64,000 bases of DNA. Source: an uncultured cyanobacterium (lineage in GTDB: Bacteria; Cyanobacteriota; Cyanobacteriia; Cyanobacteriales; CAWUOF01). The stretch lies in assembly GCA_963744145.1 (NCBI GenBank), contig CAVUSO010000001.1, positions 7,392,001-7,456,000 on the forward strand, given 5' to 3'. The position numbers were made by a program, and so were the translations under genes. Below the pieces are notes generated by a model that had not been told where the DNA came from, made no database searches, and worked only from the letters and a program-made list of their open reading frames with translations. Below are positions 1-64,000 of the stretch, piece after piece; positions within the stretch are counted from its first letter, which is position 1, and the number at the start of each line of letters is the position of its first letter.

Positions 1-619
1 CTAAATCTAAGATTTTAGGTTTAATTCCTTCCTTTTGTAAGTATTTTAAAGCGATTTTGGTGGAAAATCCATCTAATTCTGCTTCTTTTTCATAGAGTTT
101 TTTCTTTTGACTAATGGGTATACTTAAGAAAAAACGCCGGATTTTGCCATCGTCATCATTTGGTAAATCATTAGCACCAACTTGGTCTGGATATTTGAGA
201 CCTGGAGGAGGTAACACCGACTCTCCAGCTACTTTCCTAATCCCAATTAGATTTGGTGTAGTTTGAAATAAATTGACTAAATCTTGATAGTCGGGTTTTG
301 GTGGATCGTCACGATATTCTACTGGTAAATCCCGATACAAATCTAAGCCGATTAATCGCGGCTGTTGTGCTTTAATATGTTCAAGGATCTTCACCAAATC
401 CGCATCTGGAATTGGCCATCGCTTCAGGAGATGGATATCTGGTTCATTGATATCAACAATCACGATCCTTTCATCAGGTGGTTCTTGTGGGCGTAGTTGA
501 AATAGCTGATCAAGTGCGTTTAACTCTAGCATTTGCAACAGCCCAGTGAAGCGGAAGGCGATAATTAGGATCGTCACACTAGGCGCAGCAAATATAATGC
601 CCCGCCATTGCCAGATCAC
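1..619 (-). CDS. CHASE2-domain sensor protein, N-terminal part (runs off the window start)
   Basis: Manual translation gives VIWQWRGIIFAAPSVTILIIAFRFTGLLQMLELNALDQLFQLRPQEPPDERIVIVDINEPDI..., a typical CHASE2 N-terminus. Start codon uncertain (GTG at 619). Lies downstream of a DUF928 gene, a common pairing. Confidence 0.8.
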   Translation of the reverse strand, partial: MIWQWRGIIFAAPSVTILIIAFRFTGLLQMLELNALDQLFQLRPQEPPDERIVIVDINEPDIHLLKRWPIPDADLVKILEHIKAQQPRLIGLDLYRDLPVEYRDDPPKPDYQDLVNLFQTTPNLIGIRKVAGESVLPPPGLKYPDQVGANDLPNDDDGKIRRFFLSIPISQKKKLYEKEAELDGFSTKIALKYLQKEGIKPKILDL

Positions 620-745
620 TGATTTTATCTTAGTTAGGATCACAGATCGCCCCAGCCAAATTAAATTCGGAAGCCAGGAGAGAATCAAAAAACTTCTCCT
701 ACCTGGCTTCCAAATATTGATAGATATGCAACTCACTGAACTATT

Positions 746-1522
746 TTAGTTTGATGCTGGACAATCAAGTAAGGGTTTGTCGGCGATCGACGCATCTAAT
801 CCGACTGATGTGAGTAATGTTTTCCAGTTGGTCTGCACTGTATTATCGTTAGGATTCTTACACTTTAGTTCAGCTGCACTAGCGATCGTTTCGTACCAAA
901 TATGCCGATCAGCATATAATTGGGGGATACTGCTCTTTGGAGTATTTTTTAAATCATTTGTCAAATCCAGATCTTTGCGTTGGATCTCACCTTGAACAGC
1001 GATGCTTCCACTCGGATCATTCGCATCACATACTACTTCAAAAAACCACTTATATGTTTTTCCAACTTGAAGACTTTTGGCAGTATCAGCAGGAAGCTTA
1101 ACACTCACAATCCCAGATTGCTCTGGACTTTTAACAATGATTTCGGGATCTAGCACTGATGTTTGTGCTTTTTCATCTAATAGAGAAAACTTTATCTCTT
1201 TGGTTAAGGGTTCCGGAACATAAAAAAAGAAAGTTGTGTTTTCACTTGTGGTATATTCAAATTCCGTTTTTGGAATGAGTGGGATAATCTCTTTTCCGTT
1301 GGTAGTGCAAGATCTTCCTCTTGTACCACCACCTGAACTACTCTCTGGTTCCACAGGATTAGGAGATGTAAAAGACTGTGCTATTTGCCAGGAATTAGCG
1401 TTATGATTGAATGGCAGCGGATTGGCTAAGGTCTGATGGTCAAAGTTAGGAATCATTAGCATTCCTAAGGGCAAAATAACTGATCGATTTAATAACTGTA
1501 AGAGAGATTTTTTCCAAAACAT
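746..1522 (-). CDS. DUF928 domain protein (secreted)
   Basis: GGGTRG motif, TFFFYVP, YKWFFEVVC and IWYETI motifs; likely ATG at 1522 (track starts at 1540). Confidence 0.85.
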   Translation of the reverse strand: MFWKKSLLQLLNRSVILPLGMLMIPNFDHQTLANPLPFNHNANSWQIAQSFTSPNPVEPESSSGGGTRGRSCTTNGKEIIPLIPKTEFEYTTSENTTFFFYVPEPLTKEIKFSLLDEKAQTSVLDPEIIVKSPEQSGIVSVKLPADTAKSLQVGKTYKWFFEVVCDANDPSGSIAVQGEIQRKDLDLTNDLKNTPKSSIPQLYADRHIWYETIASAAELKCKNPNDNTVQTNWKTLLTSVGLDASIADKPLLDCPASN

Positions 1523-1845
1523 AATTAAGTACCTCGTCAACTAAATATTTGTACCAGTTCAGCGATCGCGGCTTCCCTGGAAAACGTTCATAAGTTATTC
1601 ACTTTGATGAGCTTAAAAGTGATTATAGCAAATAAATCAAGGATTTGGCATCTGACTAGGAAATAAAAAGAGTTATTTTTGGGTCACAGAACTAGGAAAA
1701 ATTGGTGGTTTAATTTCAGTGGGCAAAGAAAATGAGTAATATTACTGATTCTCCTTGCCCATATATCAAAGACTAGCTACCATCTTGTTTACCTAGCTCT
1801 TCTACTTGAGCAACCTTTTTTCTTTTTCAATAAAGAAGATCAATT

Positions 1846-2284
1846 AATCCGGTTCAGTTACTTGTAGGGGCAAAGCATTTCGGCGTATAAATGATTGTTT
1901 AAGCGTTTACCCTGAGTTTACCCTGAGCGTAGTCGAAGCTTGCCCTGAGCGTAGTCGAAGGGGGCGTAGTCGAAGGGAAGAATAATATTACCGAAATGCG
2001 AGAGCCCTCACATTTATGCAACCAACCGATCAACTACATATAGAAAAATCCAATTTAGTTAAAACAAAAATGTTACTTCGGCGATTCCTCCAGAAAAATA
2101 ACCTCACTCATCCGTAATATATAGGTCAATATAGTTCAGCGTAGAAGAAGGGTGAAGCATTCGGGTCTAATGCTACTCCCCTTCGACTACGCCCTTCGGC
2201 TACGCTCAGGGTAAACTCAGGGTAAAACTTCAGTGTTTAATTGTCGCCCGAATGCTTCACCCCTACGCCTAACTGAACCGGATT
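1846..2284. repeat. REP-doublet/MITE-like composite: B hairpin (GTAG at 1864) and inverted A hairpin (CTAC at 2263-2266), bounded by 15-bp inverted repeats
   Basis: AATCCGGTTCAGTTA (1846-1860) and TAACTGAACCGGATT (2270-2284) are exact reverse complements; the hairpins match the 58-62 kb array units; nested 24-nt inserts at 1906-1977 and 2179-2226. Confidence 0.85.
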
Positions 2285-2723
2285 GGAATATAAATTAAAT
2301 AATTCGCTGTAATGAGATCGCTCTGATCGCTTACTCCGAGCCAAATTATCAAGTTATTTAATTGTTATTCCTGAGCTAAATAATCTAGCTAATCTAGAAA
2401 ATTTTTTGACATTAATATGCGTCAATATTAATCAGATTTATTTGCTTTTTTTTTAGAAATAATCAACTATTTAAACCAGCGGATTTTTGACTTAATCTGC
2501 ACCGCCAAAAATTGGGATTAGAAAGAGATCATGTCACTCTATTTATTGGGAAATAAATCATAATACAAATATTTACGAAATCATCACACTGACTAGAAAA
2601 ATCAGATAAAATTATGCTAGAATATTACACCTAAGTCAAATAATTTGGCAAAGATAGACTGGCACAAACCAGATTTTTGCCTGATGGCGAATTTTAACTG
2701 CTGATTTCTGAGTTTAATGGAGC

Positions 2724-5360
2724 TTGAAAACCTGTATGACCACTACCCAGGAGCGGATTATCCCAACGGATCTGCGGAACGAGATGTCTCGATCTTACTT
2801 AGAATACGCCATGAGCGTGATCGTGGGACGGGCATTACCAGATGCGAGGGATGGTCTCAAACCAGTGCATCGTCGTATCCTTTACGCGATGCACGAATTG
2901 GGCCTTACTCCGGATCGTCCCTTTCGTAAATGCGCTCGTGTGGTGGGGGAAGTGCTGGGTAAATATCACCCCCACGGTGATACAGCAGTATACGACGCAT
3001 TAGTACGGATGGCACAGGATTTTTCCATGCGCGATCCCCTAATTGATGGACACGGTAACTTCGGTTCCGTTGACAATGATCCACCAGCAGCGATGCGATA
3101 TACGGAGTGTCGATTGCGATCGCTGACCAGCAACGCGCTCCTCCAAGATATTGAATCAGAAACAGTAGATTTTGGCGATAACTTTGATGGTTCTCAGCAA
3201 GAGCCCCTACTTTTACCAGCCCGAATTCCCCAATTGTTGGTGAATGGTTCATCCGGAATTGCAGTGGGGATGGCAACTAATATTCCACCACATAATTTAG
3301 GAGAGCTAATTGATGGTTTAGTAGCATTGATTCACAATCCAGAAATTACAGATCTTCAGTTGATGCAATATATCCCAGGTCCAGATTTTCCGACGGGAGG
3401 ACAAATTTTGGGAACAGCGAGTATCCGCGAAGCTTATACCACTGGACGTGGTTCAATTACGATGCGGGGAGTAGCTGAGATTGAAACAATTGAACATCGA
3501 GGAAGACCAGATCGAGAAGCAATTATTATTACTCAATTGCCCTATCAAACTAATAAAGCGGCATTGATTGAAAAAATTGCAGAATTTGTGAATGATAAAA
3601 AGTTAGAAGGGATTGCGGATATTCGCGATGAAAGCGATCGGGATGGGATGCGAATAGTAATCGAACTCAAACGCGATGCTTATCCCAGGGTAGTATTGAA
3701 CAACCTGTATAAACAAACTCCTTTACAAGCTAATTTTGGAGCCAATATGTTGGCTCTAGTAAATAGCGAACCCCAACTGCTTACCATTAAACAGTTTCTT
3801 TCTGTTTTCCTAGAGTTCCGGATTGATTGCGTCAGACGTTGAACTACCTATGAACTGCGGAAAGCTCAGGAAAGAGATCATTTACTCCAAGGTTTATTAA
3901 CCGCACTAGCTAATCTTGATGCAATTGTTGCTTTAATTCGTCATGCTGCTGATACACCAACAGCGAAAGCAGAATTGATGGAAACTTACGCTTTATCGGA
4001 AGCACAAGCAGACGCAATTTTACAAATGCAATTGCGGCGTTTAACAGCACTAGAAGCGGAGAAAATTAGCGCCGAACATGAAGAGTTGCAAGTAAAAATA
4101 GCAGATTTACAGGATATTTTGGCTAACATTAGCCGAATTCTGGAAATAATTGAAACCGAAATTCAAATCCTCAAAACTACTCATGCAACTCCACGTCGGA
4201 CAATTATTCAACACGCAGAAGGAGATCTAGAAGATACCGATTTAATTGCTAATGAAAAAGCCTTGATTCTGTTAACAGAACAAGGATATATTAAACGGAT
4301 GCCCGTTAATACCTTTGAAGCCCAAAATCGGGGTACTCGTGGTAAAGCAGCAAACCGCATGAAGGATGATGATGGAGTCGAACACTTTTTAACTTGCTGT
4401 GATCACGATCCAGTATTATTCTTTAGCGATCGCGGTGTAGTATATTGTGTGAAAGCTTATCAACTTCCGACCGGATCACGGACAGCTCGTGGTACTCCGA
4501 TCGTGCAAATGTTACCAATTCCCCGAGATGAAAAAATCACCTCCATGTTATCAGTCGCAGAATTTAGTGATGATGAATATTTGGTGATGCTGACTAAAGG
4601 TGGTTTTATTAAGAAAACTGCACTCTCGGCTTTTAGTAATATTCGTGCTAATGGATTAATCGCGATTTCCTTAGAAGAAGGTGATCAATTACGCTGGGTC
4701 AGACGAGCTAGGGAAGAAGATAGTGTCATCATTGGTTCACGTCAAGGTATGGCAATTCATTTTAAAGCCGATCGGGATCAATTACGTCCTCTCGGACGTT
4801 CTACCCGAGGGGTAAAATCGATGAAGTTACGTCCAGATGACGAACTAATTAGCATGGATATTCTCCCTGGTTCAGTAGTTGCTAGTTTAGGACAAGTAGA
4901 GTCGGATGAGGTAGAAATTGAAGAGGAAGATTTAGAAGTGATTACTACTGAATCAGACCCTACGGTTTTAGAATCAGAAACAACTACGGTTTTAGAATCA
5001 GAAATAACCACTCATCAAGGTCCCTGGGTGTTAGTAATTACTACTGGTGGTTATGGAAAACGAGTTCCAGTTAACCAATTCCGTCTCCAAAATCGTGCTG
5101 GTAAAGGAATTATTGCGACTAAGTTTAAATCTCGACGGGTTAATGATCAGTTAGCAGCACTACGAGTCGTGAATGAAGGTGACGAATTGATGATTGTTAC
5201 CAGTCGCGGGATTATTATTCGTCAGTCCGTTGATGCAATTTCCCATCAATCTCGAGCTGCAACTGGTGTCCGAGTTCAACGTTTAGATGAAGATGATGCG
5301 ATCGCTGCTGTTGCATTAGTACCTCCTAGTAATGGTGAAGAGGAAGAAGCTACAGAGTAA
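2724..5360 (+). CDS. gyrA: DNA gyrase subunit A, with one in-frame TGA at 3840-3842
   Basis: YHPHGD, PAAMRY and QNRGTRGK (GyrA box-like) motifs. The ORFs 2724-3842 and 3975-5360 share a frame, and the intervening sequence reads [19 protein letters not shown]. The stop aligns to a conserved Arg (CGA to TGA). Confidence 0.93.
4960..5004 (+). repeat. 24-nt-period in-frame duplication in the GyrA C-terminal acidic insert ([16 protein letters not shown])
   Basis: CTACGGTTTTAGAATCAGAAA occurs twice, 24 nt apart. Confidence 0.85.
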
Positions 5361-5373
5361 ATTCTGGTGATGT

Positions 5374-5400
5374 TTAGGGTGGAAACTACCACCCTAATTT
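5374..5400 (+). terminator. Putative intrinsic terminator after gyrA
   Basis: TTAGGGTGG-aaacta-CCACCCTAA followed by TTT. Confidence 0.65.
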
Positions 5401-5435
5401 ACTCTGGTAGTTGGTAATATTAAATAATCGTTATT

Positions 5436-7043
5436 TTGCTCATGGGATTAAGGTTATCGATCGCTTTGATCAGTGGTATTTTGATGGGATTGACCACTGC
5501 ACCTGTCGGAGCTTGGTTTTTAGCTTGGATTGCTTTTGCTCCGCTCTGGTTTTTAGTAGTTGAAAATTATTCCCAGAAAAGTCTCAGCTTGAAAGATTTT
5601 TTTTGGTTAACTCCATTAGGTTGGTCAATCGGTTTTTACGGTGTTACTTTATCTTGGATTACCGGAATTCATCCCTTAACTTGGATGGGTATTCCCTGGT
5701 TAGTTAGTTTAGCAATTACTTTTTTTTGTTGGAGTGCGATTACTCTAGTGGGAGTGGTTTTAGTAATTGTTTGGACTGTGGGTATGGGGATATTTTGCCA
5801 GCTCAATAACTATTTTCAGGTGAAATTTTGGCAATTTGATCAAAATCAAAAAACCGTCTATTTACCTTTACTGCGGATTTTAATTGGGACTACTTTATGG
5901 TGTACCCTCGAAATTTTTTGGAGTCAAGGAAATTTATGGTGGACTTCCCTATCTCTGACCCAAAGTCCTCATAATTTAACCATTTTACACCTTGGTCAAA
6001 TTTCTGGTCCAACTACTATTACTGCTGCGATCGTTGCGGTTAATGGATTAATTGCTGAAGGATTAATTAATGATACCGAGTCGCTGAAAAATTTCGCTAA
6101 ACCAATTAAATGGAAATATTTTGGGATTGCTTTTGGTTTAATAATTAGCTTACATTTGACTGGATTATGGCTATATCAACGTCCTCTGGGTCAAGCTCCA
6201 GAAACTGCATTAAAAATTGGGATTATTCAAGGAAATATTCCTAACCAAATCTTAATCTACTCAGATCGATGGCTCCGCGCGATCGCAGGTTATACTAGAG
6301 GATATCAAATTTTAGCAACTACAGGAGTTGATGCAGTTTTAACACCAGAAACCGCATTACCTTATCAATGGACAGAAGAAAATCAACGACGTAGTGCTTT
6401 CTATCAAGCGATTTTAGCACAAGGTGTGGTCGCATGGTTAGGAGCATTTGGTAGTTTTAATGATCAATTGACTAATAGTTTATTTACCATTACTAGCAAT
6501 GGTAAAATATTCAGTCGTTATGATAAAGTGAAACTGGTGCCCTTAGGAGAGTATATCCCCTTTGAAGAAATATTAGGAGGAATAATTAATAAACTTTCTC
6601 CTTTAGATGCTCATTTAATACCAGGAAAACTTGATCAAAGTTTTGATACACCTTTTGGACGAGCGATCGTAGGAATTTGTTATGATTCGGCATTTTCTGA
6701 GCTGTTTCGACTTCAAGCTTTCCGAGGAGGTCAGTTTATCATTACAGCTTCTAATAATACTCATTTTAATGCTGCTATGCCCGCGCAACACCATGCTCAA
6801 GATGTGATGAGAGCAATTGAAACAGATCGTTGGGCAGCAAGAGCTACCAATACAGGTTATTCTGGATTTATCGATCCTCATGGAAGAACAATTTGGCTGT
6901 CCGGAATTAATACCTATGAACTCCATTCCGAGACAATTTACCGCAGACAAACCCGAACCTTGTATGTAAGTTGGGGAAATTGGTTACTGTCTCTCTTATT
7001 AAGTGGAAGTGCGATCGGGTATTTTTTCTATATTGTTTGCTAA
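5436..7043 (+). CDS. lnt: Apolipoprotein N-acyltransferase
   Basis: Multiple TM segments; QGNI, PETA, YDKVKLVPLGEYIP, ICYDS and RATNTGYS motifs. Confidence 0.93.
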   Translation: MLMGLRLSIALISGILMGLTTAPVGAWFLAWIAFAPLWFLVVENYSQKSLSLKDFFWLTPLGWSIGFYGVTLSWITGIHPLTWMGIPWLVSLAITFFCWSAITLVGVVLVIVWTVGMGIFCQLNNYFQVKFWQFDQNQKTVYLPLLRILIGTTLWCTLEIFWSQGNLWWTSLSLTQSPHNLTILHLGQISGPTTITAAIVAVNGLIAEGLINDTESLKNFAKPIKWKYFGIAFGLIISLHLTGLWLYQRPLGQAPETALKIGIIQGNIPNQILIYSDRWLRAIAGYTRGYQILATTGVDAVLTPETALPYQWTEENQRRSAFYQAILAQGVVAWLGAFGSFNDQLTNSLFTITSNGKIFSRYDKVKLVPLGEYIPFEEILGGIINKLSPLDAHLIPGKLDQSFDTPFGRAIVGICYDSAFSELFRLQAFRGGQFIITASNNTHFNAAMPAQHHAQDVMRAIETDRWAARATNTGYSGFIDPHGRTIWLSGINTYELHSETIYRRQTRTLYVSWGNWLLSLLLSGSAIGYFFYIVC

Positions 7044-7059
7044 AATTAAAACATCAACC

Positions 7060-7119
7060 AGAACCTGTGCTGAAAAATTAGCAGACCAGTTGCGATCGCT
7101 CGGAATTGACCCTGAGTAA
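7060..7119 (+). pseudogene. Orphan C-terminal tail of a Uma2-type protein (AEKLADQLRSLGIDPE*)
   Basis: Translation resembles the tails of the intact Uma2 genes at 17083-18698 (ERLAAKLRELGIDPD). Confidence 0.65.
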
Positions 7120-7235
7120 TCTAATTAATTGGTAAACTAAACAGAGTAGCTAACGACTTTTTGAGCTTGACTCCATCCCAGAGCGATCGGGTATAATCAA
7201 AACCTATACCAGAACATTAATTAGAGGTTAAAGAG

Positions 7236-7571
7236 ATGAATGATTTAGAAAAAAGGAAGCTTTTATCCGGATTATATCATGGGGCGATTTTTTTAAGCTC
7301 AACCATCGTCTCGGTAGGGATACCAATTGCGATTTTGTTTTTCACTGAAGATCCTGTAGTAAAACAAAATGCGCGAGAATCCCTGAATTTTCATATAAAT
7401 CTTTACATTTATGCCTTAATTTCAGTGATCCTGTGTTTTGTTATCATTGGGTTTGCGCTACTAGTTATCTTGGGAATTATCAGTTTTATCATGCCCATTA
7501 TTGCTTTAGTTCAAGTTTTAAGTGAACCAGATCATTCCTATAAATATCCGTTTATTTTTCGGATTGTATAG
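7236..7571 (+). CDS. DUF4870 membrane protein
   Basis: NARESLNFHI and YKYPFIFR motifs; about three TM segments; AGAGG RBS upstream. Confidence 0.85.
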   Translation: MNDLEKRKLLSGLYHGAIFLSSTIVSVGIPIAILFFTEDPVVKQNARESLNFHINLYIYALISVILCFVIIGFALLVILGIISFIMPIIALVQVLSEPDHSYKYPFIFRIV

Positions 7572-7585
7572 GGAATTAGCTGTTA

Positions 7586-7699
7586 ATGCAATATCACTTA
7601 CTACAGACACCAGAAGAAAGACTCGTTAAAGCTGAACAACGAGCAGAAAAGTTTGCGGATCAATTGCGATCGCTAGGAATAGATCCTGATTCTTTATAG
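7586..7699 (+). pseudogene. 37-aa ORF made only of a Uma2-type C-terminal tail (relic or microprotein)
   Basis: MQYHLLQTPEERLVKAEQRAEKFADQLRSLGIDPDSL*. Confidence 0.65.
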
Positions 7700-7709
7700 T
7701 CAATAAATT

Positions 7710-9758
7710 ATGTCACTTCAATGGATACTGATTCAACGGATTTTCACTGGTAAATTCTGGCTAAGTTTTACTCTAATTTTAACTTGGTTATCAGCACCAG
7801 TGTTAGCATTATCTACACCAAGAAATCCAGATCAAGAAGAAAACTGCGAAGTTTTAATAGCTGGAGGTGGATTAGCTGGATCTGCTGCTGCTTATGAAGC
7901 TTTATTAGCAGGAAAAACCGTTTGTTTGACGGATATTACTGATTGGGTAGGAGGACAAATTTCCAGTCAAGGTACATCAGCTCTAGATGAACGACCAACC
8001 CAAAGAAAATTATTATACTATGCGCGTGGATATCTAGAACTGCGTGAGCGGATTAAACAATACTATGATCGACTTAATCCTGGAGCTTGTTGGGTAAGTG
8101 AATCTTGTTTTTTACCTAAAGACGCACACCAGATTTTATTTGAGATCTTAAAAACCGCTGCTAAACGGGGTAATGGTAACCTAAAATGGTATCCTAATAC
8201 AGTCATCAAAGAATTAGAAATTTCCGGTAGTCAGATTAAAAGTGCGATCGCAATTCAACATCAACCAGCACCCGGTACAGCACCTTTAAATACAGAACCT
8301 TTATCCCAAACCATTGAAGACTCTTATCATTACGAAGATTCACCACGATTTCAAAAAAAGATCATTCATTTTATTCCTAAATCATTCACTTCTCATCTCC
8401 CCCAACCTGAACCTTGGTATGTAATTGATGGGACAGAAACTGGGGAATTAATTGCACTTGCAGATGTACCTTATCGTTTAGGAATTGATGCACGTTCATT
8501 CTTAGAACCATCATCATCTAGTACCATTAATAATCCCTATTGTACACAAGGATTTACCTATCCTTTTGCAATGGAAGCAACCAAAAAAGCCCAACCACAG
8601 ACCAAACCATCTTTTTACGATCGCTATGCTAGCTATTATAGTTATGAAGCCCAGCGATTGGCAAGTTTTCCTTTAGTTTTTACCTATCGCAGAATTCGGA
8701 GTATGAAACCGGATGAGAAATTACCACCAGATCCGCGTAAGTTCCCGATTTATCCTGGGGATATTTCCATGCAAAACTGGTTATGGGGAAATGATTATCG
8801 TCCGGGAACTGCGACAGATAATTTAGTTTATACTCGCGCTCAATTAATAGCTAGCGGACAATTAGAACCAGGAGGATGGATGGGGGGATTGCGAGTAGAA
8901 AGCTTACATAGTGCTGAAGAACTAGCTCAGGGATTCTTTTATTGGTTAGTAGCAGGAAAAACTGATTCCCAATTAGGGGATGGGATCAAAAAACCAGAAC
9001 CGAATTATCGCTATTTAAAGGGATTAGATTCACCGATGGGTACAGTCCATGGATTATCCAAATATCCCTATATTCGTGAAACAAGAAGGATCATTGGAAG
9101 ACCAACTTTTGCTTATCCACAAGGATTTGAAGTCACAGAAGTTGATATATCTCGTCAAGATTATCGGGATGATTGGTATAGATTGAGTTTACTTCCAGAC
9201 GATTATCGCAACCTCTGGGCAATTTTAGCCGGTTTGAACACTATTGCGGTAGTTGATGGGACTCAATCAATCCCAGATACTAAACCGCGATCGCGTTCTA
9301 CCATCTTTCCCGACGCTGTGGGAATTGGTCATTATGCGATCGACTTTCATCCCTGTATGACCAATAGTCCTCCTGAAGCACCAGGAAATCAAGAAAGAGA
9401 GAACGAACGGAGAGGAGCGGGAACTGCATTTCCTTTCCAAATTCCACTGCGAGCGCTGATTCCCCAAAAAATCGATAATATGTTAGTAGTGGGAAAAAGC
9501 ATAGCGACTAGTCATATCGCTGCAGCTGCATATCGAGTTCACTCCTTCGAGTGGTCATCAGGAGCAGCAGCAGGGACTACTGTTGCGTTTGCTTTAGAAC
9601 AGGGAATTATCCCTGAGCAGTTAGTGGAGCAATTACCTTCCCGTGAACCACAGCTAGAAGCACTCCAAGCGCGTTTAATCAAAAATGGTAATCCTATTGC
9701 TTTTCCAAAAACATCTATTTTTAATCAAAATTGGGATAGTTGGAAAAAATTAAGATAA
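7710..9758 (+). CDS. FAD-dependent oxidoreductase (secreted)
   Basis: Signal-like N-terminus; IAGGGLAG Rossmann motif; WVGGQISSQG and PFQIPLRALIP motifs. Confidence 0.85.
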   Translation: MSLQWILIQRIFTGKFWLSFTLILTWLSAPVLALSTPRNPDQEENCEVLIAGGGLAGSAAAYEALLAGKTVCLTDITDWVGGQISSQGTSALDERPTQRKLLYYARGYLELRERIKQYYDRLNPGACWVSESCFLPKDAHQILFEILKTAAKRGNGNLKWYPNTVIKELEISGSQIKSAIAIQHQPAPGTAPLNTEPLSQTIEDSYHYEDSPRFQKKIIHFIPKSFTSHLPQPEPWYVIDGTETGELIALADVPYRLGIDARSFLEPSSSSTINNPYCTQGFTYPFAMEATKKAQPQTKPSFYDRYASYYSYEAQRLASFPLVFTYRRIRSMKPDEKLPPDPRKFPIYPGDISMQNWLWGNDYRPGTATDNLVYTRAQLIASGQLEPGGWMGGLRVESLHSAEELAQGFFYWLVAGKTDSQLGDGIKKPEPNYRYLKGLDSPMGTVHGLSKYPYIRETRRIIGRPTFAYPQGFEVTEVDISRQDYRDDWYRLSLLPDDYRNLWAILAGLNTIAVVDGTQSIPDTKPRSRSTIFPDAVGIGHYAIDFHPCMTNSPPEAPGNQERENERRGAGTAFPFQIPLRALIPQKIDNMLVVGKSIATSHIAAAAYRVHSFEWSSGAAAGTTVAFALEQGIIPEQLVEQLPSREPQLEALQARLIKNGNPIAFPKTSIFNQNWDSWKKLR

Positions 9759-9822
9759 AATTAATAATTAAAGCCTTCGACAGGTGTGTTTTTGTGTTAC
9801 AATTATATACGCCAAAGAGATT

Positions 9823-10149
9823 ATGAGCAAAGTACATTCAGTAGCAGTTGTGAATATGGCAACTGCCCCCACAGTAGCTCCTGACCGGATTAATCAGGTT
9901 GTCCAGAAGCCTTATCCCAACTATAAAGTAATTGTGCTAAACGACGATTTTAATACGTTTCAGCACGTTGCCAATACTTTAATGAAATATATTCCAGGGA
10001 TGACTAGCGATCAAGCTTGGGAACTAACTAATCAAGTCCATCACGAAGGACAAGCGATCGTCTGGGTCGGACCCCAAGAACAGGCTGAATTATACCACGA
10101 ACTCCTCAGCCGAGCGGGCCTAACCATGGCTCCTTTAGAGAAGGCTTAG
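9823..10149 (+). CDS. clpS: ATP-dependent Clp protease adaptor ClpS
   Basis: YKVIVLNDDFNTFQHV and VHHEGQAIV motifs; start either 9823 or 9856. Confidence 0.92.
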   Translation: MSKVHSVAVVNMATAPTVAPDRINQVVQKPYPNYKVIVLNDDFNTFQHVANTLMKYIPGMTSDQAWELTNQVHHEGQAIVWVGPQEQAELYHELLSRAGLTMAPLEKA

Positions 10150-10153
10150 GAAA

Positions 10154-10450
10154 ATGAGCAACACACCCAGCGGTAGATTAGTTTTAAATCACTCGACACA
10201 TATTCCTGGACTGATTAAAATTTTGAAGCAGCTCCTTGATTATAGTAGCATTGACACCATCACTCCTGGGGTAATTGCTAGAGCTAATGGTCACTCTCCC
10301 CAGATGAAGTTAAAAATTTCTGTACCGATTCGGGGTGGATTTAAGGTGATTGCTAGACAAGGGAAAACAGTCCAGGAAGTTTTTATTTTAACGAGCTTGA
10401 GCCAAAATGACTTAGAAGATGCGATCGGACAAGTTTTAAAAAAGCATTGA
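10154..10450 (+). CDS. DUF2103 family protein
   Basis: GRLVLNHSTHIPGL and ARQGKTVQEVF motifs; immediately follows clpS. Confidence 0.8.
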   Translation: MSNTPSGRLVLNHSTHIPGLIKILKQLLDYSSIDTITPGVIARANGHSPQMKLKISVPIRGGFKVIARQGKTVQEVFILTSLSQNDLEDAIGQVLKKH

Positions 10451-10645
10451 ATAATTTAGGTTAATCTTTAATTAGCGATCGCTGCAATGCTGTGATCTTA
10501 GCACTTGTTTTTTAGCTATATTAATAATCGACTTAAGTATTTATACTCATCTACTTTCCTTAATCACGGGTTAGAATAAAGTAGAGAGCTGCTTAGAGAT
10601 CCTAATTGTAATTTCCATAGTTAACCCAATTTTTTTTAAGAAAAA

Positions 10646-13039
10646 ATGAATCCTACCATACCTGGTTTATATGTTCAGTCTACCACTAGCAAACAGCTAG
10701 TATTTCCCCTCAAGCATACAGAAGTCCTAGCAAAAATTGCGGGAAATATATCACGAGTTGAAGTTACCCAAAGTTTTGAAAATCCTTTTACTGAACCCCT
10801 AGAAGCAATTTATGTTTTTCCCTTACCTGATGAATCCGCTGTTGATCAGATGGAAATTAAAATTGGCGATCGCATCATTAAAGGTAATATCAAAAAACGG
10901 GAAGAAGCTAAACAAATTTATGAGCAAGCTAAACAAGAAGGACGTACTGCTGGATTATTAGAACAAGAACGAGATAATATTTTTACTCAATCCTTGGCTA
11001 ATATTAGACCTGGAGAACAAATTGATGTCACAATTCGCTACACGGAGAGTCTCAAATTTAGTGGTGGTGACTATGAATTTGTCTTTCCGATGGTAGTCGG
11101 ACCGCGTTATATTCCTGGTACAGCCATTGATGATAGTGGTGATACAGATATTGTTCCCGATGCTAGTCGCATTAATCCTCCAATTATTCCACCAAAAACC
11201 CGCTCAAAACATGATATTGGAGTTACGATCGAAATTGCAGCTGGTGTCCCAGTCAAAAATGTGCAATCCCCATCCCATCAATTACAAATTGATTGTGCAG
11301 AATCACTGATCAGAGTTAAACTGGGTGGAGAAGATACTATCCCTAATAAGGATTTAATCTTACGTTATCAAGTTGCTGGTGATCATACTCAAGCAACAGT
11401 ATTAACTCAAACTGATGAACGGGGAGGACATTTTGCGATCTATCTGATTCCTGCGATCGCATATAAAACCCAAGAGATTGTTGCCAAAGATGTGGTATTT
11501 TTGATGGATACATCTGGTTCTCAAGCTGGTGATCCGTTAAGGAAATGTCAAGAATTAATGCGTCGTTTTATTAATGGATTAAATCCGGATGATACCTTTA
11601 CCATTATTGATTTTTCTAGTACCACTCGTCAACTCTCATCTCATCCATTACCCAATACCCAGAAAAATCGTCAAAAAGCGATCGCATATATTAATAAACT
11701 CCAAGCTAATGGTGGAACAGCATTACTCAACGGAATCAAAGCAGTATTAAATTTTCCCACAGCACCAGCAGGACGGTTACGGAGTATAGTGTTATTAACT
11801 GATGGTTATATTGGTAATGATAATGAAATTTTAGCTGAAGTTCAAAGACATCTCAAATCAGGAAATCGTCTCTATAGTTTTGGTGCTGGTAGTTCAGTTA
11901 ATCGTTTTTTACTCAATCGTCTGGGAGAAATAGGAAGAGGAACTTGTCACATTATTCCACAAGATGAAGGAACAGAAGAAGTCGCAGAAAAGTTTTTCCG
12001 GGAAATTAATAATCCCGTTTTGACAAATATCGATATCAACTGGGAAAGTGAGGGAGAAACTCCAGAAATTTATCCAGAAATCACCCCAGATTTGTTTGCT
12101 GAACAACCTTTGGTTTTATTTGGACGTAAACGCGATCGCACATCTGGTAAATTACATATTACGGGAATAGCAGCGGGTGGACATAGTTATCACCAGGTAT
12201 TTGAACTTAACTTTTCCGATGGGGGAAATCTAGCGATCGCACAACTTTGGGGTCGATCGCGAATTAAGGATTTAATGAACCAAATGTTTAGTGGGGAGAA
12301 AAAATCCCTAGTTGATGCTGTAGTAGACACAGCATTAACTTATCAATTATTATCTGAATATACAGCCTTTGTCGCAGTTAGTGAAGAAGTCCGAGTTGAT
12401 CCAGAAGGTAATAAAATATCTGTCCAAGTACCTGTAGAAATACCCGAAGGTGTGAGTTATGAAGGGATATTTGGTGAGAGTGATCTAGAAAGAATAGCTC
12501 CTGGTGGACAAGTATTAAGGAGAGTATCAGCACCCTCCGGTCAAAGTCTATCTTCACTACGTCCTAGAAGTGCTAGTCCACTCCCTACTGATAACTTTAA
12601 TAATCTGATCACCAATATAAGTGCAAAAATCCGAGGTATAACTTTCCCATCTTCCTCGGAAACTATTGAAGAATGGAAACAAAACCTAGTTTATCAGTCT
12701 ACTGGTGCTAGAGAAGAAATGGAAATGGAAGCTGCTGCTGATGAAATTCAAGCAAACCTAAAAATAGCAATTATTAGTGTCACCGGATTAGATGAAGCCA
12801 CAAAAAATACTCTACAACAATATTTGCAAAGTGTCAATATTCCGAAGGGGTTCAGTGGTGAAATAGTTTTAGAATTTCCAGTCAAACAAGGTCGGGTAGG
12901 TCGAATTATTTTGGATGATCAAACATCGACTTTAGATGCTCCGGAAGTAGTTGAACCGATTAAGCGATCGCTAGTTACCTGGAAATTCCCCGAAGCGATC
13001 GACGATACTATCCGACTGACCTTAAAAATTAACCCGTGA
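10646..13039 (+). CDS. VIT + vWA domain protein with a C-terminal after-VIT domain
   Basis: N-terminal VIT (PLKHTEV...EAIYVFPLP); MIDAS motif DTSGS and LLTDG. Confidence 0.9.
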   Translation: MNPTIPGLYVQSTTSKQLVFPLKHTEVLAKIAGNISRVEVTQSFENPFTEPLEAIYVFPLPDESAVDQMEIKIGDRIIKGNIKKREEAKQIYEQAKQEGRTAGLLEQERDNIFTQSLANIRPGEQIDVTIRYTESLKFSGGDYEFVFPMVVGPRYIPGTAIDDSGDTDIVPDASRINPPIIPPKTRSKHDIGVTIEIAAGVPVKNVQSPSHQLQIDCAESLIRVKLGGEDTIPNKDLILRYQVAGDHTQATVLTQTDERGGHFAIYLIPAIAYKTQEIVAKDVVFLMDTSGSQAGDPLRKCQELMRRFINGLNPDDTFTIIDFSSTTRQLSSHPLPNTQKNRQKAIAYINKLQANGGTALLNGIKAVLNFPTAPAGRLRSIVLLTDGYIGNDNEILAEVQRHLKSGNRLYSFGAGSSVNRFLLNRLGEIGRGTCHIIPQDEGTEEVAEKFFREINNPVLTNIDINWESEGETPEIYPEITPDLFAEQPLVLFGRKRDRTSGKLHITGIAAGGHSYHQVFELNFSDGGNLAIAQLWGRSRIKDLMNQMFSGEKKSLVDAVVDTALTYQLLSEYTAFVAVSEEVRVDPEGNKISVQVPVEIPEGVSYEGIFGESDLERIAPGGQVLRRVSAPSGQSLSSLRPRSASPLPTDNFNNLITNISAKIRGITFPSSSETIEEWKQNLVYQSTGAREEMEMEAAADEIQANLKIAIISVTGLDEATKNTLQQYLQSVNIPKGFSGEIVLEFPVKQGRVGRIILDDQTSTLDAPEVVEPIKRSLVTWKFPEAIDDTIRLTLKINP

Positions 13040-13050
13040 AAAAACAGTAG

Positions 13051-13264
13051 ATTTTTTGGGGGGCTCGGCGCAGCAGAAGAAGAAGGGCAAAGCATTCGGA
13101 TCTAATATTGCTGCCCTTCGACTACGCTCAGGGTAAAGTTTGATTGTTCAATTGTCGCCCGAATGCTATGCCTCCGGCACGCTGTCGCGAACGCCCCTAC
13201 ATCCTATTGATCTGCTAGCGATCGCTGATTAAATCCCAACAGATCTCGGCGCAGAAGAAGGGCC
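13051..13264 (-). repeat. Dispersed, inverted half-unit of the 58-62 kb array (A hairpin + HIP1 linker) with a 24-nt insert (13114-13137) and an SDR5-like insert (13170-13191)
   Basis: The reverse complement matches the array from TTTAATCAGCGATCGC to CCCCAAAAAAT; fragments of a second unit follow at 13236-13264. Confidence 0.88.
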
Positions 13265-13323
13265 ATACAAGTACGGATGAGGAATTGTTATATTAACCAA
13301 AAAGTCTTGAGAGAGTAATTACC

Positions 13324-13572
13324 ATGTGTATTTGCATCAACTGTCATTACGTCGATCGGTGCATTACCTATAATGCCGTAGAAACCCAACATCAACAACC
13401 TCATCTCACGGAAACACCGGATTTTGATCCGATCGAACCAAGTATTAATGTCAATATCCGCTCCCGAGGGGAAGAAATTGAAATGGAATGGGATGTGGTT
13501 GGATGTCTGAGCTTTCAAGAGGAAATGGGTAAATGGGTCCGGTTACGACCGGGTGAGCTAGTTCCCACCTGA
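13324..13572 (+). CDS. ycf34: Ycf34 family protein
   Basis: MCICINCHYVDRC and EWDVVGC motifs. Confidence 0.93.
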   Translation: MCICINCHYVDRCITYNAVETQHQQPHLTETPDFDPIEPSINVNIRSRGEEIEMEWDVVGCLSFQEEMGKWVRLRPGELVPT

Positions 13573-13638
13573 ATCAGTAAGGGGAGAATATGTTAATCTG
13601 CAATATTTCCATATTCTCCCCCAATATTACCAAAATAT

Positions 13639-14289
13639 ATGTCTGTTGTCCAAAAATATGCCCTGGCACTACACACTAGCAGTCCAGAATTAGGTCTAGC
13701 AATTAGTAATTTTACAGATGATCGCCGTTGTCAAACTTGGGACTTAGGTCGAGAGCTATCGAGTTTAATCCATCAGTATTTAGTGGAATTTATTCAACCC
13801 CAAACTTGGACAGATTTAGCCTTTATTGCTGTAGCCAAAGGACCAGGAAGTTTTACTGGTACTCGGATTGGTATGGTTATAGCACGAACTTTAGCACAAC
13901 AGTTGCAAATTCCCTTATTTGCTATTTCTACTTTAGCTGCTGTTGCCTGGTCTAGGCGATCGACGCTGGAAAATCCCACCTCGATCGCTGTCCAAATGAC
14001 TGCGGCTCGTGGTCAAATCTTTACAGGTATCTATGAAATTAATTCTAGTAGCAATACTTGCATAGAATTACAACCAGATACAGTCATGCAGCCCGACACC
14101 TGGCACCAAACTCTCAATCATTGGCCCACTGCCCATCAATTAATTTCAGCCGAAGGAAATTTAGGTTATACCGCAATTAATTTATTAGAACTAGCTGCTC
14201 TAGATTGGGCACAAGGTCACCAGCCCCATTGGTCAACAGCACTACCATTTTACGGTCAACACCCGATCGAAGACAAGACTACCAGCTAG
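13639..14289 (+). CDS. tsaB: tRNA threonylcarbamoyladenosine biosynthesis protein TsaB
   Basis: ALHTS and GPGSFTGTRIG motifs. Confidence 0.92.
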   Translation: MSVVQKYALALHTSSPELGLAISNFTDDRRCQTWDLGRELSSLIHQYLVEFIQPQTWTDLAFIAVAKGPGSFTGTRIGMVIARTLAQQLQIPLFAISTLAAVAWSRRSTLENPTSIAVQMTAARGQIFTGIYEINSSSNTCIELQPDTVMQPDTWHQTLNHWPTAHQLISAEGNLGYTAINLLELAALDWAQGHQPHWSTALPFYGQHPIEDKTTS

Positions 14290-14373
14290 TTATTAACCAA
14301 ATTTTTTGATTGAATGATCCAAATATTTGTACAATAAGACACAAAGATTCTCAGCAAATTTTGGAGAGAAACG

Positions 14374-14682
14374 ATGTCGCGTGCAGTTGGGATGGTAGAA
14401 GTAATCGGTTATCCTTCAGTATTACAAGTGTCGGACACAATGGTGAAAGCTGCTCGTGTTACACTCGTTCACTGTGAAAAAATCACCAGAGGATACTGGA
14501 CGGTCATAGTCAGAGGAGACGTTTCTGAAGTCCAAGCAGCAGTAGCTGCTGGGATTGACTCGGTGAAAAAAGTTGATGGTGGACAATTAGTTTCCTATCA
14601 TATCATTGCCCGTCCCCATGAAAACCTCGAATATGTTCTACCGATCGGTTATCCTCCTAGTGTAGACCAATTTCGATTCTAG
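14374..14682 (+). CDS. ccmK: Carboxysome shell BMC-H protein, divergent stand-alone CcmK paralog
   Basis: [21 protein letters not shown] and [15 protein letters not shown] motifs. Confidence 0.88.
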
Positions 14683-14801
14683 GTTTTTTTGATCGTTATC
14701 GTGCGATCGCGCTCATTCTGAGAAAATAAAATATCACATCAAGATCAATGAGACGTTCTCACCGAACGTCTCTACTAAAAATAATATCTCAATTAAATTT
14801 G

Positions 14802-15122
14802 ATGACTGTTACCATCAATGCTAGTCTACATCCCATCGTTCTTGGTTTTCATGCCCTTTCTGATCCAATCCGAATCCAGATATTGGAACTGCTCCGCTCT
14901 CAAGAATTGTGTGTCTGTGAACTGTGCGATCGCTTAGAAATCAATCAGTCTAAACTATCATTCCACCTCAAAACCTTAAAAGAAGCAGGTTTAGTCCATG
15001 GTCGTCAAGAAGGACGTTGGGTCTACTACCGTCTCAATTTATCCCAGTTTGTTGTCTTAGAACAATACCTAACAGAGTATCGTCGTTTTAGTGAAATCTT
15101 ACCAGCTCGTTCTTGTCCTTAG
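14802..15122 (+). CDS. arsR: ArsR/SmtB family repressor
   Basis: ELCVCEL metal site and HTH (QSKLSFHLKTL); likely ATG at 14802. Confidence 0.9.
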   Translation: MTVTINASLHPIVLGFHALSDPIRIQILELLRSQELCVCELCDRLEINQSKLSFHLKTLKEAGLVHGRQEGRWVYYRLNLSQFVVLEQYLTEYRRFSEILPARSCP

Positions 15123-15174
15123 TTGTGCCCAGAGTGTCCTCTCCTATCCCCTCATCACCAGACAACTAGAAAAG

Positions 15175-15304
15175 CAATAGACTTCTTGCAAAAATAACTA
15201 GGACAGGCAAGATGCCTGTCCCACAACCAAAAAAACTCTTGTGGGACAGGCATCTTGCCTGTCCAGTAAATTGATCAACATGACTTTTACTTTCTTGTCT
15301 AATA
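15175..15304 (+). repeat. Family C REP-doublet/MITE-like repeat
   Basis: CAATAGACTTCTTGCAAAAATAACTA, then inverted short hairpins GGACAGGCAAGATGCCTGTCCCAC ... GTGGGACAGGCATCTTGCCTGTCC, ending CTTGTCTAAT. Related copies at 16868, 23931 and 46932. Confidence 0.85.
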
Positions 15305-15306
15305 GC

Positions 15307-15356
15307 TTGACATATCAAATTTTTTTGATACGATACATATATCAAATTTTTTTGAT
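15307..15356 (+). promoter_or_regulatory. acr3-arsC promoter with two ArsR operators
   Basis: TTGACA (15307-15312), extended -10 TGaTACGAT (15326-15334), and two ATCAA-N6-TTGAT palindromes (15314-15329, 15341-15356) resembling the Synechocystis ArsR site. Confidence 0.8.
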
Positions 15357-15381
15357 ATGATAATCTGGATTCAAACAGAAA

Positions 15382-16455
15382 ATGGACATAAATATAAAAA
15401 CCAGAGCCAAACAGCTTTCTGTACTTGACCGATTTCTGACCTTGTGGATTTTTTTAGCAATGATCGGAGGAATAGGTTTAAGCTATTTTCTTCCGGGAGT
15501 CGAAGGATTGCTCAACCAATTTCAAGTGGGAACAACAAACCTAGCGATCGCGATCGGTTTAATTTTGATGATGTATCCACCTTTAGCTAAAGTGCGCTAT
15601 GAAGAATTAGGGGATGTATTTCGGAACGGCAAAATTCTGGGTCTGTCCTTACTTCAGAACTGGGTGATTGGTCCAGTATTAATGTTTGCGCTTGCCATTA
15701 TCTTTCTGCATGATTATCCAGAATATATGGCAGGATTAATTATGATGGGATTAGCCCGTTGTATCGCCATGGTAATTGTTTGGAATGAATTAGCCAAAGG
15801 GGATACAGAATACACAGCGGGACTGGTAGCATTTAACAGTATTTTTCAAATTCTTTTCTATAGCGTTTATGCTTGGTTTTTTCTGACTATTTTGCCACCC
15901 CTATTTGGGTTTAAAGGTAGTATAGTTGAGATTGGCATTGGGGAAATTGCTCAAAGTGTTTTTATCTATTTAGGAATTCCCTTTCTAGCTGGATTTATTA
16001 CTCGTGTGGTTTTAATTAAAGCCAAAGGTAGGAAGTGGTATCACCAGGAATTTATTCCTAAAATCAGTCCTATTACCTTGATGGCATTACTATTTACTAT
16101 AGTAGTGATGTTTAGTTTAAAAGGTAGTCTGATTCTCCAAATTCCCATGGACGTGATTCGCATTGCAATTCCTTTATTGATTTACTTTGTCATGATGTTT
16201 TTGATTAGTTTTTATCTAGCATGGAGGATGAAGACAGACTATGAAAAAGCAGCGAGTTTAGCATTTACCGCAGCTAGCAATAACTTTGAGTTAGCGATCG
16301 CGGTGGCGATCGCTGTATTTGGCATTAAATCAGGGCAAGCTTTTGCAGCGGTAATTGGACCATTAGTGGAAGTTCCAGTATTAATTAGTCTAGTTAACGT
16401 AGCATTTTGGTTGCGGAAACTTTTTTTTCAGACTGCGGAAACAAAAACTTTGTAA
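15382..16455 (+). CDS. acr3: ACR3-family arsenite efflux transporter
   Basis: [27 protein letters not shown] and GPLVEVPV motifs. Confidence 0.95.
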
Positions 16456-16485
16456 TCAAATAATTTTTTAACCCAAATTGTAGTC

Positions 16486-16890
16486 ATGAAAAGAATCATG
16501 TTTGTGTGTAAAAAAAATTCTGCTCGTTCCCAAATAGCAGAAGGCTTTGCTAAAGTAATTGGTCAAGGACAAATCGAAGTAACTAGCTCTGGATTAGAAG
16601 CTAGTCAAGTAAATCCTGGTGCAATTGATACGATGAAAGAAATTGGAATTGATATTAGTGATCAAACCTCCAAAGCTCTTAACAATTTTCATCCAGAAGA
16701 TTTTGATGTGGTGATTTCTTTGTGTGGATGCGGTGTGAATTTACCACCAGAATGGGTAGTACGGGAGGTATTTGAAGACTGGCAATTAGATGATCCCGCA
16801 GAGCAACCAGAAATATTTCCGAAAATCCGTGATGAAATTAAGAATCGGGTAACTCAATTGATAGCTTCAATAGACTTCTTGCAAAAATAA
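16486..16890 (+). CDS. arsC: Arsenate reductase (cyanobacterial LMW-PTP-fold type)
   Basis: VCKKNSARSQ and SLCGCG motifs; the last codons and the stop come from the family C repeat. Confidence 0.9.
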   Translation: MKRIMFVCKKNSARSQIAEGFAKVIGQGQIEVTSSGLEASQVNPGAIDTMKEIGIDISDQTSKALNNFHPEDFDVVISLCGCGVNLPPEWVVREVFEDWQLDDPAEQPEIFPKIRDEIKNRVTQLIASIDFLQK

Positions 16891-17080
16891 CTAAGACAGT
16901 CAAGATGACTGTCCCACAAATGCAAAAATAACTAAGACAGTCAAGATGACTGTCCCACAAATGCAAAAATAACTAAGACAGTCAAGATGACTGTCCCACA
17001 AAAGTCATTTTTCCTAGTGGAACGGATATCTTGTCTGTTCTATAAATTACCCAAAAGGACTTTTACTTGCTTGTCTAATT
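16868..17080 (+). repeat. Family C repeat with an internal 41-bp unit triplicated (16880-17002)
   Basis: TGCAAAAATAACTAAGACAGTCAAGATGACTGTCCCACAAA x3, starting at 16880, 16921 and 16962; ends CTTGTCTAAT as in the 15175 copy. Confidence 0.9.
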
Positions 17081-17082
17081 AT

Positions 17083-17820
17083 TTAATCTGGCAAATCAGG
17101 ATCAATTCCCAATTCACGCAACTTAGCAGCCAATCTTTCAGATTTTTGGCGTTCTTGCTGAACAAGTTCTGCACTCCACAGGAGCAAATTACCTGACTTA
17201 TCCCACCAGCGTAGCCAATTCATTCTTTGTTGCAACCGTTCCCCTTGCCAAATTCCTAGATATAGTTCTAGTTCTGGAACCCACAACCGCTCCTGAGCCC
17301 TAGCTGAGTTGAAATCGCAGCTTCCATTTTCCCAAGTCCACACATGGAGAATAACTGCATAAGGGTCATAAGTGATGTATGTAGACACTTGGAGAACTTC
17401 TTTGTAGAAGTATAATTTGCCGTAGGGAGGAAATGATCTGAGGGATAATTCTCCTGCATCTGATTTAGTGAGAAACTCCATTACAACTGCCACACCTGCA
17501 CCATCAAGATTAGGGGTATAACTGCGGCGAATCTTCCCTTCTGGTAGAGGATTTACTTGAGGCACATAAAACCAATCTGGAGCTTTGATGACAATTTGTT
17601 CATCGATAGTTGCAACTAGCGCCAAATTAGAGCCAATGAGCATTTCTGGTTGGATATATTCTGCGGCTCCTAGTGCATCAGTGAGAGCAGCTGCCAGAGC
17701 AGGTTGTTGAATATTTTCGATCGCATCATCAGGGAAGATAAAGTCAGCTGGTAGGGGTTCCCAGCTAATGGTTGGTTTGTCTTGAATATTCTGGGTATCT
17801 ATAACCATTGTATTAGCCAT
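17083..17820 (-). CDS. Uma2 family endonuclease-fold protein
   Basis: IKAPDWFYVP, VMEFL and WLRWWD motifs. Start near 17820 or 17808 by comparison with the paralog; the track ORF extends to 17898. Confidence 0.85.
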   Translation of the reverse strand: MANTMVIDTQNIQDKPTISWEPLPADFIFPDDAIENIQQPALAAALTDALGAAEYIQPEMLIGSNLALVATIDEQIVIKAPDWFYVPQVNPLPEGKIRRSYTPNLDGAGVAVVMEFLTKSDAGELSLRSFPPYGKLYFYKEVLQVSTYITYDPYAVILHVWTWENGSCDFNSARAQERLWVPELELYLGIWQGERLQQRMNWLRWWDKSGNLLLWSAELVQQERQKSERLAAKLRELGIDPDLPD

Positions 17821-17915
17821 CAACCACAAATATTTGTCCAGATTTTTTAGATTAACTTTGCTGTAACGATTTCCCAAGTGGTAATCGCAGCTATCCACTA
17901 AACACTATCAACTGT

Positions 17916-18698
17916 TCACTCTAGTAAATCAGGATCAATTCCTAATTCACGCAACTTAGCAGCCAATCTTTCAGCTTTTTGACGTTCTTGTTCAGCTTTT
18001 TGACGTTCTTGTTCAGCTTTTTGACGTTCTTGTTCAGCTTGTTCTGCACTCCACAGCAACAGATTACCTGACTTATTCCACCAGCGCAACCAATTCATCC
18101 TTTGTTGCAACCTTTCCCCATGCCAAATTCCCAGATATAGTTCCAGTTCTGGAATCCACACCTGACCCTGAGCATTTACTGACTGGACAACGTATTTTCC
18201 ATATTCTAAATACCGCACTGCCAGAATAGTTTTGTAGGGGTCATAAGTGACGTATGTAGGTACTTGGAGAATCTGTTCATAGAAGTACATTTTGCCGTAG
18301 GGAGAACTTGCTCTCATTGATGATTCTCCTCCATCTTTGTGTGAGAGAAACTCCATTACAACTGCCACTCTTGCACCATGAAGATTAGGGGTATAACTAC
18401 GGCGAATGATCCCTGGTGCTAAAGGATGCACTTGAGGTACATAAAACCAATCTGGAGCTTTGATGACAAGTTCTTCATCGATAGTTGCAACTAGCCCGAA
18501 ATTAGAGCCAATTAGCATTTCTGACTTGATATATCCTGCGGCTCCCAGGGCATCAGTAAGAGACGCCGCCAAAGGAGGTTGTTGAATATTTTCCACGGGA
18601 TCGTCGGGTAATATGAAGTTATCTGGTAGAGGTTCCCAGTTGATGTTTGGTTTGACTTTAATATTCGGGGCTTCGAGAAGCATTGTATTAACCCTCAA
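17916..18698 (-). CDS. Uma2 family endonuclease-fold protein (tandem paralog) with (QERQKAE)x3 tail
   Basis: Same motifs as the neighbouring gene; 21-nt repeat TTCAGCTTTTTGACGTTCTTG x3 at 17970-18032. Confidence 0.88.
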   Translation of the reverse strand: MRVNTMLLEAPNIKVKPNINWEPLPDNFILPDDPVENIQQPPLAASLTDALGAAGYIKSEMLIGSNFGLVATIDEELVIKAPDWFYVPQVHPLAPGIIRRSYTPNLHGARVAVVMEFLSHKDGGESSMRASSPYGKMYFYEQILQVPTYVTYDPYKTILAVRYLEYGKYVVQSVNAQGQVWIPELELYLGIWHGERLQQRMNWLRWWNKSGNLLLWSAEQAEQERQKAEQERQKAEQERQKAERLAAKLRELGIDPDLLE

Positions 18699-18911
18699 GC
18701 AACAGTGTTTGTCTAGATTTATATTTCTTCTTGGCGATCGTGGGATAAATAACTTGTTTGGCTTAATTTTTAATTATGGCACAATACGGTTCAATTAACC
18801 GAACCATATTGATATTTATTTGTGTAGTAAAACCATGTTTTCGTCAAGCACTAAAACAGCGCAGCACTCGTCTAGTTGCCCGATCTACAGTTTCGCGATC
18901 GCCAAATTAGA

Positions 18912-19688
18912 CTACCCATTATTCCTGCGATCGCTTTTTATTTGAAAAGGATAAATAATTTGTCCTAGGTAATTAGTGGGTACAGGATCTAGAATTCCAT
19001 ATTCTTCAGGCATTTTTTGGGTGGGAAGATAAAGAGTACCAAATAGTAAATCTATGATTGGTAACTGGACAGCGAAATTTTTATTGATTATCGGTGGATT
19101 TTTAGTATGATGCCAGTGATGAAATTCTGGAGTAGCAATTACCCATTTGCAGATGCCCATTTTTAGGCTAATATTAGCATGAATATAAAACGCTATCCCT
19201 GCGGAAAAAATAACATAGCTAACTATCATTGCTGGATTAAATCCTAACAAGGACAATGGGAAAAATTGAAAAATTTTTGTCAATAATTGATCGCAGGGAT
19301 GTACTCTCACAGTAGCTAACCAGTCCATCTGTTTAATGCTATGATGAACTGCATGGAATTTCCATAACCAGGGAACTGTATGTAAGAGTCGATGAGCAAT
19401 ATAATAACTAAGATCACCAATTACAACTGCTTCTAAAAACTGTAACCAAATTGGTTGATGACTAATGGAATTGTGCCATGATATATGGAATTGCTTGATT
19501 AGAAATAACGCGATCGCTAAACTAATTTTGATGCCCGCTTTACTAACAAAATGACCGAGAAAAAAATAAGTTACATCTGTTCCCCAATCAGCTCTTAATA
19601 TCTTTTGCTCTCGTAAAGCAAAGATTAGCTCTAAGGGAATAAAAATAATCGTCAGAACTAGGAATCCTTTGATAATTTCAGAAATCAT
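18912..19688 (-). CDS. Sterol desaturase / fatty acid hydroxylase family protein
   Basis: His boxes HRLLH, HAVHH, HAN and HHWHH. Confidence 0.9.
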   Translation of the reverse strand: MISEIIKGFLVLTIIFIPLELIFALREQKILRADWGTDVTYFFLGHFVSKAGIKISLAIALFLIKQFHISWHNSISHQPIWLQFLEAVVIGDLSYYIAHRLLHTVPWLWKFHAVHHSIKQMDWLATVRVHPCDQLLTKIFQFFPLSLLGFNPAMIVSYVIFSAGIAFYIHANISLKMGICKWVIATPEFHHWHHTKNPPIINKNFAVQLPIIDLLFGTLYLPTQKMPEEYGILDPVPTNYLGQIIYPFQIKSDRRNNG

Positions 19689-19696
19689 GAGCTAGA

Positions 19697-20386
19697 TTAA
19701 GTTCTTGATTGACTTTTACGTCGGATTTGAGTCAGCACACCTAATCCCATTAAACTGCCAATTATAGTCGCAGGTTCAGGTACAGCTTCACCAATCCGAA
19801 ACTCTCCGATCGCAAAACCACTTGCGTCTGGATCTGAGTTAATTTCAATTTCCGAAATTGTATCTGTGCCAGTTGTATAAAAACCAAAATATTTGGCACC
19901 AGCGAATCCATTGACTGACTGGGATAAAGATACTTGATCACCGTTACTGGCAAAAGCTGTAATCACAATATTATAGAAACTCTGCGTAGTGGGTTCTACA
20001 AATAAATCAAAAGCGCCGATCGCTGTAGGTAGGTTAATGATTTCATTATTCTGATTGAAAAGGTTGTAAATATCACCTGTATAGCCATGACTCCATGTGT
20101 ACCAAGTTGAACCAACGTAGCGTTTGGTCAGATCCGGAGAGAAAGTTATATTTCCTAATGGTGATGAAACTCCTGTTACTGTCGCTAGTTCCGGTACTGT
20201 TTGGTCATCTGCGACACTCAGCAGATTCAAACCTAAATTAGATAAGGTATTGTCTCCTCCTGATACCCAAGATCCCTGATCACCTACTGCTAAGATTGCG
20301 GCACTAGCACTAGAAATATGGGCAAGGAATATGCCCACAGCGATCGCTGGGATTGAGCCATTTTTACTGATTTGCATCTTGATCAC
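19697..20386 (-). CDS. PEP-CTERM sorting domain protein
   Basis: Signal peptide; C-terminal VPEP, TM segment and basic tail RRKSQSRT. Confidence 0.88.
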   Translation of the reverse strand: MIKMQISKNGSIPAIAVGIFLAHISSASAAILAVGDQGSWVSGGDNTLSNLGLNLLSVADDQTVPELATVTGVSSPLGNITFSPDLTKRYVGSTWYTWSHGYTGDIYNLFNQNNEIINLPTAIGAFDLFVEPTTQSFYNIVITAFASNGDQVSLSQSVNGFAGAKYFGFYTTGTDTISEIEINSDPDASGFAIGEFRIGEAVPEPATIIGSLMGLGVLTQIRRKSQSRT

Positions 20387-20535
20387 CTATAAATTCGATT
20401 TGTGCCTAGATTATAGGTCTTTGAGCAAAAATTCAGTATTTCTACGGTCAGAAGATATGGAAATCTTAATTAATATTAATATTTTTTTTTAAATTAAATC
20501 TTAACCAGACAATAACTATAGGAAATCGCCCAACT

Positions 20536-20826
20536 TTAAGACTCCAAAGGTTGTTCAGAACTAATTTTTACCCGTCGAATTGGTAAATTAGCAATTAAAG
20601 CTGTTGCCCGTTGATTATTCTCTAAAGAAACCTCTAAACCTTCGGGATCAAGTTCTACATAACGAGAAACGACTTCTAGAATTTCTTTTCGCATGGAATC
20701 AAGCATTTCCGGGGTGAGGTCAGCGCGATCGTGAGCGATTACCAGTTTGAGACGGCGTTTCACTTCTTCACGACTATTGTTAGCGTTTGTCCAAGGGAAA
20801 ATTCGTTCTAGAAGTTCGTTAATCAT
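20536..20826 (-). CDS. minE: Cell division topological specificity factor MinE
   Basis: [12 protein letters not shown] and ANLPIRRV motifs. Confidence 0.95.
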
Positions 20827-20861
20827 GGATGCACGGGCAGTTCAAGGGGAAAATTTAAGTG

Positions 20862-21671
20862 CTAGGGTCGGGGAGAACCCCGAAACAAGCGTCGAATCCG
20901 AGCAAAAAAACTATCGTAGGCAGCATCGATATCAATAAATTTAATCTTCTCACCTTCCAATCGACGAGCAATATTTTCAAATGCTTGTCCTGGTAAGGAA
21001 AGCCGCTCTGCTAATACTAGAGGTTCACCACGGTTGGTAGAAACAATTACTCGCTCGTCATCGGGAATAACGCCAATTAAAGGAATAGCGAGAATTTCTT
21101 GAACATCTTGTACCGACATCATATCATTAGCTTGCACCATTGCGGGCTTGATCCGATTCACGACTAGATGTATTCGCCTGATATTATTTGCTTCTAACAG
21201 ACCAATAACGCGGTCTGCATCACGGACAGCGGCAATTTCTGGAGTCGTGACAATTAAAGCTTCCGTTGCTGCGGCGATCGCATTTTGAAAGCCCATTTCA
21301 ATTCCTGCCGGACTATCGATTAAAATATAATCAAATAGCTCGACCAACATTGCTACCAATTGCTTCATCTGGTCTGGGATCACAGATTCTTTAGTGCGAT
21401 TTTGGGCAGCGGGCAATAGGGCTAATCTTGATTGTCGTTTATCTTTTACCAATGCTTGTTCGAGCCGACATTGACCGGCTAAAACTTCCATTGCTGTATA
21501 GACAATCCGATTTTCTAACCCCAGTAATAAATCCAGATTTCTGAGACCAAAATCGGCATCGACGACCACAACTTTGCGTCCCCGTGCGGCCAGAGCCATT
21601 CCTAGATTAGCTGTGGAGGTGGTTTTGCCCACCCCTCCTTTCCCCGATGTAATGACAATGATGCGACTCAT
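20862..21671 (-). CDS. minD: Septum site-determining ATPase MinD
   Basis: SGKGGVGKTT, DADFGLRNLD and DSPAGIE motifs; ATG at 21671 (MSRII). Confidence 0.96.
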   Translation of the reverse strand: MSRIIVITSGKGGVGKTTSTANLGMALAARGRKVVVVDADFGLRNLDLLLGLENRIVYTAMEVLAGQCRLEQALVKDKRQSRLALLPAAQNRTKESVIPDQMKQLVAMLVELFDYILIDSPAGIEMGFQNAIAAATEALIVTTPEIAAVRDADRVIGLLEANNIRRIHLVVNRIKPAMVQANDMMSVQDVQEILAIPLIGVIPDDERVIVSTNRGEPLVLAERLSLPGQAFENIARRLEGEKIKFIDIDAAYDSFFARIRRLFRGSPRP

Positions 21672-21679
21672 GACTGCGC

Positions 21680-22457
21680 TCAAAAATTGGTCTTGGCAAA
21701 TTCAGTAGTTCTGGCGATGCGAATTCCTTCCGCTGTAACGTAGGCTATTTCCGGATAAAACTGAGCTGGTAGTTTTTCTGGGGAACGGGCCAGCGTAATC
21801 AGCAATGCGGATCTGAGTAGGTTCCATTTGCAAAGCCATAATGCGGCACTTAGAGTTACCATCGGCTCCAGCATGAACCACACCGCGCAAACGTCCCCAT
21901 ACTAGAATATCTCCTTGAGCTACTACTGCACCACCTGGATTCAAATCACCCAAAATTACTACTGTGCCCCCATGTCGAATTTCTACCCCAGAACGAACGG
22001 TGGTTTCGAGATAAAGTGGATCAGCCAAAGGTGGGATGGGTGGTTTTGGATGAGGATTTAGGGATATTTGGTAGGATTGTTGCTCGACTGAATAACCAGC
22101 AGTAGCAGCAGCTACAGCAGTTTGACGACGAGTGGTAGCCACACTTTTGATTTTTAGTTGGACTTGAGACAGAATTTCGGCGATCGCCTGAAGTTGTCTA
22201 GTATCCAACAATCTTTCTCTGGCTACTATCTGTACTTCTGTCTGGTTTTGCCAAAATCTTTCTCCAGCATGAATCAGTTGTTGCAGTTGTTGTGAGATAT
22301 CCTGCCAATTGTTTCCCAGTTCGGTTTCCGGGGGCAAATGCAATAATAATTTGTCCTCTTTGGTGTTAAATCGCACTTGTTGGTGACAATCTTTGGTGGT
22401 CGGAGGACTGGGGGAAATAGTTGGGACGGTCGATGGTGCAGAAGGGTCGGAAGTCAT
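21680..22457 (-). CDS. minC: Septum site-determining protein MinC, +1 frameshift near 21793
   Basis: TVRSG and GDILVWGRLRGVVHAG motifs. The conserved C-terminus ARSPEKLPAQFYPEIAYV lies in another frame (ORF 21680-21883); deleting one base restores DYVARSP. Confidence 0.9.
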
Positions 22458-22587
22458 GCCAGAAAATTATTACCTTGTTTATACTATCTGATGTTTGATC
22501 TACCTTTGGACTCAATTTTTGCTAATTTTACTAGGTTTAGTTATCAAAGCGATCGCTAATTTGCCCCAGCGAGCAGACGATTACAGC

Positions 22588-23903
22588 TTACTTTAACCGA
22601 CGATAAACTGTCACTAAAGCATCGGAATCGCCTACATTTCCTGGAAATAATACCACTGGTAAATTCGGAAATTGAGGATGATCAGCAGGAGTTTTGACGA
22701 CAGAACAACCAGCTAAAATTTGGCCCAGTAATCTCGCAGTTTTTAAAGCTAATCCGGTACTGACGACATCATTAGAAGTAATTCCTCCTTTACTAATTAA
22801 AAAACCGATGTCATCTGGGAGTCCGCGCACAATATCCATTAACAATAATGAGACAGACTTACCAAAATTTAATCTGGTCTGCACATCAGCAAATTCTAAT
22901 TCCTGACGACTGGTATAAACTACGGGTGTTTTCCCCTCAGTATGAGTAGAATGTACTTTAGTCAAGCTAGTTTTTAAAATTTGCTCACGTTTAGCTGGGG
23001 ATTCATCTAATAATTCAGCCACATTGATTTCGATCCCAACGATGCCCGGTTCTTGTAGTAATTGGTGTAATTGTTCTGTACTCTTTTTAACATGGGAACC
23101 TACAATCACCACACCTGGTTTTCCATCCCGGACATATTTTGCCATTTCTGTCGCAGGGATTGGTTGGGGTGGTAAGTTAGCTAAAGCCGTTAAAATACTG
23201 GCAGCACTACGCAATAAAAAACGTTTACCTTGACCCGCAGCAGTAAGTAAATCGGCGGCAAATCGGTTAAGATCAGCTTGAGTTTCCCCATCAACGACAC
23301 AGCAATGATTTCCGGTTAAATTTAATAGACGCTCTAAGCTACTACTACGAATATCTTCTAGTAAAAATCTTTCTACATTATTTGCCAGAATCCGCCGATT
23401 AGTTTTTTCTTCGACATAATCTGGTAAGTAGCTGTGATGGTAAGCAAAAACTGAATCACGGGCAAATTCGGTTTCATGTACTGGTGTGGGAATACCATTA
23501 ATATTGAGATAATGGATACTATTACGGGTAATTCGCCACCTTCAAAGAAAGCAGGAATGAGAAAATGGGCATCAAATGGACCAATTTCTGCCCCAATCAC
23601 ATCAGTTTCAATGGGATAATGTCCTCGGAGGGTAGAATCAGAACGACTGACTATCAAGAAGTCTTTGATCTGGGTGATTGCGATCGCTTCTTTGAGATGA
23701 CGACAAACCTCACGAGTCACAATCTCAGCTTCGTCTTTTGGTAGGGCCCGAGTATTGGTTAGTACAAAGAAAATTGGTGATTCCTCCTGTAACCCTAATA
23801 TTAATGTTTCCACATCCCATTTAGTTAGTAACAAACAACTATGGACGGTTTGGGAACCAGTTGGGTCATCATCTAAGACAATAATTTTTGGTTTAATAGT
23901 CAT
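22588..23903 (-). CDS. Four-carbon acid sugar kinase family (DUF1537) protein, -1 frameshift near 23535
   Basis: N-terminal LDDDPTG and RSDSTLRGH; C-terminal SKGGITS and FPGNVG. Adding one base gives GGRITRNSIHYL and an open frame to 22588. Confidence 0.88.
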
Positions 23904-23930
23904 CTCGATCGTGGTGTTTTCTTTAAATTA

Positions 23931-24023
23931 TGGACAGACAAGATGTCTGTCCCACAAGAGTCTTTTTTGGTTGTAGGACAGACATCTTGTCTGTCCTAGT
24001 TATTTTTGCTTTCTGGTCTATTG
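23931..24023 (-). repeat. Family C repeat, inverted copy
   Basis: GGACAGACAAGATGTCTGTCCCAC ... GGACAGACATCTTGTCTGTCCTAGTTATTTTTGC ... GTCTATTG. Confidence 0.85.
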
Positions 24024-24045
24024 CCAATCAGTCTACTTTACTTGA

Positions 24046-24687
24046 TTAATGTCCATCTTGTAATTTTTTTAATTCTGTTTGGGTACTAACGGCAATTTGT
24101 AATGCTTCATTTAATAATCTACCATGTTCGCCAGCTTGGTCACTAACCTGTAAAGCTGTCAAAGCATTCAAATTATTAGCAAATAGGTTAGCATTACGGT
24201 TCAAGAAATTTTTATGTGTTCGTAAAATTCTTTCTGTCTTTAAAGCTCGGATTAAATCTTGTCTAGTTAAATGAAGTGCTTCGATCACCTTTTCTCGATC
24301 TCTCACCCTAGCTTCTGGATTACCTGCATCTTCAATCTGATCGCTAATATCCATAGCTTTAATCACAGTATTATACTTTTCCACTTCATCGATGAGATTG
24401 ATAAAATTTTGATGATTTTTAGCAAAATCTATATTTTTTACATCCGAGGTTATTAATCCTCCTGCGATCCCAATATGTAAAGCAATTAATATCGGCGCTT
24501 GTTCCGGAAAACCTAAAACTAGAATCCAACCACTAAATCCAATCAACATGGTAGCAAACATCGTCGTAACACCTTCACTGATAAATTTTTTCAGTGTCGG
24601 AGGTTTAAACACCTGATCGACATTTATACCACTCAAGTGTCTTAGTTCTCCTTTAGTAATTGATAAACCCTCTAAATCAGGTCGCAT
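24046..24687 (-). CDS. Conserved cyanobacterial hypothetical membrane protein
   Basis: 213-aa ORF with two TM segments and a coiled coil (DLIRALKTERILR). Confidence 0.7.
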   Translation of the reverse strand: MRPDLEGLSITKGELRHLSGINVDQVFKPPTLKKFISEGVTTMFATMLIGFSGWILVLGFPEQAPILIALHIGIAGGLITSDVKNIDFAKNHQNFINLIDEVEKYNTVIKAMDISDQIEDAGNPEARVRDREKVIEALHLTRQDLIRALKTERILRTHKNFLNRNANLFANNLNALTALQVSDQAGEHGRLLNEALQIAVSTQTELKKLQDGH

Positions 24688-24827
24688 AGCTTTATTATTT
24701 TCTCATTTGACCAGACTTTTTAGTTAAATTTCGGTAAAGTGCCGAAAACTTGCTCATCATCAAGTAATATTAGCCTTTAAGATTGACTTTGAGCAGAATA
24801 GCAATTTTGGAGAGGAGTAACCTTAAC

Positions 24828-26270
24828 GTGAGTGTGAGTAATGTCAGCAATACAATTCAGGTTACTCCTGGGGAGTTTAAAGTTGAAAACCATTTCTATC
24901 CATCAGCTATTAACGCTCAGATCCATCCAATAGTCAAAGACTTTCTCTGTCTTGATTATGAGCAAATTATCCATCGCTACAGCTATCTGCATCCCCAGAT
25001 TGACGCGAAAATATTAAAACATATTTTTACTTCACCAACACAATTTTTATCTTGGGCAGGAGCAGACCTATGTAATGTTACCACGAAAGATGGAATTAGA
25101 CAAATGGTTTTAATTGAAACCAATTCCTGTCCTTCGGGTCAAAAATCTATGCCCATTTTAGATCCTCAACAAGAGCAAAGAGGATATCGTAAATTAATAG
25201 AGTTACTGTTTTGTCCGATGCTAGCTCGATCGCAAGTATCAGGAGGATTAGCGGTAATCTATGATAAAAATTTTATGGAAGCATCTGGATATGCTACGGT
25301 AATGGCTGATTATCTGAATGAAACTGTCTATTTGGTAGCTTTTCATGAAGATGATCCTGATCCTTCGGTGCGTTTCCAACAGGGAGTAATGGAAATTCGC
25401 ACAGTAGATCATCAGTGGATACCAATTCGAGCAGCTTTACGTTATGTCACTCAGCGTCCCTGGAACCGGATTCCGATTTTAACTCATACGAAGATATTAA
25501 ATCCAGTCATAACCTGTCTCGCTGGTGGTCGAAATAAAATGCTAGCAGCAAAAGCTTACGAAAATTATAACTCGTTAATTTCTAATTCCGGACTCCGGAT
25601 CAATACCCCGGAAACAATTTGTGATGTTAGTAAGGAGGATATTCCCCATTTGGTGCAAAATTGGGATGGACAAGCGGTGGTGAAAATTCCTTATGCTAAT
25701 GCGGGACAGGGAGTATTTACGATTATGAATATAGGAGAATTAAACGAATTTATGGAAATAGAGCATCACTATAGTCAATTTATCGTCCAAAGATTAATTG
25801 GCAATTGGAAATGGCAAAGATTTGCTAGCGATCGCCAATTTTTTCATATTGGTACTGTACCCGATCGCTACAAACAAAGATATGTTAGCGATCTGCGGAT
25901 GATGGTAGGTAGTTCTGCATCAGGATTTTACCCTTTAGCTATCTATGCACGTAGAGCAAGGATTCCTCTTCTTGATGTGATCAAAAAGGATATTTCTTCT
26001 TGGGATATGTTAGGTACTAATTTGTCGATCCGTAAACCTACGGAGGGTTGGGATCTAGACACAAATCGATTGTTAACTATGAATGAGGCTGATTTTAGTC
26101 ATTTAGGTTTGGGATTAGATGATTTAATTAATGCTTTTATTCAAACAGTGCTAGGAATGGTAGCAATTGACCATATGGCTGGCAATATTTTAACTGAAAC
26201 CGGGGAATTAGATCGGGCTTTTTTCCAGTCTCTAAATCAGGATGATTTTTTGCTGGAAGAAATATTATGA
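24828..26270 (+). CDS. Circularly permuted ATP-grasp-like ligase of unknown function
   Basis: N-terminal GADL...VLIETN, central VVKIPYANAGQGVF, IVQRLI and DLRMMV motifs. GTG at 24828 follows a GGAGAGG RBS (track starts at 24783). Confidence 0.65.
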   Translation: MSVSNVSNTIQVTPGEFKVENHFYPSAINAQIHPIVKDFLCLDYEQIIHRYSYLHPQIDAKILKHIFTSPTQFLSWAGADLCNVTTKDGIRQMVLIETNSCPSGQKSMPILDPQQEQRGYRKLIELLFCPMLARSQVSGGLAVIYDKNFMEASGYATVMADYLNETVYLVAFHEDDPDPSVRFQQGVMEIRTVDHQWIPIRAALRYVTQRPWNRIPILTHTKILNPVITCLAGGRNKMLAAKAYENYNSLISNSGLRINTPETICDVSKEDIPHLVQNWDGQAVVKIPYANAGQGVFTIMNIGELNEFMEIEHHYSQFIVQRLIGNWKWQRFASDRQFFHIGTVPDRYKQRYVSDLRMMVGSSASGFYPLAIYARRARIPLLDVIKKDISSWDMLGTNLSIRKPTEGWDLDTNRLLTMNEADFSHLGLGLDDLINAFIQTVLGMVAIDHMAGNILTETGELDRAFFQSLNQDDFLLEEIL

Positions 26271-26282
26271 TCAACAAAGCCA

Positions 26283-27275
26283 TTATTCAGTTTCCAGAAT
26301 TTTTAAGATTTTTAGATACAGGTTTTCGACAATTTTTTGCTGACGATCGCCAATCGAATAAAAGTTTCTTAATTCCGGATTATTATTAATCTCAATGATC
26401 ACATAATCTTCCATTGGCTGGGATATATCCCTAGTCATAATATCTACACCACATAATCTTAGTCCCATGTCTTTAGTAATATTAACTGCCAATTTATAAA
26501 AATCTGCATGAACAAGATTAGTTACATCTACTGCATCACCACCAGTAGATAAATTAGCATTATCTAAAAGATATAATTTAACCTCTTTGGGAATAATGCT
26601 ATTAAAAGTTAAATTTTTTCTTTGCAATGTGGTTTTAATTCTAACATCATCTAAATTTAGAATTATATTTCTACCTATTTGATAAAATGACTCCTGTTTT
26701 TGACATAAAAGTTCAGAAATACTAGATTTACCATCACCAATTACAAATAAGGGAATCCGCTGATATGCAGCAATAATTTCATCATCCAGTACCACAACCC
26801 GATAGTCATTACCGGAGTAAAATTTTTGCACAATTAGAAGTAAATTTTTTAGTAAAATTTCTTTCGCTGCGAGCTGGTATTCTTCTTGATTATAAACTTT
26901 AGTTACCATCCTTCCTGCTCCCAGATCGCTGGGTTTGGTGATTACAGGAAATCCAATCTGTTTAGCAAAATCAAGTCCTTGAGCTAGCTGAGTCTCTAAT
27001 ATTAAATTTTCCCCAAATTTTTCGATTGGAAATGTTTTTTCTACCGGAACTTTATAACCAAATTGGTTCAGAAAAAAACTCGCAAAACTCTTATTCTTAG
27101 CGATCTGGGAGGAACCGAGAGCATTTATATCAAAATTTCCCGTAGTGAAGAAAGTTTTTTTGCCATTTTTAAAGATAATCTGTCCACTCACACCATATTC
27201 TGGTTCTATGATCACTGTAGCTCCTAAATCAGGAGCAATTTTTTTGATTATTTCTGCTACAAATGGTGTTTTCAT
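26283..27275 (-). CDS. Stand-alone ATP-grasp ligase resembling the cyanophycin synthetase / GshF ATP-grasp domain
   Basis: FPVITKP, GNDYRVVV, RIPLFVIGDG, ANLSTGG, CGVDIM and IIEINNNP motifs; no Mur ligase domain. Confidence 0.8.
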   Translation of the reverse strand: MKTPFVAEIIKKIAPDLGATVIIEPEYGVSGQIIFKNGKKTFFTTGNFDINALGSSQIAKNKSFASFFLNQFGYKVPVEKTFPIEKFGENLILETQLAQGLDFAKQIGFPVITKPSDLGAGRMVTKVYNQEEYQLAAKEILLKNLLLIVQKFYSGNDYRVVVLDDEIIAAYQRIPLFVIGDGKSSISELLCQKQESFYQIGRNIILNLDDVRIKTTLQRKNLTFNSIIPKEVKLYLLDNANLSTGGDAVDVTNLVHADFYKLAVNITKDMGLRLCGVDIMTRDISQPMEDYVIIEINNNPELRNFYSIGDRQQKIVENLYLKILKILETE

Positions 27276-27381
27276 ATTTTTACTTCACTAAATTGAATTA
27301 CTAGGATAAGAAATAAAAACTAAATTTTCGTGTTAAGTGCTTGATTAGTTCTACTTAACACGAACAAGATCTATTTAATTA

Positions 27382-27744
27382 TTATTCCTTAGCAATTACC
27401 GTCGCTCTTGCTGTTACAAAAATTATCAATCCAGTCATAATCATCATTATAATTGAAATCGCAAATTTTTTCTCATCTTCTGGTGATGCAGCTCTAAAAA
27501 CTATTAATAGAGAATACATCCCTACTGTTAAAACAAAAATAATAACTGCGGCAAAAATTATCACATCTCTGACGATAAAGAAAATCCAATCTTTTTTAAG
27601 TTCCTGTTTTTGTTTGTTGTTGATATTGGGTGAAGTAGCATTTTTATAATCGAACTTTATTGATGATACTCGCAGTGGTTGATCACCTTGACTAGCAATT
27701 AAATTTGCGATATCTTTTAGCTCTGTCATTGTTCTAAATACCAA
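27382..27744 (-). CDS. Hypothetical 2-TM membrane protein
   Basis: 120-aa ORF with two hydrophobic helices; overlaps the upstream ORF. Confidence 0.55.
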   Translation of the reverse strand: MVFRTMTELKDIANLIASQGDQPLRVSSIKFDYKNATSPNINNKQKQELKKDWIFFIVRDVIIFAAVIIFVLTVGMYSLLIVFRAASPEDEKKFAISIIMMIMTGLIIFVTARATVIAKE

Positions 27745-27961
27745 TTATTTGTGTTTCTAAGTTACTATTCTTGTCGGTGATCCAAAGATATTTATCTTCT
27801 TTTTTTGCTGCTACCACTATCTGCATCAATATAATTCCTTTTAGTAATACTTCGGCAGGATCTCCATTTATTTCTTTAGCTATGGTCTGTAAGGTTTGAT
27901 AAAGTTCTGGAGAGATATCTAAACTAATTTCAATTCGTTCTGGATGTTCTGGTATGATCAT
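27734..27961 (-). CDS. Small hypothetical protein (possible ribbon-helix-helix DNA-binding protein)
   Basis: ISLDISPELYQTLQTIA...EVLLKGI pattern (beta-helix-helix). Confidence 0.55.
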   Translation of the reverse strand: MIIPEHPERIEISLDISPELYQTLQTIAKEINGDPAEVLLKGIILMQIVVAAKKEDKYLWITDKNSNLETQIIGI

Positions 27962-27979
27962 GTCTCAATTCTCAATTCC

Positions 27980-28147
27980 CAATACGGTTCAGTTAATTGT
28001 AGGGGCGTTTGCCTACGGCACGCTGCGCGAACGCGTAGCGTGCCGTAGGCATAGCATTCGGGCGACAATTTATAGCTAAAAACTGTACCCTGAGCGTAGT
28101 CGAAGGGCGTTAACATTATATCCGAATGCTTCGCCCTTCTTCGCTAC
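27980..28147 (+). repeat. Dispersed A hairpin with nested SDR5-like inserts (28008-28050) and a 24-nt insert (28084-28107)
   Basis: CAATACGGTTCAGTTAA-tt-GTAGGGGCG...AGCATTCGGGCG...TCCGAATGCTTCGCCCTTC. Confidence 0.88.
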
Positions 28148-28165
28148 ATATCGCTGTTTTCTAGT

Positions 28166-30379
28166 TTAATGGAGTAAAGCGATCGCGCGGTTCGTTAATA
28201 ATTCAGCAGTCAAACCATTAAATGCCATTAATTCATTAGCATTAGCAGTAGTTTCTCCTCGTTTCCAAGCAAAAGTATCGCGTTTAGCATGACTGCGTAA
28301 CATAATTGGTTCTAGCATAGCAGCAGCACCACCAGTGACACCAATCAGCACATCAGCATCAAACAAATTAGCAAAATCGTGATCACTTAAAAAATCACCA
28401 TCCGGTTCCGAACAGGTATTCCAAGCTACATCATCAGAACGATATAAACGACGGGGATTAATTACAGAAATAATCCGGAATCCAATTCCTTGTGCTGCTA
28501 AAGACTTGGCTGATTCAAATACAGGAATCAGGGTCATATCACCAATTACCGCAAAGACAACAGTTCGCTGTCCTGGAGTTTCTTGCAATACTACCGCACC
28601 ATCACGTAAACCTTGCTCCGTTTGAGCAAAAGTAGTACGAATTGGTAAAGGTGATTTACTAGCAGTAATGACAATTCCTTTATTTTTAGCAGTTAAAGCC
28701 CAGTTATAACAGACTTGAATACTATTAGCATCAGGTGGAAATAAGGGAAATATATTGCCATTACGCATCATCGCAGCAAAATAAGCTTCAATTTCTGGTC
28801 GTTGATGAGTCCAACCATTACGTCCTTGCTCTAAAGCACCAGCAGTATATAAAGTAATTGCAGCGGGAGTTGGACGTTTTAATTCAGCCATTGCTTGGGT
28901 GACAGTTTGCCAAATTGGTAACCCATTGATCGCAAAAGATTCATAGGAACACCACAGCGATCGCGCTCCCATTAAATTTAAACCAACTGCTAACCCAGCA
29001 CAAGCATCTTCACTGAGAGGTTCATAGACTTGTCCAGTTGGTGCTTGATTATAAAGGTCATCAGTGGTAGGGTGAATAATTTTCAGGGCTTGATTAATAT
29101 TAGCAATTCCCGATGCTTCATTACCATCCGCATTAGTCACTAAAAATGAGCGATCGCTAGCTCCCACCTGTCCCACTAAACGTCCCATTGCGGTAGTAGA
29201 AACCTTCGCTTCCCCTCCGATTGGATATTCTTCTAAAGGTAATTTTCCTAAATCTGGTAAGGGTAACTCAAATTCCGTCACCGCAGTTTTAGCTGCTGGT
29301 CCACCACCAGCTCGCTCACAATTTGTCCGAACTAATTGCCAAGCTTCGGGAGATAGAGCGCGGACTTTTAAAGCTTCAATAATATGAGGACTATCTAAAG
29401 TATCTTTAGGATAAAGATTGTGAGATTTTGCACCCCGAGCATGAACACCTGCACCTTTTAACTGTTTAATGATCAATACAGTTAGCTTCCCACCCAGAGC
29501 AGATTTAGCGGCTTGATCAACTCCAACTAATACCGCTTTGGTAAATTCTAGTCGTTTTTCACTCGAAAATACCGTACTACCTACATAAGCTCCCGACTGA
29601 TTTTGATCGTCAAAATCTTTAGCATCAATTAAAATAATTTCTGCAAAACCATTACCGCGCCAATAATCAATCATTTCCTGATTAGATTTGGTAGAAACCA
29701 TGCTATGATGTTCTTGGCTGTAACCATTCCAAACTAACACAGGTAAAAAGTTGGTGATGCTGGGATAAGCGGTATGAAAGTGTGCCATACTACTCATCGG
29801 GTAAGGTTCACCCATACCACCGTCACCGAGCGTGAAAGGAAACAGTCGATCTCGGTGGAGGAGTGCTGCTGACATGGCAAAATGCTGTCCTTGTCCAAGT
29901 GGACCTGCGGGAGCCAGAATACCAGGAATATAGCCGGAAAGGTGTCCTAAAAGACCATGTTTTTCCCGAAAGCGATCGCGCAAATGTTGGACTGTAAGAA
30001 TATTCATATCCTCCAGCGATCGGTCGAGGAACATCGCACTATAGAAACCGGGAGCATGATGTCCAACTTCGGTCAGGATGTTTTTGTACCCCAGCATGAC
30101 TAAAGCAGCATAAGCTTCTGCTTGACTAGCAAATCCACCTGGATGTCCAGATGATTTACTTGCAGTAGTTTGTAAGGTCAGATAGCGCAATGCGTCAGCA
30201 AATAATAAGGTCTGAAAGCTAGCTGCTGGATCACCCGGATCAGCGATCGCTACTGTTGCTTCAGCAATTATCGGTGTTTTCCCGTAGGTTTCCCACCCAG
30301 GGAAAGCGTCCCCAAAATACTGAATACCTTCACAAAAAGCTGGTATTGATAAGGTAGCTGGTTGATTAGCTATGGTCAT
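28166..30379 (-). CDS. Phosphoketolase (TPP-dependent, transketolase-like)
   Basis: SGHPGG, GHHAPG, GPLGQG, GDGG...N TPP motif, EPLSEDAC and GRNGWTHQ motifs. Confidence 0.88.
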   Translation of the reverse strand: MTIANQPATLSIPAFCEGIQYFGDAFPGWETYGKTPIIAEATVAIADPGDPAASFQTLLFADALRYLTLQTTASKSSGHPGGFASQAEAYAALVMLGYKNILTEVGHHAPGFYSAMFLDRSLEDMNILTVQHLRDRFREKHGLLGHLSGYIPGILAPAGPLGQGQHFAMSAALLHRDRLFPFTLGDGGMGEPYPMSSMAHFHTAYPSITNFLPVLVWNGYSQEHHSMVSTKSNQEMIDYWRGNGFAEIILIDAKDFDDQNQSGAYVGSTVFSSEKRLEFTKAVLVGVDQAAKSALGGKLTVLIIKQLKGAGVHARGAKSHNLYPKDTLDSPHIIEALKVRALSPEAWQLVRTNCERAGGGPAAKTAVTEFELPLPDLGKLPLEEYPIGGEAKVSTTAMGRLVGQVGASDRSFLVTNADGNEASGIANINQALKIIHPTTDDLYNQAPTGQVYEPLSEDACAGLAVGLNLMGARSLWCSYESFAINGLPIWQTVTQAMAELKRPTPAAITLYTAGALEQGRNGWTHQRPEIEAYFAAMMRNGNIFPLFPPDANSIQVCYNWALTAKNKGIVITASKSPLPIRTTFAQTEQGLRDGAVVLQETPGQRTVVFAVIGDMTLIPVFESAKSLAAQGIGFRIISVINPRRLYRSDDVAWNTCSEPDGDFLSDHDFANLFDADVLIGVTGGAAAMLEPIMLRSHAKRDTFAWKRGETTANANELMAFNGLTAELLTNRAIALLH

Positions 30380-30583
30380 GCTAAGTTTCCTAAGTGACTT
30401 TAATGTTATGGTTCAACAATTATTTCATGAGTTTTGCAACATTAATGTTGCCAAAGTTGATTAATCTAACTGAAGATCCTGATTAGATAAATAAATAAGT
30501 TAAATTTATTGTCGCACGTCTGAATCATCGCCCAAAATTAAGCTTAGACAAAGTTCTCTCCTATTTATCCTTACCTAGCTTTA

Positions 30584-32491
30584 ATGATCGCCCCAAATTC
30601 TCCGGATGGTCTGTTACCCGAACAGCCCCAGTTATCTTCCCATCTTTCTCCCCTAACTCGTATTTTCAATCGTTTAGAGCCAACCCCAGAAACAGTCGTG
30701 ATGATCTTGGCTGTTTTGATTGGTGGTAGCACAGGGATGGGTGTGGTCACCTTCCATTATTTAATTGACCTGATCCAAAAGCTTACCCTCGAAGATTTAA
30801 TGGGAGTAATTTCTCCTTGGGGTGCTTGGACTTTAGCTTGTGTCCCGACAGTTGGTGGATTAATTATTGGGTTGATGCGTTGGTATAATCCCGATTTTGG
30901 TCCTGGGATTTCCTCCCTCATTGCTGCGGTCCAACAATCTAAGCGTTCCGCTCCAATTGTACTCAGACCTGTCACCAAAATGGTTGCTGCTTCAGTTTCC
31001 TTGGGCACAGGGGCTTCTTTGGGACCAGAAGGTCCAAGTGTGGAAATAGGTGCTAATTTCGGGATGTTAGTTAGTCTAGCGTTACAAGTATCTCAAGAAA
31101 GGCAACGTTTACTTTTAGGTGCTGGAGCGGCAGCTGGTTTGGCGGCTGGATTTAATGCACCGATCGCTGGAGTTTTTTTTGCTCTAGAAGTAGTCTTGGG
31201 TGCCACATTTGCTACTTCGGCTGTGAGTGTGGTTCTATTAGCAGCAGTGGTTTCGGCTTTAATTGCTCAAATTGGCTTAGGAGCAAAGCCAGCTTTTACC
31301 TTACCTTTATATCTAGTGCGATCGCCCCTAGAATTACCTCTTTATTTAGGGTTAGGGTTATTAGCTAGTTTAGTCGCGATCGCTTATACTCAAGCGATTA
31401 AATTCGCGCAAAGCTGCTTTCATGGTCAAGTTTCTGGATTAAAATGGCTAGCCCAGATTCCTCCATTTATTCATCCAGTAATTGGTGGTGCTTGTATTGG
31501 ATTAGTAGCTTTAAAATTGCCACAAATTCTCGGGATTGGCTATGAAACTATTGCTGCGATGCTCCAAGATGTGGAATTTTCCCTGCAATTATTGCTAATT
31601 TTATTAGTTGTTAAACTATTAATGACAGCGCTGAGTGTGGGGAGCGGATTAGTGGGTGGTATTTTTGCACCCGCGATGTATTTAGGTGCATCGTTAGGTT
31701 CAGCCTATGGAAAAATATTAGCCCTAACTATCCCAGGGATTAGCTCATTTATTGCCGGACCACCAGCTTATGCAATGGTCGGGATGGCAGCGGTATTAGC
31801 AGGAAGTGTCCGGGCTCCTTTAACTGCGATTTTATTACTGTTTGAACTAACTAGAGATTATCGGATTGTTTTACCTTTAATGGCAGCAGTCGGTTTAAGT
31901 GTCTGGTTAGTAGAACGATTAAAACCCATCTCAACTCCCCAAATAAATTTACAACAAATTGGGTTAAATATTGAAACAGATTATCATCGAGAAATATTAG
32001 CAAAAATTCCCGTTGCTACTGCTATGCAACAAAACCCATTATTAATCCCTGATAGTTTTAATATATTAGAAGCTGGTCATGCTTTGGTCAGCGGAAATGA
32101 CCATAGTGGTTTAATTCTTAATGAAGCTAATGAACTGATCGGAATTATCACATTATCCGATATAAATCGCTTGATGAACCATATAAAAACCGATTCTTTA
32201 GGGATAAATTTAGCTGAAAAAAAAGTTAGTGAAATTTGTACTACAGAGATTTTATATGCCTATAAAGATGAAGCAGTTGCTGATGCTTTAGATCGGATGG
32301 TAGCACGAGGATTACATCAATTACCTGTGGTAGAGCGGGAAAATCTTTGTCAAGTTTTAGGTTTATTAGATGAACAAGGAATTAATCTAGCTTGTCAGAT
32401 CGCGATTACTAAAGATGCGATCCAGGGACATTGTTCCTTATCACCTATAGTTGAACAAGTCCCAGCCAAGCCAGTCAAACAAATAGTTTGA
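30584..32491 (+). CDS. ClC-family chloride channel/antiporter with CBS domains
   Basis: GPGIS, GPEGP, FNAPIAG and GGIFAP motifs; C-terminal CBS pair. Confidence 0.93.
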   Translation: MIAPNSPDGLLPEQPQLSSHLSPLTRIFNRLEPTPETVVMILAVLIGGSTGMGVVTFHYLIDLIQKLTLEDLMGVISPWGAWTLACVPTVGGLIIGLMRWYNPDFGPGISSLIAAVQQSKRSAPIVLRPVTKMVAASVSLGTGASLGPEGPSVEIGANFGMLVSLALQVSQERQRLLLGAGAAAGLAAGFNAPIAGVFFALEVVLGATFATSAVSVVLLAAVVSALIAQIGLGAKPAFTLPLYLVRSPLELPLYLGLGLLASLVAIAYTQAIKFAQSCFHGQVSGLKWLAQIPPFIHPVIGGACIGLVALKLPQILGIGYETIAAMLQDVEFSLQLLLILLVVKLLMTALSVGSGLVGGIFAPAMYLGASLGSAYGKILALTIPGISSFIAGPPAYAMVGMAAVLAGSVRAPLTAILLLFELTRDYRIVLPLMAAVGLSVWLVERLKPISTPQINLQQIGLNIETDYHREILAKIPVATAMQQNPLLIPDSFNILEAGHALVSGNDHSGLILNEANELIGIITLSDINRLMNHIKTDSLGINLAEKKVSEICTTEILYAYKDEAVADALDRMVARGLHQLPVVERENLCQVLGLLDEQGINLACQIAITKDAIQGHCSLSPIVEQVPAKPVKQIV

Positions 32492-32576
32492 ATATTCATT
32501 TAAAGGCTGCTATATTTAGGATGATTGTTTTTCCATTTATCAAATATTCAGTTCAGATAAATACGGGTTTATAATT

Positions 32577-33221
32577 ATGAACAATGGCAGAAAAACCTAT
32601 GATCAGATAGCCGGACAAAGCACTCATCGAATAGAAGCTATTAGCGATGGAGTTTTTGCCATTGCTCTAACATTGCTCTGTCTAGATTTAAAAGTTCCTA
32701 TTAGCACCACAATCAATAGCGAAGTACAACTGTTTACATCCTTGGTCAGTTTAACTCCAAAATTCTTGAGCTACTTTTTAAGTTTTATGACTCTCGGTAT
32801 TTATTGGACAGGACATTCAACCCAATTTCACTACATTAAGAAAAGCGATCGACATCTGAATTGGATTTCATTATTTTTCCTAATGTTTGTTACTGTTCTT
32901 CCTTTCACAACAGCTTTTTTAAGTGAGTATATTAATTTTAAGCTGGCAATTGGACTATATTGGCTGAACATTTTTTCTCTCGGATTAATGCTTTACCTTC
33001 ATTGGGAATATGCCGATCGACATAATTATATTAAAATTTCAGGTTATGAAAAAGATTTAATTAGTCACGCAATTAAAGAAAGAATAATTGTATCTCAGAC
33101 TCTCTACGCTAGTGGAGCATTACTATGTTTTGTCAATACTTACTTAAGTGTAATTGTCATTGTTCTAATTCAACTCAACTATGCGTTAGGATTGTCCCAT
33201 AATTCCAATAAAAAAACCTGA
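32577..33221 (+). CDS. TMEM175 family potassium channel (DUF1211)
   Basis: RIEAISDGVFAIALTLL and LPFTT motifs. Confidence 0.9.
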   Translation: MNNGRKTYDQIAGQSTHRIEAISDGVFAIALTLLCLDLKVPISTTINSEVQLFTSLVSLTPKFLSYFLSFMTLGIYWTGHSTQFHYIKKSDRHLNWISLFFLMFVTVLPFTTAFLSEYINFKLAIGLYWLNIFSLGLMLYLHWEYADRHNYIKISGYEKDLISHAIKERIIVSQTLYASGALLCFVNTYLSVIVIVLIQLNYALGLSHNSNKKT

Positions 33222-33262
33222 TATAATATAAATCAATGTTGTTTATACCAGAGGCAATCATC

Positions 33263-33559
33263 ATGTTATCAACTGATATTAGACCAGAATCAATGCTGAA
33301 GAGAATTGAGGAAGTTGTTTCTGTTTTAATGGAAGAACGTCCTTTTTTTAAAGAGGATCTTAATTATTCAGAAATCGTGAAACATTTAGCACAACTATTT
33401 CAAAAAAATTTACCTGTTGAAGAATTTAACACCATGTTAGATCCAGAACTAAAAGAGCATTGTAGCTTTATTATGGCAACCGAAATATTAACAAAGATTG
33501 GAGCAGATTTCACTCCTGAACAAATGGATATTTTTGATGAAGCAATCAAGCGGAAATAA
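33263..33559 (+). CDS. Hypothetical protein, probable antitoxin for the downstream PIN gene
   Basis: Acidic small ORF with a GAGG RBS, abutting the PIN gene; C-terminus FTPEQMDIFDEAIKRK. Confidence 0.55.
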   Translation: MLSTDIRPESMLKRIEEVVSVLMEERPFFKEDLNYSEIVKHLAQLFQKNLPVEEFNTMLDPELKEHCSFIMATEILTKIGADFTPEQMDIFDEAIKRK

Positions 33560-33775
33560 GTGATGATGGGTGATTTATTAGATACTAATATTGTTTCTTT
33601 TTTGATTAAGCGTAATCTCCAAATTTATCAAAGGATTGAAGATCTTAAAGCTCAACGAAAAAGTATATTTATTAGCTGTGTTACTTATTTTGATGCTATG
33701 GTTAAAGGTTTAATTGTGGTTTCTAATGATAGTGATTTATCCAGAGTTGAGGGTTTAAGTTTAGAAAATTGGTGA
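33560..33775 (+). pseudogene. VapC/PIN toxin with an internal deletion
   Basis: LLDTNIVS...ISCVTYF is joined directly to AMVKGLIVVSNDSDLSRVEGLSLENW; the central PIN segment is missing. Confidence 0.8.
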
Positions 33776-33852
33776 GAATTATAAAATTTATAGGATCAGG
33801 ATTAGATGGGATTTTATCTAATTATTTAGGCGATCGCCAAACCAAGAGAAAT

Positions 33853-33990
33853 ATGAGTGAATATTTTAATGTAAATTGAAAAAGATTCGGATGGGTATTT
33901 AGTAGCTTCTGTACCCACATGAAAAGGATGTCACACTCAAGCACGAATTTTTAATGAATTAATCGAAGGAATAAAAGATGCTATAGACAA
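33853..33990 (+). pseudogene. HicB/UPF0150 antitoxin remnant
   Basis: MSEYFNV, frameshift, IEKDSDGYLVASVPT, stop, KGCHTQARIFNELIEGIKDAI. Confidence 0.75.
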
Positions 33991-33997
33991 ATACTAA

Positions 33998-34588
33998 TTA
34001 ACTCATTAAAACAGATAAAGCTAATACTCCTTCATTAGTCCAATCGGAAACAATATTATCAACTAACCAATATTCTTTAAATTGTTTAAACCCTTTAGGT
34101 TGTCTTGAATAAGTTAGATTATTATTGATAGTTTTCTTTAAAAATTCCTCAATTTGTTCTATTCTAACATTCACTGTTTCATCTCTTTTATAAGCAGGAA
34201 CAGATGCAGCAAAAGTTAAAACAAGAATCGCATTACTCCAAATCTTTGAACCTAGTTTTTCTGTTAATAATTTCAAGGTTCTTTTTTCATCTGGACGAAA
34301 ACGAGTATCATCTAAGCGAGTTATATATAACAAGGAATAAACTTCATTCAAATTAACCTTTGAACGAATTATAGATAAATATCGTTCATCGGTCAATGAA
34401 TCATCTTCAGCTAAACCCGGTGTGTCAATTAAGGAAATATTACCTAAAGAACTATTATAAGCATAATGCTCGACAATTTTAGTACAGGCTTCATATTCTG
34501 AAGTCTCAGCAATATACTTACCAAAAGTTGTATTAATAAAACTGGATTTCCCCATTCCAGTTCGTCCAACTAATAGATATTTACGCAT
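33998..34588 (-). CDS. AIG1/Toc34-like TRAFAC GTPase (short partner)
   Basis: GRTGMGKSS, DTPGL, TRLDDTRF and IWSNAILVLTF motifs. Confidence 0.82.
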   Translation of the reverse strand: MRKYLLVGRTGMGKSSFINTTFGKYIAETSEYEACTKIVEHYAYNSSLGNISLIDTPGLAEDDSLTDERYLSIIRSKVNLNEVYSLLYITRLDDTRFRPDEKRTLKLLTEKLGSKIWSNAILVLTFAASVPAYKRDETVNVRIEQIEEFLKKTINNNLTYSRQPKGFKQFKEYWLVDNIVSDWTNEGVLALSVLMS

Positions 34589-34590
34589 TT

Positions 34591-35658
34591 TTATCGGCCA
34601 AAAATTGAGCCCAAAAATCCTACTGCTACACCAACAGCACCTCCCACAGCAGCACCAACTGGACCAGCTACTGCTCCAATAGCAGCCCCTATACCAGCAT
34701 AAACAAGTGTCTTACCTGCTGTCTTCAAGGTTTTATTTTGAATTAAATCAGCTTGTCTGTGGGTAAGTTCAATGTCTTGATCATAACTAGGCTTTGTAGG
34801 GGGTGGATAACTCGACACGTAATTGTCTATAAAAACATTAATTTTTTTTCTTGTTTTAGATGATTTATTTGGATCAACGATGTCTTGATCATAACGAGGC
34901 TTTGTGGAAGGGTCAACAATTTCTTTTTCTTTTTCAGGTGGTTTAATGCGATCAATTGTTGACATTAAGAAGGCTGCTCTACCTTCTTCTGATAATCTGC
35001 AATAAACTTGAGTAAATAATTCTCCTAACCATTTATTTCCATCTGGAGTGAAACTATTATTATTACTAACCCCAACTGCTGGAACATTATCAGCAATTAC
35101 TAGACCTGCATATTTAGCAATTTCTTTACGGATAAGATCAGTGCGTTTTTCTAAGGCAATAGGATATTTTTCAGGGCTAAGATTATCAGCAAAAGTAAAA
35201 ACAATAATTGCTTGCTCCCAAATTTTAGCTTTAAAGCATTCAGCAATTAGTTTAATTGCTTTTTTTTCATCTGTTGAAACTCTTGTATCATCTAAACGAG
35301 TAACAAACCACATCGAATCAACCTGCTTGACTTGCGATCGGATCATTTCTAGGTATTTGTAATCATTACCAGCTTCTTCTAAATCATCACATAGTCCTGG
35401 TGTATCAGTTACAACAACTTTTACTCCATTGAACTCACAGTGATAATTTTTGATGTCCATAGTAGTTGGTTCATACTCACCTACTGGGGCGATTTCTTTT
35501 CCCATTAATATGTTAATAGTGCTAGATTTACCTACTCCAGTTTTTCCCACTAAAAGAAATGTGAATGGTTGTCCATTTTGTGCATTAATAAGCTTTTGTG
35601 CCAGTTCTTCTACAAACTGTTTGGCTTGTTTTTCAGCTTCCGAGTCAAATGGTGGCAT
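34591..35658 (-). CDS. AIG1/Toc34-like TRAFAC GTPase with a C-terminal glycine-zipper hydrophobic tail
   Basis: GKTGVGKSS, DTPGL, TRLDDTRV and IWEQAIIVFTF motifs; tail AGIGAAIGAVAGPVGAAVGGAVGVAVGFLG. Confidence 0.85.
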   Translation of the reverse strand: MPPFDSEAEKQAKQFVEELAQKLINAQNGQPFTFLLVGKTGVGKSSTINILMGKEIAPVGEYEPTTMDIKNYHCEFNGVKVVVTDTPGLCDDLEEAGNDYKYLEMIRSQVKQVDSMWFVTRLDDTRVSTDEKKAIKLIAECFKAKIWEQAIIVFTFADNLSPEKYPIALEKRTDLIRKEIAKYAGLVIADNVPAVGVSNNNSFTPDGNKWLGELFTQVYCRLSEEGRAAFLMSTIDRIKPPEKEKEIVDPSTKPRYDQDIVDPNKSSKTRKKINVFIDNYVSSYPPPTKPSYDQDIELTHRQADLIQNKTLKTAGKTLVYAGIGAAIGAVAGPVGAAVGGAVGVAVGFLGSIFGR

Positions 35659-35766
35659 AGTTTTATATGTATTATCAAAATTTGCTTTGCTGTAAGCATC
35701 TATCTCAAATACAAGTATAGACCAATAATTTAGGGATTGTCATCCTAAAAAATCTTATTTATCTAG

Positions 35767-35926
35767 CAATAGGTTTCAGTTAACTGTAGGGGCAAAGCAT
35801 TTCGGCGCATAAATGATGGCTCAAACGCTTGCCCTGAGTTTATCCGATCGTTTACCCTGAGCGCCCTTCGATTTGTCCCTGAGCGCCCTTCGACTACACT
35901 AAGGGACAAGTCTAAGGGCGCTCAAG
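35767..35926 (+). repeat. Truncated B hairpin filled with a pile of degenerate 24-nt elements
   Basis: CAATAGGTTTCAGTTAA-ct-GTAGGGGCAAAGCATTTCGGCG followed by CTTGCCCTGAG, TTTACCCTGAGCG, TTGTCCCTGAGCG and CCCTTCGACTACACTAAGGG fragments; the right stem arm is absent. Confidence 0.8.
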
Positions 35927-36003
35927 AACAATCAGAGGAATAGCCAGATTTATGCAAAGACGCAAGTAGTAAAATATTGTAGCCGACTTATAGCATAATA
36001 TCA

Positions 36004-36645
36004 ATGACAGATCAAGAACTCAACGCTTGCTCACCTATTCCAGTAAATCCAGAATTTTTTAATCCTAACTATTACCTACCCTATGGGCTAGAAATATCTC
36101 ATATCTATCAAGCTATGAATGAATTTATTGATTTTCTAGGATTTATTAATGGTCAACTCAAAACCAAAAATATGTCGCGTTTGGAAAGTTTTTTAATGCC
36201 TGCAAATTTTAGCAGCATGGTAGGCGAATTTATGAATATGAGTATTCCAAAATATTGTCCTAGCCTCGTAAAGAATCAATATCACAATGGTCATCCAGAT
36301 CTGATTCCAGTAAATACTTTTCCTAATAATGCAGTTCAGTATTCAAGCCAAGGTATAGAAGTCAAAGGTTCTAGACATTTAAGGGGTTGGCAAGGGCACA
36401 ATCCTGAATCTGGATGGCTTATGGTTTTCTGTTTTGATAGCAATACATCTAGTGATAACATTAAAAATGTAGAGCCAAAGCCCTTCGTCTTTAGAGCAAT
36501 ATATGCAGCTAAACTTGCTCAAGAGGATTGGATTTTTTCTGGTCGTTCCGTAACTAGTCGTCGGACAATTACAGCAAGTGTTAACAAAAATGGTTTTAAT
36601 AAAATGAAAACTAACTGGATCTATAAAGATCCATTAAATCCGTAA
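36004..36645 (+). CDS. Putative type II restriction endonuclease (PD-(D/E)xK)
   Basis: HNGHPDL...GIEVK motif; convergent with and overlapping the methyltransferase gene. Confidence 0.65.
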   Translation: MTDQELNACSPIPVNPEFFNPNYYLPYGLEISHIYQAMNEFIDFLGFINGQLKTKNMSRLESFLMPANFSSMVGEFMNMSIPKYCPSLVKNQYHNGHPDLIPVNTFPNNAVQYSSQGIEVKGSRHLRGWQGHNPESGWLMVFCFDSNTSSDNIKNVEPKPFVFRAIYAAKLAQEDWIFSGRSVTSRRTITASVNKNGFNKMKTNWIYKDPLNP

Positions 36646-37587
36646 AGGAATTTGATCATCTTCTGTCTGGATCATTGTCAATTTTGGAATCGCAATTTTG
36701 CTTTTTTCAAAGTAGTCTTTATACCTCTCAATGCCAATTCCTTGATATCCAACAGCCTCGGCAGCCGCGATCGTAGAACCAGATCCCATAAAAGGGTCTA
36801 CCACAATACCTTGTCCTAGCGGTAGAGCAGCATAGACAATTTTTCTCAAGAAAGATTGTGGTTTAAGACTAGGATGTTCTACAACACTACGCTCTCTTTG
36901 AGGAGTACGTTCACTAGGAATAACATCCTCAAAAGGATTACCGTCAGGCTTTCTCCTTAAACCTCCTGTTCCAAACTCTTTCAGACAATCACTAACCTTC
37001 ATTCCCTTCAAGAGAGGTTTACGGAAAATCCCCCAAGGTTCAAAACACCCACGAGGCATTGAACACACATCATCAAATTCTTTTTCAGCATTTTTTGGTC
37101 TATCCCCTCCACGTAAAGTTCTGACTAACCGAACAACTGTTCCTCTATACTCAAATCCGCCATCTATCAATGCTTGAAAAACCAACTGTGAGAGAAATGT
37201 ATTAGATGCAATGAATATATGAGCGCCAGGACACATAGGTCGAATAGCTGCCTTTGTCCATTCCAGAAAAAAACTATTTAAGCTCGTTCTTTCCTTATCA
37301 TTAAGAGCTGTAAAACGTGGCAATGGAGAACGTATATTTCCATCAAACGATGGTGGTATTCGCCAAATTCCTCCCTGGCCATTGTCTTTTTTTTCTAACT
37401 GATCAAAGTCATATTCTTTAACTCCATAAGGAGGATCAGTGACGATCGCATGAATACTATGCTCAGGAACTGCCCTCAGCCATTCAAAACAGTCTGCGTG
37501 TATTGCTAAAGACTGACCATACTCATATACTGAATATTTAAGTGTTAATTGTGTATATTGTTTTAGCACAGACTGCTCACAACTCAA
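36634..37587 (-). CDS. Site-specific DNA methyltransferase (N6-A/N4-C, beta class)
   Basis: Catalytic DPPY precedes HPSLKP and the SAM-binding DPFMGSGST; start uncertain. Confidence 0.9.
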   Translation of the reverse strand: MSCEQSVLKQYTQLTLKYSVYEYGQSLAIHADCFEWLRAVPEHSIHAIVTDPPYGVKEYDFDQLEKKDNGQGGIWRIPPSFDGNIRSPLPRFTALNDKERTSLNSFFLEWTKAAIRPMCPGAHIFIASNTFLSQLVFQALIDGGFEYRGTVVRLVRTLRGGDRPKNAEKEFDDVCSMPRGCFEPWGIFRKPLLKGMKVSDCLKEFGTGGLRRKPDGNPFEDVIPSERTPQRERSVVEHPSLKPQSFLRKIVYAALPLGQGIVVDPFMGSGSTIAAAEAVGYQGIGIERYKDYFEKSKIAIPKLTMIQTEDDQIPLRI

Positions 37588-37673
37588 AACAAAAATTGAT
37601 GGTGATTAATGATTAGGAGCGTTGAACTTTTTTGCCCACATTATCTTTGTTTTATACAAGATAAAAAAATACC

Positions 37674-37714
37674 TAAAAAACTTTGGGAGGATGAACATTA
37701 TTCACCCTCCCAAA
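37674..37714 (-). terminator. Putative intrinsic terminator of dnaK
   Basis: TTTGGGAGG...TGAA / TTCA...CCTCCCAAA hairpin, followed by a T-run on the minus strand. Confidence 0.7.
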
Positions 37715-37722
37715 CTTAACCA

Positions 37723-39649
<1,927 letters not shown>

Positions 39650-39818
39650 TTAGGATATATTCACTACGAGGACTAAGGTTTTTGACAACCAGGTTATTTA
39701 CAGATGATGGGAGACAGCCAATTGAGTAGGTCTCTCATCCGCACTCTTGTTCGGATTAAATACGCATTTATATAGAGTGCTAGTCTCTATAGTCTGCGTC
39801 GTTGGCTTTGCCGATGAA

Positions 39819-39834
39819 GGGGTGTTTACCGAAC
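39819..39834 (-). promoter_or_regulatory. K-box-like element upstream of dnaK
   Basis: GTTCGGTAAACACCCC on the minus strand resembles the cyanobacterial dnaK2/groESL K-box (GTTCGG-NNAN-CCNNAC). Confidence 0.5.
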
Positions 39835-40012
39835 CTGATCCAGGACGGTTACACTATTTCTAGAAGTAATTTGACTTCAGTGTGATAATTTTTTGACAAC
39901 TTCAAAATTTCAGGCCAACACCCTTAATATAGGCAGATTCAGCACTCTGCGGCATTCCAGCAAACCGTAAAAACCAGTTGTATTTGCCGTATGAACCTGA
40001 TTTTTCCCTAAA

Positions 40013-41128
40013 TTAGCAGCGATCTAATAAAGATTCGATCGCTTGTAATAGTTGATTTTGGTTCCAGTTTTGATAAAGATGGGCAGCGATCGCACATCCA
40101 CCCGCTCCCATTCCTTCTTTCACAAATCCCCGTTCATATACTTGGAGTTGGGGATAGCGCGAATTAGCAAAATTTAACTGAGTCGCGAGTAAAGGCACCT
40201 GTCCAATTTCCCTAGCTAACCCCACGGTATCACCAGTTGGATCTTCAGCTACCCAGCGAGTTGTACCCACCACAACTTTTTCTGGATACCATTCTAAAGA
40301 ATAATAATTAGCGATCGCTCGACTCAAAGCATAAACCGCTAACATTTGTGTCCCACCAGCTAACAATACTCCGACCTTCCGACTCGCAGCGATCGCCATT
40401 CCTGCTATAGTGATTTGCATGGGATCGCCTACTGCTGCTACTAAAGATAATGGTTCGATCAGAGAAATAGAGTTGTTATTTTCCCCATCTAATCCTAAAA
40501 ATCCCGCCGCTTGTAATCCCGTTTTCACTAATTCCCATTTTTGAGCATGATTACAATTAGGGTGACTACTATTAACTTTACCAATGGCATTAAATCCTAA
40601 CCCAGTTAAAACTGCTAAGGCGGTAGTAGTACCCCCAACTACACATTCACCGCAAATTAAATAGCCATTTTCATTACTAGCAGCTAATTGTTCTCCCCAG
40701 CATAAACCCTGGCTCAGTAAATGATTGACTACCCCCAATTCCAAAGCTTTTCCTGTAGTTAGACATTGCGCGGGTGTACCTCCTAAATCAATTGCAGGTA
40801 CAACTGGATGAATCGGTAACCCAGCATTAAAAATTTTGACTGGAATTCCAAGATCCTCAACTACAGCACGGGAAATCAGAACTGGTGAAACCCCTACATT
40901 CAGGGGAGGTAAAGGATATTTTGGGGCAATCTCCGGACCTTGAACTAAAAACTCCGCATCCGCGATCGCTGTATATTGCCGATCATCAGGAGTCGCTCCT
41001 GCTGCGGAAATCCCAGGAATTAATCCTGTGTGAGTAAATCCTAATACACAAACAAATAATGGCGATCTTCCTTGATAATATCGCCACCATGCACTACCTA
41101 AATTAACTTGGGTATAGACTCGAATCAT
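40013..41128 (-). CDS. cobT: Nicotinate mononucleotide-dependent phosphoribosyltransferase CobT
   Basis: PGISAAG, GECVVGGTTTA, LAGGTQM and VKEGMGAGG motifs. Confidence 0.9.
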   Translation of the reverse strand: MIRVYTQVNLGSAWWRYYQGRSPLFVCVLGFTHTGLIPGISAAGATPDDRQYTAIADAEFLVQGPEIAPKYPLPPLNVGVSPVLISRAVVEDLGIPVKIFNAGLPIHPVVPAIDLGGTPAQCLTTGKALELGVVNHLLSQGLCWGEQLAASNENGYLICGECVVGGTTTALAVLTGLGFNAIGKVNSSHPNCNHAQKWELVKTGLQAAGFLGLDGENNNSISLIEPLSLVAAVGDPMQITIAGMAIAASRKVGVLLAGGTQMLAVYALSRAIANYYSLEWYPEKVVVGTTRWVAEDPTGDTVGLAREIGQVPLLATQLNFANSRYPQLQVYERGFVKEGMGAGGCAIAAHLYQNWNQNQLLQAIESLLDRC

Positions 41129-41929
41129 CTAATCTTGATCATAATCCATTAAAACTTGCACCCATCCAGGTGGAGGAGGAATGGGATTGCCCAAACGTTC
41201 TAACAGCAACCAAGATACTAAATGAACAGCAAACAAATAAATAATATTATTTAAAAGCACTATTCCGATAGCTAGGAGCTGGATTACGAACAAACTCGGT
41301 ACAGACAACCATCCTAGTTTAGTAAACCCCCATTCCCCTACTTCTTTGATTTGGTTGAGCATATAAACCCAGAGGTCTTCTCCTAACATCAGAGAGAGCA
41401 GCCAAATCCGAAAAAAGAAGCCAAAGGAACCGACAATTGTACCTAATGTAATCGTCACCGACCAACTAGCACCACGTTTCCAGAGCCAACCTAACAATAC
41501 ACCTAACAAGCCAAAAGGCATCACATATAACAAACTCCGACTTGGACCTAAAAGAACGGAAAGTAACAATCCCGAAACTAAAGCCGACATCCAAGCCGCT
41601 CGATCGCCCCAACGCAAAGACACCAAACTGATTGGTACTGGAAAAAAAATCCGCAGGATTGGTCCGATCGGAAAATAATAGTTTACATACCAAATTAAAC
41701 TCGCGGTACTAGCCAGAAACGCTGTTTCTACCATTCTCAAGGGAGGTGCTACTGTCTGGGAAATGGGAGCAGTAGCAGGTGATCGGTCTGGTAGCAATGA
41801 GTCGGGAGACTGGGACTTGCTACTTTCCGGCTCAATGTCCAAATCATGTCCCCATGAATGAGTGGGTTGATCAATGCCATCAGCATCAGCATGGGGCAAA
41901 TCCTTACGATCGGGAAGGGGATCAGTCAT
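41129..41929 (-). CDS. DUF2232 membrane protein
   Basis: VETAFLASTA motif, multiple TM segments; typical neighbour of cobT and crp in cyanobacteria. Confidence 0.82.
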   Translation of the reverse strand: MTDPLPDRKDLPHADADGIDQPTHSWGHDLDIEPESSKSQSPDSLLPDRSPATAPISQTVAPPLRMVETAFLASTASLIWYVNYYFPIGPILRIFFPVPISLVSLRWGDRAAWMSALVSGLLLSVLLGPSRSLLYVMPFGLLGVLLGWLWKRGASWSVTITLGTIVGSFGFFFRIWLLSLMLGEDLWVYMLNQIKEVGEWGFTKLGWLSVPSLFVIQLLAIGIVLLNNIIYLFAVHLVSWLLLERLGNPIPPPPGWVQVLMDYDQD

Positions 41930-41977
41930 TTAAGTTTCAAACAACAGCGGTGCAACCAAGTAGATAGCAGATTGAAA

Positions 41978-42688
41978 TTAAACTAACAAACGTTCGAGAG
42001 CTGGAAGATCAGGAATGCGGAGGATCTCGCGATCGCGCAAAATCAACCCCTTTTTCTCCAGTTTATTTAGCACTCTCGTCACCGTTTCCCTTGCTAGTCC
42101 GCTCAGACTGCTTAATTCCCGATGCGGTAAGTTCGGAATTTCGGTGCCAGAAACAGTTAATTTCCCCTGTCCTTCAGCTAAAAACAGAATTATATCTGCC
42201 ACCCTTGATGTACTGTCCGATTCCCGTAAGCGTAGTCTGCGATTGACTTGACGTAAACGTCGGGCCATGAGTTGAGCTAAACGAATTCCCGCAAATGGTT
42301 CGGTATGTAGTAATTGGACAAAGTCTTGAGCTGGCATATTGCCAATTGTAGTCTGAGTTAGGGTGATCACATCAGTGGAACGGGGCACTTCGTCTAGAGC
42401 AGCCATTTCGCCAAATAGCTCTCCTTTACCCAAAATATTGAGCGTCACCTCTTTACCATCTAAGTTGTAAGTGCGAATCTTGACCCAACCCTCCAAAATA
42501 AAGTATACAGAGCCACCCCAGTCATTTTCCAGTAAGATCACCTGATTGGCTGGATGGCTACGTCCAACGACATGAGCAGTCGCTCTTACCACCGCAGCTT
42601 CTGGTAAGCCAATAAAAAAGGATGTCGTGCGGATTACTTCATGGGGCTGCAAAGCGGAGGGTTCGCGGGTGCGATGTCGGTCATCCAT
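41978..42688 (-). CDS. Crp/Fnr family transcription factor (cAMP receptor protein-like)
   Basis: cNMP site FGEMA...PRST and HTH GLARETVTRVL. Confidence 0.92.
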   Translation of the reverse strand: MDDRHRTREPSALQPHEVIRTTSFFIGLPEAAVVRATAHVVGRSHPANQVILLENDWGGSVYFILEGWVKIRTYNLDGKEVTLNILGKGELFGEMAALDEVPRSTDVITLTQTTIGNMPAQDFVQLLHTEPFAGIRLAQLMARRLRQVNRRLRLRESDSTSRVADIILFLAEGQGKLTVSGTEIPNLPHRELSSLSGLARETVTRVLNKLEKKGLILRDREILRIPDLPALERLLV

Positions 42689-43270
42689 GAGGGCATCATC
42701 TTAATGAATTCGGAGGGTAGATTCAGGAAAATAGTAACCTGACTCACTGGTGAGCGGCTGTTGGACAATTAAACCAAGATTTTTGTGAGCATTGCCAGTA
42801 AATTCACGGTCTTACTCTCCCTGATCTAATCGATTTTTGTCTTTTCTAGCGTACACCTGGTGCTGTCTAATATCAGAAAAATCGCTTATTCTGATCACAT
42901 TAAGCTAAATCTAATACTTTTTACATTAAGGTCAACCTAATCCTTGCTCAAAATTCCTGATTTAAGTTCGATTGAATTGTCTTACCTCCAATATTTTGTT
43001 ATGCCCATAGCTCAGATTTTCTAATATTCAGCAGCAATTTTACCAAATTATTGGCCTACTCAACTGGCCATCACGGTTAACTTTTTTGGCCAATGAGTTA
43101 AAGGTAATGGGTAAATGATCAGTAGATTGGTTATTATACCTGGGTGTTAAGTATGGTACAATCCAAAAAATCAGAAAAAATTTTAATAATTTGGATCAGA
43201 CCAGAGCTACAAGCGTCCCGGTTATTCTGATTTTTGGTAAAAAGATTTATTCAGTCTCGGAGCTTGCATT

Positions 43271-45724
43271 GTGACTTCTCAGCTTGAGCAAATTCAAGTA
43301 TTACTTTTAGAAATTGATGGATGGCTTCGGAAAGTGAACTTACGTCCACCAATGGGTGTGGCAGAAATTGCCCAACAGCGTGGTTTATTAGAAAAGATTC
43401 GCAATTATCTTGATACTCACTATCAACAACTACTACTGACCGAAAAAAATCTGTCTTCAGTCGAACAGGAACCTGAGTTAGTTCCCGAACAAGTTCCGGT
43501 TAGTGATCAGGATGAATCCATACCTATATCGCTGTTATCGACATTAACAGCTCAACAGATTCGACAGTCGGTTGAGCAAGAAATGAACGGTGTTCGAGTT
43601 CAATTTATTAAATATTTCCAAGCTGAATTAAAAAAATTATCCAGGGAAAAGGAAGTTCTGGTTCAGGAAATTACTAAACTTCGCGAAGCACGTCAAGCTT
43701 TGGATTTTCAAGAAGAACAGCAGCGATCGCAAGCAGAAATTCTGACTAATTTTTTAGAAGTAATTGCTACTAATTTACAAGATACTCTCCCTCAACAAAT
43801 TACGGAAATTCTGACTGAGCAAATTTCCCAATTTAATTTACAATCACCAGTAACTAAAACTGAAATTCAGATTGAGCAAATATCTCAAGAAGTAATAGTT
43901 CCAGATCAGCAACCTCCCCAAAAAGATTTAGTTAGTGCAAAAATTACTGAATCTAGTGATATAATTACTAGCTTTACTGAACTTTTAGCACAATTAAATT
44001 TAGAGGAAAAAATATCCGAGGTAAAAGAATCTATTGTAGCTGAACCGCAAAATCAAGAAATTTCACCCTCCGTCAGTGATCTAAAAGCAGATTTACCTAC
44101 TCAAACAAATCCGGATGAACAACTTACTGGTTTGTTAGATGATCATCATGATGATTTACCAACTCCAGTAATACCACCAGGGAGGAAAAATTCAGCTCAA
44201 AAGAGTAATATTTCATCTGCTAGTAAAAGTACATTACTTAATCCAGCTTCGATCGCAAATAAACAATCAGTTCCGTTGGTAACTAATCCAGACTCTGCAA
44301 TTCCACCATCCCTACCCAGTAGCTCAAATTCCGTGGAAACAGTTTTTCCAGTTAATCCACCAGAAGTTTGGTATCTAGGTATTGATTTAGGAGCAACAGA
44401 TATTTCTGCTACTTTGTTCAATTGTTTAACTGGTGTATTATATCCTTTATCTTGGTCAACTTCTGGGACAATTGATGTTCGTTTAGCAATTGAAAAAACC
44501 GGGTTATTATGGTCAAATTTTCCATCGGGATTAAGTGAAGCAATTCCTTATGCTCCAGCAACTATAGCTCCAGTTTCAGAAAGTAATCAACCAAATTTAT
44601 CCGAATTACCAAAAACGATTATCAAAGCACTCCAAGAATTATTTGCACTTTTTCTTAAACCCAATAAAGTCATTGTTCCTCCCGAGTTAGATCCAGAGAC
44701 TTTTCACTTAGCACTACGAGAATTAGCTGGAGTAATTTTAGGTTGTCCAATTGATTGTCCAGATACTTATCGTTTCAATCTCCGGGAAGCAGTATTAGGT
44801 GCTAAGTTAGTAGCTAGTGCTGAACAAATTTTTTTTATTGAAAACGCGATCGCACTGTTAATTTCTGAATTACCCTTACCGAAACAATCAACTAAGTTAA
44901 ATTCTACTTCTGACCAAGAAAACAAACTTTCTCTGTTACCTGTTGAGCGAGATAATTATTGGTATGGTGGGACTTTAGTGCTAAATATTGATCCTGTCAA
45001 AACTGAGATATGTCTAGTCAGATTACCAGAACAGATCGGAACATTAACTTATAAAAATTTCCAGTTTCGATCTGTTGATAATAGGGAAGAAGTAGTTAAT
45101 TTTGTCCAAATTATAAACCGTGAATTTAATACTATCCTGATTCAAATGGGAATGACCGTAGAAGAAATTAATCAAGCAATTTGGATCGGTGAAAATAGTG
45201 AATTAACAGCGATCGCGACTTGGTTAAGACAAAAGCTACCCAACGCAAAAATTATTCAAGATCAAATAACAGATGATCGCAAATCAGGAGTAAATCGGAT
45301 TGCTAAAGGTTTAGCAAAATTACCATTATATCCCCAGATTCTAGATATTACCCAACATCAGTATGAAGATTATTTTCTATTCATGGAACTATTACGAGTT
45401 ATCCCTGAGCAAGATTTACAAATTGCAGAGGTGATGAAGTTATTAGAAGAGCGAGGTATTAATACTCGTGTTTGTGAACCAAGAATCTTAGCGATTTTAA
45501 ATGGTAAAATTCCAGTTGGATTAGTTCCTCCTTCCAACGAAATTGGGGATAATATTCCTAATTCTCCCACCCATATATTTGAAAAACTAGATGAGCAAAC
45601 CTATCGACCATTATCCCAGCAATGCGATCGATTCCGTCGATATTTGCGTCAAATTTTAGCCCATAGTTACCAAAAATTAGAGGAACCACTCACCGTCGGT
45701 TTTATGATGGATGTAGTCAAATGA
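43271..45724 (+). CDS. Hypothetical protein: coiled coil, low-complexity linker and Hsp70/actin-like domain
   Basis: WYLGIDLG phosphate-1-like motif and YRFNLREAVL; GTG start. Confidence 0.65.
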   Translation: MTSQLEQIQVLLLEIDGWLRKVNLRPPMGVAEIAQQRGLLEKIRNYLDTHYQQLLLTEKNLSSVEQEPELVPEQVPVSDQDESIPISLLSTLTAQQIRQSVEQEMNGVRVQFIKYFQAELKKLSREKEVLVQEITKLREARQALDFQEEQQRSQAEILTNFLEVIATNLQDTLPQQITEILTEQISQFNLQSPVTKTEIQIEQISQEVIVPDQQPPQKDLVSAKITESSDIITSFTELLAQLNLEEKISEVKESIVAEPQNQEISPSVSDLKADLPTQTNPDEQLTGLLDDHHDDLPTPVIPPGRKNSAQKSNISSASKSTLLNPASIANKQSVPLVTNPDSAIPPSLPSSSNSVETVFPVNPPEVWYLGIDLGATDISATLFNCLTGVLYPLSWSTSGTIDVRLAIEKTGLLWSNFPSGLSEAIPYAPATIAPVSESNQPNLSELPKTIIKALQELFALFLKPNKVIVPPELDPETFHLALRELAGVILGCPIDCPDTYRFNLREAVLGAKLVASAEQIFFIENAIALLISELPLPKQSTKLNSTSDQENKLSLLPVERDNYWYGGTLVLNIDPVKTEICLVRLPEQIGTLTYKNFQFRSVDNREEVVNFVQIINREFNTILIQMGMTVEEINQAIWIGENSELTAIATWLRQKLPNAKIIQDQITDDRKSGVNRIAKGLAKLPLYPQILDITQHQYEDYFLFMELLRVIPEQDLQIAEVMKLLEERGINTRVCEPRILAILNGKIPVGLVPPSNEIGDNIPNSPTHIFEKLDEQTYRPLSQQCDRFRRYLRQILAHSYQKLEEPLTVGFMMDVVK

Positions 45725-46257
45725 ATTTACCCACTTGGATTACAGTTTCTCGTTTATTAGCAGTACCAATAACTCTTTATTTTTTGCAACATCCCACTGA
45801 GCAAGAACGTTGGTTCACTGTGGTAATTTTTTTATTAGCTGCTGGAACAGATTGGTTAGATGGTTATTTAGCTCGTAAACTTAACCAAATCACCGATCTG
45901 GGTAAATTTCTTGATCCATTAGTAGATAAATTGCTCATTTTAGCTCCACTGATAGCATTAGTAGAACTTGGTCAACTACCTGCTTGGGGAGTATTTTTAA
46001 TTTTAACCCGAGAACTGGTAATTTCGGGTTGGAGAGTTAACCCAAATCTTACTGGTGGGACGAATATTCAGGGTGCTAATTGGTGGGGGAAACTAAAAAC
46101 AGTTAGTCAAATTTTGGCGATCGCGCTTTTAATTGCACCATTACCCAAAGTATGGATAATCCCCTCATTAATTGCCTTCTGGATTTCTGTTGCTCTCACC
46201 TTAATTTCCGGTATTATATATCTCTGGCCTGAAAATGTCAATGGGGAAAATGCTTAA
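45721..46257 (+). CDS. pgsA: CDP-diacylglycerol--glycerol-3-phosphate 3-phosphatidyltransferase
   Basis: DWLDGYLAR...GKFLDPLVDK motif. Confidence 0.93.
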   Translation: MNLPTWITVSRLLAVPITLYFLQHPTEQERWFTVVIFLLAAGTDWLDGYLARKLNQITDLGKFLDPLVDKLLILAPLIALVELGQLPAWGVFLILTRELVISGWRVNPNLTGGTNIQGANWWGKLKTVSQILAIALLIAPLPKVWIIPSLIAFWISVALTLISGIIYLWPENVNGENA

Positions 46258-46286
46258 TTAGTTATCGAAGCTATTCAGTTAATGGG

Positions 46287-46883
46287 ATGGTGAGAAAGAT
46301 GATCGCAGTAGTAACAGCACCAACAAGAAAGCAATTCACAGTAGAGGAATATTACCAGCTGAGTGAGTTGGGGATGCTAGGGGATGGTAGGACAGAACTA
46401 ATTGATGGGGATATTATTTATATGGCACCAATGGGTAGTCGTCATTTAAGCTGTCTAATTCGATTGAATAAAATTTTCCCCAAACTTTTAAATGATCGTG
46501 CTTTAGTCGCGATGCAAGGAGCAGTCAGGCTAAATGGAAAATTAGAACCGGAACCCGACCTATCAATTTTGAAACCGCGTGATGATTGTTACGAGTATCT
46601 GCTCCCCCAACCCCAAGACATATATTTACTAATCGAAGTATCAATTACTACGATTAACGATGATCGTAATGTCAAGTCAGTCCTATATGCCAAAGCTGGG
46701 ATTATTGAACTTTGGATCGTAGACATAGAAGGACAATTAGTTGAGGTGTATCGCAATCCCACTGCTAATGGTTATGAAAGTATCCAACAATTTAGACGCG
46801 GTAACTCAATCTCACCTCTTTCATTTCCAGACATAGTAATCAGTGTTGATGAGATTTTATGGACTAATAGATCACAAAATTAA
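46287..46883 (+). CDS. Uma2 family endonuclease-fold protein
   Basis: ELIDG, PEPDL, LIEVS and YAKAGI motifs. Confidence 0.9.
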   Translation: MVRKMIAVVTAPTRKQFTVEEYYQLSELGMLGDGRTELIDGDIIYMAPMGSRHLSCLIRLNKIFPKLLNDRALVAMQGAVRLNGKLEPEPDLSILKPRDDCYEYLLPQPQDIYLLIEVSITTINDDRNVKSVLYAKAGIIELWIVDIEGQLVEVYRNPTANGYESIQQFRRGNSISPLSFPDIVISVDEILWTNRSQN

Positions 46884-46931
46884 TCAACCGGATTGAATAG
46901 CTAGGCTACTTCATCAGTAAAACTTTCAAAT

Positions 46932-46986
46932 GTGGGACAGACATCTTGTCTGTCCAATAAAGTAACTTTTGCTTTCTTGTCTATTG
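46932..46986 (+). repeat. Family C repeat, partial copy, between convergent Uma2 genes
   Basis: GTGGGACAGACATCTTGTCTGTCC...TTTTGCTTTCTTGTCTATTG; contains the stop codon of the 46981-47706 gene. Confidence 0.8.
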
Positions 46987-47706
46987 ATTTTGTAGCTTTT
47001 CCTTCTTTTTCCTCAACTGATCGACAAACACGACCTGTTCCGGTGACTTCAACCCGACTTGGAGTATTTCCAATACCTGTGCTAACTGATTATTAATTAG
47101 TGCCTCCACCTTCAACCATAAACCTGGAAACACCCGACTACGAATGATACCATCTGGATCAGGAGATAGCAACTGATACTCTCCATCAGTCAGAAAAAAC
47201 CATTCAATCTGATTTTCGTAAGATTTCCAAATCACATACTCCAATACGCCATTGCGACAATATACCTGCTTTTTGCTACCTGTATCGATCGCTGTACTAC
47301 TTGCGGCAATTTCCACAATCAATTCAGGAGATCCTTCAATATAACCATCTTCACTCAGTCGGGTTTGTCCTCCTGCATCCGCTTCAATAAACAGCACTGC
47401 ATCTGGTTGAGGTTCATTATCCAGATCTAGACGTACTGTCGGTTCAACACTTAAGTCTACACCCGGAGTCATTGCTTGATAAACTCCTAACCAGGTCATA
47501 ACTCGACTGTGGGGTTGACCATGCTGCTGGTGTCGTAACGGAGATACCACGTAAACAATTCCTTCGATTAGTTCTGCTTTTTTGATGTGGGGAGCAGCTG
47601 CATATTGTCGCTCGAATTCGGGACGAGTTAGGCGATCGCCACTTTGCAGGGTCAAATATTCCTGTGCCAAATCAGATTGTATTTGAGATGAGAACTCTCT
47701 AACCAT
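46981..47706 (-). CDS. Uma2 family endonuclease-fold protein
   Basis: AELIEG, EPQPDA, PELIVEIA and FPGLWL motifs. Confidence 0.9.
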   Translation of the reverse strand: MVREFSSQIQSDLAQEYLTLQSGDRLTRPEFERQYAAAPHIKKAELIEGIVYVVSPLRHQQHGQPHSRVMTWLGVYQAMTPGVDLSVEPTVRLDLDNEPQPDAVLFIEADAGGQTRLSEDGYIEGSPELIVEIAASSTAIDTGSKKQVYCRNGVLEYVIWKSYENQIEWFFLTDGEYQLLSPDPDGIIRSRVFPGLWLKVEALINNQLAQVLEILQVGLKSPEQVVFVDQLRKKKEKLQNQ

Positions 47707-47832
47707 TTTCAGGCATAATTTTTGTGATTATTTGGCTAAAAACAATCCCAAACTGATCCATATTTCCCAGGTTAAGTACCTGAGAATATATGGATACAAT
47801 ACAACTTCAACCAGATGTAACTGGAGTTAAAT

Positions 47833-49950
47833 TTATGCAGATTGAGCAATTTGATAGGGACTGGTTAATTTTTCCAATTGTTGCACTAACAAACTGAGGA
47901 ATAAACCAACATCAGTAACCACTCCGACCGATTCAATCGAACCCCGATCGCTTAATTTGGTAACAACTGCTGGATTAATATCCACACAAACCATTTTCAC
48001 TCCCGATGCGGTCATATTCCCTACACCGATGGAATGTAGCATAGATGACAGCATCAAAATCATATCTGCGCCTTGGAGCAAACGAGTATACTCCTCTTGG
48101 GCTTTAATTAAATCCATTTCTGTATCTGGTAAAGGACCATCATCACGGATGGAACCAGCTAAACAGAAAGGTACTCCAGCGCGAACACATTCATACATTA
48201 CACCATTGGTAATTACGCCTTCTTCAACGGCTTTCGCGATACTACCATAGCGACGAATTGTGTTAATGACTTTTAAATGATGTCGGTGTCCACCGCGAAC
48301 TGCAACTCCTCGTTTCATGTCTACTCCCAAAGAAGTACCCATGACCGATTGTTCAATATCATGAACTGCGATCGCATTTCCACCTAACAACGCTTGAACG
48401 TAACCCTTCCGAATCAAATGTCCTAAGTGTTCACCACCACCAGTATGAATTACCACTGGTCCAGCAGTTACCACCACTTTTCCATTGCGATCGCGAATTT
48501 GTCGTAACTCCCAAGCAACTTGTTCTACTACTAATTCAACTCTACGTTCGCTGGAAACTCCCGCAGACATAAAACTAAATTCCGTGGTATTGCGTTGTTC
48601 CCGCGATTCAGTTTTCCGGATAGTGCGGATTCCTTCTACACCAACAATTACATCTTCACCTACTGCTAAATCTCGGAGTAACTTACAACGAGCGATCGGT
48701 TCTCCATCGGGGGTATAGGTAATCGCGATCGCCCCATCCATTCTTTGATTTTGCACTTTTACCCACTGACATTTTACCCGGACTTCCGTGGGATAAATCG
48801 TAGTGACATAAAAATCATCAGGAGCTACACCTGCTTGGGTGACAGTTTCCAGAGTAGTATCACAGACTTCTTGAGGAGGAGCAACTGCACCCAGATCGAT
48901 CAACTGGGAGACAATTTCTTCCATAATGGCATGGGAAGGAGCAGAAACTTTGACTTCTGCCGATGAGGTACTTTGTCTTTGTTCTCCCAAATTAAAATTG
49001 AGTACCTGGAAACTTCCACCACCTCCGACTACTAAATCGAGGGCACGATTAATTAATCCAGAATCAAGCAAGTGACCTTCTAGTCGAACAGTCCGACTTT
49101 CTACGGTCACATTAGCATGATGTTCTTCCATCATCGGTTCGGTCACGCGCAAAGTCAGACACTTCGCAGCACCACCAGCTTTTAGAAATTCAGTTAGGGG
49201 AGTAGTTATAACCTGAAATCCAGCTTGTTCCAGACTATCTTTTAAATCTTTAGTGGTTTGGTTCAATACCACAATTTGGTCAATATTTACAGCATTACAG
49301 GCAAAATTGACCGCATCTGCTTCGGAAACCACTATCCGTTTTGCTTCTGGAACCCGCATTTCAATTAATCGGTTCGAGTAAGCATCAAAAGCTGGTGGAT
49401 AATAGAGTAAATAGCCACCAGTTAAAGGACAGAAACAGGTATCGAGGTGATAAAATCTTTCATCGACCAAATGGAGAGATAGGACTTCAATATCCAGCCA
49501 TTTGGCTAAATAGGGATGGGAATCTAATTCCGAGCGGAACCCATAACCAGCCCATAACCAACGTCCTTCCCGATCTAACAGAGCATCCCCTGCACCTTCA
49601 AAGGGTAAATCTTTGGGGAGTTCTTGGACGATATAACCTTGAGATTGGAACCAGGTTTTAAAAAACGGTTCTTCCCCTTGTCTTTCTTTGTGGAAAAAAC
49701 GACTAAGAACTACTTTATTTCCTAATACTAGACCAGCATTAGCCGTAAACACCATATCTGGCCAACCCTGCTCTGGCTTGACCAAATCTACGATAGCGTG
49801 TTCTTTGAGAACATAGAGCAACTTTTGCCATTGTTCGACGGCGCGATCGCGGGAAGATTTATGAATATTACCCTCCATCCAGGGATTAATCACATAATCC
49901 ACGTCGTAATGGTCAGGGGCACACATGAGAAAGCGAATCGGATCAGTCAT
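47833..49950 (-). CDS. argZ: Bifunctional arginine dihydrolase/ornithine cyclodeaminase ArgZ (AgrE)
   Basis: Amidinotransferase-fold N-terminus (VINPWM, DMVFTAN, FYHLDTC, GGAAKC) fused to a LOR/SDH-like C-terminus; ATG at 49950 gives 705 aa. Confidence 0.92.
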   Translation of the reverse strand: MTDPIRFLMCAPDHYDVDYVINPWMEGNIHKSSRDRAVEQWQKLLYVLKEHAIVDLVKPEQGWPDMVFTANAGLVLGNKVVLSRFFHKERQGEEPFFKTWFQSQGYIVQELPKDLPFEGAGDALLDREGRWLWAGYGFRSELDSHPYLAKWLDIEVLSLHLVDERFYHLDTCFCPLTGGYLLYYPPAFDAYSNRLIEMRVPEAKRIVVSEADAVNFACNAVNIDQIVVLNQTTKDLKDSLEQAGFQVITTPLTEFLKAGGAAKCLTLRVTEPMMEEHHANVTVESRTVRLEGHLLDSGLINRALDLVVGGGGSFQVLNFNLGEQRQSTSSAEVKVSAPSHAIMEEIVSQLIDLGAVAPPQEVCDTTLETVTQAGVAPDDFYVTTIYPTEVRVKCQWVKVQNQRMDGAIAITYTPDGEPIARCKLLRDLAVGEDVIVGVEGIRTIRKTESREQRNTTEFSFMSAGVSSERRVELVVEQVAWELRQIRDRNGKVVVTAGPVVIHTGGGEHLGHLIRKGYVQALLGGNAIAVHDIEQSVMGTSLGVDMKRGVAVRGGHRHHLKVINTIRRYGSIAKAVEEGVITNGVMYECVRAGVPFCLAGSIRDDGPLPDTEMDLIKAQEEYTRLLQGADMILMLSSMLHSIGVGNMTASGVKMVCVDINPAVVTKLSDRGSIESVGVVTDVGLFLSLLVQQLEKLTSPYQIAQSA

Positions 49951-50128
49951 AATAGATTTCAAATGGGTTGAGACAGCTGGCGACTTTTCCAATTTGGGCA
50001 CAACCTTTGACAGTCTTGGTTGAGAAGTCGCTAACAACTGTCCCTGCTTTTTGCCAAGATTTGGGAACCCTAATGGATCAAGCCCAATTATCTATTCTAT
50101 TATGTTTTGAGATCCATTTACCAAGGAC

Positions 50129-50323
50129 TTAAACGCTGGCAACTAATTTAATCCGACCCGCGTCCATCTCGTCCATCAATAATTCCAGCGCTTCATAATC
50201 AACATCTGAGATATAACCCAATCTAGTCAGCTCTCCGTTGATGCCATTTTCAATGTCAGGAGTTAATCGCTGCAAATAAAGGGCTTTTTCTACAAGCTGA
50301 CGAATAATCCCTGTAGGTTTCAT
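50129..50323 (-). CDS. Small conserved cyanobacterial hypothetical protein
   Basis: 64-aa ORF with DYEALELLMDEMDAGRI and an AGGAG RBS. Confidence 0.7.
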   Translation of the reverse strand: MKPTGIIRQLVEKALYLQRLTPDIENGINGELTRLGYISDVDYEALELLMDEMDAGRIKLVASV

Positions 50324-50401
50324 AAAAAGATAGTTGAACTCCTGATCATTAATTTTCTCTTGATCAAATGGACAAAACCGTGATTAGTGCTTGGGTTGAA
50401 A

Positions 50402-50417
50402 GTGATATTAATCACTG
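50402..50417. promoter_or_regulatory. CRP-like palindrome between divergent genes
   Basis: AGTGA-tattaa-TCACT, similar to TGTGA-N6-TCACA. Confidence 0.45.
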
Positions 50418-50790
50418 CGGGAACAAAACTGCCGCTATGGCAATCTTTGCCAATATGGTTACGAAAAAATCATGTCACCTTGGTTGATTCCTGCATTTAG
50501 ACCCACAAGGTCAGGATCTGATGGGCTTTTCTAGGACCAATAGAAAACCAGCCCAAAGTTGCTGATTAATTTTGTGGATCGGAATAAATGACTGTTGTTT
50601 AGTTTTTCCTGAAACTAAATAGTTTAACTGCGTGATTATGGAATTTGCTGAAAATTTTAAAGGATCAAAAAATCAATTTAAAGATTTAGCAAAGCTCCTC
50701 TAATTAGTTAGTAAATTAGTAAATTTGCGGGTATGTTCAAAACATAATCAAAATTTATTTGATTATGGTATTGTCCAAAGGAATAAGAAT

Positions 50791-51126
50791 ATGCAGAGTG
50801 TTATGTCCCATCCCAAAATTACAGTTATTCAACCTGAAGGTCATCTGAATGCTTCTGGGTTAGAGAAATTTCAAAGTCAACTAATTACCACGCTTACCAG
50901 TGATGGACCATCAATTATTTTAGTAGATATGGAGCAAGTCGAATCCCTAGATAGCGCAGGACTAATGGCTTTAGTTTCAGCCCTAAGTTTAGCGCAGCGG
51001 TTAGAAAAAAGGTTTAGTCTTTGTAGCGTCAGACAGACAATTAAGCTAATTTTTGAACTGACTCAACTAGATCGCGTGTTTGAAATGTTTGATAACAGTA
51101 CAGCTTTTCGAGCCACGCTAGTATAG
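50791..51126 (+). CDS. STAS-domain anti-sigma factor antagonist
   Basis: VDMEQVESLDSAGL and IFELTQLDRVF motifs; ATG at 50791. Confidence 0.9.
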   Translation: MQSVMSHPKITVIQPEGHLNASGLEKFQSQLITTLTSDGPSIILVDMEQVESLDSAGLMALVSALSLAQRLEKRFSLCSVRQTIKLIFELTQLDRVFEMFDNSTAFRATLV

Positions 51127-51143
51127 GAACTGACTAAATTTGC

Positions 51144-51168
51144 CCCTTCGACTCCGCGAGCGGGTAAA
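51144..51168 (-). repeat. Stand-alone variant of the 24-nt mini-element
   Basis: CCCTTCGACTCCGCGAGCGGGTAAA compared with the consensus CCCTTCGACTACGCTCAGGGTAAA. Confidence 0.65.
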
Positions 51169-51310
51169 TGATCCAGTGGGATATATCTGTTTTGCTTAAA
51201 TCAGGGTGCTTTTCCAGTATCGGTCGATCAGCCAAATCTCTAACTAATGTGGAAATATCCAGTATATTAAAGATAATCATAATCATAACTGGAAGTAAGA
51301 GAGTGCTGCT

Positions 51311-53977
51311 GTGGCAGTTGCAATTAAAGAATTACTCACACCAGAAATCCAGCGTCCAGCACGCTACCTAGGGAATGAACTAGGATCGGTACATAAACCC
51401 TGGGAATCAGCTCAGGTTCGCTGGGTATTGTCCTATCCAGAAATATATGAGGTTGGTGCATCTAATTTAGGCCATATCATTTTATACAATATCTTAAATG
51501 CCCAACCTAGACAGCTATGCGATCGCACCTATTTACCAGCACCAGACTTAGCGAGCAAATTGCGAGCTACAAAAACACCATTATTTGCCGTTGAGTCGAG
51601 CAGATCACTGATCGAATTTGATATCCTAGGTTTTAGTTTGGGTTATGAACTAGGAGCTAGTAACATTCTAGAAATGTTAGATTTAGCAGGTATTCCCCTA
51701 ACTTGGCAGGAAAGACAAGCCCAAACCGGGACAACTTACCCGCTTATCTTTGCAGGTGGACAAACAGCCACATCTAACCCAGAGCCTTATAGCGATTTTT
51801 TCGATTTCATGGTAATGGGTGATGGAGAAGAAGTGCTACCAGAAATCGGACTGATTCTGGAAGAAGACCAACAAATGGGGTTAAATCGACAGGAATTACT
51901 GTGGGATTTAGCCCAAATTCCGGGAGTTTATGTACCGCAATTTTATGATCTAGGAGCTGATGGGGCGATCGTCCCCCAGCGCAGTGATGTCCCAAAGCGC
52001 ATTTCGCGTCGGGTAGCTCTCCCAATCCCAGCTTATTCCATTGGTTTAGTCCCTTATATTGAAACCGTACATGACCGACTCAGCATCGAAATTCGACGTG
52101 GTTGTACCCGTGGATGTCGTTTTTGTCAACCAGGAATGTTATCACGACCAGCTCGGGATGTAGAGCCAGAAAGGGTAATTGAAGCGATCGAACAGGGAAT
52201 AAGAAAGACAGGTTATCAAGAATTTTCCCTACTTTCTCTAAGCTGTTCAGACTATTTAGCTTTACCTGCGGTGGGGATGGAAGTGAAAAATCGGTTACAA
52301 AACGACAACATTTCCCTGTCTCTTCCGAGTCAACGAGTAGATCGATTTGATGAAAACATTGCTAAGATTATTGGTGGGACAAAACAAAACGGTCTGACCT
52401 TTGCACCGGAAGCTGGCACCCAACGATTACGAGATATCATTAATAAAGGACTAAGCAACGCTGAATTACTCAAAGGAATAAAAACTGCTTTTGAGCAAGG
52501 TTGGGATAAAATCAAGTTATATTTTATGATTGGATTGCCAGGAGAAACCGATGCTGACATCATCGGGATTGCGGAAACAGTCCGCTGGCTCCAACAAGAA
52601 TGTCGCGCTCCCGGGAGAAAGCACATTCGGTTTAACCTGACTATTTCCAACTTTACTCCTAAGCCCCACACCCCATTCCAGTGGTATTCAGTTTCTAGTA
52701 CCGAATTTAGGCGGAAACAGGCACTACTGAGAGCTGAATTAAGTTCGATCAAAGGTGTGAAAGCAAACTTCACCGATGTGCGGATTTCAGCGATGGAAGA
52801 CTTTCTGGGACGAGGAAATCGGAGTTTGGGCAAAGTAATCCGTCGGGCTTGGGAATTGGGTGCTGGCATGGACGCTTGGTTTGACAATTTAGATCGTGCT
52901 TTTACAGCTTGGGAACAAGCGATCGCCGAAGCAGGATTAACATGGAAATATGCTCAGGGCAAAAATAGTGCGGGAAAGTTGATCCCAATTCCCCGTAAAC
53001 AGGAGCAGGTTACCGAGCAAGAATCTGTCAACCTAGACCAACCTTTACCTTGGGATCATATAGATACAGGAATAGAGAAAAGTTGGCTTAAAGCTGACTG
53101 GCAAAAATCTCTAGCAGCAGCAATTGTACCGGATTGCTCTTTTGCAGGTTGTTCTCAATGCGGTATCTGTGGCCCGGAATTTGGCCATAATATCGTGATT
53201 GAACCACCACCAATACCACAATTTGCTGGTCATTTTTCCCCTAAGCAAGAAGGAAAGCAAAGAATAAGAATATGGTTTGGAAAATTGGGAGATCTGGCTT
53301 TGGTTAGTCATCTGGATTTAGCCAGATTGTTTGACAGAGCTGTGAGACGAGCAAATTTGCCCATTGCATTTACGGGTGGGTTTCATCCGAGTCCGAGGAT
53401 CGCGATCGCGAATGCTCTACCCCTAGGGACTACCAGTACGGGAGAGATTGTAGACATGGAACTAACCAAGTCCTTACCTGTAGATCATTTCCGAGACCAA
53501 TTAGCAGCCAATCTACCCATAAACATCCCCATCTATCGAGTTGAGGAAATAGATCTAAAAGCCCCCTCGGCTAGTGGAAGGTTAAAAAGAGCTGAATATT
53601 TTCTAAGTGTGGCAATGATTGATACTGAGGAAAATCAGGAAACTTCCCAGCACTGGGCTGATGTTCCGGGGAAATTCGCTAGTTGGGTGCAGGATATCTT
53701 AGCCAAAGACACTTTTTGGTGGGAATATACGGACAAATCTGGTCAAATTAAAAAGGTAAATTTGCGCGATCGCTTGTTTGAATTAGAACGGCTCGAGTCT
53801 CCACCAGCAATCTTAAACCTGAGTGCATCAGATCCTCTAACTGTTTTGCGCTATATTAGCACTTACCAACATGATGGGATACAGTTGCGACCAGAGCATA
53901 TCACCTATATGCTCACACAAGTAGCCAAACAGGAATTCAGATTAGGGCAGGTCCATCGTGTGCAGTTAATCATGTAA
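51311..53977 (+). CDS. TIGR03960-type B12-binding radical SAM protein fused to a DUF2344 domain
   Basis: CTRGCRFC, TFAPEAGT and KLYFMIGLP motifs; C-terminal SHLDL...FTGGFHP. Confidence 0.88.
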   Translation: MAVAIKELLTPEIQRPARYLGNELGSVHKPWESAQVRWVLSYPEIYEVGASNLGHIILYNILNAQPRQLCDRTYLPAPDLASKLRATKTPLFAVESSRSLIEFDILGFSLGYELGASNILEMLDLAGIPLTWQERQAQTGTTYPLIFAGGQTATSNPEPYSDFFDFMVMGDGEEVLPEIGLILEEDQQMGLNRQELLWDLAQIPGVYVPQFYDLGADGAIVPQRSDVPKRISRRVALPIPAYSIGLVPYIETVHDRLSIEIRRGCTRGCRFCQPGMLSRPARDVEPERVIEAIEQGIRKTGYQEFSLLSLSCSDYLALPAVGMEVKNRLQNDNISLSLPSQRVDRFDENIAKIIGGTKQNGLTFAPEAGTQRLRDIINKGLSNAELLKGIKTAFEQGWDKIKLYFMIGLPGETDADIIGIAETVRWLQQECRAPGRKHIRFNLTISNFTPKPHTPFQWYSVSSTEFRRKQALLRAELSSIKGVKANFTDVRISAMEDFLGRGNRSLGKVIRRAWELGAGMDAWFDNLDRAFTAWEQAIAEAGLTWKYAQGKNSAGKLIPIPRKQEQVTEQESVNLDQPLPWDHIDTGIEKSWLKADWQKSLAAAIVPDCSFAGCSQCGICGPEFGHNIVIEPPPIPQFAGHFSPKQEGKQRIRIWFGKLGDLALVSHLDLARLFDRAVRRANLPIAFTGGFHPSPRIAIANALPLGTTSTGEIVDMELTKSLPVDHFRDQLAANLPINIPIYRVEEIDLKAPSASGRLKRAEYFLSVAMIDTEENQETSQHWADVPGKFASWVQDILAKDTFWWEYTDKSGQIKKVNLRDRLFELERLESPPAILNLSASDPLTVLRYISTYQHDGIQLRPEHITYMLTQVAKQEFRLGQVHRVQLIM

Positions 53978-54596
53978 ATTTTGGGTTGAAACGATTGGCT
54001 TTCGAGACAATTGTGCCAAAATCAGACTAATTTACGATCCAATTGAGACAATTTTGACAGCAAACCATCCAGATTCTCAAGCTCGCGCTAGGCAGGAAAG
54101 CAACTGCACGCTATAATTCATCTCAATGGAAGTTGTTGCAGCTAGACCCCTCAAAAGCGAAAGCGCAATAGGGAACCAGCAAAAAATGGCTAGGGTAACC
54201 TACTTCTCCAAGATTTCCAATCTTTCTGTTCATTCTGGGTATGAGAAAATCCCCTTAAATCAGGGTAGTATCCGAGTTACTTTCAGGATTCTAACTAACA
54301 ACTCAAGAGGTCGAGTTAAGCCAAATAGTTGGTCAAAAATCAGCAATTCGGAAATGGTTAGAAAGTCAAAAAAACCCAAGAAGGACAGCAAAATTTCTTG
54401 CTCACTTAGCTACGAATTCTGGCCATCAGTCGTCAAGAGTTTAGGCTGTAAAGTTTGGATTTTCCTGAAAAGAATTAAATTTGAGCGCGAAGCAAATTTT
54501 AATTTAAGGTCACAATCAAATCCAAAACTTGGTAGCCAAAATCAAAATTTAACCATGACTTGCTGATAGCTAAAAGCCAGTTTTTGAGGAAATTGA

Positions 54597-56693
54597 ATGC
54601 CAAAGCAAATTATTATCGCCGAGCAGCATCGTATCGCTGCTGTTTTTTCCGAAGATCAGATCCATGAGCTAATTGTTTCCAAAGGTAGTCACCAAGTCAG
54701 TGATATCTATCTGGGCGTAGTTGAGAATGTATTGCCCGGGATTGATGCAGCGTTTGTAAATATAGGTGATGCAGAACGGAACGGATTTATTCATGTCACT
54801 GACTTGGGACCATTGCGGCTCAAGCGGATATCAGGTGCGATTACAGAACTGTTAGCACCACAGCAAAAAGTCTTAGTCCAAGTGATGAAAGAACCGACCG
54901 GGACCAAAGGACCGCGGCTCACAGGTAATATCACCTTACCAGGTCGCTATTTAGTGTTAATGCCCTTTGGAAGGGGAGTAAATCTTTCCCGACGGATTAA
55001 AAGTGAAACTGAACGTAATCGTTTGCGGGCTTTAGCAATTTTAATCAAACCAGCCGGAATGGGTCTGTTAGTCCGCACCGAAGCAGAAGGAATGACCGAA
55101 GAAACGGTCATGGAAGATTTAGAAGTTTTGCAAAAACAATGGGAGGCAATTCAACGCGAAGCTAGTTCGACCCGTGCCCCAGCTCTATTGAATCGTGATG
55201 ATGATTTTATTCAGCGAGTGCTGCGGGATATGTACAGTGCTGATGTGAATCGGATTGTGGTCGATTCCCATAATGGTTTAAAACGAGTCAAACAACACTT
55301 ACTGAATTGGAGTGCTGGAAAAGCAACTCAGGGAGTGCTAGTTGACCATCATCGCGATCGCATACCAGTTCTGGAATATTTCCGGGTTAATGCAGCAATT
55401 CGCGAAGCCCTCAAACCAAGAGTTGATCTTCCCTCTGGTGGTTATATCATCATCGAACCCACGGAAGCCCTGACCGTCATCGATGTTAACTCTGGCTCAT
55501 TTACCCGTTCAGCAACAGCCCGGGAAACCGTTCTTTGGACTAATTGTGAAGCAGCCACAGAAATTGCCCGACAATTATGTTTACGAAATATTGCCGGTGT
55601 AATTATTGTCGATTTTATCGACATGGATAAACGTCAAGACCAATTACAGGTACTTGAACACTTCAACAAAGCTCTGAAAACTGACAAAGCGAGACCACAA
55701 ATTGCCCAACTATCGGAACTAGGTTTAGTCGAACTAACCCGGAAACGTCAGGGTAAAAATATTTATGAATTATTTGGTCGCGTTTGTCCCAATTGCGGTG
55801 GGTTAGGACACTTGGTGAGATTACCTGGTGAAGCTGACCTGGAAGAAGAAGAAATTGAACGTCCTGGTACAGTTGTAGTCCAGCGTGAATATCGCACCCC
55901 AGAAATTTCTAGTCGTGAAGGGTACGAGCCAGAAATTGGTAGCGAGAGCCAAGATCTTGATCTGACTAATCATCCCAGTTACCAAGAACTAAGGGGTGAA
56001 GGTCGTCGTCATCGTCGTCGGATTGGAGAAGCTCCGCTCAGAGATGATGAACTTAGACCAAGTGAACCACGTTTACCTGCGGCTTATTTGACTCCCAATC
56101 ATACTACTGGGCCGATTTTAAGTCCAGACCCCTTGGAACGCTCTAATATTCCTCTCTATGGGAATTCAGAAGTGTTTCCGCGTACCATCGTCAAAGATTC
56201 TCGTCAGATTATTGATCGGAGTAAACCAGCTAAAAGAGAGATTCCCAAGCCCATTTCGGAGCGTCCCGAAGTTGTTTCGGTGGAAATGAGTCCTCTTGAA
56301 CAAGATGTTTATGCTTGGATGGGAGTATCTCCTCTGGTGCGGGTCGAACGGGAAATTAAAAATCCTAAATCCGCGATCGTCTCAGTCCGTTTACCTGGAG
56401 AACCAGATACTACACCTGAACCGGATTTTCGGAAACCTCAAATTCCTGAACCCAGCGATCGTGAGTCTGTTCCTGTGTTTGAAGAGTCTGATGCTGAATC
56501 AGATGAACCTGAACAATTTGAACCAACTCCTCCTGTGTTGGAGGAAGTAAGTAATCAAGAGACTTATGGTTCCTCTAGTTCAGAAGATTATAGTTCCCTA
56601 TCCCTAACTGAAAATTCAGAATCGGGTGAAACGGATAGTGGAATTGCTACTCGTCGTCGTCGTCGTCGTTCCTCAGCTCTTTTTGAAGGATAG
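54597..56693 (+). CDS. rne: Ribonuclease E
   Basis: S1 domain, IDVNSG, DFIDM and CPNC motifs; acidic/Arg-rich tail ending RRRRRRSS. Confidence 0.95.
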   Translation: MPKQIIIAEQHRIAAVFSEDQIHELIVSKGSHQVSDIYLGVVENVLPGIDAAFVNIGDAERNGFIHVTDLGPLRLKRISGAITELLAPQQKVLVQVMKEPTGTKGPRLTGNITLPGRYLVLMPFGRGVNLSRRIKSETERNRLRALAILIKPAGMGLLVRTEAEGMTEETVMEDLEVLQKQWEAIQREASSTRAPALLNRDDDFIQRVLRDMYSADVNRIVVDSHNGLKRVKQHLLNWSAGKATQGVLVDHHRDRIPVLEYFRVNAAIREALKPRVDLPSGGYIIIEPTEALTVIDVNSGSFTRSATARETVLWTNCEAATEIARQLCLRNIAGVIIVDFIDMDKRQDQLQVLEHFNKALKTDKARPQIAQLSELGLVELTRKRQGKNIYELFGRVCPNCGGLGHLVRLPGEADLEEEEIERPGTVVVQREYRTPEISSREGYEPEIGSESQDLDLTNHPSYQELRGEGRRHRRRIGEAPLRDDELRPSEPRLPAAYLTPNHTTGPILSPDPLERSNIPLYGNSEVFPRTIVKDSRQIIDRSKPAKREIPKPISERPEVVSVEMSPLEQDVYAWMGVSPLVRVEREIKNPKSAIVSVRLPGEPDTTPEPDFRKPQIPEPSDRESVPVFEESDAESDEPEQFEPTPPVLEEVSNQETYGSSSSEDYSSLSLTENSESGETDSGIATRRRRRRSSALFEG

Positions 56694-56742
56694 GGATGGA
56701 GTTACAACACAGAAGGGGCGCTCATTGCAATATGCCCGTACT

Positions 56743-57366
56743 ATGGATAATGGGGGAATTGTCATAACACCTGAAAACCGAGCTTCTGTGTTGTATGCTG
56801 GTGTAGATGAGGTGGGACGGGGAGCGTTATTCGGTCCGGTAGTCGCAGCAGCGGTAATTTTCCCAGATCAGGTTCTGGCTGAGTTAGCCGCGTCTGGAGT
56901 AAAAGATAGTAAGCAACTTTCTGCGGCTCAAAGATTGCGACTATCGGGTACAATCCACAAGTTGGCTTTAGATTGTCAAATTGGTGTGGCTTCGGTACGG
57001 GAAATCGATCGATTGAATATTTTACAAGCCACTTTACTGGCGATGAAAAGGGCGATCGGTAAGCTGAAAGTTAAACCTCAGTTGTGTTTGATTGATGGTA
57101 ATCAGGCTATTCCTGGTTTAGGGATTCCCCAACAAACTATAGTCAAAGGCGATCGCGAAAATTTAGCGATCGCTGCGGCTAGTATTGTTGCTAAGGTATG
57201 GCGTGATGATTTGATTGTGCGTTTGGCGGTTAAATATCCTGAATATGACTTGACAAATAATAAAGGTTATGGTAGTGCTAAACATATATTAGCTTTACAA
57301 CTTTATGGTGCTTCGGCACAACATCGTCTTTCCTTTCGCCCTTGTCGTGTCAGTCATGAAATTTAA
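56743..57366 (+). CDS. rnhB: Ribonuclease HII
   Basis: GVDEVGRG, DSKQL, DGN, IAAASIVAK and HRLSF motifs; likely ATG at 56743. Confidence 0.93.
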   Translation: MDNGGIVITPENRASVLYAGVDEVGRGALFGPVVAAAVIFPDQVLAELAASGVKDSKQLSAAQRLRLSGTIHKLALDCQIGVASVREIDRLNILQATLLAMKRAIGKLKVKPQLCLIDGNQAIPGLGIPQQTIVKGDRENLAIAAASIVAKVWRDDLIVRLAVKYPEYDLTNNKGYGSAKHILALQLYGASAQHRLSFRPCRVSHEI

Positions 57367-57988
57367 AATTGTTACGGCTGTATTTGGGCTAATCTGTTTG
57401 AGCTGGACTGATCGAGCGATCGCTCAATATCGGACCGATCGTCCAACTTTTTATCAAGATGGACAACAACAATTAGAAAGAGAAATTAATCGTTTAAACC
57501 AAAAAAAACCAGATAATTTGCTGACAATTGACAGTGAAACAATTCCTTGGCAAGAATTTAAGTTTAAACCAGGGAATTTTGCTATTTTAATGCCGAATAC
57601 TCCGATCGATCAACAAGATGTTTTAACTACAACTGAGGGCACTCTAGCTTTAAAAGGGTTTAGCACACAAACAAATTCTTTATGGTTCATGGGAGCTTAT
57701 TCAGATTATCCATCAACGGCTAATTTAAGCAACTCAGAGGTAGTTTTAGCGAATGTGCGCGATCGACTTGTTGATAAGTTAGGGGTTAAATTAGTTAGGG
57801 ATAGTGCGATTACGCTAGGTGATTATCCTGGTAAAGAACTAAAGTTACAAAGTCTAACTGAGCAGATTATATTGAGGTTGTTTTTAGTAAAACAGCGTCT
57901 ATATATTATCGGAGTTAATCAGAAAAATAACGTTGATCGTTCAGAAGATATTGCGAAATTTTTAGCTTCGTTTCGATTAATACAATAA
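57356..57988 (+). CDS. Secreted hypothetical protein
   Basis: MKFKIVTAVFGL signal peptide; YPGKEL...RLFLVKQRLY...FLASF pattern. Confidence 0.75.
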   Translation: MKFKIVTAVFGLICLSWTDRAIAQYRTDRPTFYQDGQQQLEREINRLNQKKPDNLLTIDSETIPWQEFKFKPGNFAILMPNTPIDQQDVLTTTEGTLALKGFSTQTNSLWFMGAYSDYPSTANLSNSEVVLANVRDRLVDKLGVKLVRDSAITLGDYPGKELKLQSLTEQIILRLFLVKQRLYIIGVNQKNNVDRSEDIAKFLASFRLIQ

Positions 57989-58395
57989 ATCAAATCAATC
58001 CTAATGAATATTATAGTCCTAAATCAGCAACCCAGATAAGCGATCGCTTGCCGATCAATAGGGTGTAGGGGCGAAGCATTCGGGCGATAATTTACCGCTT
58101 AAACCAGCAATATTAGATCCGAATGCTTCGCCCTTCTTCTGCGCCGAGCTCCCCAAAAATTCTGAACTGAATGGATTGTAATATCTAGTTGATCTGTTGG
58201 CTACATAGATGGCAGGGCAAAGCATTTCGGTAATATTATTTTTCGTTTCAGCAATTATTTATTCGCCGAAATGCTTTGCCCCTACAAGGAACTGAACTGG
58301 ATTGGTATTTAATCACCGATCGGTTGCCGATCAATGGGGTGTAGGGGCGAAGCATTCGGGCGATCATTTATCACTTAAACCAGTTAATATTATAT

Positions 58396-60639
58396 CCCAC
58401 ATTCCGCACCCTGAACTGTCACAATTCGTAATTACTGAAATAAACCTCTATCAAAGCTGAAATTTTGGCCCACTATCGTCAAAAAAGAGGTTTTTAAACC
58501 TTGATGGTCAGGTCATCAATCTCTAGTTTATTAATAATTATTAGCAATAAGTAGAAAATGAGGATTTCGGCCCGTTTTTTCAATAAATTTTGGTGTTGAC
58601 TAGCTCTCTTAACTCAGTTTTGTTAGTTAATAACTGAACAATCTCTAGTTAAGATAGGTTAATTCTTAGCTCTTAATTAAATTCAAGAACTCATTCAAGC
58701 TAAATATATTTATGCTATATTAGCAAGAGGATTAAGTGATAAATTTATAGTAGCGCCGACAATCTTCTGGTAGCAGGGTCAGGATAAATTCACGTTCATT
58801 ACTCCAATTAGATACTTGTTGTTGTTGTTGAAATGTGACCAGGTGAATTGCTTGAAAGCATTGAAATATCCATTTAGCTGTTGGACGGTCTGTTGCTTTC
58901 CCTAACTGATTTTTTATGGTTGATTTTGCTGCTGATAAAGCGGCTCGTATTTGTCTTTGTGCTAGGGTATAAACCAGTAAACCTAGCCCCATAATTGCTG
59001 CTAATGATTCGATGCGTTCGGGACTTTTCAGATAAACACTATCTGCAAAAAATGTGGGATCTTTAAGAAAACCAAATCCTCTTTCACAGGATTGCTGTGC
59101 CTTATACTCAGTCAGCATTGCCTCATTACTAATTTCGCTTTCTGCTAAAACGTTCGTCGCAATTATGAATCTACCTGCACTGTTAGTTTCTTGTTCAATT
59201 TGGCTTTTATCCTCGGTAAAACTGCCGAGAATTTGATAACACTTTTTTTGACTTTTATCTAATTTATCTGGTCTGATTTCCCTGACTTCTTTTGGTTCAA
59301 TTTGATGATATTTAAAGGATTTCGATAGGTGAGTTAATGCCTTGACTGCATCAGCTTTACAGGCAAATCTATCTTGGGATAATTTTCCTAATTCGCTGTT
59401 CAGTTTGGTGGCGGATTTACTAATTTTCTGTGATAATTTCCGTAAATCTGATTCTCTTCTTTCTTGACTTTCCACAACTAGCCATCTTTGCTTTATCCCA
59501 CCATAAGTCTGCTCTTTTGCCGCCCATGAATATCCAACTAATTTGCTTTTAGTAAATTCTGAATCTGGCAAATTTGCTACTAATTCTTGGGCTAATTTTA
59601 TCTTTAACGGTACTCGGCTTAACCACTTAATTTCCGACATTAATTTGAGATTATCTTCTGTATATAAGGCACAATCAGCTACGATTAAACTATCTACTTT
59701 TATTTGATTTTTATAATCAATTGCTATCTTCGCAAAGCATGATGAGTCGGCTTGATTTCCTGACGCTGCTTTTAAAAATATTGGGATATCTCCATCCCCG
59801 GTACATACTAATTCTATTAAAAATTGTTTTAAATCAGGTCTATGGTCACGGGAATAACCGTAATTTATTTTGATTGGTTGTCGCGATTTTATTTGGGGCT
59901 CTCCTTGGTCTGACAATTCTGGCTGACTAAATATTATCTCTGGTAATTCTTGATGATATTCCCCATGTACGTGAATTGACGATGAGTCTAGATGGGATGT
60001 ATTTAAAGATATATCAAACTTTTTAACTGCATTTAAAGTAATTGCTAAAAATATTGTATCCAGTCCTTTACTATATAGTTTATCCATCACTCTTCCCAGT
60101 TTATCGTCATTTAAATATTCGGGCTTTACCCCGGCTCCTATTAAATGTTCACAGGGAATTGATTCAAAAAATTTCGGAAACATATATAATGGTTTAGAAA
60201 TAAATCCTAACCCATTGATAATCATTGCTTTAACTGCTTGTCCAGCAGTAACTTTTTCTCCCGATTCTATCCCGATTAAATTATTAATTATTTCTACTAT
60301 TCCAATCGTATCTACTATTCCTGCTACTAACCCCAGATGGTCGATATTCTGAATTTTAATATCGTTTATGTCTACCATAGTTACCCAATTTAACGAGCCA
60401 ATTTTTGGTTCAATTATCGCATTTTTAGGCTCGATTGCAATTAATTTTTTTACTCTTTCATTTTCCGGACTTCTGCTACGGTTAATCTCTCAATAACCCA
60501 GGGCCTCTTTCTGCTCATAAATCTAGTTTAATAAAATTTATTCTCATTAATCTCATTTATGATCTTTTTGAGCCAACTTTCTTCGTCCCCAATTTTTACC
60601 CTTTTATTAAGATGTGCCAGTGAGGGTGCGGAATGTGGG
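58396..60639 (-). mobile_element. IS1634-family insertion sequence (2244 bp)
   Basis: 17-bp TIRs CCCACATTCCGCACCCT / AGGGTGCGGAATGTGGG; 6-bp TSD TTATAT (58390-58395 and 60640-60645); removing it restores array unit 2. Confidence 0.95.
58732..60378 (-). CDS. IS1634-family transposase
   Basis: IDHLGLVAG, HLDSSS, YGYSRDHRPDLKQ, VADCALY and YKAQQSCERGFGFLK motifs. Confidence 0.95.
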   Translation of the reverse strand: MVDINDIKIQNIDHLGLVAGIVDTIGIVEIINNLIGIESGEKVTAGQAVKAMIINGLGFISKPLYMFPKFFESIPCEHLIGAGVKPEYLNDDKLGRVMDKLYSKGLDTIFLAITLNAVKKFDISLNTSHLDSSSIHVHGEYHQELPEIIFSQPELSDQGEPQIKSRQPIKINYGYSRDHRPDLKQFLIELVCTGDGDIPIFLKAASGNQADSSCFAKIAIDYKNQIKVDSLIVADCALYTEDNLKLMSEIKWLSRVPLKIKLAQELVANLPDSEFTKSKLVGYSWAAKEQTYGGIKQRWLVVESQERRESDLRKLSQKISKSATKLNSELGKLSQDRFACKADAVKALTHLSKSFKYHQIEPKEVREIRPDKLDKSQKKCYQILGSFTEDKSQIEQETNSAGRFIIATNVLAESEISNEAMLTEYKAQQSCERGFGFLKDPTFFADSVYLKSPERIESLAAIMGLGLLVYTLAQRQIRAALSAAKSTIKNQLGKATDRPTAKWIFQCFQAIHLVTFQQQQQVSNWSNEREFILTLLPEDCRRYYKFIT

Positions 60640-62220
60640 TTATATCCGAATGCTTCGCCCTTTTTCTGCGCCGAGCTCCCCAAAAATTCTGAACTGAATG
60701 GATTGTAATATCTAGTTGATCTGTTGGCTACATAGATGGCAGGGCAAAGCATTTCGGTAATATTATTCTTCGTTTCAGCAATTATTTATGCGCCGAAATG
60801 CTTTGCCCCTACGAGGAACTGAACTGGATTGGTATTTAATCAGCGATCGCTTACCGATCAATGGGGTGTAGGGGCGAAGCATTCGGGCGATAATTGAACA
60901 ATCAAACCAGCAATATTAGATCCGAATGCTTCGCCCTTCTTCTGCGCCAGCTCCCCAAAAATTCTGAACTGAATGGATTGTAATATCTAGTTGATCTGTT
61001 GGCTACATAGATGGCAGGGCAAAGCATTTCGGTAATATTATCCTTCGCTTCAGCAATTATTTATGCGCCGAAATGCTTTGCCCCTACGAGGAACTGAACT
61101 GGATTGGTATTTAATCAGCGATCGGTTGCCGATCAATGGGGTGTAGGGGCGAAGCATTCGGGCGATAATTGAACAATCAAACCAGCAATATTAGATCCGA
61201 ATGCTTCGCCCTTCTTCTGCGCCAGCTCCCCAAAAATTCTGAACTGAATGGATTGTAATATCTAGTTGATCTGTTGGCTACATAGATGGCAGGGCAAAGC
61301 ATTTCGGTAATATTATCCTTCGCTTCAGCAATCATTGACGCGCCGAAATGCTTTGCCCCTACGAGGAACTGAACTGGATTGGTATTTAATCAGCGATCGG
61401 TTGCCGATCAATAGGGTGTAGGGGCGAAGCATTCGGGCGATAATTGAACAATCAAACTTTACCCTGAGCGTAGTCGAAGGGCAGCAATATTAGATCCGAA
61501 TGCTTCGCCCTTCTTCTGCGCCGAGCTCCCCAAAAATTCTGAACTGAATGGATTGTAATATCTAGTTGATCTGTTGGCTACATAGATGGCAGGGCAAAGC
61601 ATTTCGGTAATATTATTCTTCCCTTCGACTACGCTCAGGGTAAACGCTTCAGCAATTATTTATTCGCCGAAATGCTTTGCCCCTACGAGGAACTGAACTG
61701 GATTGATATTTAATCAGCGATCGCTAGCAGATCAATCGGGTGTAGGGGCGAAGCATTCGGGCGATAATTTACCGCTTCAACCAGTAATATTAGATCCGAA
61801 TGCTTCGCCCTTCTTCTGCGCCGAAATCCCCAAAAAATTCTTAACTGAATGGATTGTAATATCTAGTTGATCTGTTGGTTGCATAGATGGTGAGGGCAAA
61901 GCATTTCGGTAATATTATCCTTCGCTTTAGCAATTATTTATGCGCCGAAATGCTTTGCCCCTACAAGGAACTGAACTGGATTGGTATTTAATCAGCGATC
62001 GCTTGCCGATCAATCGGATGTAGGGGCGAAGCATTCGGGCGACAATTGAACAATCAAACTTTACCCTGAGCGTAGTCGAAGGGCAGCAATATTATATCCG
62101 AATGCTTCGCCCTTCTTCTGTGCCGAAATCCCCAAAAATATTATAGTTTAAGCAACTAATGAAATGCTGCAAACCTCATTCCTACGTCATCCAATTTTTC
62201 TGAAAAATATTGTTGATCTT

Positions 62221-63640
62221 GGTTCTACCGAACTATCTATGTAAAAATATTAGTTATTAGCTCGTAAAACTCCCAATTAAATAATTAATTTATATCTGAA
62301 AAATTACTGACGTGATTGACTTTGGGCGATTTTTATGTTTAAATTGGATTAGAATAATTAAGTACATCTAAGTAAAAATTGACAGCTATGGCATCTTCTT
62401 CTCAACTTCATCTAATGACTTCATTGCTGAATAGTCAAGAATTTAAAGTAGTAGATTATCAATTTCAAGAAGGGATCGGGATATTTTTACGACTAGAAAA
62501 ACGAGAATTAAAAGTTAAATGTCCTTGTTGTGAAAGCCTCACAGATAAATTACATCAAAATCATTGGTATGTAGTAAGAGATTTGGCTTTTGGTGAACAA
62601 CAAATATATTTAAAAGTCAATCGTCGTCAAATGAGATGTGACCAATGTGGCCACAAATTTAGTGAAGAGTTAAATTTAGTGAAGAAGAAAAGAAATTATA
62701 CTGAAAGATTAAGAAATAAAATTATTAAGGAAGTTTTGTCAAGTGACATAAAAAACGTGGCGATACGGTACGGATTTAGCGAGCAAGAAGTAGAGACAAT
62801 GTTAAAAGAATTAGGCGCAGAATTAATGAAAAAAAAGCCCGAAAATTTACAGCGGTTAGGAATCGATGAAATTGCCGTAGTAAAAGGGCAAAAAAATTAT
62901 TATGTAGTGTTAATAGATCTTGACCAAGGAATTGTATTAGGAATTATCGAAAACCGCAAAAAAGCCGAGATAGAAAAATACCTAGAAGCTTGGGGAGAAG
63001 AGGTTTTGGGGCAAATCCAAGAAGTAAGTATTGACCTCTGGCAAATGTATAAAAATATCGCCGAAAAATTGATACCTCAAGCAGAAGTAATCGCCGATAG
63101 ATTTCATGTAATGAAGCAAGTACAGGATGAACTAGATCAAGAAAGAAGGAAAACGAAAAGAACCGCAGAGCCATTGAAAAATAACCAAAAAAAAGAGCAA
63201 ATATTAGGCGGATTAACTAAGAGTAAATATGTCTTACTTAAAAATGAGAAAGATTTAAATGATGATGAATCTCAACGACTTAAATTAGTTAAAAAAGTTG
63301 CTCCAAAATTAGGAAAAATGCATGAGCTCAAAGAAAAATTTAGAAATATTTATGAGTCCAGTAAAGATTGGGTAGAAGGAATATTTAATTTCGCTGATTG
63401 GTTAAAAGAAGCTCAAGATTATTTCCCTCATAGTTGTGGGACAATTATCCGATGGATTGGAGAAATTATTGCCTATTTCGATCACCGAACTACTCAAGGA
63501 GTAGTCGAAGGAATTAATAATAAGTTAAAATTGATTAAAAGGCGTGGCTATGGCTTTAGGAATTTTGATAATTTTCAGCTCAGAAGTATTTTAACTTGGC
63601 ATTTTGCTAGTTAGTTTTACATAGATAGTTCGGTAGAACC
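62221..63640 (+). mobile_element. ISL3-family insertion sequence (1420 bp)
   Basis: 26-bp perfect TIRs GGTTCTACCGAACTATCTATGTAAAA; 8-bp TSD TTGATCTT (62213-62220 and 63641-63648). Confidence 0.95.
62388..63614 (+). CDS. ISL3-family transposase
   Basis: Zinc finger CPCC/CDQC; LGIDE, SIDL, DRFHV and EGINNKLKLIKRRGYGFRNF motifs. Confidence 0.95.
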   Translation: MASSSQLHLMTSLLNSQEFKVVDYQFQEGIGIFLRLEKRELKVKCPCCESLTDKLHQNHWYVVRDLAFGEQQIYLKVNRRQMRCDQCGHKFSEELNLVKKKRNYTERLRNKIIKEVLSSDIKNVAIRYGFSEQEVETMLKELGAELMKKKPENLQRLGIDEIAVVKGQKNYYVVLIDLDQGIVLGIIENRKKAEIEKYLEAWGEEVLGQIQEVSIDLWQMYKNIAEKLIPQAEVIADRFHVMKQVQDELDQERRKTKRTAEPLKNNQKKEQILGGLTKSKYVLLKNEKDLNDDESQRLKLVKKVAPKLGKMHELKEKFRNIYESSKDWVEGIFNFADWLKEAQDYFPHSCGTIIRWIGEIIAYFDHRTTQGVVEGINNKLKLIKRRGYGFRNFDNFQLRSILTWHFAS

Positions 63641-63664
63641 TTGATCTTTTAAAAAAGTTATATG

Positions 63665-64000
63665 TTAGAGTTTAGAGAACAGAAAAGAAGACCCCGATGC
63701 TCCACTCTCAAGGTTGCACCCCCGTCCATTCACCCCCGCAGCCGCACAACACGGGAAGTGACCTAGCGGAGCAGCGCTATTAAAAGTGAGGTCAGAGTAG
63801 TTCAACCAGTTTCCTCCTTTTCTCCAGCCGACTTGATCTGCTAGTTTAACATAAGTATCCCAATCATAACTATCTAGCTTACCACCCAATTTGAGCCAGA
63901 TTTTCTTCTGGACTGAAAACCCAAATTTGTCATTAGAATACTTTAACCACAACTGGTCAATGAGCCGCAGTTCATTTTTCGGAAAATTACGACAGTTATT
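63665..64000 (-). CDS. GUN4-domain protein, C-terminal part (runs off the window end)
   Basis: FPKNELRLIDQLWLKYSNDKFGFSVQKKIW...VGWR...APLGHFP. Confidence 0.88.
   Translation of the reverse strand, partial: NNCRNFPKNELRLIDQLWLKYSNDKFGFSVQKKIWLKLGGKLDSYDWDTYVKLADQVGWRKGGNWLNYSDLTFNSAAPLGHFPCCAAAGVNGRGCNLESGASGSSFLFSKL

Follow-up and report, generated by a model that had tools for sequence, protein, structure and literature searches.

Introduction

The very small mobile repeats of cyanobacteria known as SDRs are said to have been first defined in Nostoc punctiforme, and Elhai et al. reportedly described in 2008 the families SDR1-8, of 21-27 nt, in this organism and its relatives. Two of these families are said to nest in themselves, with heptamer arrays and mini-transposons as the contexts, and the same authors reportedly proposed an RNA intermediate. 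To our knowledge, no mover of such repeats has become known since the 2008 description. Elements of the IS200/IS605 and REP/RAYT kind act on single-stranded hairpins and leave no target duplication.

In PMC5861425, SDRs are summarised as confined to one cyanobacterial subgroup. A second related system is Ssn (Chenal et al. 2025, PMC11893778). According to that paper, single-domain GIY-YIG nucleases bind NTS/SRM hairpins when these are single-stranded DNA and not otherwise, and cleave a few nt upstream, the gene itself sitting between hairpins; many enzyme/hairpin pairs are described, and a likeness to insertion sequences is noted by the authors.

The DNA analysed here, referred to as the window, is a stretch of 64,000 nt from the genome of an uncultured cyanobacterium. 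It holds several copies of a 24-nt unit with traits of both systems. With SDRs the unit shares a length within the 21-27-nt class, a high copy number, precise presence or absence without target duplication, and nesting in its own copies. Like them, it sits in mini-transposon-like repeats and, in a second genome of the order (G038), in heptamer arrays, forms a hairpin with compensatory changes and has no known mover. An earlier sequence-only reading had likened the 24-mer to SDRs and was right in kind. The unit differs from SDRs in that its loop family is found, among the matches listed, in many phyla and in metagenomes rather than in one cyanobacterial subgroup, and in that a candidate protein partner has been identified.

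The likeness to Ssn lies in an oriented hairpin repeat of 20-50 nt present in hundreds of copies, in the hairpin-gene-hairpin order around a GIY-YIG gene of ~100 aa, and in paralogues that pair with different hairpins. However, the published SRM search pattern matches 0 of the 193 clusters and 0 of the 72 gene-flank hairpins found here. Like REP/REPIN sequences and their RAYT genes (Bertels and Rainey 2011, PMC3116915), these are short hairpin repeats that multiply in a genome and flank one single-copy gene. Single-strand chemistry and the lack of target duplication would be further points in common with REP/RAYT and with IS200/IS605. In contrast to both, the enzyme class here is GIY-YIG rather than HUH/Y1, Y1 genes are unassociated with the loop, and one 24-nt hairpin, able to nest in its own loop, makes up the whole unit.

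A literature search with the motif string and the SDR names, covering publications other than the original 2008 SDR description, found none that gives the sequences. The loop string is absent from 12 of the 14 supplementary files of PMC11893778, and a term search of the main text of that paper gave no 'nested', 'cyanobacteri', 'Nostoc' or 'Elhai'. The cyanobacterial rows looked up in its genome table show no SRM enrichment. In the same table, 3 of 3 named RefSeq hosts of homologues of our candidate nuclease are flagged as having a cd10448 homologue, a flag set at the level of the host.

Results

Nested 24-nt units in the window

The units of the window and the repeats that hold them are as follows.

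1867..2009, plus strand: host hairpin repeat of the 'MITE-B' type, arms GGGGCAAAGCATTTCGG / CCGAAATGC..., with a nest in the loop apex at the bond AAGCG^AAGAA
1906..1977, plus strand: three nested 24-nt units, outer and middle re-joining to the exact 24-mer, inner with 2 mismatches
2150..2262, minus strand: host hairpin repeat of the 'MITE-A' type, arms GGGTGAAGCATTCGGG / CCCGAATGCTTCACCC, with a double nest at the apex
2179..2226, minus strand: two nested units, outer exact and interrupted at CCCTGAG^CG, inner with 1 mismatch (T17C)
13114..13137, minus strand: one exact unit, located at a MITE-A-type hairpin apex
28084..28107, plus strand: one unit that has 1 mismatch and the prefix TGTA, likewise at a MITE-A-type hairpin apex
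60868..62150, plus strand: tandem array of ~275-bp units, each with one MITE-A-type and one MITE-B-type hairpin, the source of filled and empty sites
61458..61481, plus strand: single exact unit at the bond CAAAC^CAGCAA, which is filled in some array units and empty in others
61621..61644, minus strand: one exact copy, within the second hairpin of the array unit that holds the 61458 copy
62060..62083, plus strand: single exact unit in a later array unit, at a bond identical to that of 61458

The span 1906-1977 is 72 nt long and is the three-deep nest that had first been described from the letters alone. When re-joined by script, the outer unit (1906-1916 plus 1965-1977, interrupted at CCCTGAG^CG) and the middle unit (1917-1938 plus 1963-1964, interrupted at TCGAAG^GG) each give the exact 24-mer. 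The inner unit (1939-1962) is of the CTTG type and differs at 2 of 24 positions; it had been recognised as a variant, and it belongs in addition to a CTTG subfamily that recurs genome-wide. Self-insertion at CTGAG^CGTAG was said to recur at 2179-2226, and an exact outer and a one-mismatch inner unit are indeed found there on the reverse complement. Overall, the window contains 8 matches to the 24-mer at ≤3 mismatches, compared with 0 in 100 shuffles. The nested units are thus confirmed as real and far beyond chance.

Presence and absence of the 24-mer among array units, also claimed earlier, is seen at 61458-61481, 61621-61644 and 62060-62083, and a further exact copy lies at 13114-13137 on the minus strand. 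The 24-mer occurs in three units of the ~275-bp array and is absent from neighbouring units. Array periods measured by script are 275, 275, 324 and 278 bp, and the value of 324 (276 + 48) bears out the composition of the fifth unit as 276 + 2x24 bp. At 61458, filled and empty array units differ by exactly 24 nt with a boundary that allows no shift; there is therefore no target duplication. The earlier statement that no duplication is visible holds for this site, with its fixed boundary, and is less certain at 61621, where the boundary is ambiguous by one G. Array units of this size span 58065-62150, interrupted by a 2.5-kb stretch between 58341 and 60868. Directly 3' of the array, a long open frame at 62388-63613 is bounded by inverted repeats (GGTTCTACCGAACTATCTATGTAAAA...) and by eye resembles the transposase gene of an insertion sequence.

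In short contigs of a soil-metagenome run, positions 2144-2266 are covered with 0 differences and 1937-1999 with 2, and no polymorphism is found. Half of the words sampled are present in this run, which is possibly the sample of origin; the match is not independent support. No RNA run is listed among those that contain the sequence. The joints reported from the run are other copies of the host repeats. An Rfam search of window 1700-2400 at a permissive threshold returned 9 matches, all far below gathering scores.

Insertion grammar across the genome

The genome comprises 7.70 Mb at 39% GC, and the window occupies positions 7392001-7456000 of the main contig, C1. On this contig GCGATCGC occurs in 7,760 copies, which marks the genome as cyanobacterial. 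A genome-wide count of the 24-mer, which had been proposed earlier, gives 75 exact copies and 225 at ≤3 substitutions. Nested copies were recovered with a parser that excises intact units (4 free bases plus the 20-nt core, ≤1 mismatch), re-joins the flanks and iterates. Six rounds on C1 removed 217, 84, 37, 9, 4 and 1 units, 352 altogether, to which the second contig (C2) adds 3, for a total of 355. As many as 135 intact units on C1 re-form from split halves only after inner units have been removed, and nesting in this genome reaches a maximum depth of six levels. The CTTG-prefix variant is represented by 31 identical copies among the 225 matches and by 81 of the 355 parsed units.

Nested within another unit are 151 units, and they occupy only four bonds of the host unit: 83 follow position 11 (CCCTGAG^CG), 22 position 12, 9 position 13 and 37 position 22 (TCGAAG^GG). 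The enclosed unit has the orientation of the enclosing one in 142 of 142 cases. The landing bonds can be summarised as the family loop after GAG, GAGC or GAGCG, the position after TCGAAG, and the apex of three amplified hairpin repeats. The parsed units form 193 clusters (106 single, 87 multiple), and no half-unit is left after parsing in 151 of them, including 59 of the 87 multi-unit ones. Since the multi-unit clusters comprise 73 distinct sequences, the nests are not one amplified composite. Whole units have been added precisely, in one orientation, without target duplication and at few bonds, and their repeated insertion has produced Russian-doll nests that were then distorted by slippage. 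The repeated, oriented insertion of a tiny unit that had been deduced from the window is upheld by the 135 re-formed units, the uniform orientation and the 151 fully reduced clusters. Of the tiny structured DNA or RNA that had been proposed, the structure stands, and the sequence would fit either kind of molecule.

Unbalanced halves or tandem runs with a 22-nt period are kept in 42 of the 193 clusters and are best read as slippage following nesting. Such runs, made of the CTTG unit minus its last GG and with a single terminal GGGG, are located at C1:2539916-2540022, 4406143-4406214, 5520030-5520147 and elsewhere; they look like slippage between direct repeats made by nesting after position 22. 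Two head-to-tail runs consist of whole 24-nt units: 7-8 units with the TGTA prefix at C1:4345610-4345777 and 4 units with a TCCT stem at C1:5691140-5691235. The former lies within a long open frame, and each copy would therefore add 8 codons. At C1:140206, 6095645 and 7427886, a forward unit with the prefix TTGT sits amid a reverse unit, a cruciform-like arrangement in which two outer bases are seemingly missing.

The clusters avoid genes, with 17 of the 193 inside long open frames as opposed to 73.7% of random placements. A strand bias along the chromosome was not seen (88 plus and 105 minus clusters, even over 12 bins). A G stands immediately before the inserted unit in 248 of the 355 events. 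Unique contexts outside repeats are limited to 12 sites, among them C1:227853, 4074550 and 4938852, and G precedes the insertion in 9 of the 12. The 4-nt prefix was considered as a target guide and rejected: in this genome the CTTG prefix is found in 0 of 83 units after position 11 versus 24 of 37 after position 22, yet CTTG is the commonest prefix at the position-11 bond in G038 and in metagenomes. We read the prefix-bond correlation within this genome as probably lineage history and no rule.

A hairpin with an invariant loop

The 24-mer consists of a 4-base tail and a 20-base hairpin, in which a 4-bp stem, CCCT/AGGG, closes a 12-nt loop, GAGCGNAGYCGA. Within the family the loop is invariant, and the stems vary with covariation. 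In 35 gene-flank hairpins, 84.3% of the cells are paired compared with 58.8% in shuffles and 35-51% in slid controls, and the covariation score of 0.667, compared with 0.215 in shuffles, is reached by 0 of 500 shuffles. The terminal complementarity CCCT...AGGG noticed in the window is thus a real stem, as covariation in relatives attests. The tail has a constant length of 4 nt in the units of this genome and in metagenome composites. The unit does not have the make-up of a classical MITE, terminal inverted repeats plus a target-site duplication: it consists of one hairpin plus a 4-nt tail that is unpaired, and none of the unambiguous sites among the genome insertions inspected has a target duplication.

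Filled and empty host repeats

Outside any other intact unit lie 204 units, mostly at one apex bond of the two hairpin repeats MITE-A and MITE-B. The MITE-A loop is present in 123 genome copies, of which 103 are empty and 20 filled at one bond (15, 4 and 1 with one, two and three units). The MITE-B loop has 120 genome copies, 80 of them empty and 40 filled (20, 10, 7, 1 and 2 with one to five units). The filling is at a single bond in 37 of the 40; the other 3 have 72 excised nt elsewhere in the 34-nt match. A third host repeat, whose own apex is a hairpin of the same loop family, occurs in 32 copies, 22 empty, 7 with one unit and 3 with two. Collecting filled and empty sites, as had been suggested, therefore gives host loops that are either empty or filled at one bond by multiples of 24 nt. 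Because many copies share one fixed bond of amplified hairpin repeats, copy number overstates the independent events, and gene conversion between host copies probably helps the filled state to spread after the first event.

Orthologous pairs of filled and empty sites were not found in a set of 21 genomes (own and 20 relatives), where 105 of 106 matches of the window DNA fall in its own genome; the sole match elsewhere is 29 nt long, in G019 (E 2.7e-4).

Spread of the loop family and of nesting

With one genome per species scanned, the 20-nt core was found in at least 123 loci, compared with ~9 expected by chance by our own arithmetic. Among the matches listed, these loci belong to Acidobacteriota, Bacteroidota, Chloroflexota, Planctomycetota, Patescibacteria, Spirochaetota, Clostridia, Proteobacteria and cyanobacteria, and each has a 4-nt prefix of its own.

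A scan of metagenomes for the position-11 nesting signature gave at least 121 loci. Among the matches listed, 120 loci have enough flank, and 60 of these are canonical nests at TGAG^, with complementary outer stem halves in 56 of the 60 and 36 distinct composites. Also among the matches listed, the CTTG prefix is the commonest at this bond (17 of the 36 distinct composites), the median GC of the contigs is 0.56, and the stems of inner and outer units often differ. The target is therefore the conserved loop, irrespective of stem. Within the order, the nest signature is confined to 2 of 151 genomes, with 50 instances in our genome and 13 in G038. The thirteen composites of G038 are identical, a CTTG-CCCT unit in a CGGT-stem hairpin at GAG^CG, and lie in arrays of 7-8-nt repeats (CCCCGTCT-like).

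A GIY-YIG nuclease gene bracketed by the hairpin

The best PF01541 match of the genome is an intact single-domain GIY-YIG gene of 115 aa, located outside the window at C1:140287-140634 and 58 nt from a nest of 24-mers. The hairpin upstream of the gene has the stem GGGC/GCCC and the family loop, and is filled with the nest; at the 3' end, the last codons run into another family hairpin. Further upstream, at C1:139500-140150, two family hairpins alternate in opposite orientation in a 146-bp tandem array, which is preceded by a run of an 11-nt repeat (CTGAGGACTGAACA-like).

Homologues of the nuclease are patchy, occurring in 17 of 151 genomes of the order, and are yet 70-80% identical across families. 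The loop lies at one or both gene borders in 13 of the 14 non-own homologue loci of the order (E up to 2.5e-17). In this genome, only 0.7% of the sequence is within 100 nt of a loop. The stems at these borders are GGTT/AACC, GGGC/GCCC, CCCT/AGGG, GGAC/GTCC, TAGC/GCTA and others. At the borders of four distant homologue hits in the order the loop is absent. Homologues of 41-46% identity in Flavobacterium, Sphingobium and Aequorivita are bracketed by the same loop, and paralogues in those genomes are bracketed by other hairpin classes. Bracketing of the gene by the loop is thus seen in cyanobacteria, Flavobacteriia and Sphingomonadales, within one nuclease clade. Other GIY-YIG loci have no loop within 1.5 kb (0 of 24, in 10 genomes of which 9 are hairpin-rich). 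The other five PF01541 matches of this genome have none within 600 nt, and flanking hairpins were not seen at the three small ones among them. At E up to 1e-5 the protein family has at least 3,036 members; the best 120 of these are 61-86% identical and include Chloroflexi and Pseudomonadota. An NCBIfam search with the nuclease gave nothing above the cut-off, and its nearest solved structures are UPF0213 proteins.

A close homologue is present in 8 of the 17 genomes of the order with ≥40 loop copies and lacking from the other 9, compared with 6 of the 134 genomes with fewer copies, a tally that is only an indication since related genomes are non-independent. G021 and G075 have the nuclease gene and over 400 hairpins, yet no nest signature. 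With these two genomes, and with the 9 hairpin-rich genomes that lack it, the gene is therefore neither necessary nor sufficient at the genome level. The pairing of hairpin and nuclease is well supported, and by analogy with Ssn the nuclease likely recognises the hairpin; we hypothesise that it also has a catalytic role in insertion.

Discussion

Proposed mechanism

We consider it rather probable that the 24-mer is a small dispersed hairpin repeat which would be recognised as single-stranded DNA by the GIY-YIG nuclease, whose nicks would start the addition of units. The hairpin would serve the enzyme as its recognition site much as NTS/SRM hairpins do for Ssn, and the constant 4-nt tail may mark a cut measured from the stem, given that the cut made by Ssn lies a few nt upstream of the hairpin. 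Nicks made on exposed single strands would then start a copying or re-joining that adds a unit. Against this stands the fact that the characterised relatives cut upstream of the hairpin, whereas the units land in the loop. Moreover, the gene is absent from 9 of 17 hairpin-rich genomes, and the other GIY-YIG genes there are not loop-flanked.

GIY-YIG enzymes hydrolyse DNA, and we know of no strand-joining activity among them. Possible but doubtful, in our estimate, is a reading in which the 24-nt unit is a gene-less passenger of a so far undescribed kind of bacterial mobile element, with a single-domain GIY-YIG nuclease, hydrolytic and acting on single strands, as its driver. Recognition of the invariant loop would let the enzyme make cuts measured 4 nt before the stem, and other family hairpins would then receive whole tail-plus-hairpin units in their exposed loop (GAG^CG). 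A further point against nuclease-initiated unit addition is that Nostoc punctiforme is without an ssnA homologue in the Ssn genome table (PMC11893778).

Alternative explanations

Insertion might need no dedicated enzyme: exposed hairpin loops would be nicked, host repair would add units by template switching at G/GG microhomology, and gene conversion would follow. This we judge unlikely, and just as unlikely that the nuclease gene is a mere host or passenger of the hairpins. The G that precedes insertion in 248 of 355 events and at 9 of 12 unique sites does match the GGG end of the unit, repeated hosts with a single filled bond make up most of the sites, as conversion predicts, and the absence of the gene from 9 of 17 hairpin-rich genomes would be expected; the host-repair and gene-conversion route probably does contribute to spread among repeated hosts. 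However, it leaves unexplained the letter-for-letter conservation of the loop across phyla with varying stems, the constant 4-nt tail, and the bracketing by the loop of 13 of 14 homologue genes as opposed to 0 of 24 other GIY-YIG genes, and the sites AAAC^C and GAGC^G are without G microhomology. Less probable still is that units arise without insertion, as half-unit tandem duplications by slippage, with empty sites as deletions; we give this almost no credence. Whether slippage would better explain the nests had been raised in the sequence-only reading. It does act after nesting, in the 42 of 193 clusters with unbalanced halves or 22-nt runs, and head-to-tail 24-nt arrays exist. However, slippage fails to predict equal left and right halves in mirrored order, with 135 units re-forming and 59 of 87 multi-unit clusters reducing; the prefix and stem of an inner unit differ from those of the outer one; and most host copies are empty while filled ones contain between 1 and 5 units. 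The nesting grammar contradicts slippage as the sole process.

The two remaining alternatives invoke a different enzyme. A small structured RNA copy of the unit could be reverse-transcribed into nicks, which we regard as improbable even though strict orientation and a conserved hairpin suit RNA as well as single-stranded DNA, and G-T (G-U) pairs are present in the stems. The nearest loops to the 3 reverse-transcriptase genes are 18,396, 2,050 and 420 nt away and none of the genes is bracketed; the characterised Ssn enzyme is inactive on RNA (PMC11893778). The link to the nuclease would also favour single-stranded DNA over an RNA intermediate. We consider it very improbable that a Y1 (HUH) transposase, of the IS200/IS605 or REP/RAYT kind, carries the units along as minimal passengers. 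The absence of duplication, the hairpin, the orientation and the fixed left-flank preference do resemble IS200/IS605, and the Y1 gene at C1:4993516-4993887 is flanked by a loop hairpin at 122 nt and, past its other end, by a unit at 477 nt. On the other hand, the loop lies within 1.5 kb of only 2 of 14 Y1 loci (genome background 8.1%), no loop is found within 6 kb of five identical Y1 copies that look active, and the clusters lack a strand bias along the chromosome. The co-occurrence with RAYT, IS200/IS605 TnpA or reverse transcriptase genes that had been suggested earlier is thus not borne out, with 2 of 14 Y1 genes near a loop and 0 of 3 reverse-transcriptase genes bracketed. At C1:4993516-4994050, the loop hairpin 122 nt from the Y1 gene is enclosed by a long palindrome (CTTGTGT...ACACAAG) that also abuts several copies of the third host repeat.

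Significance

The kind of element is already known, an SDR-like, tiny nested repeat with an Ssn-like hairpin/nuclease pair. In the literature consulted, we did not find the combination of one hairpin class, fixed bonds, spread across phyla and a candidate protein. The analysis gives a quantitative insertion rule (four bonds, one orientation and a constant 4-nt tail), and the same rule is evidenced far outside cyanobacteria. It also extends nuclease/hairpin pairs to a hairpin class missed by the published search pattern. For annotation it carries a warning, as units are 8 codons long and 17 of the 193 clusters lie within long open frames. With one small, easily purified candidate protein, the question of the SDR mover becomes accessible at the bench. 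The doubtful reading of the unit as a gene-less passenger of the nuclease would, if true, explain such small nested repeats all the way from cyanobacteria to Acidobacteriota, and with them the way in which SDRs move.

Follow-up and report, generated by a model that had tools for sequence, protein, structure and literature searches.

Two adjacent genes on the minus strand of a 64,000-nucleotide stretch of DNA from an uncultured cyanobacterium (the window, from whose first letter all positions are counted) encode paralogous GTPases of the AIG1 type, one long and one short. We consider it reasonably probable that they constitute a bacterial AIG1/Toc34-like ("paraseptin") GTPase operon whose products would act as a membrane-targeted G-domain dimer with a role in conflict or immunity. 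The features of the locus are as follows.

34591..35658, minus strand: long GTPase gene, ORF of 355 aa (Pfam AIG1, E-value = 2.2e-22; AF2 model, with Toc33/34 as the top fold matches)
34954..35577, minus strand: G domain with helical extension, residues 28-235 of the long protein (alignments to Toc33; 85 homologues)
34772..34905, minus strand: linker with duplication (26-nt copies at 34772-34797 and 34880-34905)
34594..34761, minus strand: putative C-terminal membrane element, residues 300-355 of the long protein (hydropathy, weak profile matches, conservation)
34589..34590, minus strand: spacer of 2 bp from the long-gene stop to the short-gene start, the operon junction
33998..34588, minus strand: short GTPase gene, ORF of 196 aa (Pfam AIG1, E-value = 6.2e-18; AF2 model; Foldseek)
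35659..36003, no strand assigned: divergent intergenic region 5' of the long gene (sigma-70-like consensus matches only)
36004..37587, no single strand: restriction-modification pair, context outside the module (213-aa REase-like ORF on the plus strand, 317-aa N6/N4 methylase on the minus strand)
33236..33775, plus strand: 107-aa ORF without known family, then an internally deleted VapC remnant, context outside the module (Pfam, VapC models)

As the original prediction had stated, the two co-oriented genes are separated by 2 bp (junction letters TAA-AA-ATG), and the G1, G3, TRLDDTR(V/F) and IWxxAI(I/L)VxTF motifs quoted there are all present in both translations. The two proteins are 46% identical across 126 residues (E-value = 2e-33). 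Both pass the Pfam AIG1 cut-off (PF04548, 27 bits), with 79.9 bits for the long and 65.3 bits for the short protein, and they are by far the best AIG1 matches within their own genome. The sigma-70-like matches in the intergenic region (e.g. 35743->35714 on the minus strand) are resemblances to the consensus alone, not evidence of function.

The proposed likeness to Toc34/Toc159 and to AIG1/GIMAP proteins turned out to be real and specific, with Toc33/34 giving the top matches in both sequence and fold. PDB searches were headed by Toc33/Toc34 with single sequences (E-value = 3e-15 for the long and 3e-13 for the short protein) as well as with family profiles (9e-29 and 3e-22, respectively). The long-family profile scored 104 bits against Toc33 versus 61 bits against GIMAP7 (E-value = 1e-15), and the short-family profile 82 versus 45 bits; a PDB chain of Toc120/90 was also matched by the short-family profile (E-value = 2e-16). 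In the fold comparison, the VIA-align Z scores were 18.7-19.7 for Toc33/34, 16.3 for YsxC, 15.6 for GIMAP2 and 14.7 for LeoA, and when the model of the short protein was submitted to Foldseek, the ranks down to 14 were all Toc34/Toc33. Because Toc33/34 top both the sequence and the fold searches, the best hits are not generic GTPases of the Era/YfjP type, and this identity was rejected: by either comparison, every Toc33/34 entry ranks above Era and YsxC. YkfA-type plasmid genes gave matches of only 25-29% identity (E-value ~1e-7).

The top NCBIfam models for the pair were those of Toc159 and Toc34, and their curated cut-offs were not reached: the long and short proteins scored 68.2 and 58.2 bits, respectively, against the Toc34 model (TIGR00991, cut-off 421.55 bits), and 67.7 and 64.3 bits (E-value ~1e-18) against the Toc159 model (TIGR00993, cut-off 660.7 bits). 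The TIGR00991 cut-off was exceeded in none of 401 cyanobacterial genomes, and neither protein has a Pfam match to the membrane-anchor domain MAD (PF11886). The G4 histidine was correctly predicted to be replaced by phenylalanine, since the His of the Toc "THAQ" motif aligns with Phe in both proteins (HMMER alignments to Toc33/Toc34). Between G3 and G4, an R-L-D-x-x-R-V motif holds the putative arginine finger; R126 of the long and R96 of the short protein align with R130 of Toc33, and all of 85 long and 61 short homologues examined have Arg at this position. Identity with the DO-GTPases was also rejected, as the Walker B residue is Asp (in D-T-P-G-L, invariant in the long family), not Glu.

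The long protein starts with an N-terminal helix; the G domain and its helical extension follow (about residues 28-240), and a disordered linker then leads to a conserved helix and, at the end, the glycine-zipper tail. Its motifs are GKTGVGKSS (G1, with the P-loop Lys K44), DTPGL (G3), TRLDDTRV (containing R126), IWEQAIIVFTF and the G4-like TFAD, and residues L35, G38, G41-S45, D85-L89 and R126 are invariant across the 85 long homologues. The AF2 model has a pLDDT of 81.4, with low values (34-56) in the tail region. The hydrophobic glycine-zipper tail attributed to this protein beforehand is indeed present: the glycine-rich segment at the C-terminus is its one hydrophobic stretch (maximal 19-residue Kyte-Doolittle mean of 1.90, residues 334-352), and the Gly positions between 324 and 343 are nearly invariant in the 85 homologues. 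The hydrophobic hairpin that carries the glycine zipper is broken by one Pro and comes after an amphipathic helix, itself conserved, and the tail weakly matches the glycine-zipper families C19orf12 and DUF6861 of Pfam and the C-terminal part of LeoB of PADLOC. The linker has low pLDDT and varies in length between homologues. It contains the expected TKPRYDQDI/TKPSYDQDI duplication, which at the DNA level is a direct repeat whose 26-nt copies share 96% identity and lie in frame at a distance of 108 nt; the closest homologue of the long protein (P0002) has one copy, and the duplication is recent.

The short protein (AF2 model pLDDT 83.9) is a G domain only, without any hydrophobic segment by Kyte-Doolittle analysis, and has the P-loop GRTGMGKSS (with Lys K14), the switch-I Thr36, DTPGL, TRLDDTRF (containing R96), IWSNAILVLTF and TFAA. 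The suggested combination of a membrane-anchored and a soluble partner fits the two sequences, of which only the long one has a C-terminal hydrophobic segment; the topology that it implies is a putative one.

Pairing of G domains recurs throughout the family, in long+short operons, in long+long operons (L089 and L098) and in single-chain tandems (P0242, and P0241, whose first copy has no P-loop); other multi-G-domain forms are P0289, with an animal-type five-fold GIMAP repeat, and P0390. Both proteins retain all nucleotide-binding motifs together with the Toc34-type arginine finger, and most likely they bind GTP and dimerise through their G domains as Toc33/Toc34 do; for a heterodimer, the invariant arginine finger and the recurrent pairing of G domains are indirect support. 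In the mechanism that we propose, the cytoplasmic G domain of the long subunit would be held at, or inserted into, the membrane by the C-terminal glycine-zipper hairpin, and the short subunit, the G domain alone, would be its soluble paralogue. The two G domains would pair across the nucleotide pocket, so that each arginine finger completes the active site of the partner. Such a dimer would most likely serve in a conflict system, whether anti-phage, abortive infection or another of this sort, as a switch or effector gated by GTP at the membrane, with nucleotide-dependent assembly on the membrane as its output and the glycine-zipper tail as the candidate membrane-perturbing part.

The genes proved to be conserved as a pair. 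Eighty loci were taken, with L049 and L057 dropped (no GTPase ORF from a simple ORF caller). The long gene is followed by the short gene on the same strand in all 30 pair loci, and the spacing is 17 bp or less in 28 of them, the genes frequently overlapping by 4 or 8 bp. Solo-long loci number at most 49, an upper bound because some loci (e.g. L037 and L047) end shortly past the long gene. The short family is a single clade in both trees (support 99; 100/100), and the distance matrices of the partners are correlated with r = 0.93, a value as high being found in none of 2000 permutations. The module is self-contained, its two genes being inherited and transferred together.

Hosts of the pair are cyanobacteria, Anaerolineae, Saprospiraceae, a deltaproteobacterial MAG and one unclassified MAG. 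The distribution is patchy: the family occurs in 13 of the 401 cyanobacterial genomes sampled, all in one cyanobacterial order, and matches to TIGR00991 (E-value <= 1e-8) were found in the same 13 genomes plus one weak extra, and in none of 14 control genomes. The family is the sole Toc34-like match among the 401 genomes. Its members are found in at least nine bacterial phyla, and the radiation of the long protein comprises 236 representative clusters at E-value <= 1e-30 and 881 bacterial clusters at E-value <= 1e-10. One member is on a Calothrix plasmid, one locus has ParA and Mob genes, and the pair in the window sits in a low-GC stretch. No match to the long protein was found in the phage collection. 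Of the genomes with the phosphoketolase-ClC pair, the two nearest have no match to the rest of the region within the stretch of about 10 kb compared, and no clean insertion boundary was recognized.

Among 65 family representatives of at least 400 aa scanned with Pfam (P0289 left out), the N-terminal fusions were TIR in 15, the Hsp70 ATPase in seven, cold-shock in five, EAD11 in four, EAD7 and CHAT in two each, and caspase in one. A bacterial origin of fused forms was established for the named loci, which encode TIR-CSD-AIG1, LRR-Roc-COR-AIG1 and an AIG1 domain with a TRADD-N-associated 2-TM domain. In the tree, the TIR-, EAD- and caspase-fused proteins are interspersed with long proteins of the pair type, although the backbone is unresolved. 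An AIG-subfamily GTPase is described as an effector domain of iSTAND ternary conflict systems of multicellular bacteria in passages of Kaur et al. 2020 (PMC7159879), and the fusions in the long-protein family fit the AIG-type GTPases of bacterial conflict systems in those passages. The two proteins of the pair have no immune-type domains of their own. A constant core of G domain and membrane tail is repeatedly fused to sensor, adaptor and effector domains of immune type, which makes a conflict role the most likely one for the pair. The suspected anti-phage role draws mainly on the fusions to TIR, EAD and caspase/CHAT, and the neighbourhoods add far less.

The locus had been placed in a defence-type island with a restriction-modification pair and decayed VapBC and HicB genes. 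The restriction-modification pair is real: the methylase (36634-37587, minus strand) matches MTase_II of PADLOC (E-value = 4e-100), and the 213-aa ORF (36004-36645, plus strand) weakly matches REase_II (4.6e-8). VapC is indeed decayed, as a 71-aa ORF (33560-33775) matches just the two ends of VapC models. HicB, however, was not found; the 107-aa ORF at 33236-33559 has no Pfam family at E-value <= 0.05 and is possibly an antitoxin. The term island is generous, since the insert is small and lies amid housekeeping genes (phosphoketolase, a ClC channel, TMEM175, dnaK and minC). The nearby dnaK is a frameshifted, canonical dnaK, and no link between it and the Hsp70-fused family members was established; dnaK was also rejected as the largest neighbour cluster of the family, that cluster being phosphoketolase.

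The restriction-modification pair of the window does not adjoin the GTPase genes in any of the 16 related pair loci that were annotated, no conserved third gene was found beside the pair, and no MoxR AAA+, vWA or iSTAND genes were found between 21.7 and 42.7 kb of the window. Some pair loci lie near ThsB-like TIR, EAD11, bpMoxR or toxin-antitoxin genes (in L076, the bpMoxR gene is three genes away), and an NB-ARC-type STAND ATPase gene is near the pair in 10 loci. The STAND neighbour is restricted to one clade, mostly of Microcoleus, and may thus reflect shared ancestry; toxin-antitoxin modules are very common in filamentous cyanobacteria, so that their proximity says little. Proximity to defence genes is modest overall, with six of 95 neighbour proteins, in five of the 16 pair loci, matching PADLOC models (E-value <= 1e-6). 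No PADLOC system model fits the pair itself, which gave just partial dynamin-like P-loop matches, and neighbours in the pair loci are often housekeeping genes (alaS, pntAB, sodB and a GUN4-domain gene).

Such surroundings would suit a housekeeping or stress GTPase of the membrane, engaged in remodelling, protein targeting or maintenance of the envelope or thylakoids, with no part in conflict; the module would then be likened to a primitive Toc34-type receptor or to a small dynamin- or septin-like scaffold. Ordinary metabolic or housekeeping genes flank many pair loci, including that of the window, few neighbours match PADLOC models, and the nearest solved relatives, Toc33/34, are receptors and not immune proteins. 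Moreover, a solo-long clade in Nostocales has stable synteny with phosphoketolase (21 loci) and a P450 gene (11 loci), which is more suggestive of a cell function passed on vertically. We nevertheless regard this reading as rather doubtful, because presence in just 13 of the 401 sampled cyanobacterial genomes is not what a core function would show, unrelated phyla share the family in a scattered way, TIR, EAD, caspase and CHAT domains occur as fusions in it, the locus has low GC and one member is plasmid-borne. Since its family is otherwise fused to TIR, caspase/CHAT and EAD domains, this minimal, membrane-directed module of two GTPase genes is a candidate defence effector of a new kind that lends itself to study, and a candidate bacterial equivalent of the immune GTPases that act on membranes in animals and plants.

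The ancestry of the family is a separate matter. Acquisition from a eukaryote in recent times, of an AIG1 gene from a plant, alga or protist, would make the pair something other than an old bacterial family. The ESM Atlas clusters nearest the short protein are eukaryotic AIG1 (language-model feature score 0.96, a lead only), and in a passage of a plant paper from 2026, previous reports are repeated according to which no AIG1-like genes had been found in prokaryotes (PMC12845241). Such an origin is nonetheless very improbable given the 236 clusters with many bacterial-type architectures, the spread over at least nine phyla and the conserved operon structure; in the tree, the eukaryotic rows are nested among the bacterial ones, on long branches. 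These rows are one Toc159-family and four GIMAP-like proteins, with no Toc34 among them; the "longer" homologue search had yielded one Toc159-family and three GIMAP-like proteins, and L095 (>700 aa) was left out of the first tree.

In the opposite direction, the receptor GTPases of the plastid TOC complex would have come from this prokaryotic family, possibly out of cyanobacteria; such a descent would agree with either of the two functions. A tail-anchored Toc34-like GTPase, perhaps with a paralogous partner, would have moved to the host nucleus and been re-used at the outer envelope. Consistent with this, Toc33/34 are the best PDB matches in sequence and fold, well above GIMAPs; they have in common with the family the arginine finger, the N-terminal helix before G1, the T-x-A variant of G4 and a C-terminal tail anchor, predicted in the long protein; no other Toc34-like match exists in the cyanobacteria sampled; and AIG-GTPases are taken to be ultimately bacterial in origin in a passage of Kaur et al. 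2021 (PMC8195603). However, the Toc159-family row groups with the four animal GIMAP-like rows (89/68) and not with cyanobacterial proteins, in a tree of unresolved backbone without Toc34, although the constraint joining it to the cyanobacterial long clade, which would favour this source, was not rejected (AU p = 0.349); a specific TOC link is neither supported nor rejected by the tree. The curated Toc34 and Toc159 cut-offs are far from reached, only one of the cyanobacterial orders sampled has the family, and its equal presence in other phyla does not indicate a cyanobacterial donor. We therefore hold this source to be quite unlikely. It is also unlikely that bacterial tail-anchored Toc34-like GTPase pairs, originally employed in conflict, were the stock from which the plastid TOC receptors (Toc34 with Toc159) arose; if they were, a "eukaryotic invention" at the chloroplast surface would be a re-used bacterial membrane GTPase pair. 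Passages on the plant TOC translocon still call the receptor GTPases host-derived and AIG1-like genes unreported in prokaryotes (PMC12845241). In short, a family of predicted tail-anchored GTPases, of considerable size, is present in filamentous cyanobacteria as well as other bacteria; its nearest solved structures are Toc33/Toc34, and it keeps the catalytic and dimerisation arginine of Toc34, which makes it a concrete bacterial outgroup, and possible source, for the origins of TOC and GIMAP/IAN proteins.

Among known systems, the DO-GTPases also comprise two paralogous TRAFAC GTPases that are encoded together, predicted to dimerise and often membrane-proximal, and in the corresponding passages of PMC7159879 they are characterized by a Walker-B Glu, zinc ribbons at the N-terminus and partnership with GAP1, and are said to be nearly absent from cyanobacteria; the pair differs in having D-T-P-G as Walker B and no conserved third gene. 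In Eleos (LeoA/LeoBC), membrane-associated paralogous GTPases act jointly in defence, and weak matches to the P-loops of LeoBC and LeoA were found here. The PADLOC match is partial, however (residues 6-132 versus positions 50-163 of 601, i.e. 114/601; E-value = 1e-14), the pair has no dynamin stalk or paddle, and LeoA is at fold rank 44 (Z 14.7).

The iSTAND and vWA-MoxR systems, in the passages of PMC7159879, have a bacterial AIG-type G domain, occur in multicellular bacteria including cyanobacteria, and use the same domain vocabulary as the family of the pair, which carries EAD7, EAD11, TIR, caspase and CHAT. Their AIG domain is fused to the vWA component of a three-part system, and the passages on AIG-type and DO-GTPase systems contain no description of a long+short pair (PMC7159879). 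This differs from the stand-alone, putatively tail-anchored protein with a dedicated short paralogue found here, in a window region without MoxR, vWA or iSTAND.

A number of GIMAPs have tail anchors and function on membranes by forming dimers or oligomers through their G domains (PDB 2xtn and 3zjc). The GIMAP/IAN proteins resemble the pair in Pfam family, immune association and multi-G-domain forms (P0289 and P0390), whereas their sequence and fold scores are below those of Toc33/34. In the TOC complex, Toc159 pairs with the smaller paralogous GTPase Toc34. The Toc159 family (Toc159/132/120/90) thus likewise has an AIG1-type G domain and a large protein with a smaller paralogous partner; the pair differs in being without the MAD (PF11886) and acidic domains, and here it is the larger partner that would be tail-anchored. 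From Toc33/Toc34, the pair is set apart by identity of only about 25%, by 68 versus 421.55 bits, by Phe in place of the G4 His, by its putative anchor, where a long disordered linker precedes the glycine-zipper hairpin, and by the operon that joins the long gene to that of a truncated and soluble paralogue, in a bacterial host without a TOC complex. With the same two proteins, it shares the R-L-D-x-x-R-V arginine finger, the helix before G1, T-x-A in place of N-K-x-D and, in the long protein, a predicted C-terminal membrane anchor with a G domain that would face the cytoplasm.

Two GTPase genes lie on the same strand of the window, 2 bp apart (TAA-AA-ATG from the stop of the long gene to the start of the short one), in agreement with the original prediction:

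34591-35658, minus strand: long GTPase gene, 355 aa
33998-34588, minus strand: short GTPase gene, 196 aa

All of the motifs quoted in that prediction are present in both translations, namely the P-loop (GKTGVGKSS in the long protein, GRTGMGKSS in the short), a common G3 (DTPGL), an arginine-finger motif (TRLDDTRV and TRLDDTRF) and IWEQAIIVFTF or IWSNAILVLTF, and the two proteins are 46% identical across 126 residues (E = 2e-33). The sole hydrophobic segment of the long protein is its glycine-rich C-terminal stretch, the predicted glycine zipper (Kyte-Doolittle 19-residue maximum 1.90, residues 334-352), and no hydrophobic segment was found in the short protein with the same 19-residue windows. 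The expected TKPRYDQDI/TKPSYDQDI duplication is a 26-nt direct repeat in the DNA (96% identity, copies 108 nt apart), located in a linker of the long protein that varies in length across homologues and is modeled with low confidence.

Both proteins exceed the Pfam AIG1 cut-off of 27 bits (long, 79.9 bits; short, 65.3 bits), and strong AIG1 scores in the genome of the window are confined to this pair. The top two NCBIfam models for each were the Toc159 and Toc34 families (E = about 1e-16 to 1e-19), with scores so far under the curated cut-offs that the identity of either protein as Toc34 or Toc159 is ruled out. In a sequence search of the PDB, Arabidopsis Toc33 and pea Toc34 were the best matches of both, followed by Chlamydomonas Toc34 and Toc120/90, then GIMAP7 and then EngA/Der. 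Family profiles widened the gap between Toc33 and GIMAP7 over that of single sequences: the long-family profile (85 sequences) scored 104 bits with Toc33 (E = 9e-29, whole G domain) and 61 bits with GIMAP7, and the short-family profile (61 sequences) 82 and 45 bits. AlphaFold2 models built from the family alignments had mean pLDDT values of 81.4 (long) and 83.9 (short). In Foldseek against the PDB, among the matches listed, the short model found Toc34/Toc33 chains alone through rank 14 and its first non-Toc match, Era, at rank 16; for the long model ranks 1-10 were all Toc33/34, and the next among the matches listed was GIMAP2 at rank 15. VIA-align superposed the long model on six Toc33/34 entries with Z = 18.7-19.7 (about 200 residues, rmsd 3.1-4.4, identity 25-27%), above YsxC (16.3), GIMAP2 (15.6) and Rag/Gtr (15.4). 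Thus the proposed likeness to Toc34 and AIG1 holds in sequence and in fold, and generic GTPases of the Era/YfjP type are not the top matches. The reciprocal search with the Toc34 model TIGR00991 (E<=1e-8) agrees: it matched 14 of 401 sampled cyanobacterial genomes and 0 of 14 control genomes. Thirteen of these cyanobacterial genomes are exactly those in which the long or short family occurs, the remaining one being a weak additional match, and none of the cyanobacterial matches in the 401 genomes was above the cut-off.

Both families conserve the P-loop, a switch-I threonine and D-T-P-G. R126 of the long protein and R96 of the short align with R130 of Toc33, whose R130A mutant is called dimerization-deficient in a PDB entry title, and this arginine is invariant in both family alignments (85 and 61 sequences). 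The canonical N-K-x-D is replaced by T-F-A-x, opposite T-H-A-Q of Toc33/34, so the substitution of Phe for the G4 His had been read correctly. A conserved V-D-N motif, aligned with E-N-S of Toc33, may have a role in guanine binding. In the long family the tail glycines G324, G328, G332, G335, G339, G340 and G343 are nearly invariant, and a helix with an I-x-L-x-x-x-Q pattern precedes the tail.

A search of species-representative genomes with the long protein gave 203 relatives, and genes were called with a simple ORF caller at 80 retained loci (no ORF was obtained at two, which were left out). The long gene is directly followed by a short-family gene at 29 loci, making 30 pairs with the window, and stands without a short partner at 49, a few of them interrupted by a contig end. 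The expectation that homologues are kept as a pair is confirmed by the order and strand, long then short on the same strand in all 30; the spacing is -41 to +181 bp, at most 17 bp in 28 pairs, and frequently a 4- or 8-bp overlap. The closest relatives of the window pair are in one Microcoleaceae MAG (72% identity for the long gene by tblastn, 73% for the short protein). All short-family proteins group in one clade with a long branch (SH-aLRT 99; 100/100 in the G-domain tree), and pair-type long proteins are spread over three or more positions of the long-family tree, deep non-cyanobacterial branches included. Distance matrices of the partners are correlated with r = 0.93, a value reached in 0 of 2000 permutations; such mirrored trees show co-inheritance of the two genes as a unit, which alone does not imply physical interaction between the partners. 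The identity and the operon are close to certain.

Other pairings of G domains were also found. Long-long operons are conserved between Scytonema (L089 3036-5622) and Nostoc (L098 8919-11371), a Calothrix MAG has a long-long-short triple (L041 9995-12939), and two cluster representatives (P0241 and P0242) carry tandem AIG1-type G domains in a single chain. The first copy in P0241 has no P-loop, D-T-P-G threonine or arginine-finger motif and so resembles a pseudo-GTPase partner.

Relatives of the long protein (E<=1e-20) exist in 13 of the 401 cyanobacterial genomes, that of the window counted, all within one order, and seven of the 13 have both partners. Another of the 13, genome G284, has a short-type gene by itself (L013 1354-1929, 54% identical to the short protein of the window), with no long-type gene inside 1.5 kb and no long homologue genome-wide at E<=1e-20. 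Elsewhere, carriers belong to Chloroflexota, Acidobacteriota, Gemmatimonadota, Bacteroidota, Rhodothermota, Pseudomonadota, Poribacteria and others. A Calothrix plasmid carries one member, and the phage collection searched yielded no match. When 1.84 billion cluster representatives were searched by HMMER with the G domain of the long protein, 236 clusters passed E<=1e-30, 881 passed E<=1e-10 and 4367 passed E<=1e-3.

For the associations of the family, domain architectures are a stronger signal than neighborhoods. Sixty-six of the 150 best representatives have at least 400 aa, and 65 were scanned, an animal-type five-fold GIMAP repeat being left out.

Domains ahead of the G domain in the 65 scanned proteins (number of proteins)
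TIR: 15
Hsp70 ATPase domain: 7
Cold-shock domain: 5, one also with TIR
EAD11: 4
EAD7, CHAT, TPR, second AIG1 domain: 2 each
Caspase, FHA, HTH, Sel1, acyl-carrier-like domain, DUF2934: 1 each
No additional Pfam domain: 21

Named bacterial loci encode TIR-CSD-AIG1 in Anaerolineales, LRR-Roc-COR-AIG1 in Blastocatellia and, in Longimicrobium, AIG1 with the cyanobacterial TRADD-N-associated 2-TM domain after it; the EAD domains were defined by Kaur et al. (PMC7159879). The fused forms are 45-57% identical to the window G domain, are interspersed with unfused forms in the G-domain tree, and end in glycine zippers or in amphipathic helices terminating in W-x-x-F/L-x-G; 86 of the 150 representatives have at least three GxxxG in the last 60 residues. 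Set against the varied N-termini, these endings point to a family with a constant G domain and predicted membrane-directed tail and a variable N-terminus.

Around the pair, no conserved third gene was found across the related loci. At the 16 annotated pair loci the neighbors include toxin-antitoxin modules (PIN, DUF433/DUF5615, HEPN/nucleotidyltransferase, HicA), HNH nucleases, ParA and Mob plasmid genes, a BRO-N protein, a ThsB-like TIR protein, an EAD11 protein and a bpMoxR ATPase; PADLOC models (E<=1e-6) matched six of 95 neighbor proteins, spread over five loci. A NB-ARC/NACHT-like STAND ATPase gene (459-499 aa; N-terminal ~140-180 residues without a domain assignment) is divergent to the pair at 10 loci, mostly in Microcoleus (L022 3153-4532 and L030 8358-9857, both minus strand, and eight further loci), and is absent from the window. 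A GUN4-domain protein encoded beside a pair locus (L033 6262-7350, minus strand) matched the C-terminal part of PADLOC PD-T4-6 (E = 4e-47). Two Microcoleus loci have a Tic20-like gene at a distance of four genes upstream from the pair (L024 240-767, L030 6006-6479), probably as plain synteny, though an odd coincidence beside a Toc34-like gene.

The defense-type surroundings predicted for the window are recovered in part. A decayed VapC (71 aa, 33560-33775, plus strand) matches only the two ends of the VapC models (positions 2-39 and 105-131), which indicates an internal deletion, and a type II methylase (PADLOC MTase_II, E = 4e-100) adjoins a weakly REase-like 213-aa ORF; HicB was not found among the neighbors of the pair in the window. 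The VapC remnant is preceded by a 107-aa ORF (33236-33559) without a known family, perhaps a diverged antitoxin. The G+C content at 32-36 kb is lower (0.32-0.35 vs about 0.40-0.43). The dnaK gene (37723-39640, minus strand) is read in two frames (N-terminal part 38741-39640, C-terminal part 37723-38694), and the switch at about 38,700-38,790 indicates a single frameshift, either of a pseudogene or from an assembly indel. A DUF1537-type sugar kinase (22588-23903, minus strand) is apparently split (SBD_N 23373-23903, NBD_C 22588-23214); counting dnaK and vapC, three genes are broken in 17 kb, perhaps a sign of assembly indel errors or gene decay. Another low-GC stretch (24783-27275; 0.32 at 26-28 kb) contains a 495-aa ORF without a Pfam family (24783-26270, plus strand) adjoining an ATP-grasp/RimK-like gene (26283-27275, minus strand).

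We propose a self-contained operon of one membrane-directed and one soluble AIG1/Toc34-like GTPase, which would probably pair via their G domains with arginine fingers in trans; such a heterodimer is plausible and somewhat favored. Because of the company that the family keeps, the module is probably a GTP-gated membrane switch or effector of a conflict system, with the chances of a conflict role itself put as about even. The main rival, a housekeeping membrane role, is considered rather unlikely. Housekeeping genes (alaS, pntAB, sodB and a GUN4-domain gene) do occur at the 16 annotated pair loci, in a solo-long clade of Nostocales the long gene is syntenic with phosphoketolase at 21 loci and also with a P450 gene, and the wider surroundings in the window are ordinary chromosomal genes (minC, phosphoketolase, ClC channel, TMEM175, dnaK and a CRP-type regulator).

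The ancestry of TOC GTPases was considered in a G-domain tree (59 rows, 208 columns; Era and Der of the genome of the window as outgroup), whose eukaryotic rows are four animal GIMAP-like proteins and a single member of the Toc159 family (P0392, which has the PF11886 anchor domain), with no Toc34 row. All AIG-type rows split from the outgroup (98/98), and the Toc159-family row groups with the GIMAP rows (89/68) on long branches within an unresolved bacterial radiation; joining it by constraint to the cyanobacterial long clade lowers the log-likelihood by 6.8 units, and the AU test does not reject this topology (p = 0.349). These data fit a bacterial origin of the eukaryotic AIG1-type GTPases and are compatible with TOC proteins both with and without a specific cyanobacterial source. 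The patchy, one-order cyanobacterial distribution makes simple descent from the plastid ancestor less likely. AIG-GTPases are stated to be ultimately bacterial by Kaur et al. (2021, PMC8195603). A eukaryotic host origin of Toc33/Toc159 is still cited in a 2026 plant study, together with earlier reports that AIG1-like genes were unseen in prokaryotes (PMC12845241).

In the literature we found neither a description of this tail-anchored plus soluble operon, although eLife supplementary source data may list such proteins, nor any experiment that tests an AIG1-type GTPase for a part in phage defense; GIMAP/AIG1-like effectors have been noted in Amoebophilus (Aravind et al. 2012, PMC3417536). The new elements here are a minimal two-gene form that is conserved, the proximity of the family to Toc33/34 and the map of its domain fusions. 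The pair is assigned to a known kind, the bacterial AIG-type GTPases of conflict systems, and differs from the DO-GTPases, a separate family described (PMC7159879) as having Glu in Walker B, a GAP1 partner and hardly any members in cyanobacteria.

Follow-up and report, generated by a model that had tools for sequence, protein, structure and literature searches.

How does a tandem array of long hairpins come to lie between two converging genes of a cyanobacterium, and which enzyme spread its hairpins? The locus belongs to an uncultured cyanobacterium (GCA_963744145.1, contig CAVUSO010000001.1, positions 7,392,001–7,456,000 of the forward strand; this stretch of 64,000 nt is called the window hereafter), for which an initial annotation had described a BIME-like tandem array of REP hairpins. 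GTAG feet, inverted A–B pairs and tandem units were indeed found, with seven A and six B hairpins located in the window. What had been overlooked is that the unit is a damaged IS4 MITE. From sequence comparison, we consider it about 75% probable that the REP hairpins spread inside Nezha-type IS4 MITEs, were amplified by unequal recombination and afterwards received insertions of IS1634 and of 24-nt elements. The parts of the array are:

58040..62139, no strand: tandem array of 6.5 units, each a damaged A+B MITE (249 bp) plus a 27-bp spacer
58040..58047, no strand: HIP1 octamer at the left array boundary; further perfect copies at 60843, 61717 and 61995
58056..58064, plus: left IS4-type TIR stub (the initial 9 nt remain, and the 10 bp that would follow before the GTAG foot are deleted); further stubs at 58332, 60859, 61134, 61409, 61733 and 62011
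58065..58133, plus: REP hairpin A of unit 1 with GTAG foot, 15-bp stem and 35-nt unstructured loop
58162..58178, minus: internal degenerate TIR behind the tail of A; others end at 60705, 60980, 61255, 61555 and 61856
58215..58285, minus: REP hairpin B of unit 1 with GTAG foot on the minus strand, 16-bp stem and 35-nt loop
58288..58304, minus: right TIR of the A+B MITE; copies at 60815–60831, 61090–61106, 61365–61381, 61689–61705 and 61967–61983
58305..58331, no strand: 27-bp spacer between MITE copies, containing HIP1 or a variant
58341..60660, plus: hairpin A of unit 2, its loop interrupted by IS1634
60742..60812, minus: hairpin B of unit 2
60868..61087, no strand: unit 3 hairpins (A 60868–60936, B 61017–61087)
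61143..61362, no strand: unit 4 hairpins (A 61143–61211, B 61292–61362)
61418..61686, no strand: unit 5 hairpins (A 61418–61510, B 61592–61686), each with a 24-nt insert
61742..61964, no strand: unit 6 hairpins (A 61742–61810, B 61894–61964); the closest relative is a unit at C1:2.92 Mb
62020..62112, plus: hairpin A of the terminal half unit, with a 24-nt insert at 62060–62083
62140..62220, no strand: right flank, common to four other loci at the 3' ends of GUN4-like sequences

Measured after removal of the IS and one target copy, the six full units span 276, 277, 275, 275, 324 and 278 bp and are followed by a half unit, which reproduces the sizes given before and adds one for the IS-split unit 2 (277 bp); Tandem Repeats Finder returns a period of 275 with a score of 2138. 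Stems, 35-nt loops, GTAG/CTAC feet and the homology of A and B are as first described, and so are the two A-loop alleles (units 1/6 versus 3/4/5/7), unit 2 carrying a third of 36 nt. A HIP1 octamer or a variant had been assigned to every unit and does lie in the spacer, but perfect HIP1 is present in only 4 of the 7 units. Genome-wide, HIP1 density is 1.0 per kb, and the units have one ancestral spacer in common. The motif AACTGAAYKGATTG, reported behind both hairpins, matches only the copy behind A, the one behind B having an additional base; the two copies are remnants of IS4 TIRs in the same orientation.

Genome-wide, 426 A/B hairpins in 202 clusters were collected, with arms at most two mismatches from the window's stems as criterion. 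GTAG stands on exactly one side in 418 of them, and stem pairs 1–3 are G–C in nearly all 333 distinct copies, a conservation that is inflated because the hairpins were collected by arm similarity to these stems. The family is extragenic (2/426 inside ORFs of 150 aa or more), and inverted A–B pairs account for 162 of 224 adjacent hairpin pairs; as REPs and inverted REPs with conserved linkers and tandem copies, they form BIME/REPIN clusters. The window array is not unique: array-type units are present at 11 loci examined, and 3 of the 202 clusters hold 13–14 hairpins, equal to its 13. A plasmid search gave one weak match of 73 nt, and the hairpin family is abundant in several other genomes of the order.

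In agreement with the initial annotation, no RAYT is encoded in the window. A hairpin-flanked RAYT, which it had proposed to look for, is present elsewhere in the genome (C1:4373019–4373594, minus strand) as a 191-aa ORF of subclass-2.4 type with the motifs NHLH, WQ and YIQENP, which are variants of the consensus NH[IFV]H, WQ and YIxNNP; the PF01797 genome search gave 17 matches and missed it, and it was recovered by tblastn. Seven A/B hairpins lie upstream, starting about 40 nt away, and none within 2 kb downstream. The same hairpins flank homologous RAYT genes in three of five genomes tested, and in two of these a REP is inserted in frame. The RAYT motifs fit subclass 2.4, and the long REPs of this subclass are alike in GTAG foot, three basal G–C pairs and a length of 69–71 nt (Quentin et al., 2018; PMC6006769). 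The Anabaena cylindrica AFZ56567.1 rows of their Table S1 list a matching family of 69–71 nt, two REPs of which share the GTAG foot and the outer 12–14 stem pairs with hairpin A. With the foot and basal pairs, a high extragenic copy number, REPs within 1 kb of the tnpA_REP gene and a match to a catalogued REP, A and B are shown by their sequence features to be long REP hairpins of TnpA_REP subclass 2.4, and the RAYT looks cognate. Novelty of the large hairpin is not supported, because a described cyanobacterial family has this architecture. Unlike the subclass 2.4 REPs in the material of that study considered here, many copies are enclosed by IS4 TIRs, B is a 16-bp stem variant, and 81 of 426 loops exceed the usual length, in almost every case through a 24-nt element.

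A motif left unexplained at first, AACTGAA..GATTG, is the TIR of an IS4 element, of which 1472-bp copies reside in the genome (seven copies, 99.86–100% identity). The 276-bp unit aligns end to end with free-standing A+B MITEs, minus 10 bp of the left TIR and plus the 27-bp spacer; 217 of 263 columns are identical to the MITE at C1:6272790–6273051, and 208–213 to three others. The stubs match the IS4 TIR at 6–8 of 9 bases, and the 10-bp gap is seen in the alignment to the free MITEs. Counting a target duplication where at least 8 of 10 flank bases match, we found 10-bp duplications at 52 of 101 TIR pairs genome-wide (control 0/101), enclosing A/B hairpins in 27 cases, other or damaged GTAG hairpins in 14, IS in 7 and no REP in 4. 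Among the MITE forms with 10-bp duplications, single-A measures about 134 bp, single-B about 150 bp and the A+B form about 260 bp, and perfect duplications surround larger arrangements, e.g., four hairpins of the window's unit type (C1:5245938–5246522) or eight hairpins (C1:7592824–7593855).

Moreover, a TIR stands 2–3 nt from the foot in 138 of 418 hairpins and lies inside or within 120 bp of 143 of the 202 clusters, versus 4.9 under random placement. These data show, at the level of TIRs and flanks, that in this lineage A/B hairpins lie inside Nezha-type MITEs ending in resident IS4 TIRs; much of the hairpin dispersal bears IS4 target duplications and not a RAYT signature. This suggests that the hairpins of this genome owe most of their spread to an unrelated cut-and-paste transposase that took them along as passengers: the IS4 transposase would have mobilized the MITEs, and many REP copies would thereby have spread as cargo. 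It counts against this cargo model that TIR pairs with a preserved target duplication enclose no more than 42 of the 426 hairpins, and that 59 of 202 clusters, the RAYT-adjacent array among them, have no nearby TIR.

The window array derives from a MITE and is not itself an intact one. It shows no intact outer TIR pair with duplication, its left TIR being a 9-nt stub and its right end being free of a TIR, and it is for lack of such a pair probably no longer mobile as a whole. To explain its regularity, we propose that an A+B MITE ended up 27 bp upstream of an A already short of 10 bp in its left TIR, and that crossovers between the two direct A copies then multiplied the 276-bp interval. This would account for a unit number of n+0.5, for TIRs that all face one way and for the constant spacer. 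Against it, a search for the founding locus, where the first ten bases of the spacer should be duplicated, gave none; a lone stub-A accompanied by the array's spacer piece and right flank is present at C1:7458 kb. Unit 6 differs from the unit at 2.92 Mb in 3 alignment columns, in a comparison of units with a recognizable B end. Recombination and duplication appear to have carried unit blocks from one locus to another, and IS4 transposition to have done so at least once.

The repetition could in principle be an assembly expansion of a short repeat, and none of the four public DNA contig sets compared spans the array. However, each of the six full units is at least 3 alignment columns away from its nearest neighbor, individual units carry their own inserts and an IS with target duplication, and the chromosome is a single 7.63-Mb contig, so we give this explanation hardly any credence.

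Could the HUH enzyme instead be the main mover and amplifier, nicking near the GTAG foot and joining strands in a rolling or repeated fashion, with the TIRs mostly carried along and IS4 having moved only a minority of copies? An intact RAYT ORF does adjoin a TIR-free A/B array. The 107 distinct upstream contexts of A hairpins with a MITE-type tail include 27 that lack a TIR altogether and 30 in which a stub abuts the foot, most of these 30 belonging to the window array's own family. A TIR–foot junction of this kind was not found in 298 of 301 genomes of the order, yet the hairpin family is abundant in several genomes. Breakpoints close to the foot are, however, in part a consequence of how copies were selected. 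Paired TIRs with 10-bp duplications are signatures of DDE transposition and are frequent here. The RAYT itself carries Thr in the YYEH-type motif where five homologues have His, and its score of 59 bits falls short of the family cut-off of 80. The region of this motif has been assigned to GTAG recognition (Quentin et al., 2018; PMC6006769). On balance, spread driven mainly by RAYT appears improbable.

Slightly better odds, though still low ones, can be given to a division of labor, in which RAYT would load REPs into IS4 end-shells 2 nt from the TIR and keep nicking the GTAG foot, and the IS4 transposase would carry singles, pairs and arrays; RAYT nicking would then trim left TIRs and seed tandem arrays. 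Capture of REPs into Nezha elements would on this view have recurred in cyanobacteria, where 6 of 251 genomes have nine or more sites with a TIR no further than 30 nt from a GTAG foot, at differing spacings. TIR-anchored A copies vary by 0.4% in the foot, 7% in the 5' stem, 19% in the loop and 12% in the TIR, the values for B being 4, 3, 16 and 15%. TIR and loop less conserved than foot and stem favor a role of RAYT, and this difference, which passive cargo leaves unexplained, counts against the latter.

The initial annotation also considered transcription into structured RNA. In this case, the array would be maintained between converging genes because it works as an RNA or regulates 3' ends (as stabilizer, terminator or RNase III substrate), and clusters are indeed enriched in convergent gaps (70/179 versus 396/2303 background gaps), long ORFs are nearly free of hairpins and the compensatory stem changes reported earlier were borne out, the stems covarying and being fully compensated. 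But convergent enrichment is also expected if insertions survive where they are least harmful, and the rarity of G–T pairs (4 cells versus 89 compensated cells) fits two-stranded DNA symmetry better than RNA. In the loops, no conserved covarying fold beyond the inverted repeat was found: shuffled sequences fold just as well (mean z 0.1 to 0.4 as RNA), and the loop columns with the strongest covariation are mostly non-complementary. Rfam gave 13 matches up to E 5 with none at the gathering score, promoter and terminator counts are at chance level, and the locus is disrupted by three kinds of insertion. We therefore regard selection for an RNA function as very unlikely; if the two converging neighbor genes are affected at their 3' ends at all, this would be a by-product.

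The loops had further been taken as diversifying, and a cassette with CRISPR-like spacers or retroelement-driven variation can be envisaged. Constant stems with variable loops, and 75 distinct sequences among 104 copies of the 35-nt A loop, would suit this idea, but the loops can be aligned as alleles of a clear consensus in which all four bases vary, identical alleles turn up in arrays far apart, and the adjacent units 3 and 4 have one and the same A loop. Directed diversification is consequently scarcely believable. A CRISPR array was rejected, as the loops are related and shared between loci rather than unrelated spacers. In five genomes, loop lengths between 12-bp outer stems are nearly constant (378 matches of 33–45 nt, 1 shorter, 10 longer), which may reflect descent, because loops share motifs across genera.

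The suggestion that smaller elements land in the hairpin loops held up, as IS1634 and 24-nt inserts are seen there. The insertions are:

58396..60639, minus: IS1634-family element, 2244 bp, 17-bp TIRs, 6-bp target duplication (58390–58395 / 60640–60645)
58732–60378, minus: IS1634 transposase (NF033559, 407 bits)
61458..61481, plus: 24-nt mini-element in loop A5, self-nesting, without target duplication
61621..61644, minus: 24-nt mini-element in loop B5
62221..63640, plus: ISL3-family element with 8-bp target duplication, between the array and the end of the GUN4 gene

IS1634 and the 24-nt mini-elements are shown to have inserted after the array had formed. IS1634 as a REP-specific element was rejected, with only 2 of 11 full-length copies in A hairpins. 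Single 24-nt inserts (n = 43) lie 28–31 nt from the 3' stem end in one orientation throughout, and the element is also found in stems, in itself and elsewhere, although the insertion-site classifier mislabeled some loop sites; shared descent or gene conversion could look alike in this uniform geometry. Its core is present in 67 of 251 genomes from many families of the order. The SDR repeats of Nostocaceae, reportedly described by Elhai et al. in 2008, are said to be 21–27 nt long, to lack target duplications and to nest in themselves and other repeats. By this description, the 24-nt insert resembles SDR in size, absence of target duplication and self-nesting; a literature search for the 24-nt motif and SDR names gave nothing relevant.

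How does the array relate to known systems? Like BIME/REPIN clusters (Bertels and Rainey, 2011; PMC3116915; Corneloup et al., 2021; PMC8266576), it combines inverse REP pairs, fixed linkers and tandem repetition; unlike those described there, its linkers consist for the most part of MITE tails and remains of TIRs, and every REP is in itself a 65–67-bp foldback with a 35-nt open loop. The Nezha MITE of Anabaena/Nostoc measures 130–170 bp, has TIRs common to an IS and 10-bp direct repeats (PMC3184786; PMC6042816), and the MITEs described here share this size class, IS-shared TIRs and 10-bp repeats. In one of 389 genomes (G869), a 138-bp element between the published Nezha direct repeat shares the TIR type, encloses a GTAG hairpin and is probably Nezha, judging from length and direct repeat. 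In contrast to its double-foot hairpin, the cargo here is single-foot A/B hairpins, with an intact resident IS4, and double, multi-hairpin and tandem forms set this genome apart from Nezha as published in those sources. REP dimers of Anabaena variabilis within long palindromes are GTAG repeats likewise enclosed by a second inverted repeat, of different sequence, and the relevant sections name no transposase or target duplication for them (Di Nocera et al., 2013; PMC3733652). The literature searched, which covered few subscription papers, gave no description of REPs as IS4/Nezha MITE cargo; closer ones may stand in the remaining parts of Quentin Table S1, in Quentin Fig. 7 or in Di Nocera Fig. 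1.

All parts of the array belong to known kinds, neither a new enzyme nor a host function being shown, and the array is layered selfish DNA from known components. The spread of REPs is still called poorly understood in the recent literature (Corneloup et al., 2021; PMC8266576). Here, IS4 target duplications around REP singles, pairs and small arrays are shown in one genome, a warning that a high REP copy number near a RAYT is no proof of RAYT-driven spread. With seven near-identical IS4 copies and an intact RAYT gene, this genome is tractable for separating the two routes. Should both enzymes prove to act together, REPs would have been captured repeatedly into Nezha elements in cyanobacteria, and hitch-hiking on DDE transposases would be a general route of REP dissemination.

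The tandem array of double-hairpin units proposed in the initial annotation was borne out: positions 58065-62112 of the window contain 7 A and 6 B hairpins as described, and the unit lengths, once the IS and one target copy are taken out, are 276, 277, 275, 275, 324 and 278 bp, followed by half a unit. Because at least three alignment columns separate every full unit from its nearest neighbour, an assembly expansion is unlikely. The array is enclosed by converging genes, and its surroundings comprise:

57988 (+): end of a 227-aa ORF
58040-62139: array of 6.5 units
in loop A2 (hairpin A of unit 2): IS1634, 2244 bp, with a 6-bp duplication
62221-63640: ISL3-family element flanked by an 8-bp target duplication, between the array and the GUN4-like gene end
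63665 (-): end of a GUN4-like gene

The ISL3-family element is inserted in a flank common to several GUN4-like gene ends; five such 3' ends cluster on the minus strand (window 63665-64000 and C1:7458-7460 kb, C1 being the chromosome contig), and, counted genome-wide, four GUN4-like ends have hairpin A or whole arrays downstream. At 54597-57366 an RNase E/G gene precedes one for RNase HII, upstream of the array's left neighbour, with no link to the array shown. Short tandem repeats with periods of 41, 21, 24 and 15 occur at 16880-17002, 17970-18040, 4950-5008 and 1949-1977, respectively.

The motif following each hairpin is the terminal inverted repeat (TIR) of a 1472-bp element that encodes an IS4-family transposase of 461 aa; its seven copies (99.86-100% identity) have 10-bp target duplications. 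TIR-like sites number 419 on the chromosome against about 41 expected (strand imbalance genome-wide, 152 plus vs 230 minus). A right end lies within 3.5 kb of 101 left ends, and 52 of these pairs match at 8 or more of 10 flank bases, compared with none in an offset control chosen likewise. The 52 enclose A/B hairpins in 27 entries (among which two pairs have a common right end), other or damaged GTAG hairpins in 14 and no REP in 4, while the remaining 7 are the IS4-family element itself; miniature transposons (MITEs) with a single A, a single B or A+B are all present with target duplications. A TIR stands 2-3 nt ahead of the GTAG foot in 138 of 418 oriented hairpins, and within 120 bp of or inside 143 of 202 hairpin clusters (4.9 at random). 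Unit 1 (276 bp: TIR stub 9, A 69, tail 28, internal TIR 17, B tail 36, B 71, 2, right TIR 17, spacer 27) matches four free A+B MITEs along its full length at 208-217 identical of 262-264 columns, lacking exactly 10 bp of their left TIR. Judged by these alignments, the array is built of damaged Nezha-type IS4 MITEs, and IS4 footprints are present on many REP copies of this genome. Our literature searches returned no paper reporting either; REP dimers inside long palindromes are described for A. variabilis by Di Nocera 2013 (PMC3733652). One full IS4 copy (C1:2049240-2050711) has inserted where the TIR meets the foot of a B hairpin, and MITEs with IS4 ends carry non-GTAG cargo at C1:2911961-2912133, 6520169-6520340 and 262650-262749.

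For Nezha, PMC6042816 describes a 138-bp copy and states the 10-bp repeat that borders it. This repeat was searched in 389 genomes of one family, with two matches; one of them is an element of 138 bp that has TIRs of this type at its two ends, encloses a double-foot GTAG hairpin and is probably Nezha. Among 301 genomes of the order, 3 have the exact TIR-foot junction with A/B-type hairpins: this one at 92 places, and two others (G319 and G381) at one place each, with paired TIRs and 10-bp duplications. Six of 251 genomes have at least 9 places with a looser TIR-to-GTAG link, lone matches elsewhere being at control level.

The chromosome holds 426 complete A/B hairpins (255 A, 171 B; B on the plus strand 62 times, on the minus strand 106) and 110 unpaired arms. 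Loops measure 33-37 nt in 345 and more in 81, GTAG stands on exactly one side in 418, and 121 of the 202 clusters are single hairpins. Another short insert breaks many A arms (C1:876817, 1294380, 1530523 and others, also loci L031 and L032), so that 426 understates the family. The REP/BIME reading was right in kind, but not as a novelty, since the family is, by its sequence features, already catalogued: a supplementary table of Quentin et al. 2018 (PMC6006769) lists two Anabaena cylindrica REPs of 71 and 69 nt, which share foot and outer stem with the hairpins here. Of 301 genomes from the phylum, 20 contain the pattern. A RAYT (TnpA_REP) gene preceded by the hairpins, absent from the window, was found elsewhere, together with a second one:

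C1:4373019-4373594 (-): RAYT-like ORF, 191 aa, seven A/B hairpins from about 40 nt upstream of its start
C1:6661747-6662307 (L020:4748-5308): RAYT-like gene, 186 aa, a different long-loop GTAG REP family on both sides

The 191-aa ORF carries the motifs NHLH, WQ and YIQENP, which fit subclass 2.4 in Table 1 of the same paper, is 43-52% identical to five other RAYT-like proteins and matches NF047646 with E 3e-16, yet under the cut-off. RAYT matches occur in four of five other hairpin-rich genomes, the gene being flanked by the A/B family in three; two of these three have the in-frame REP insertion that is a hallmark of the subclass. A third, short GTAG family (about 180 copies, partly double-footed, e.g., L001 1459 and L002 3138) in places flanks or interrupts IS200-type genes.

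Among 333 distinct copies, chosen by stem similarity and with a few inherited changes giving most compensated cells, 89 stem cells are compensated, 4 are G-T and 19 mismatched; in 13 hairpins from four genomes all stem cells pair, 5 of 15 pairs having changed on both sides. The stems are real inverted repeats. Transcription into structured RNA, suggested as a possibility in the initial annotation, gained no support: loops fold no better than shuffles, top covarying loop columns are mostly non-complementary, Rfam gave no match at the gathering score, and promoters and terminators are about as frequent as expected by chance. Clusters are enriched in convergent gaps (70 of 179 vs 396 of 2303 in the background), as is usual for REPs.

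Directed loop diversification likewise found no support. Other elements inserted later: IS1634, of whose 11 full-length copies only 2 lie inside A hairpins, and a 24-nt element. The latter, present in A5, B5 and A7 (hairpins of units 5 and 7), has 223 near matches genome-wide, 80 within complete hairpins; the 43 single inserts in loops all point the same way and keep a distance of 28-31 nt to the 3' stem end. It also inserts into itself, as at window 1949-1977 in a damaged A/B MITE near 1845-2285, 67 of 251 genomes contain its core, and it resembles the SDRs of Elhai et al. (2008).

That RAYT still matters for the spread of the REP copies is hinted at by several observations. TIRs are lacking from 59 of the 202 clusters and from RAYT's own array, MITEs flanked by duplications contain only 42 of the 426 hairpins, and in TIR-anchored copies the loop and the TIR are more variable than the foot and the 5' stem. 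Where an A has a MITE-type tail, there are 107 distinct upstream contexts: the TIR is complete in 37, reduced to its inner part in 13 and to a stub in 30, and absent from 27, a pattern that is, however, partly forced by how copies were selected. Two stub elements outside arrays and one more retain 8-10 of 10 duplicated flank bases, which argues for recurrent TIR trimming. An argument against its current activity is the YYEH-type motif, in which this RAYT, unlike the other five compared, has Thr in place of His.

The array most likely originated when an A+B MITE ended up upstream of an A with a stub TIR, at a distance of 27 bp; crossovers between these A copies, which lie in direct orientation, would then have amplified the interval. 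C1:7458 kb still holds a lone stub-A with the same spacer piece and right flank; this flank, at GUN4-like gene ends, also terminates the arrays at 2.92 and 7.50 Mb. The unit was found at 11 loci examined; for five of six window units the nearest relative is another window unit, and no more than 3 columns separate unit 6 from a unit at 2.92 Mb, consistent with local amplification and exchange between arrays. A HIP1 site forms the left boundary here and at three other loci, which hints at, rather than shows, HIP1-bounded duplication. At the end of two arrays (right flanks C1:2925895 and C1:5943658), a repeat of about 21-24 nt seemingly inserted in HIP1 resembles the HIP1-targeting SDR5 of PMC5861425. 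An intact outer TIR pair is not present around the window's array. Outer TIRs, with perfect duplications, bound a four-hairpin block of this unit type at C1:5245938-5246522 and an eight-hairpin block at C1:7592824-7593855; IS4 can therefore, it appears, move whole arrays.
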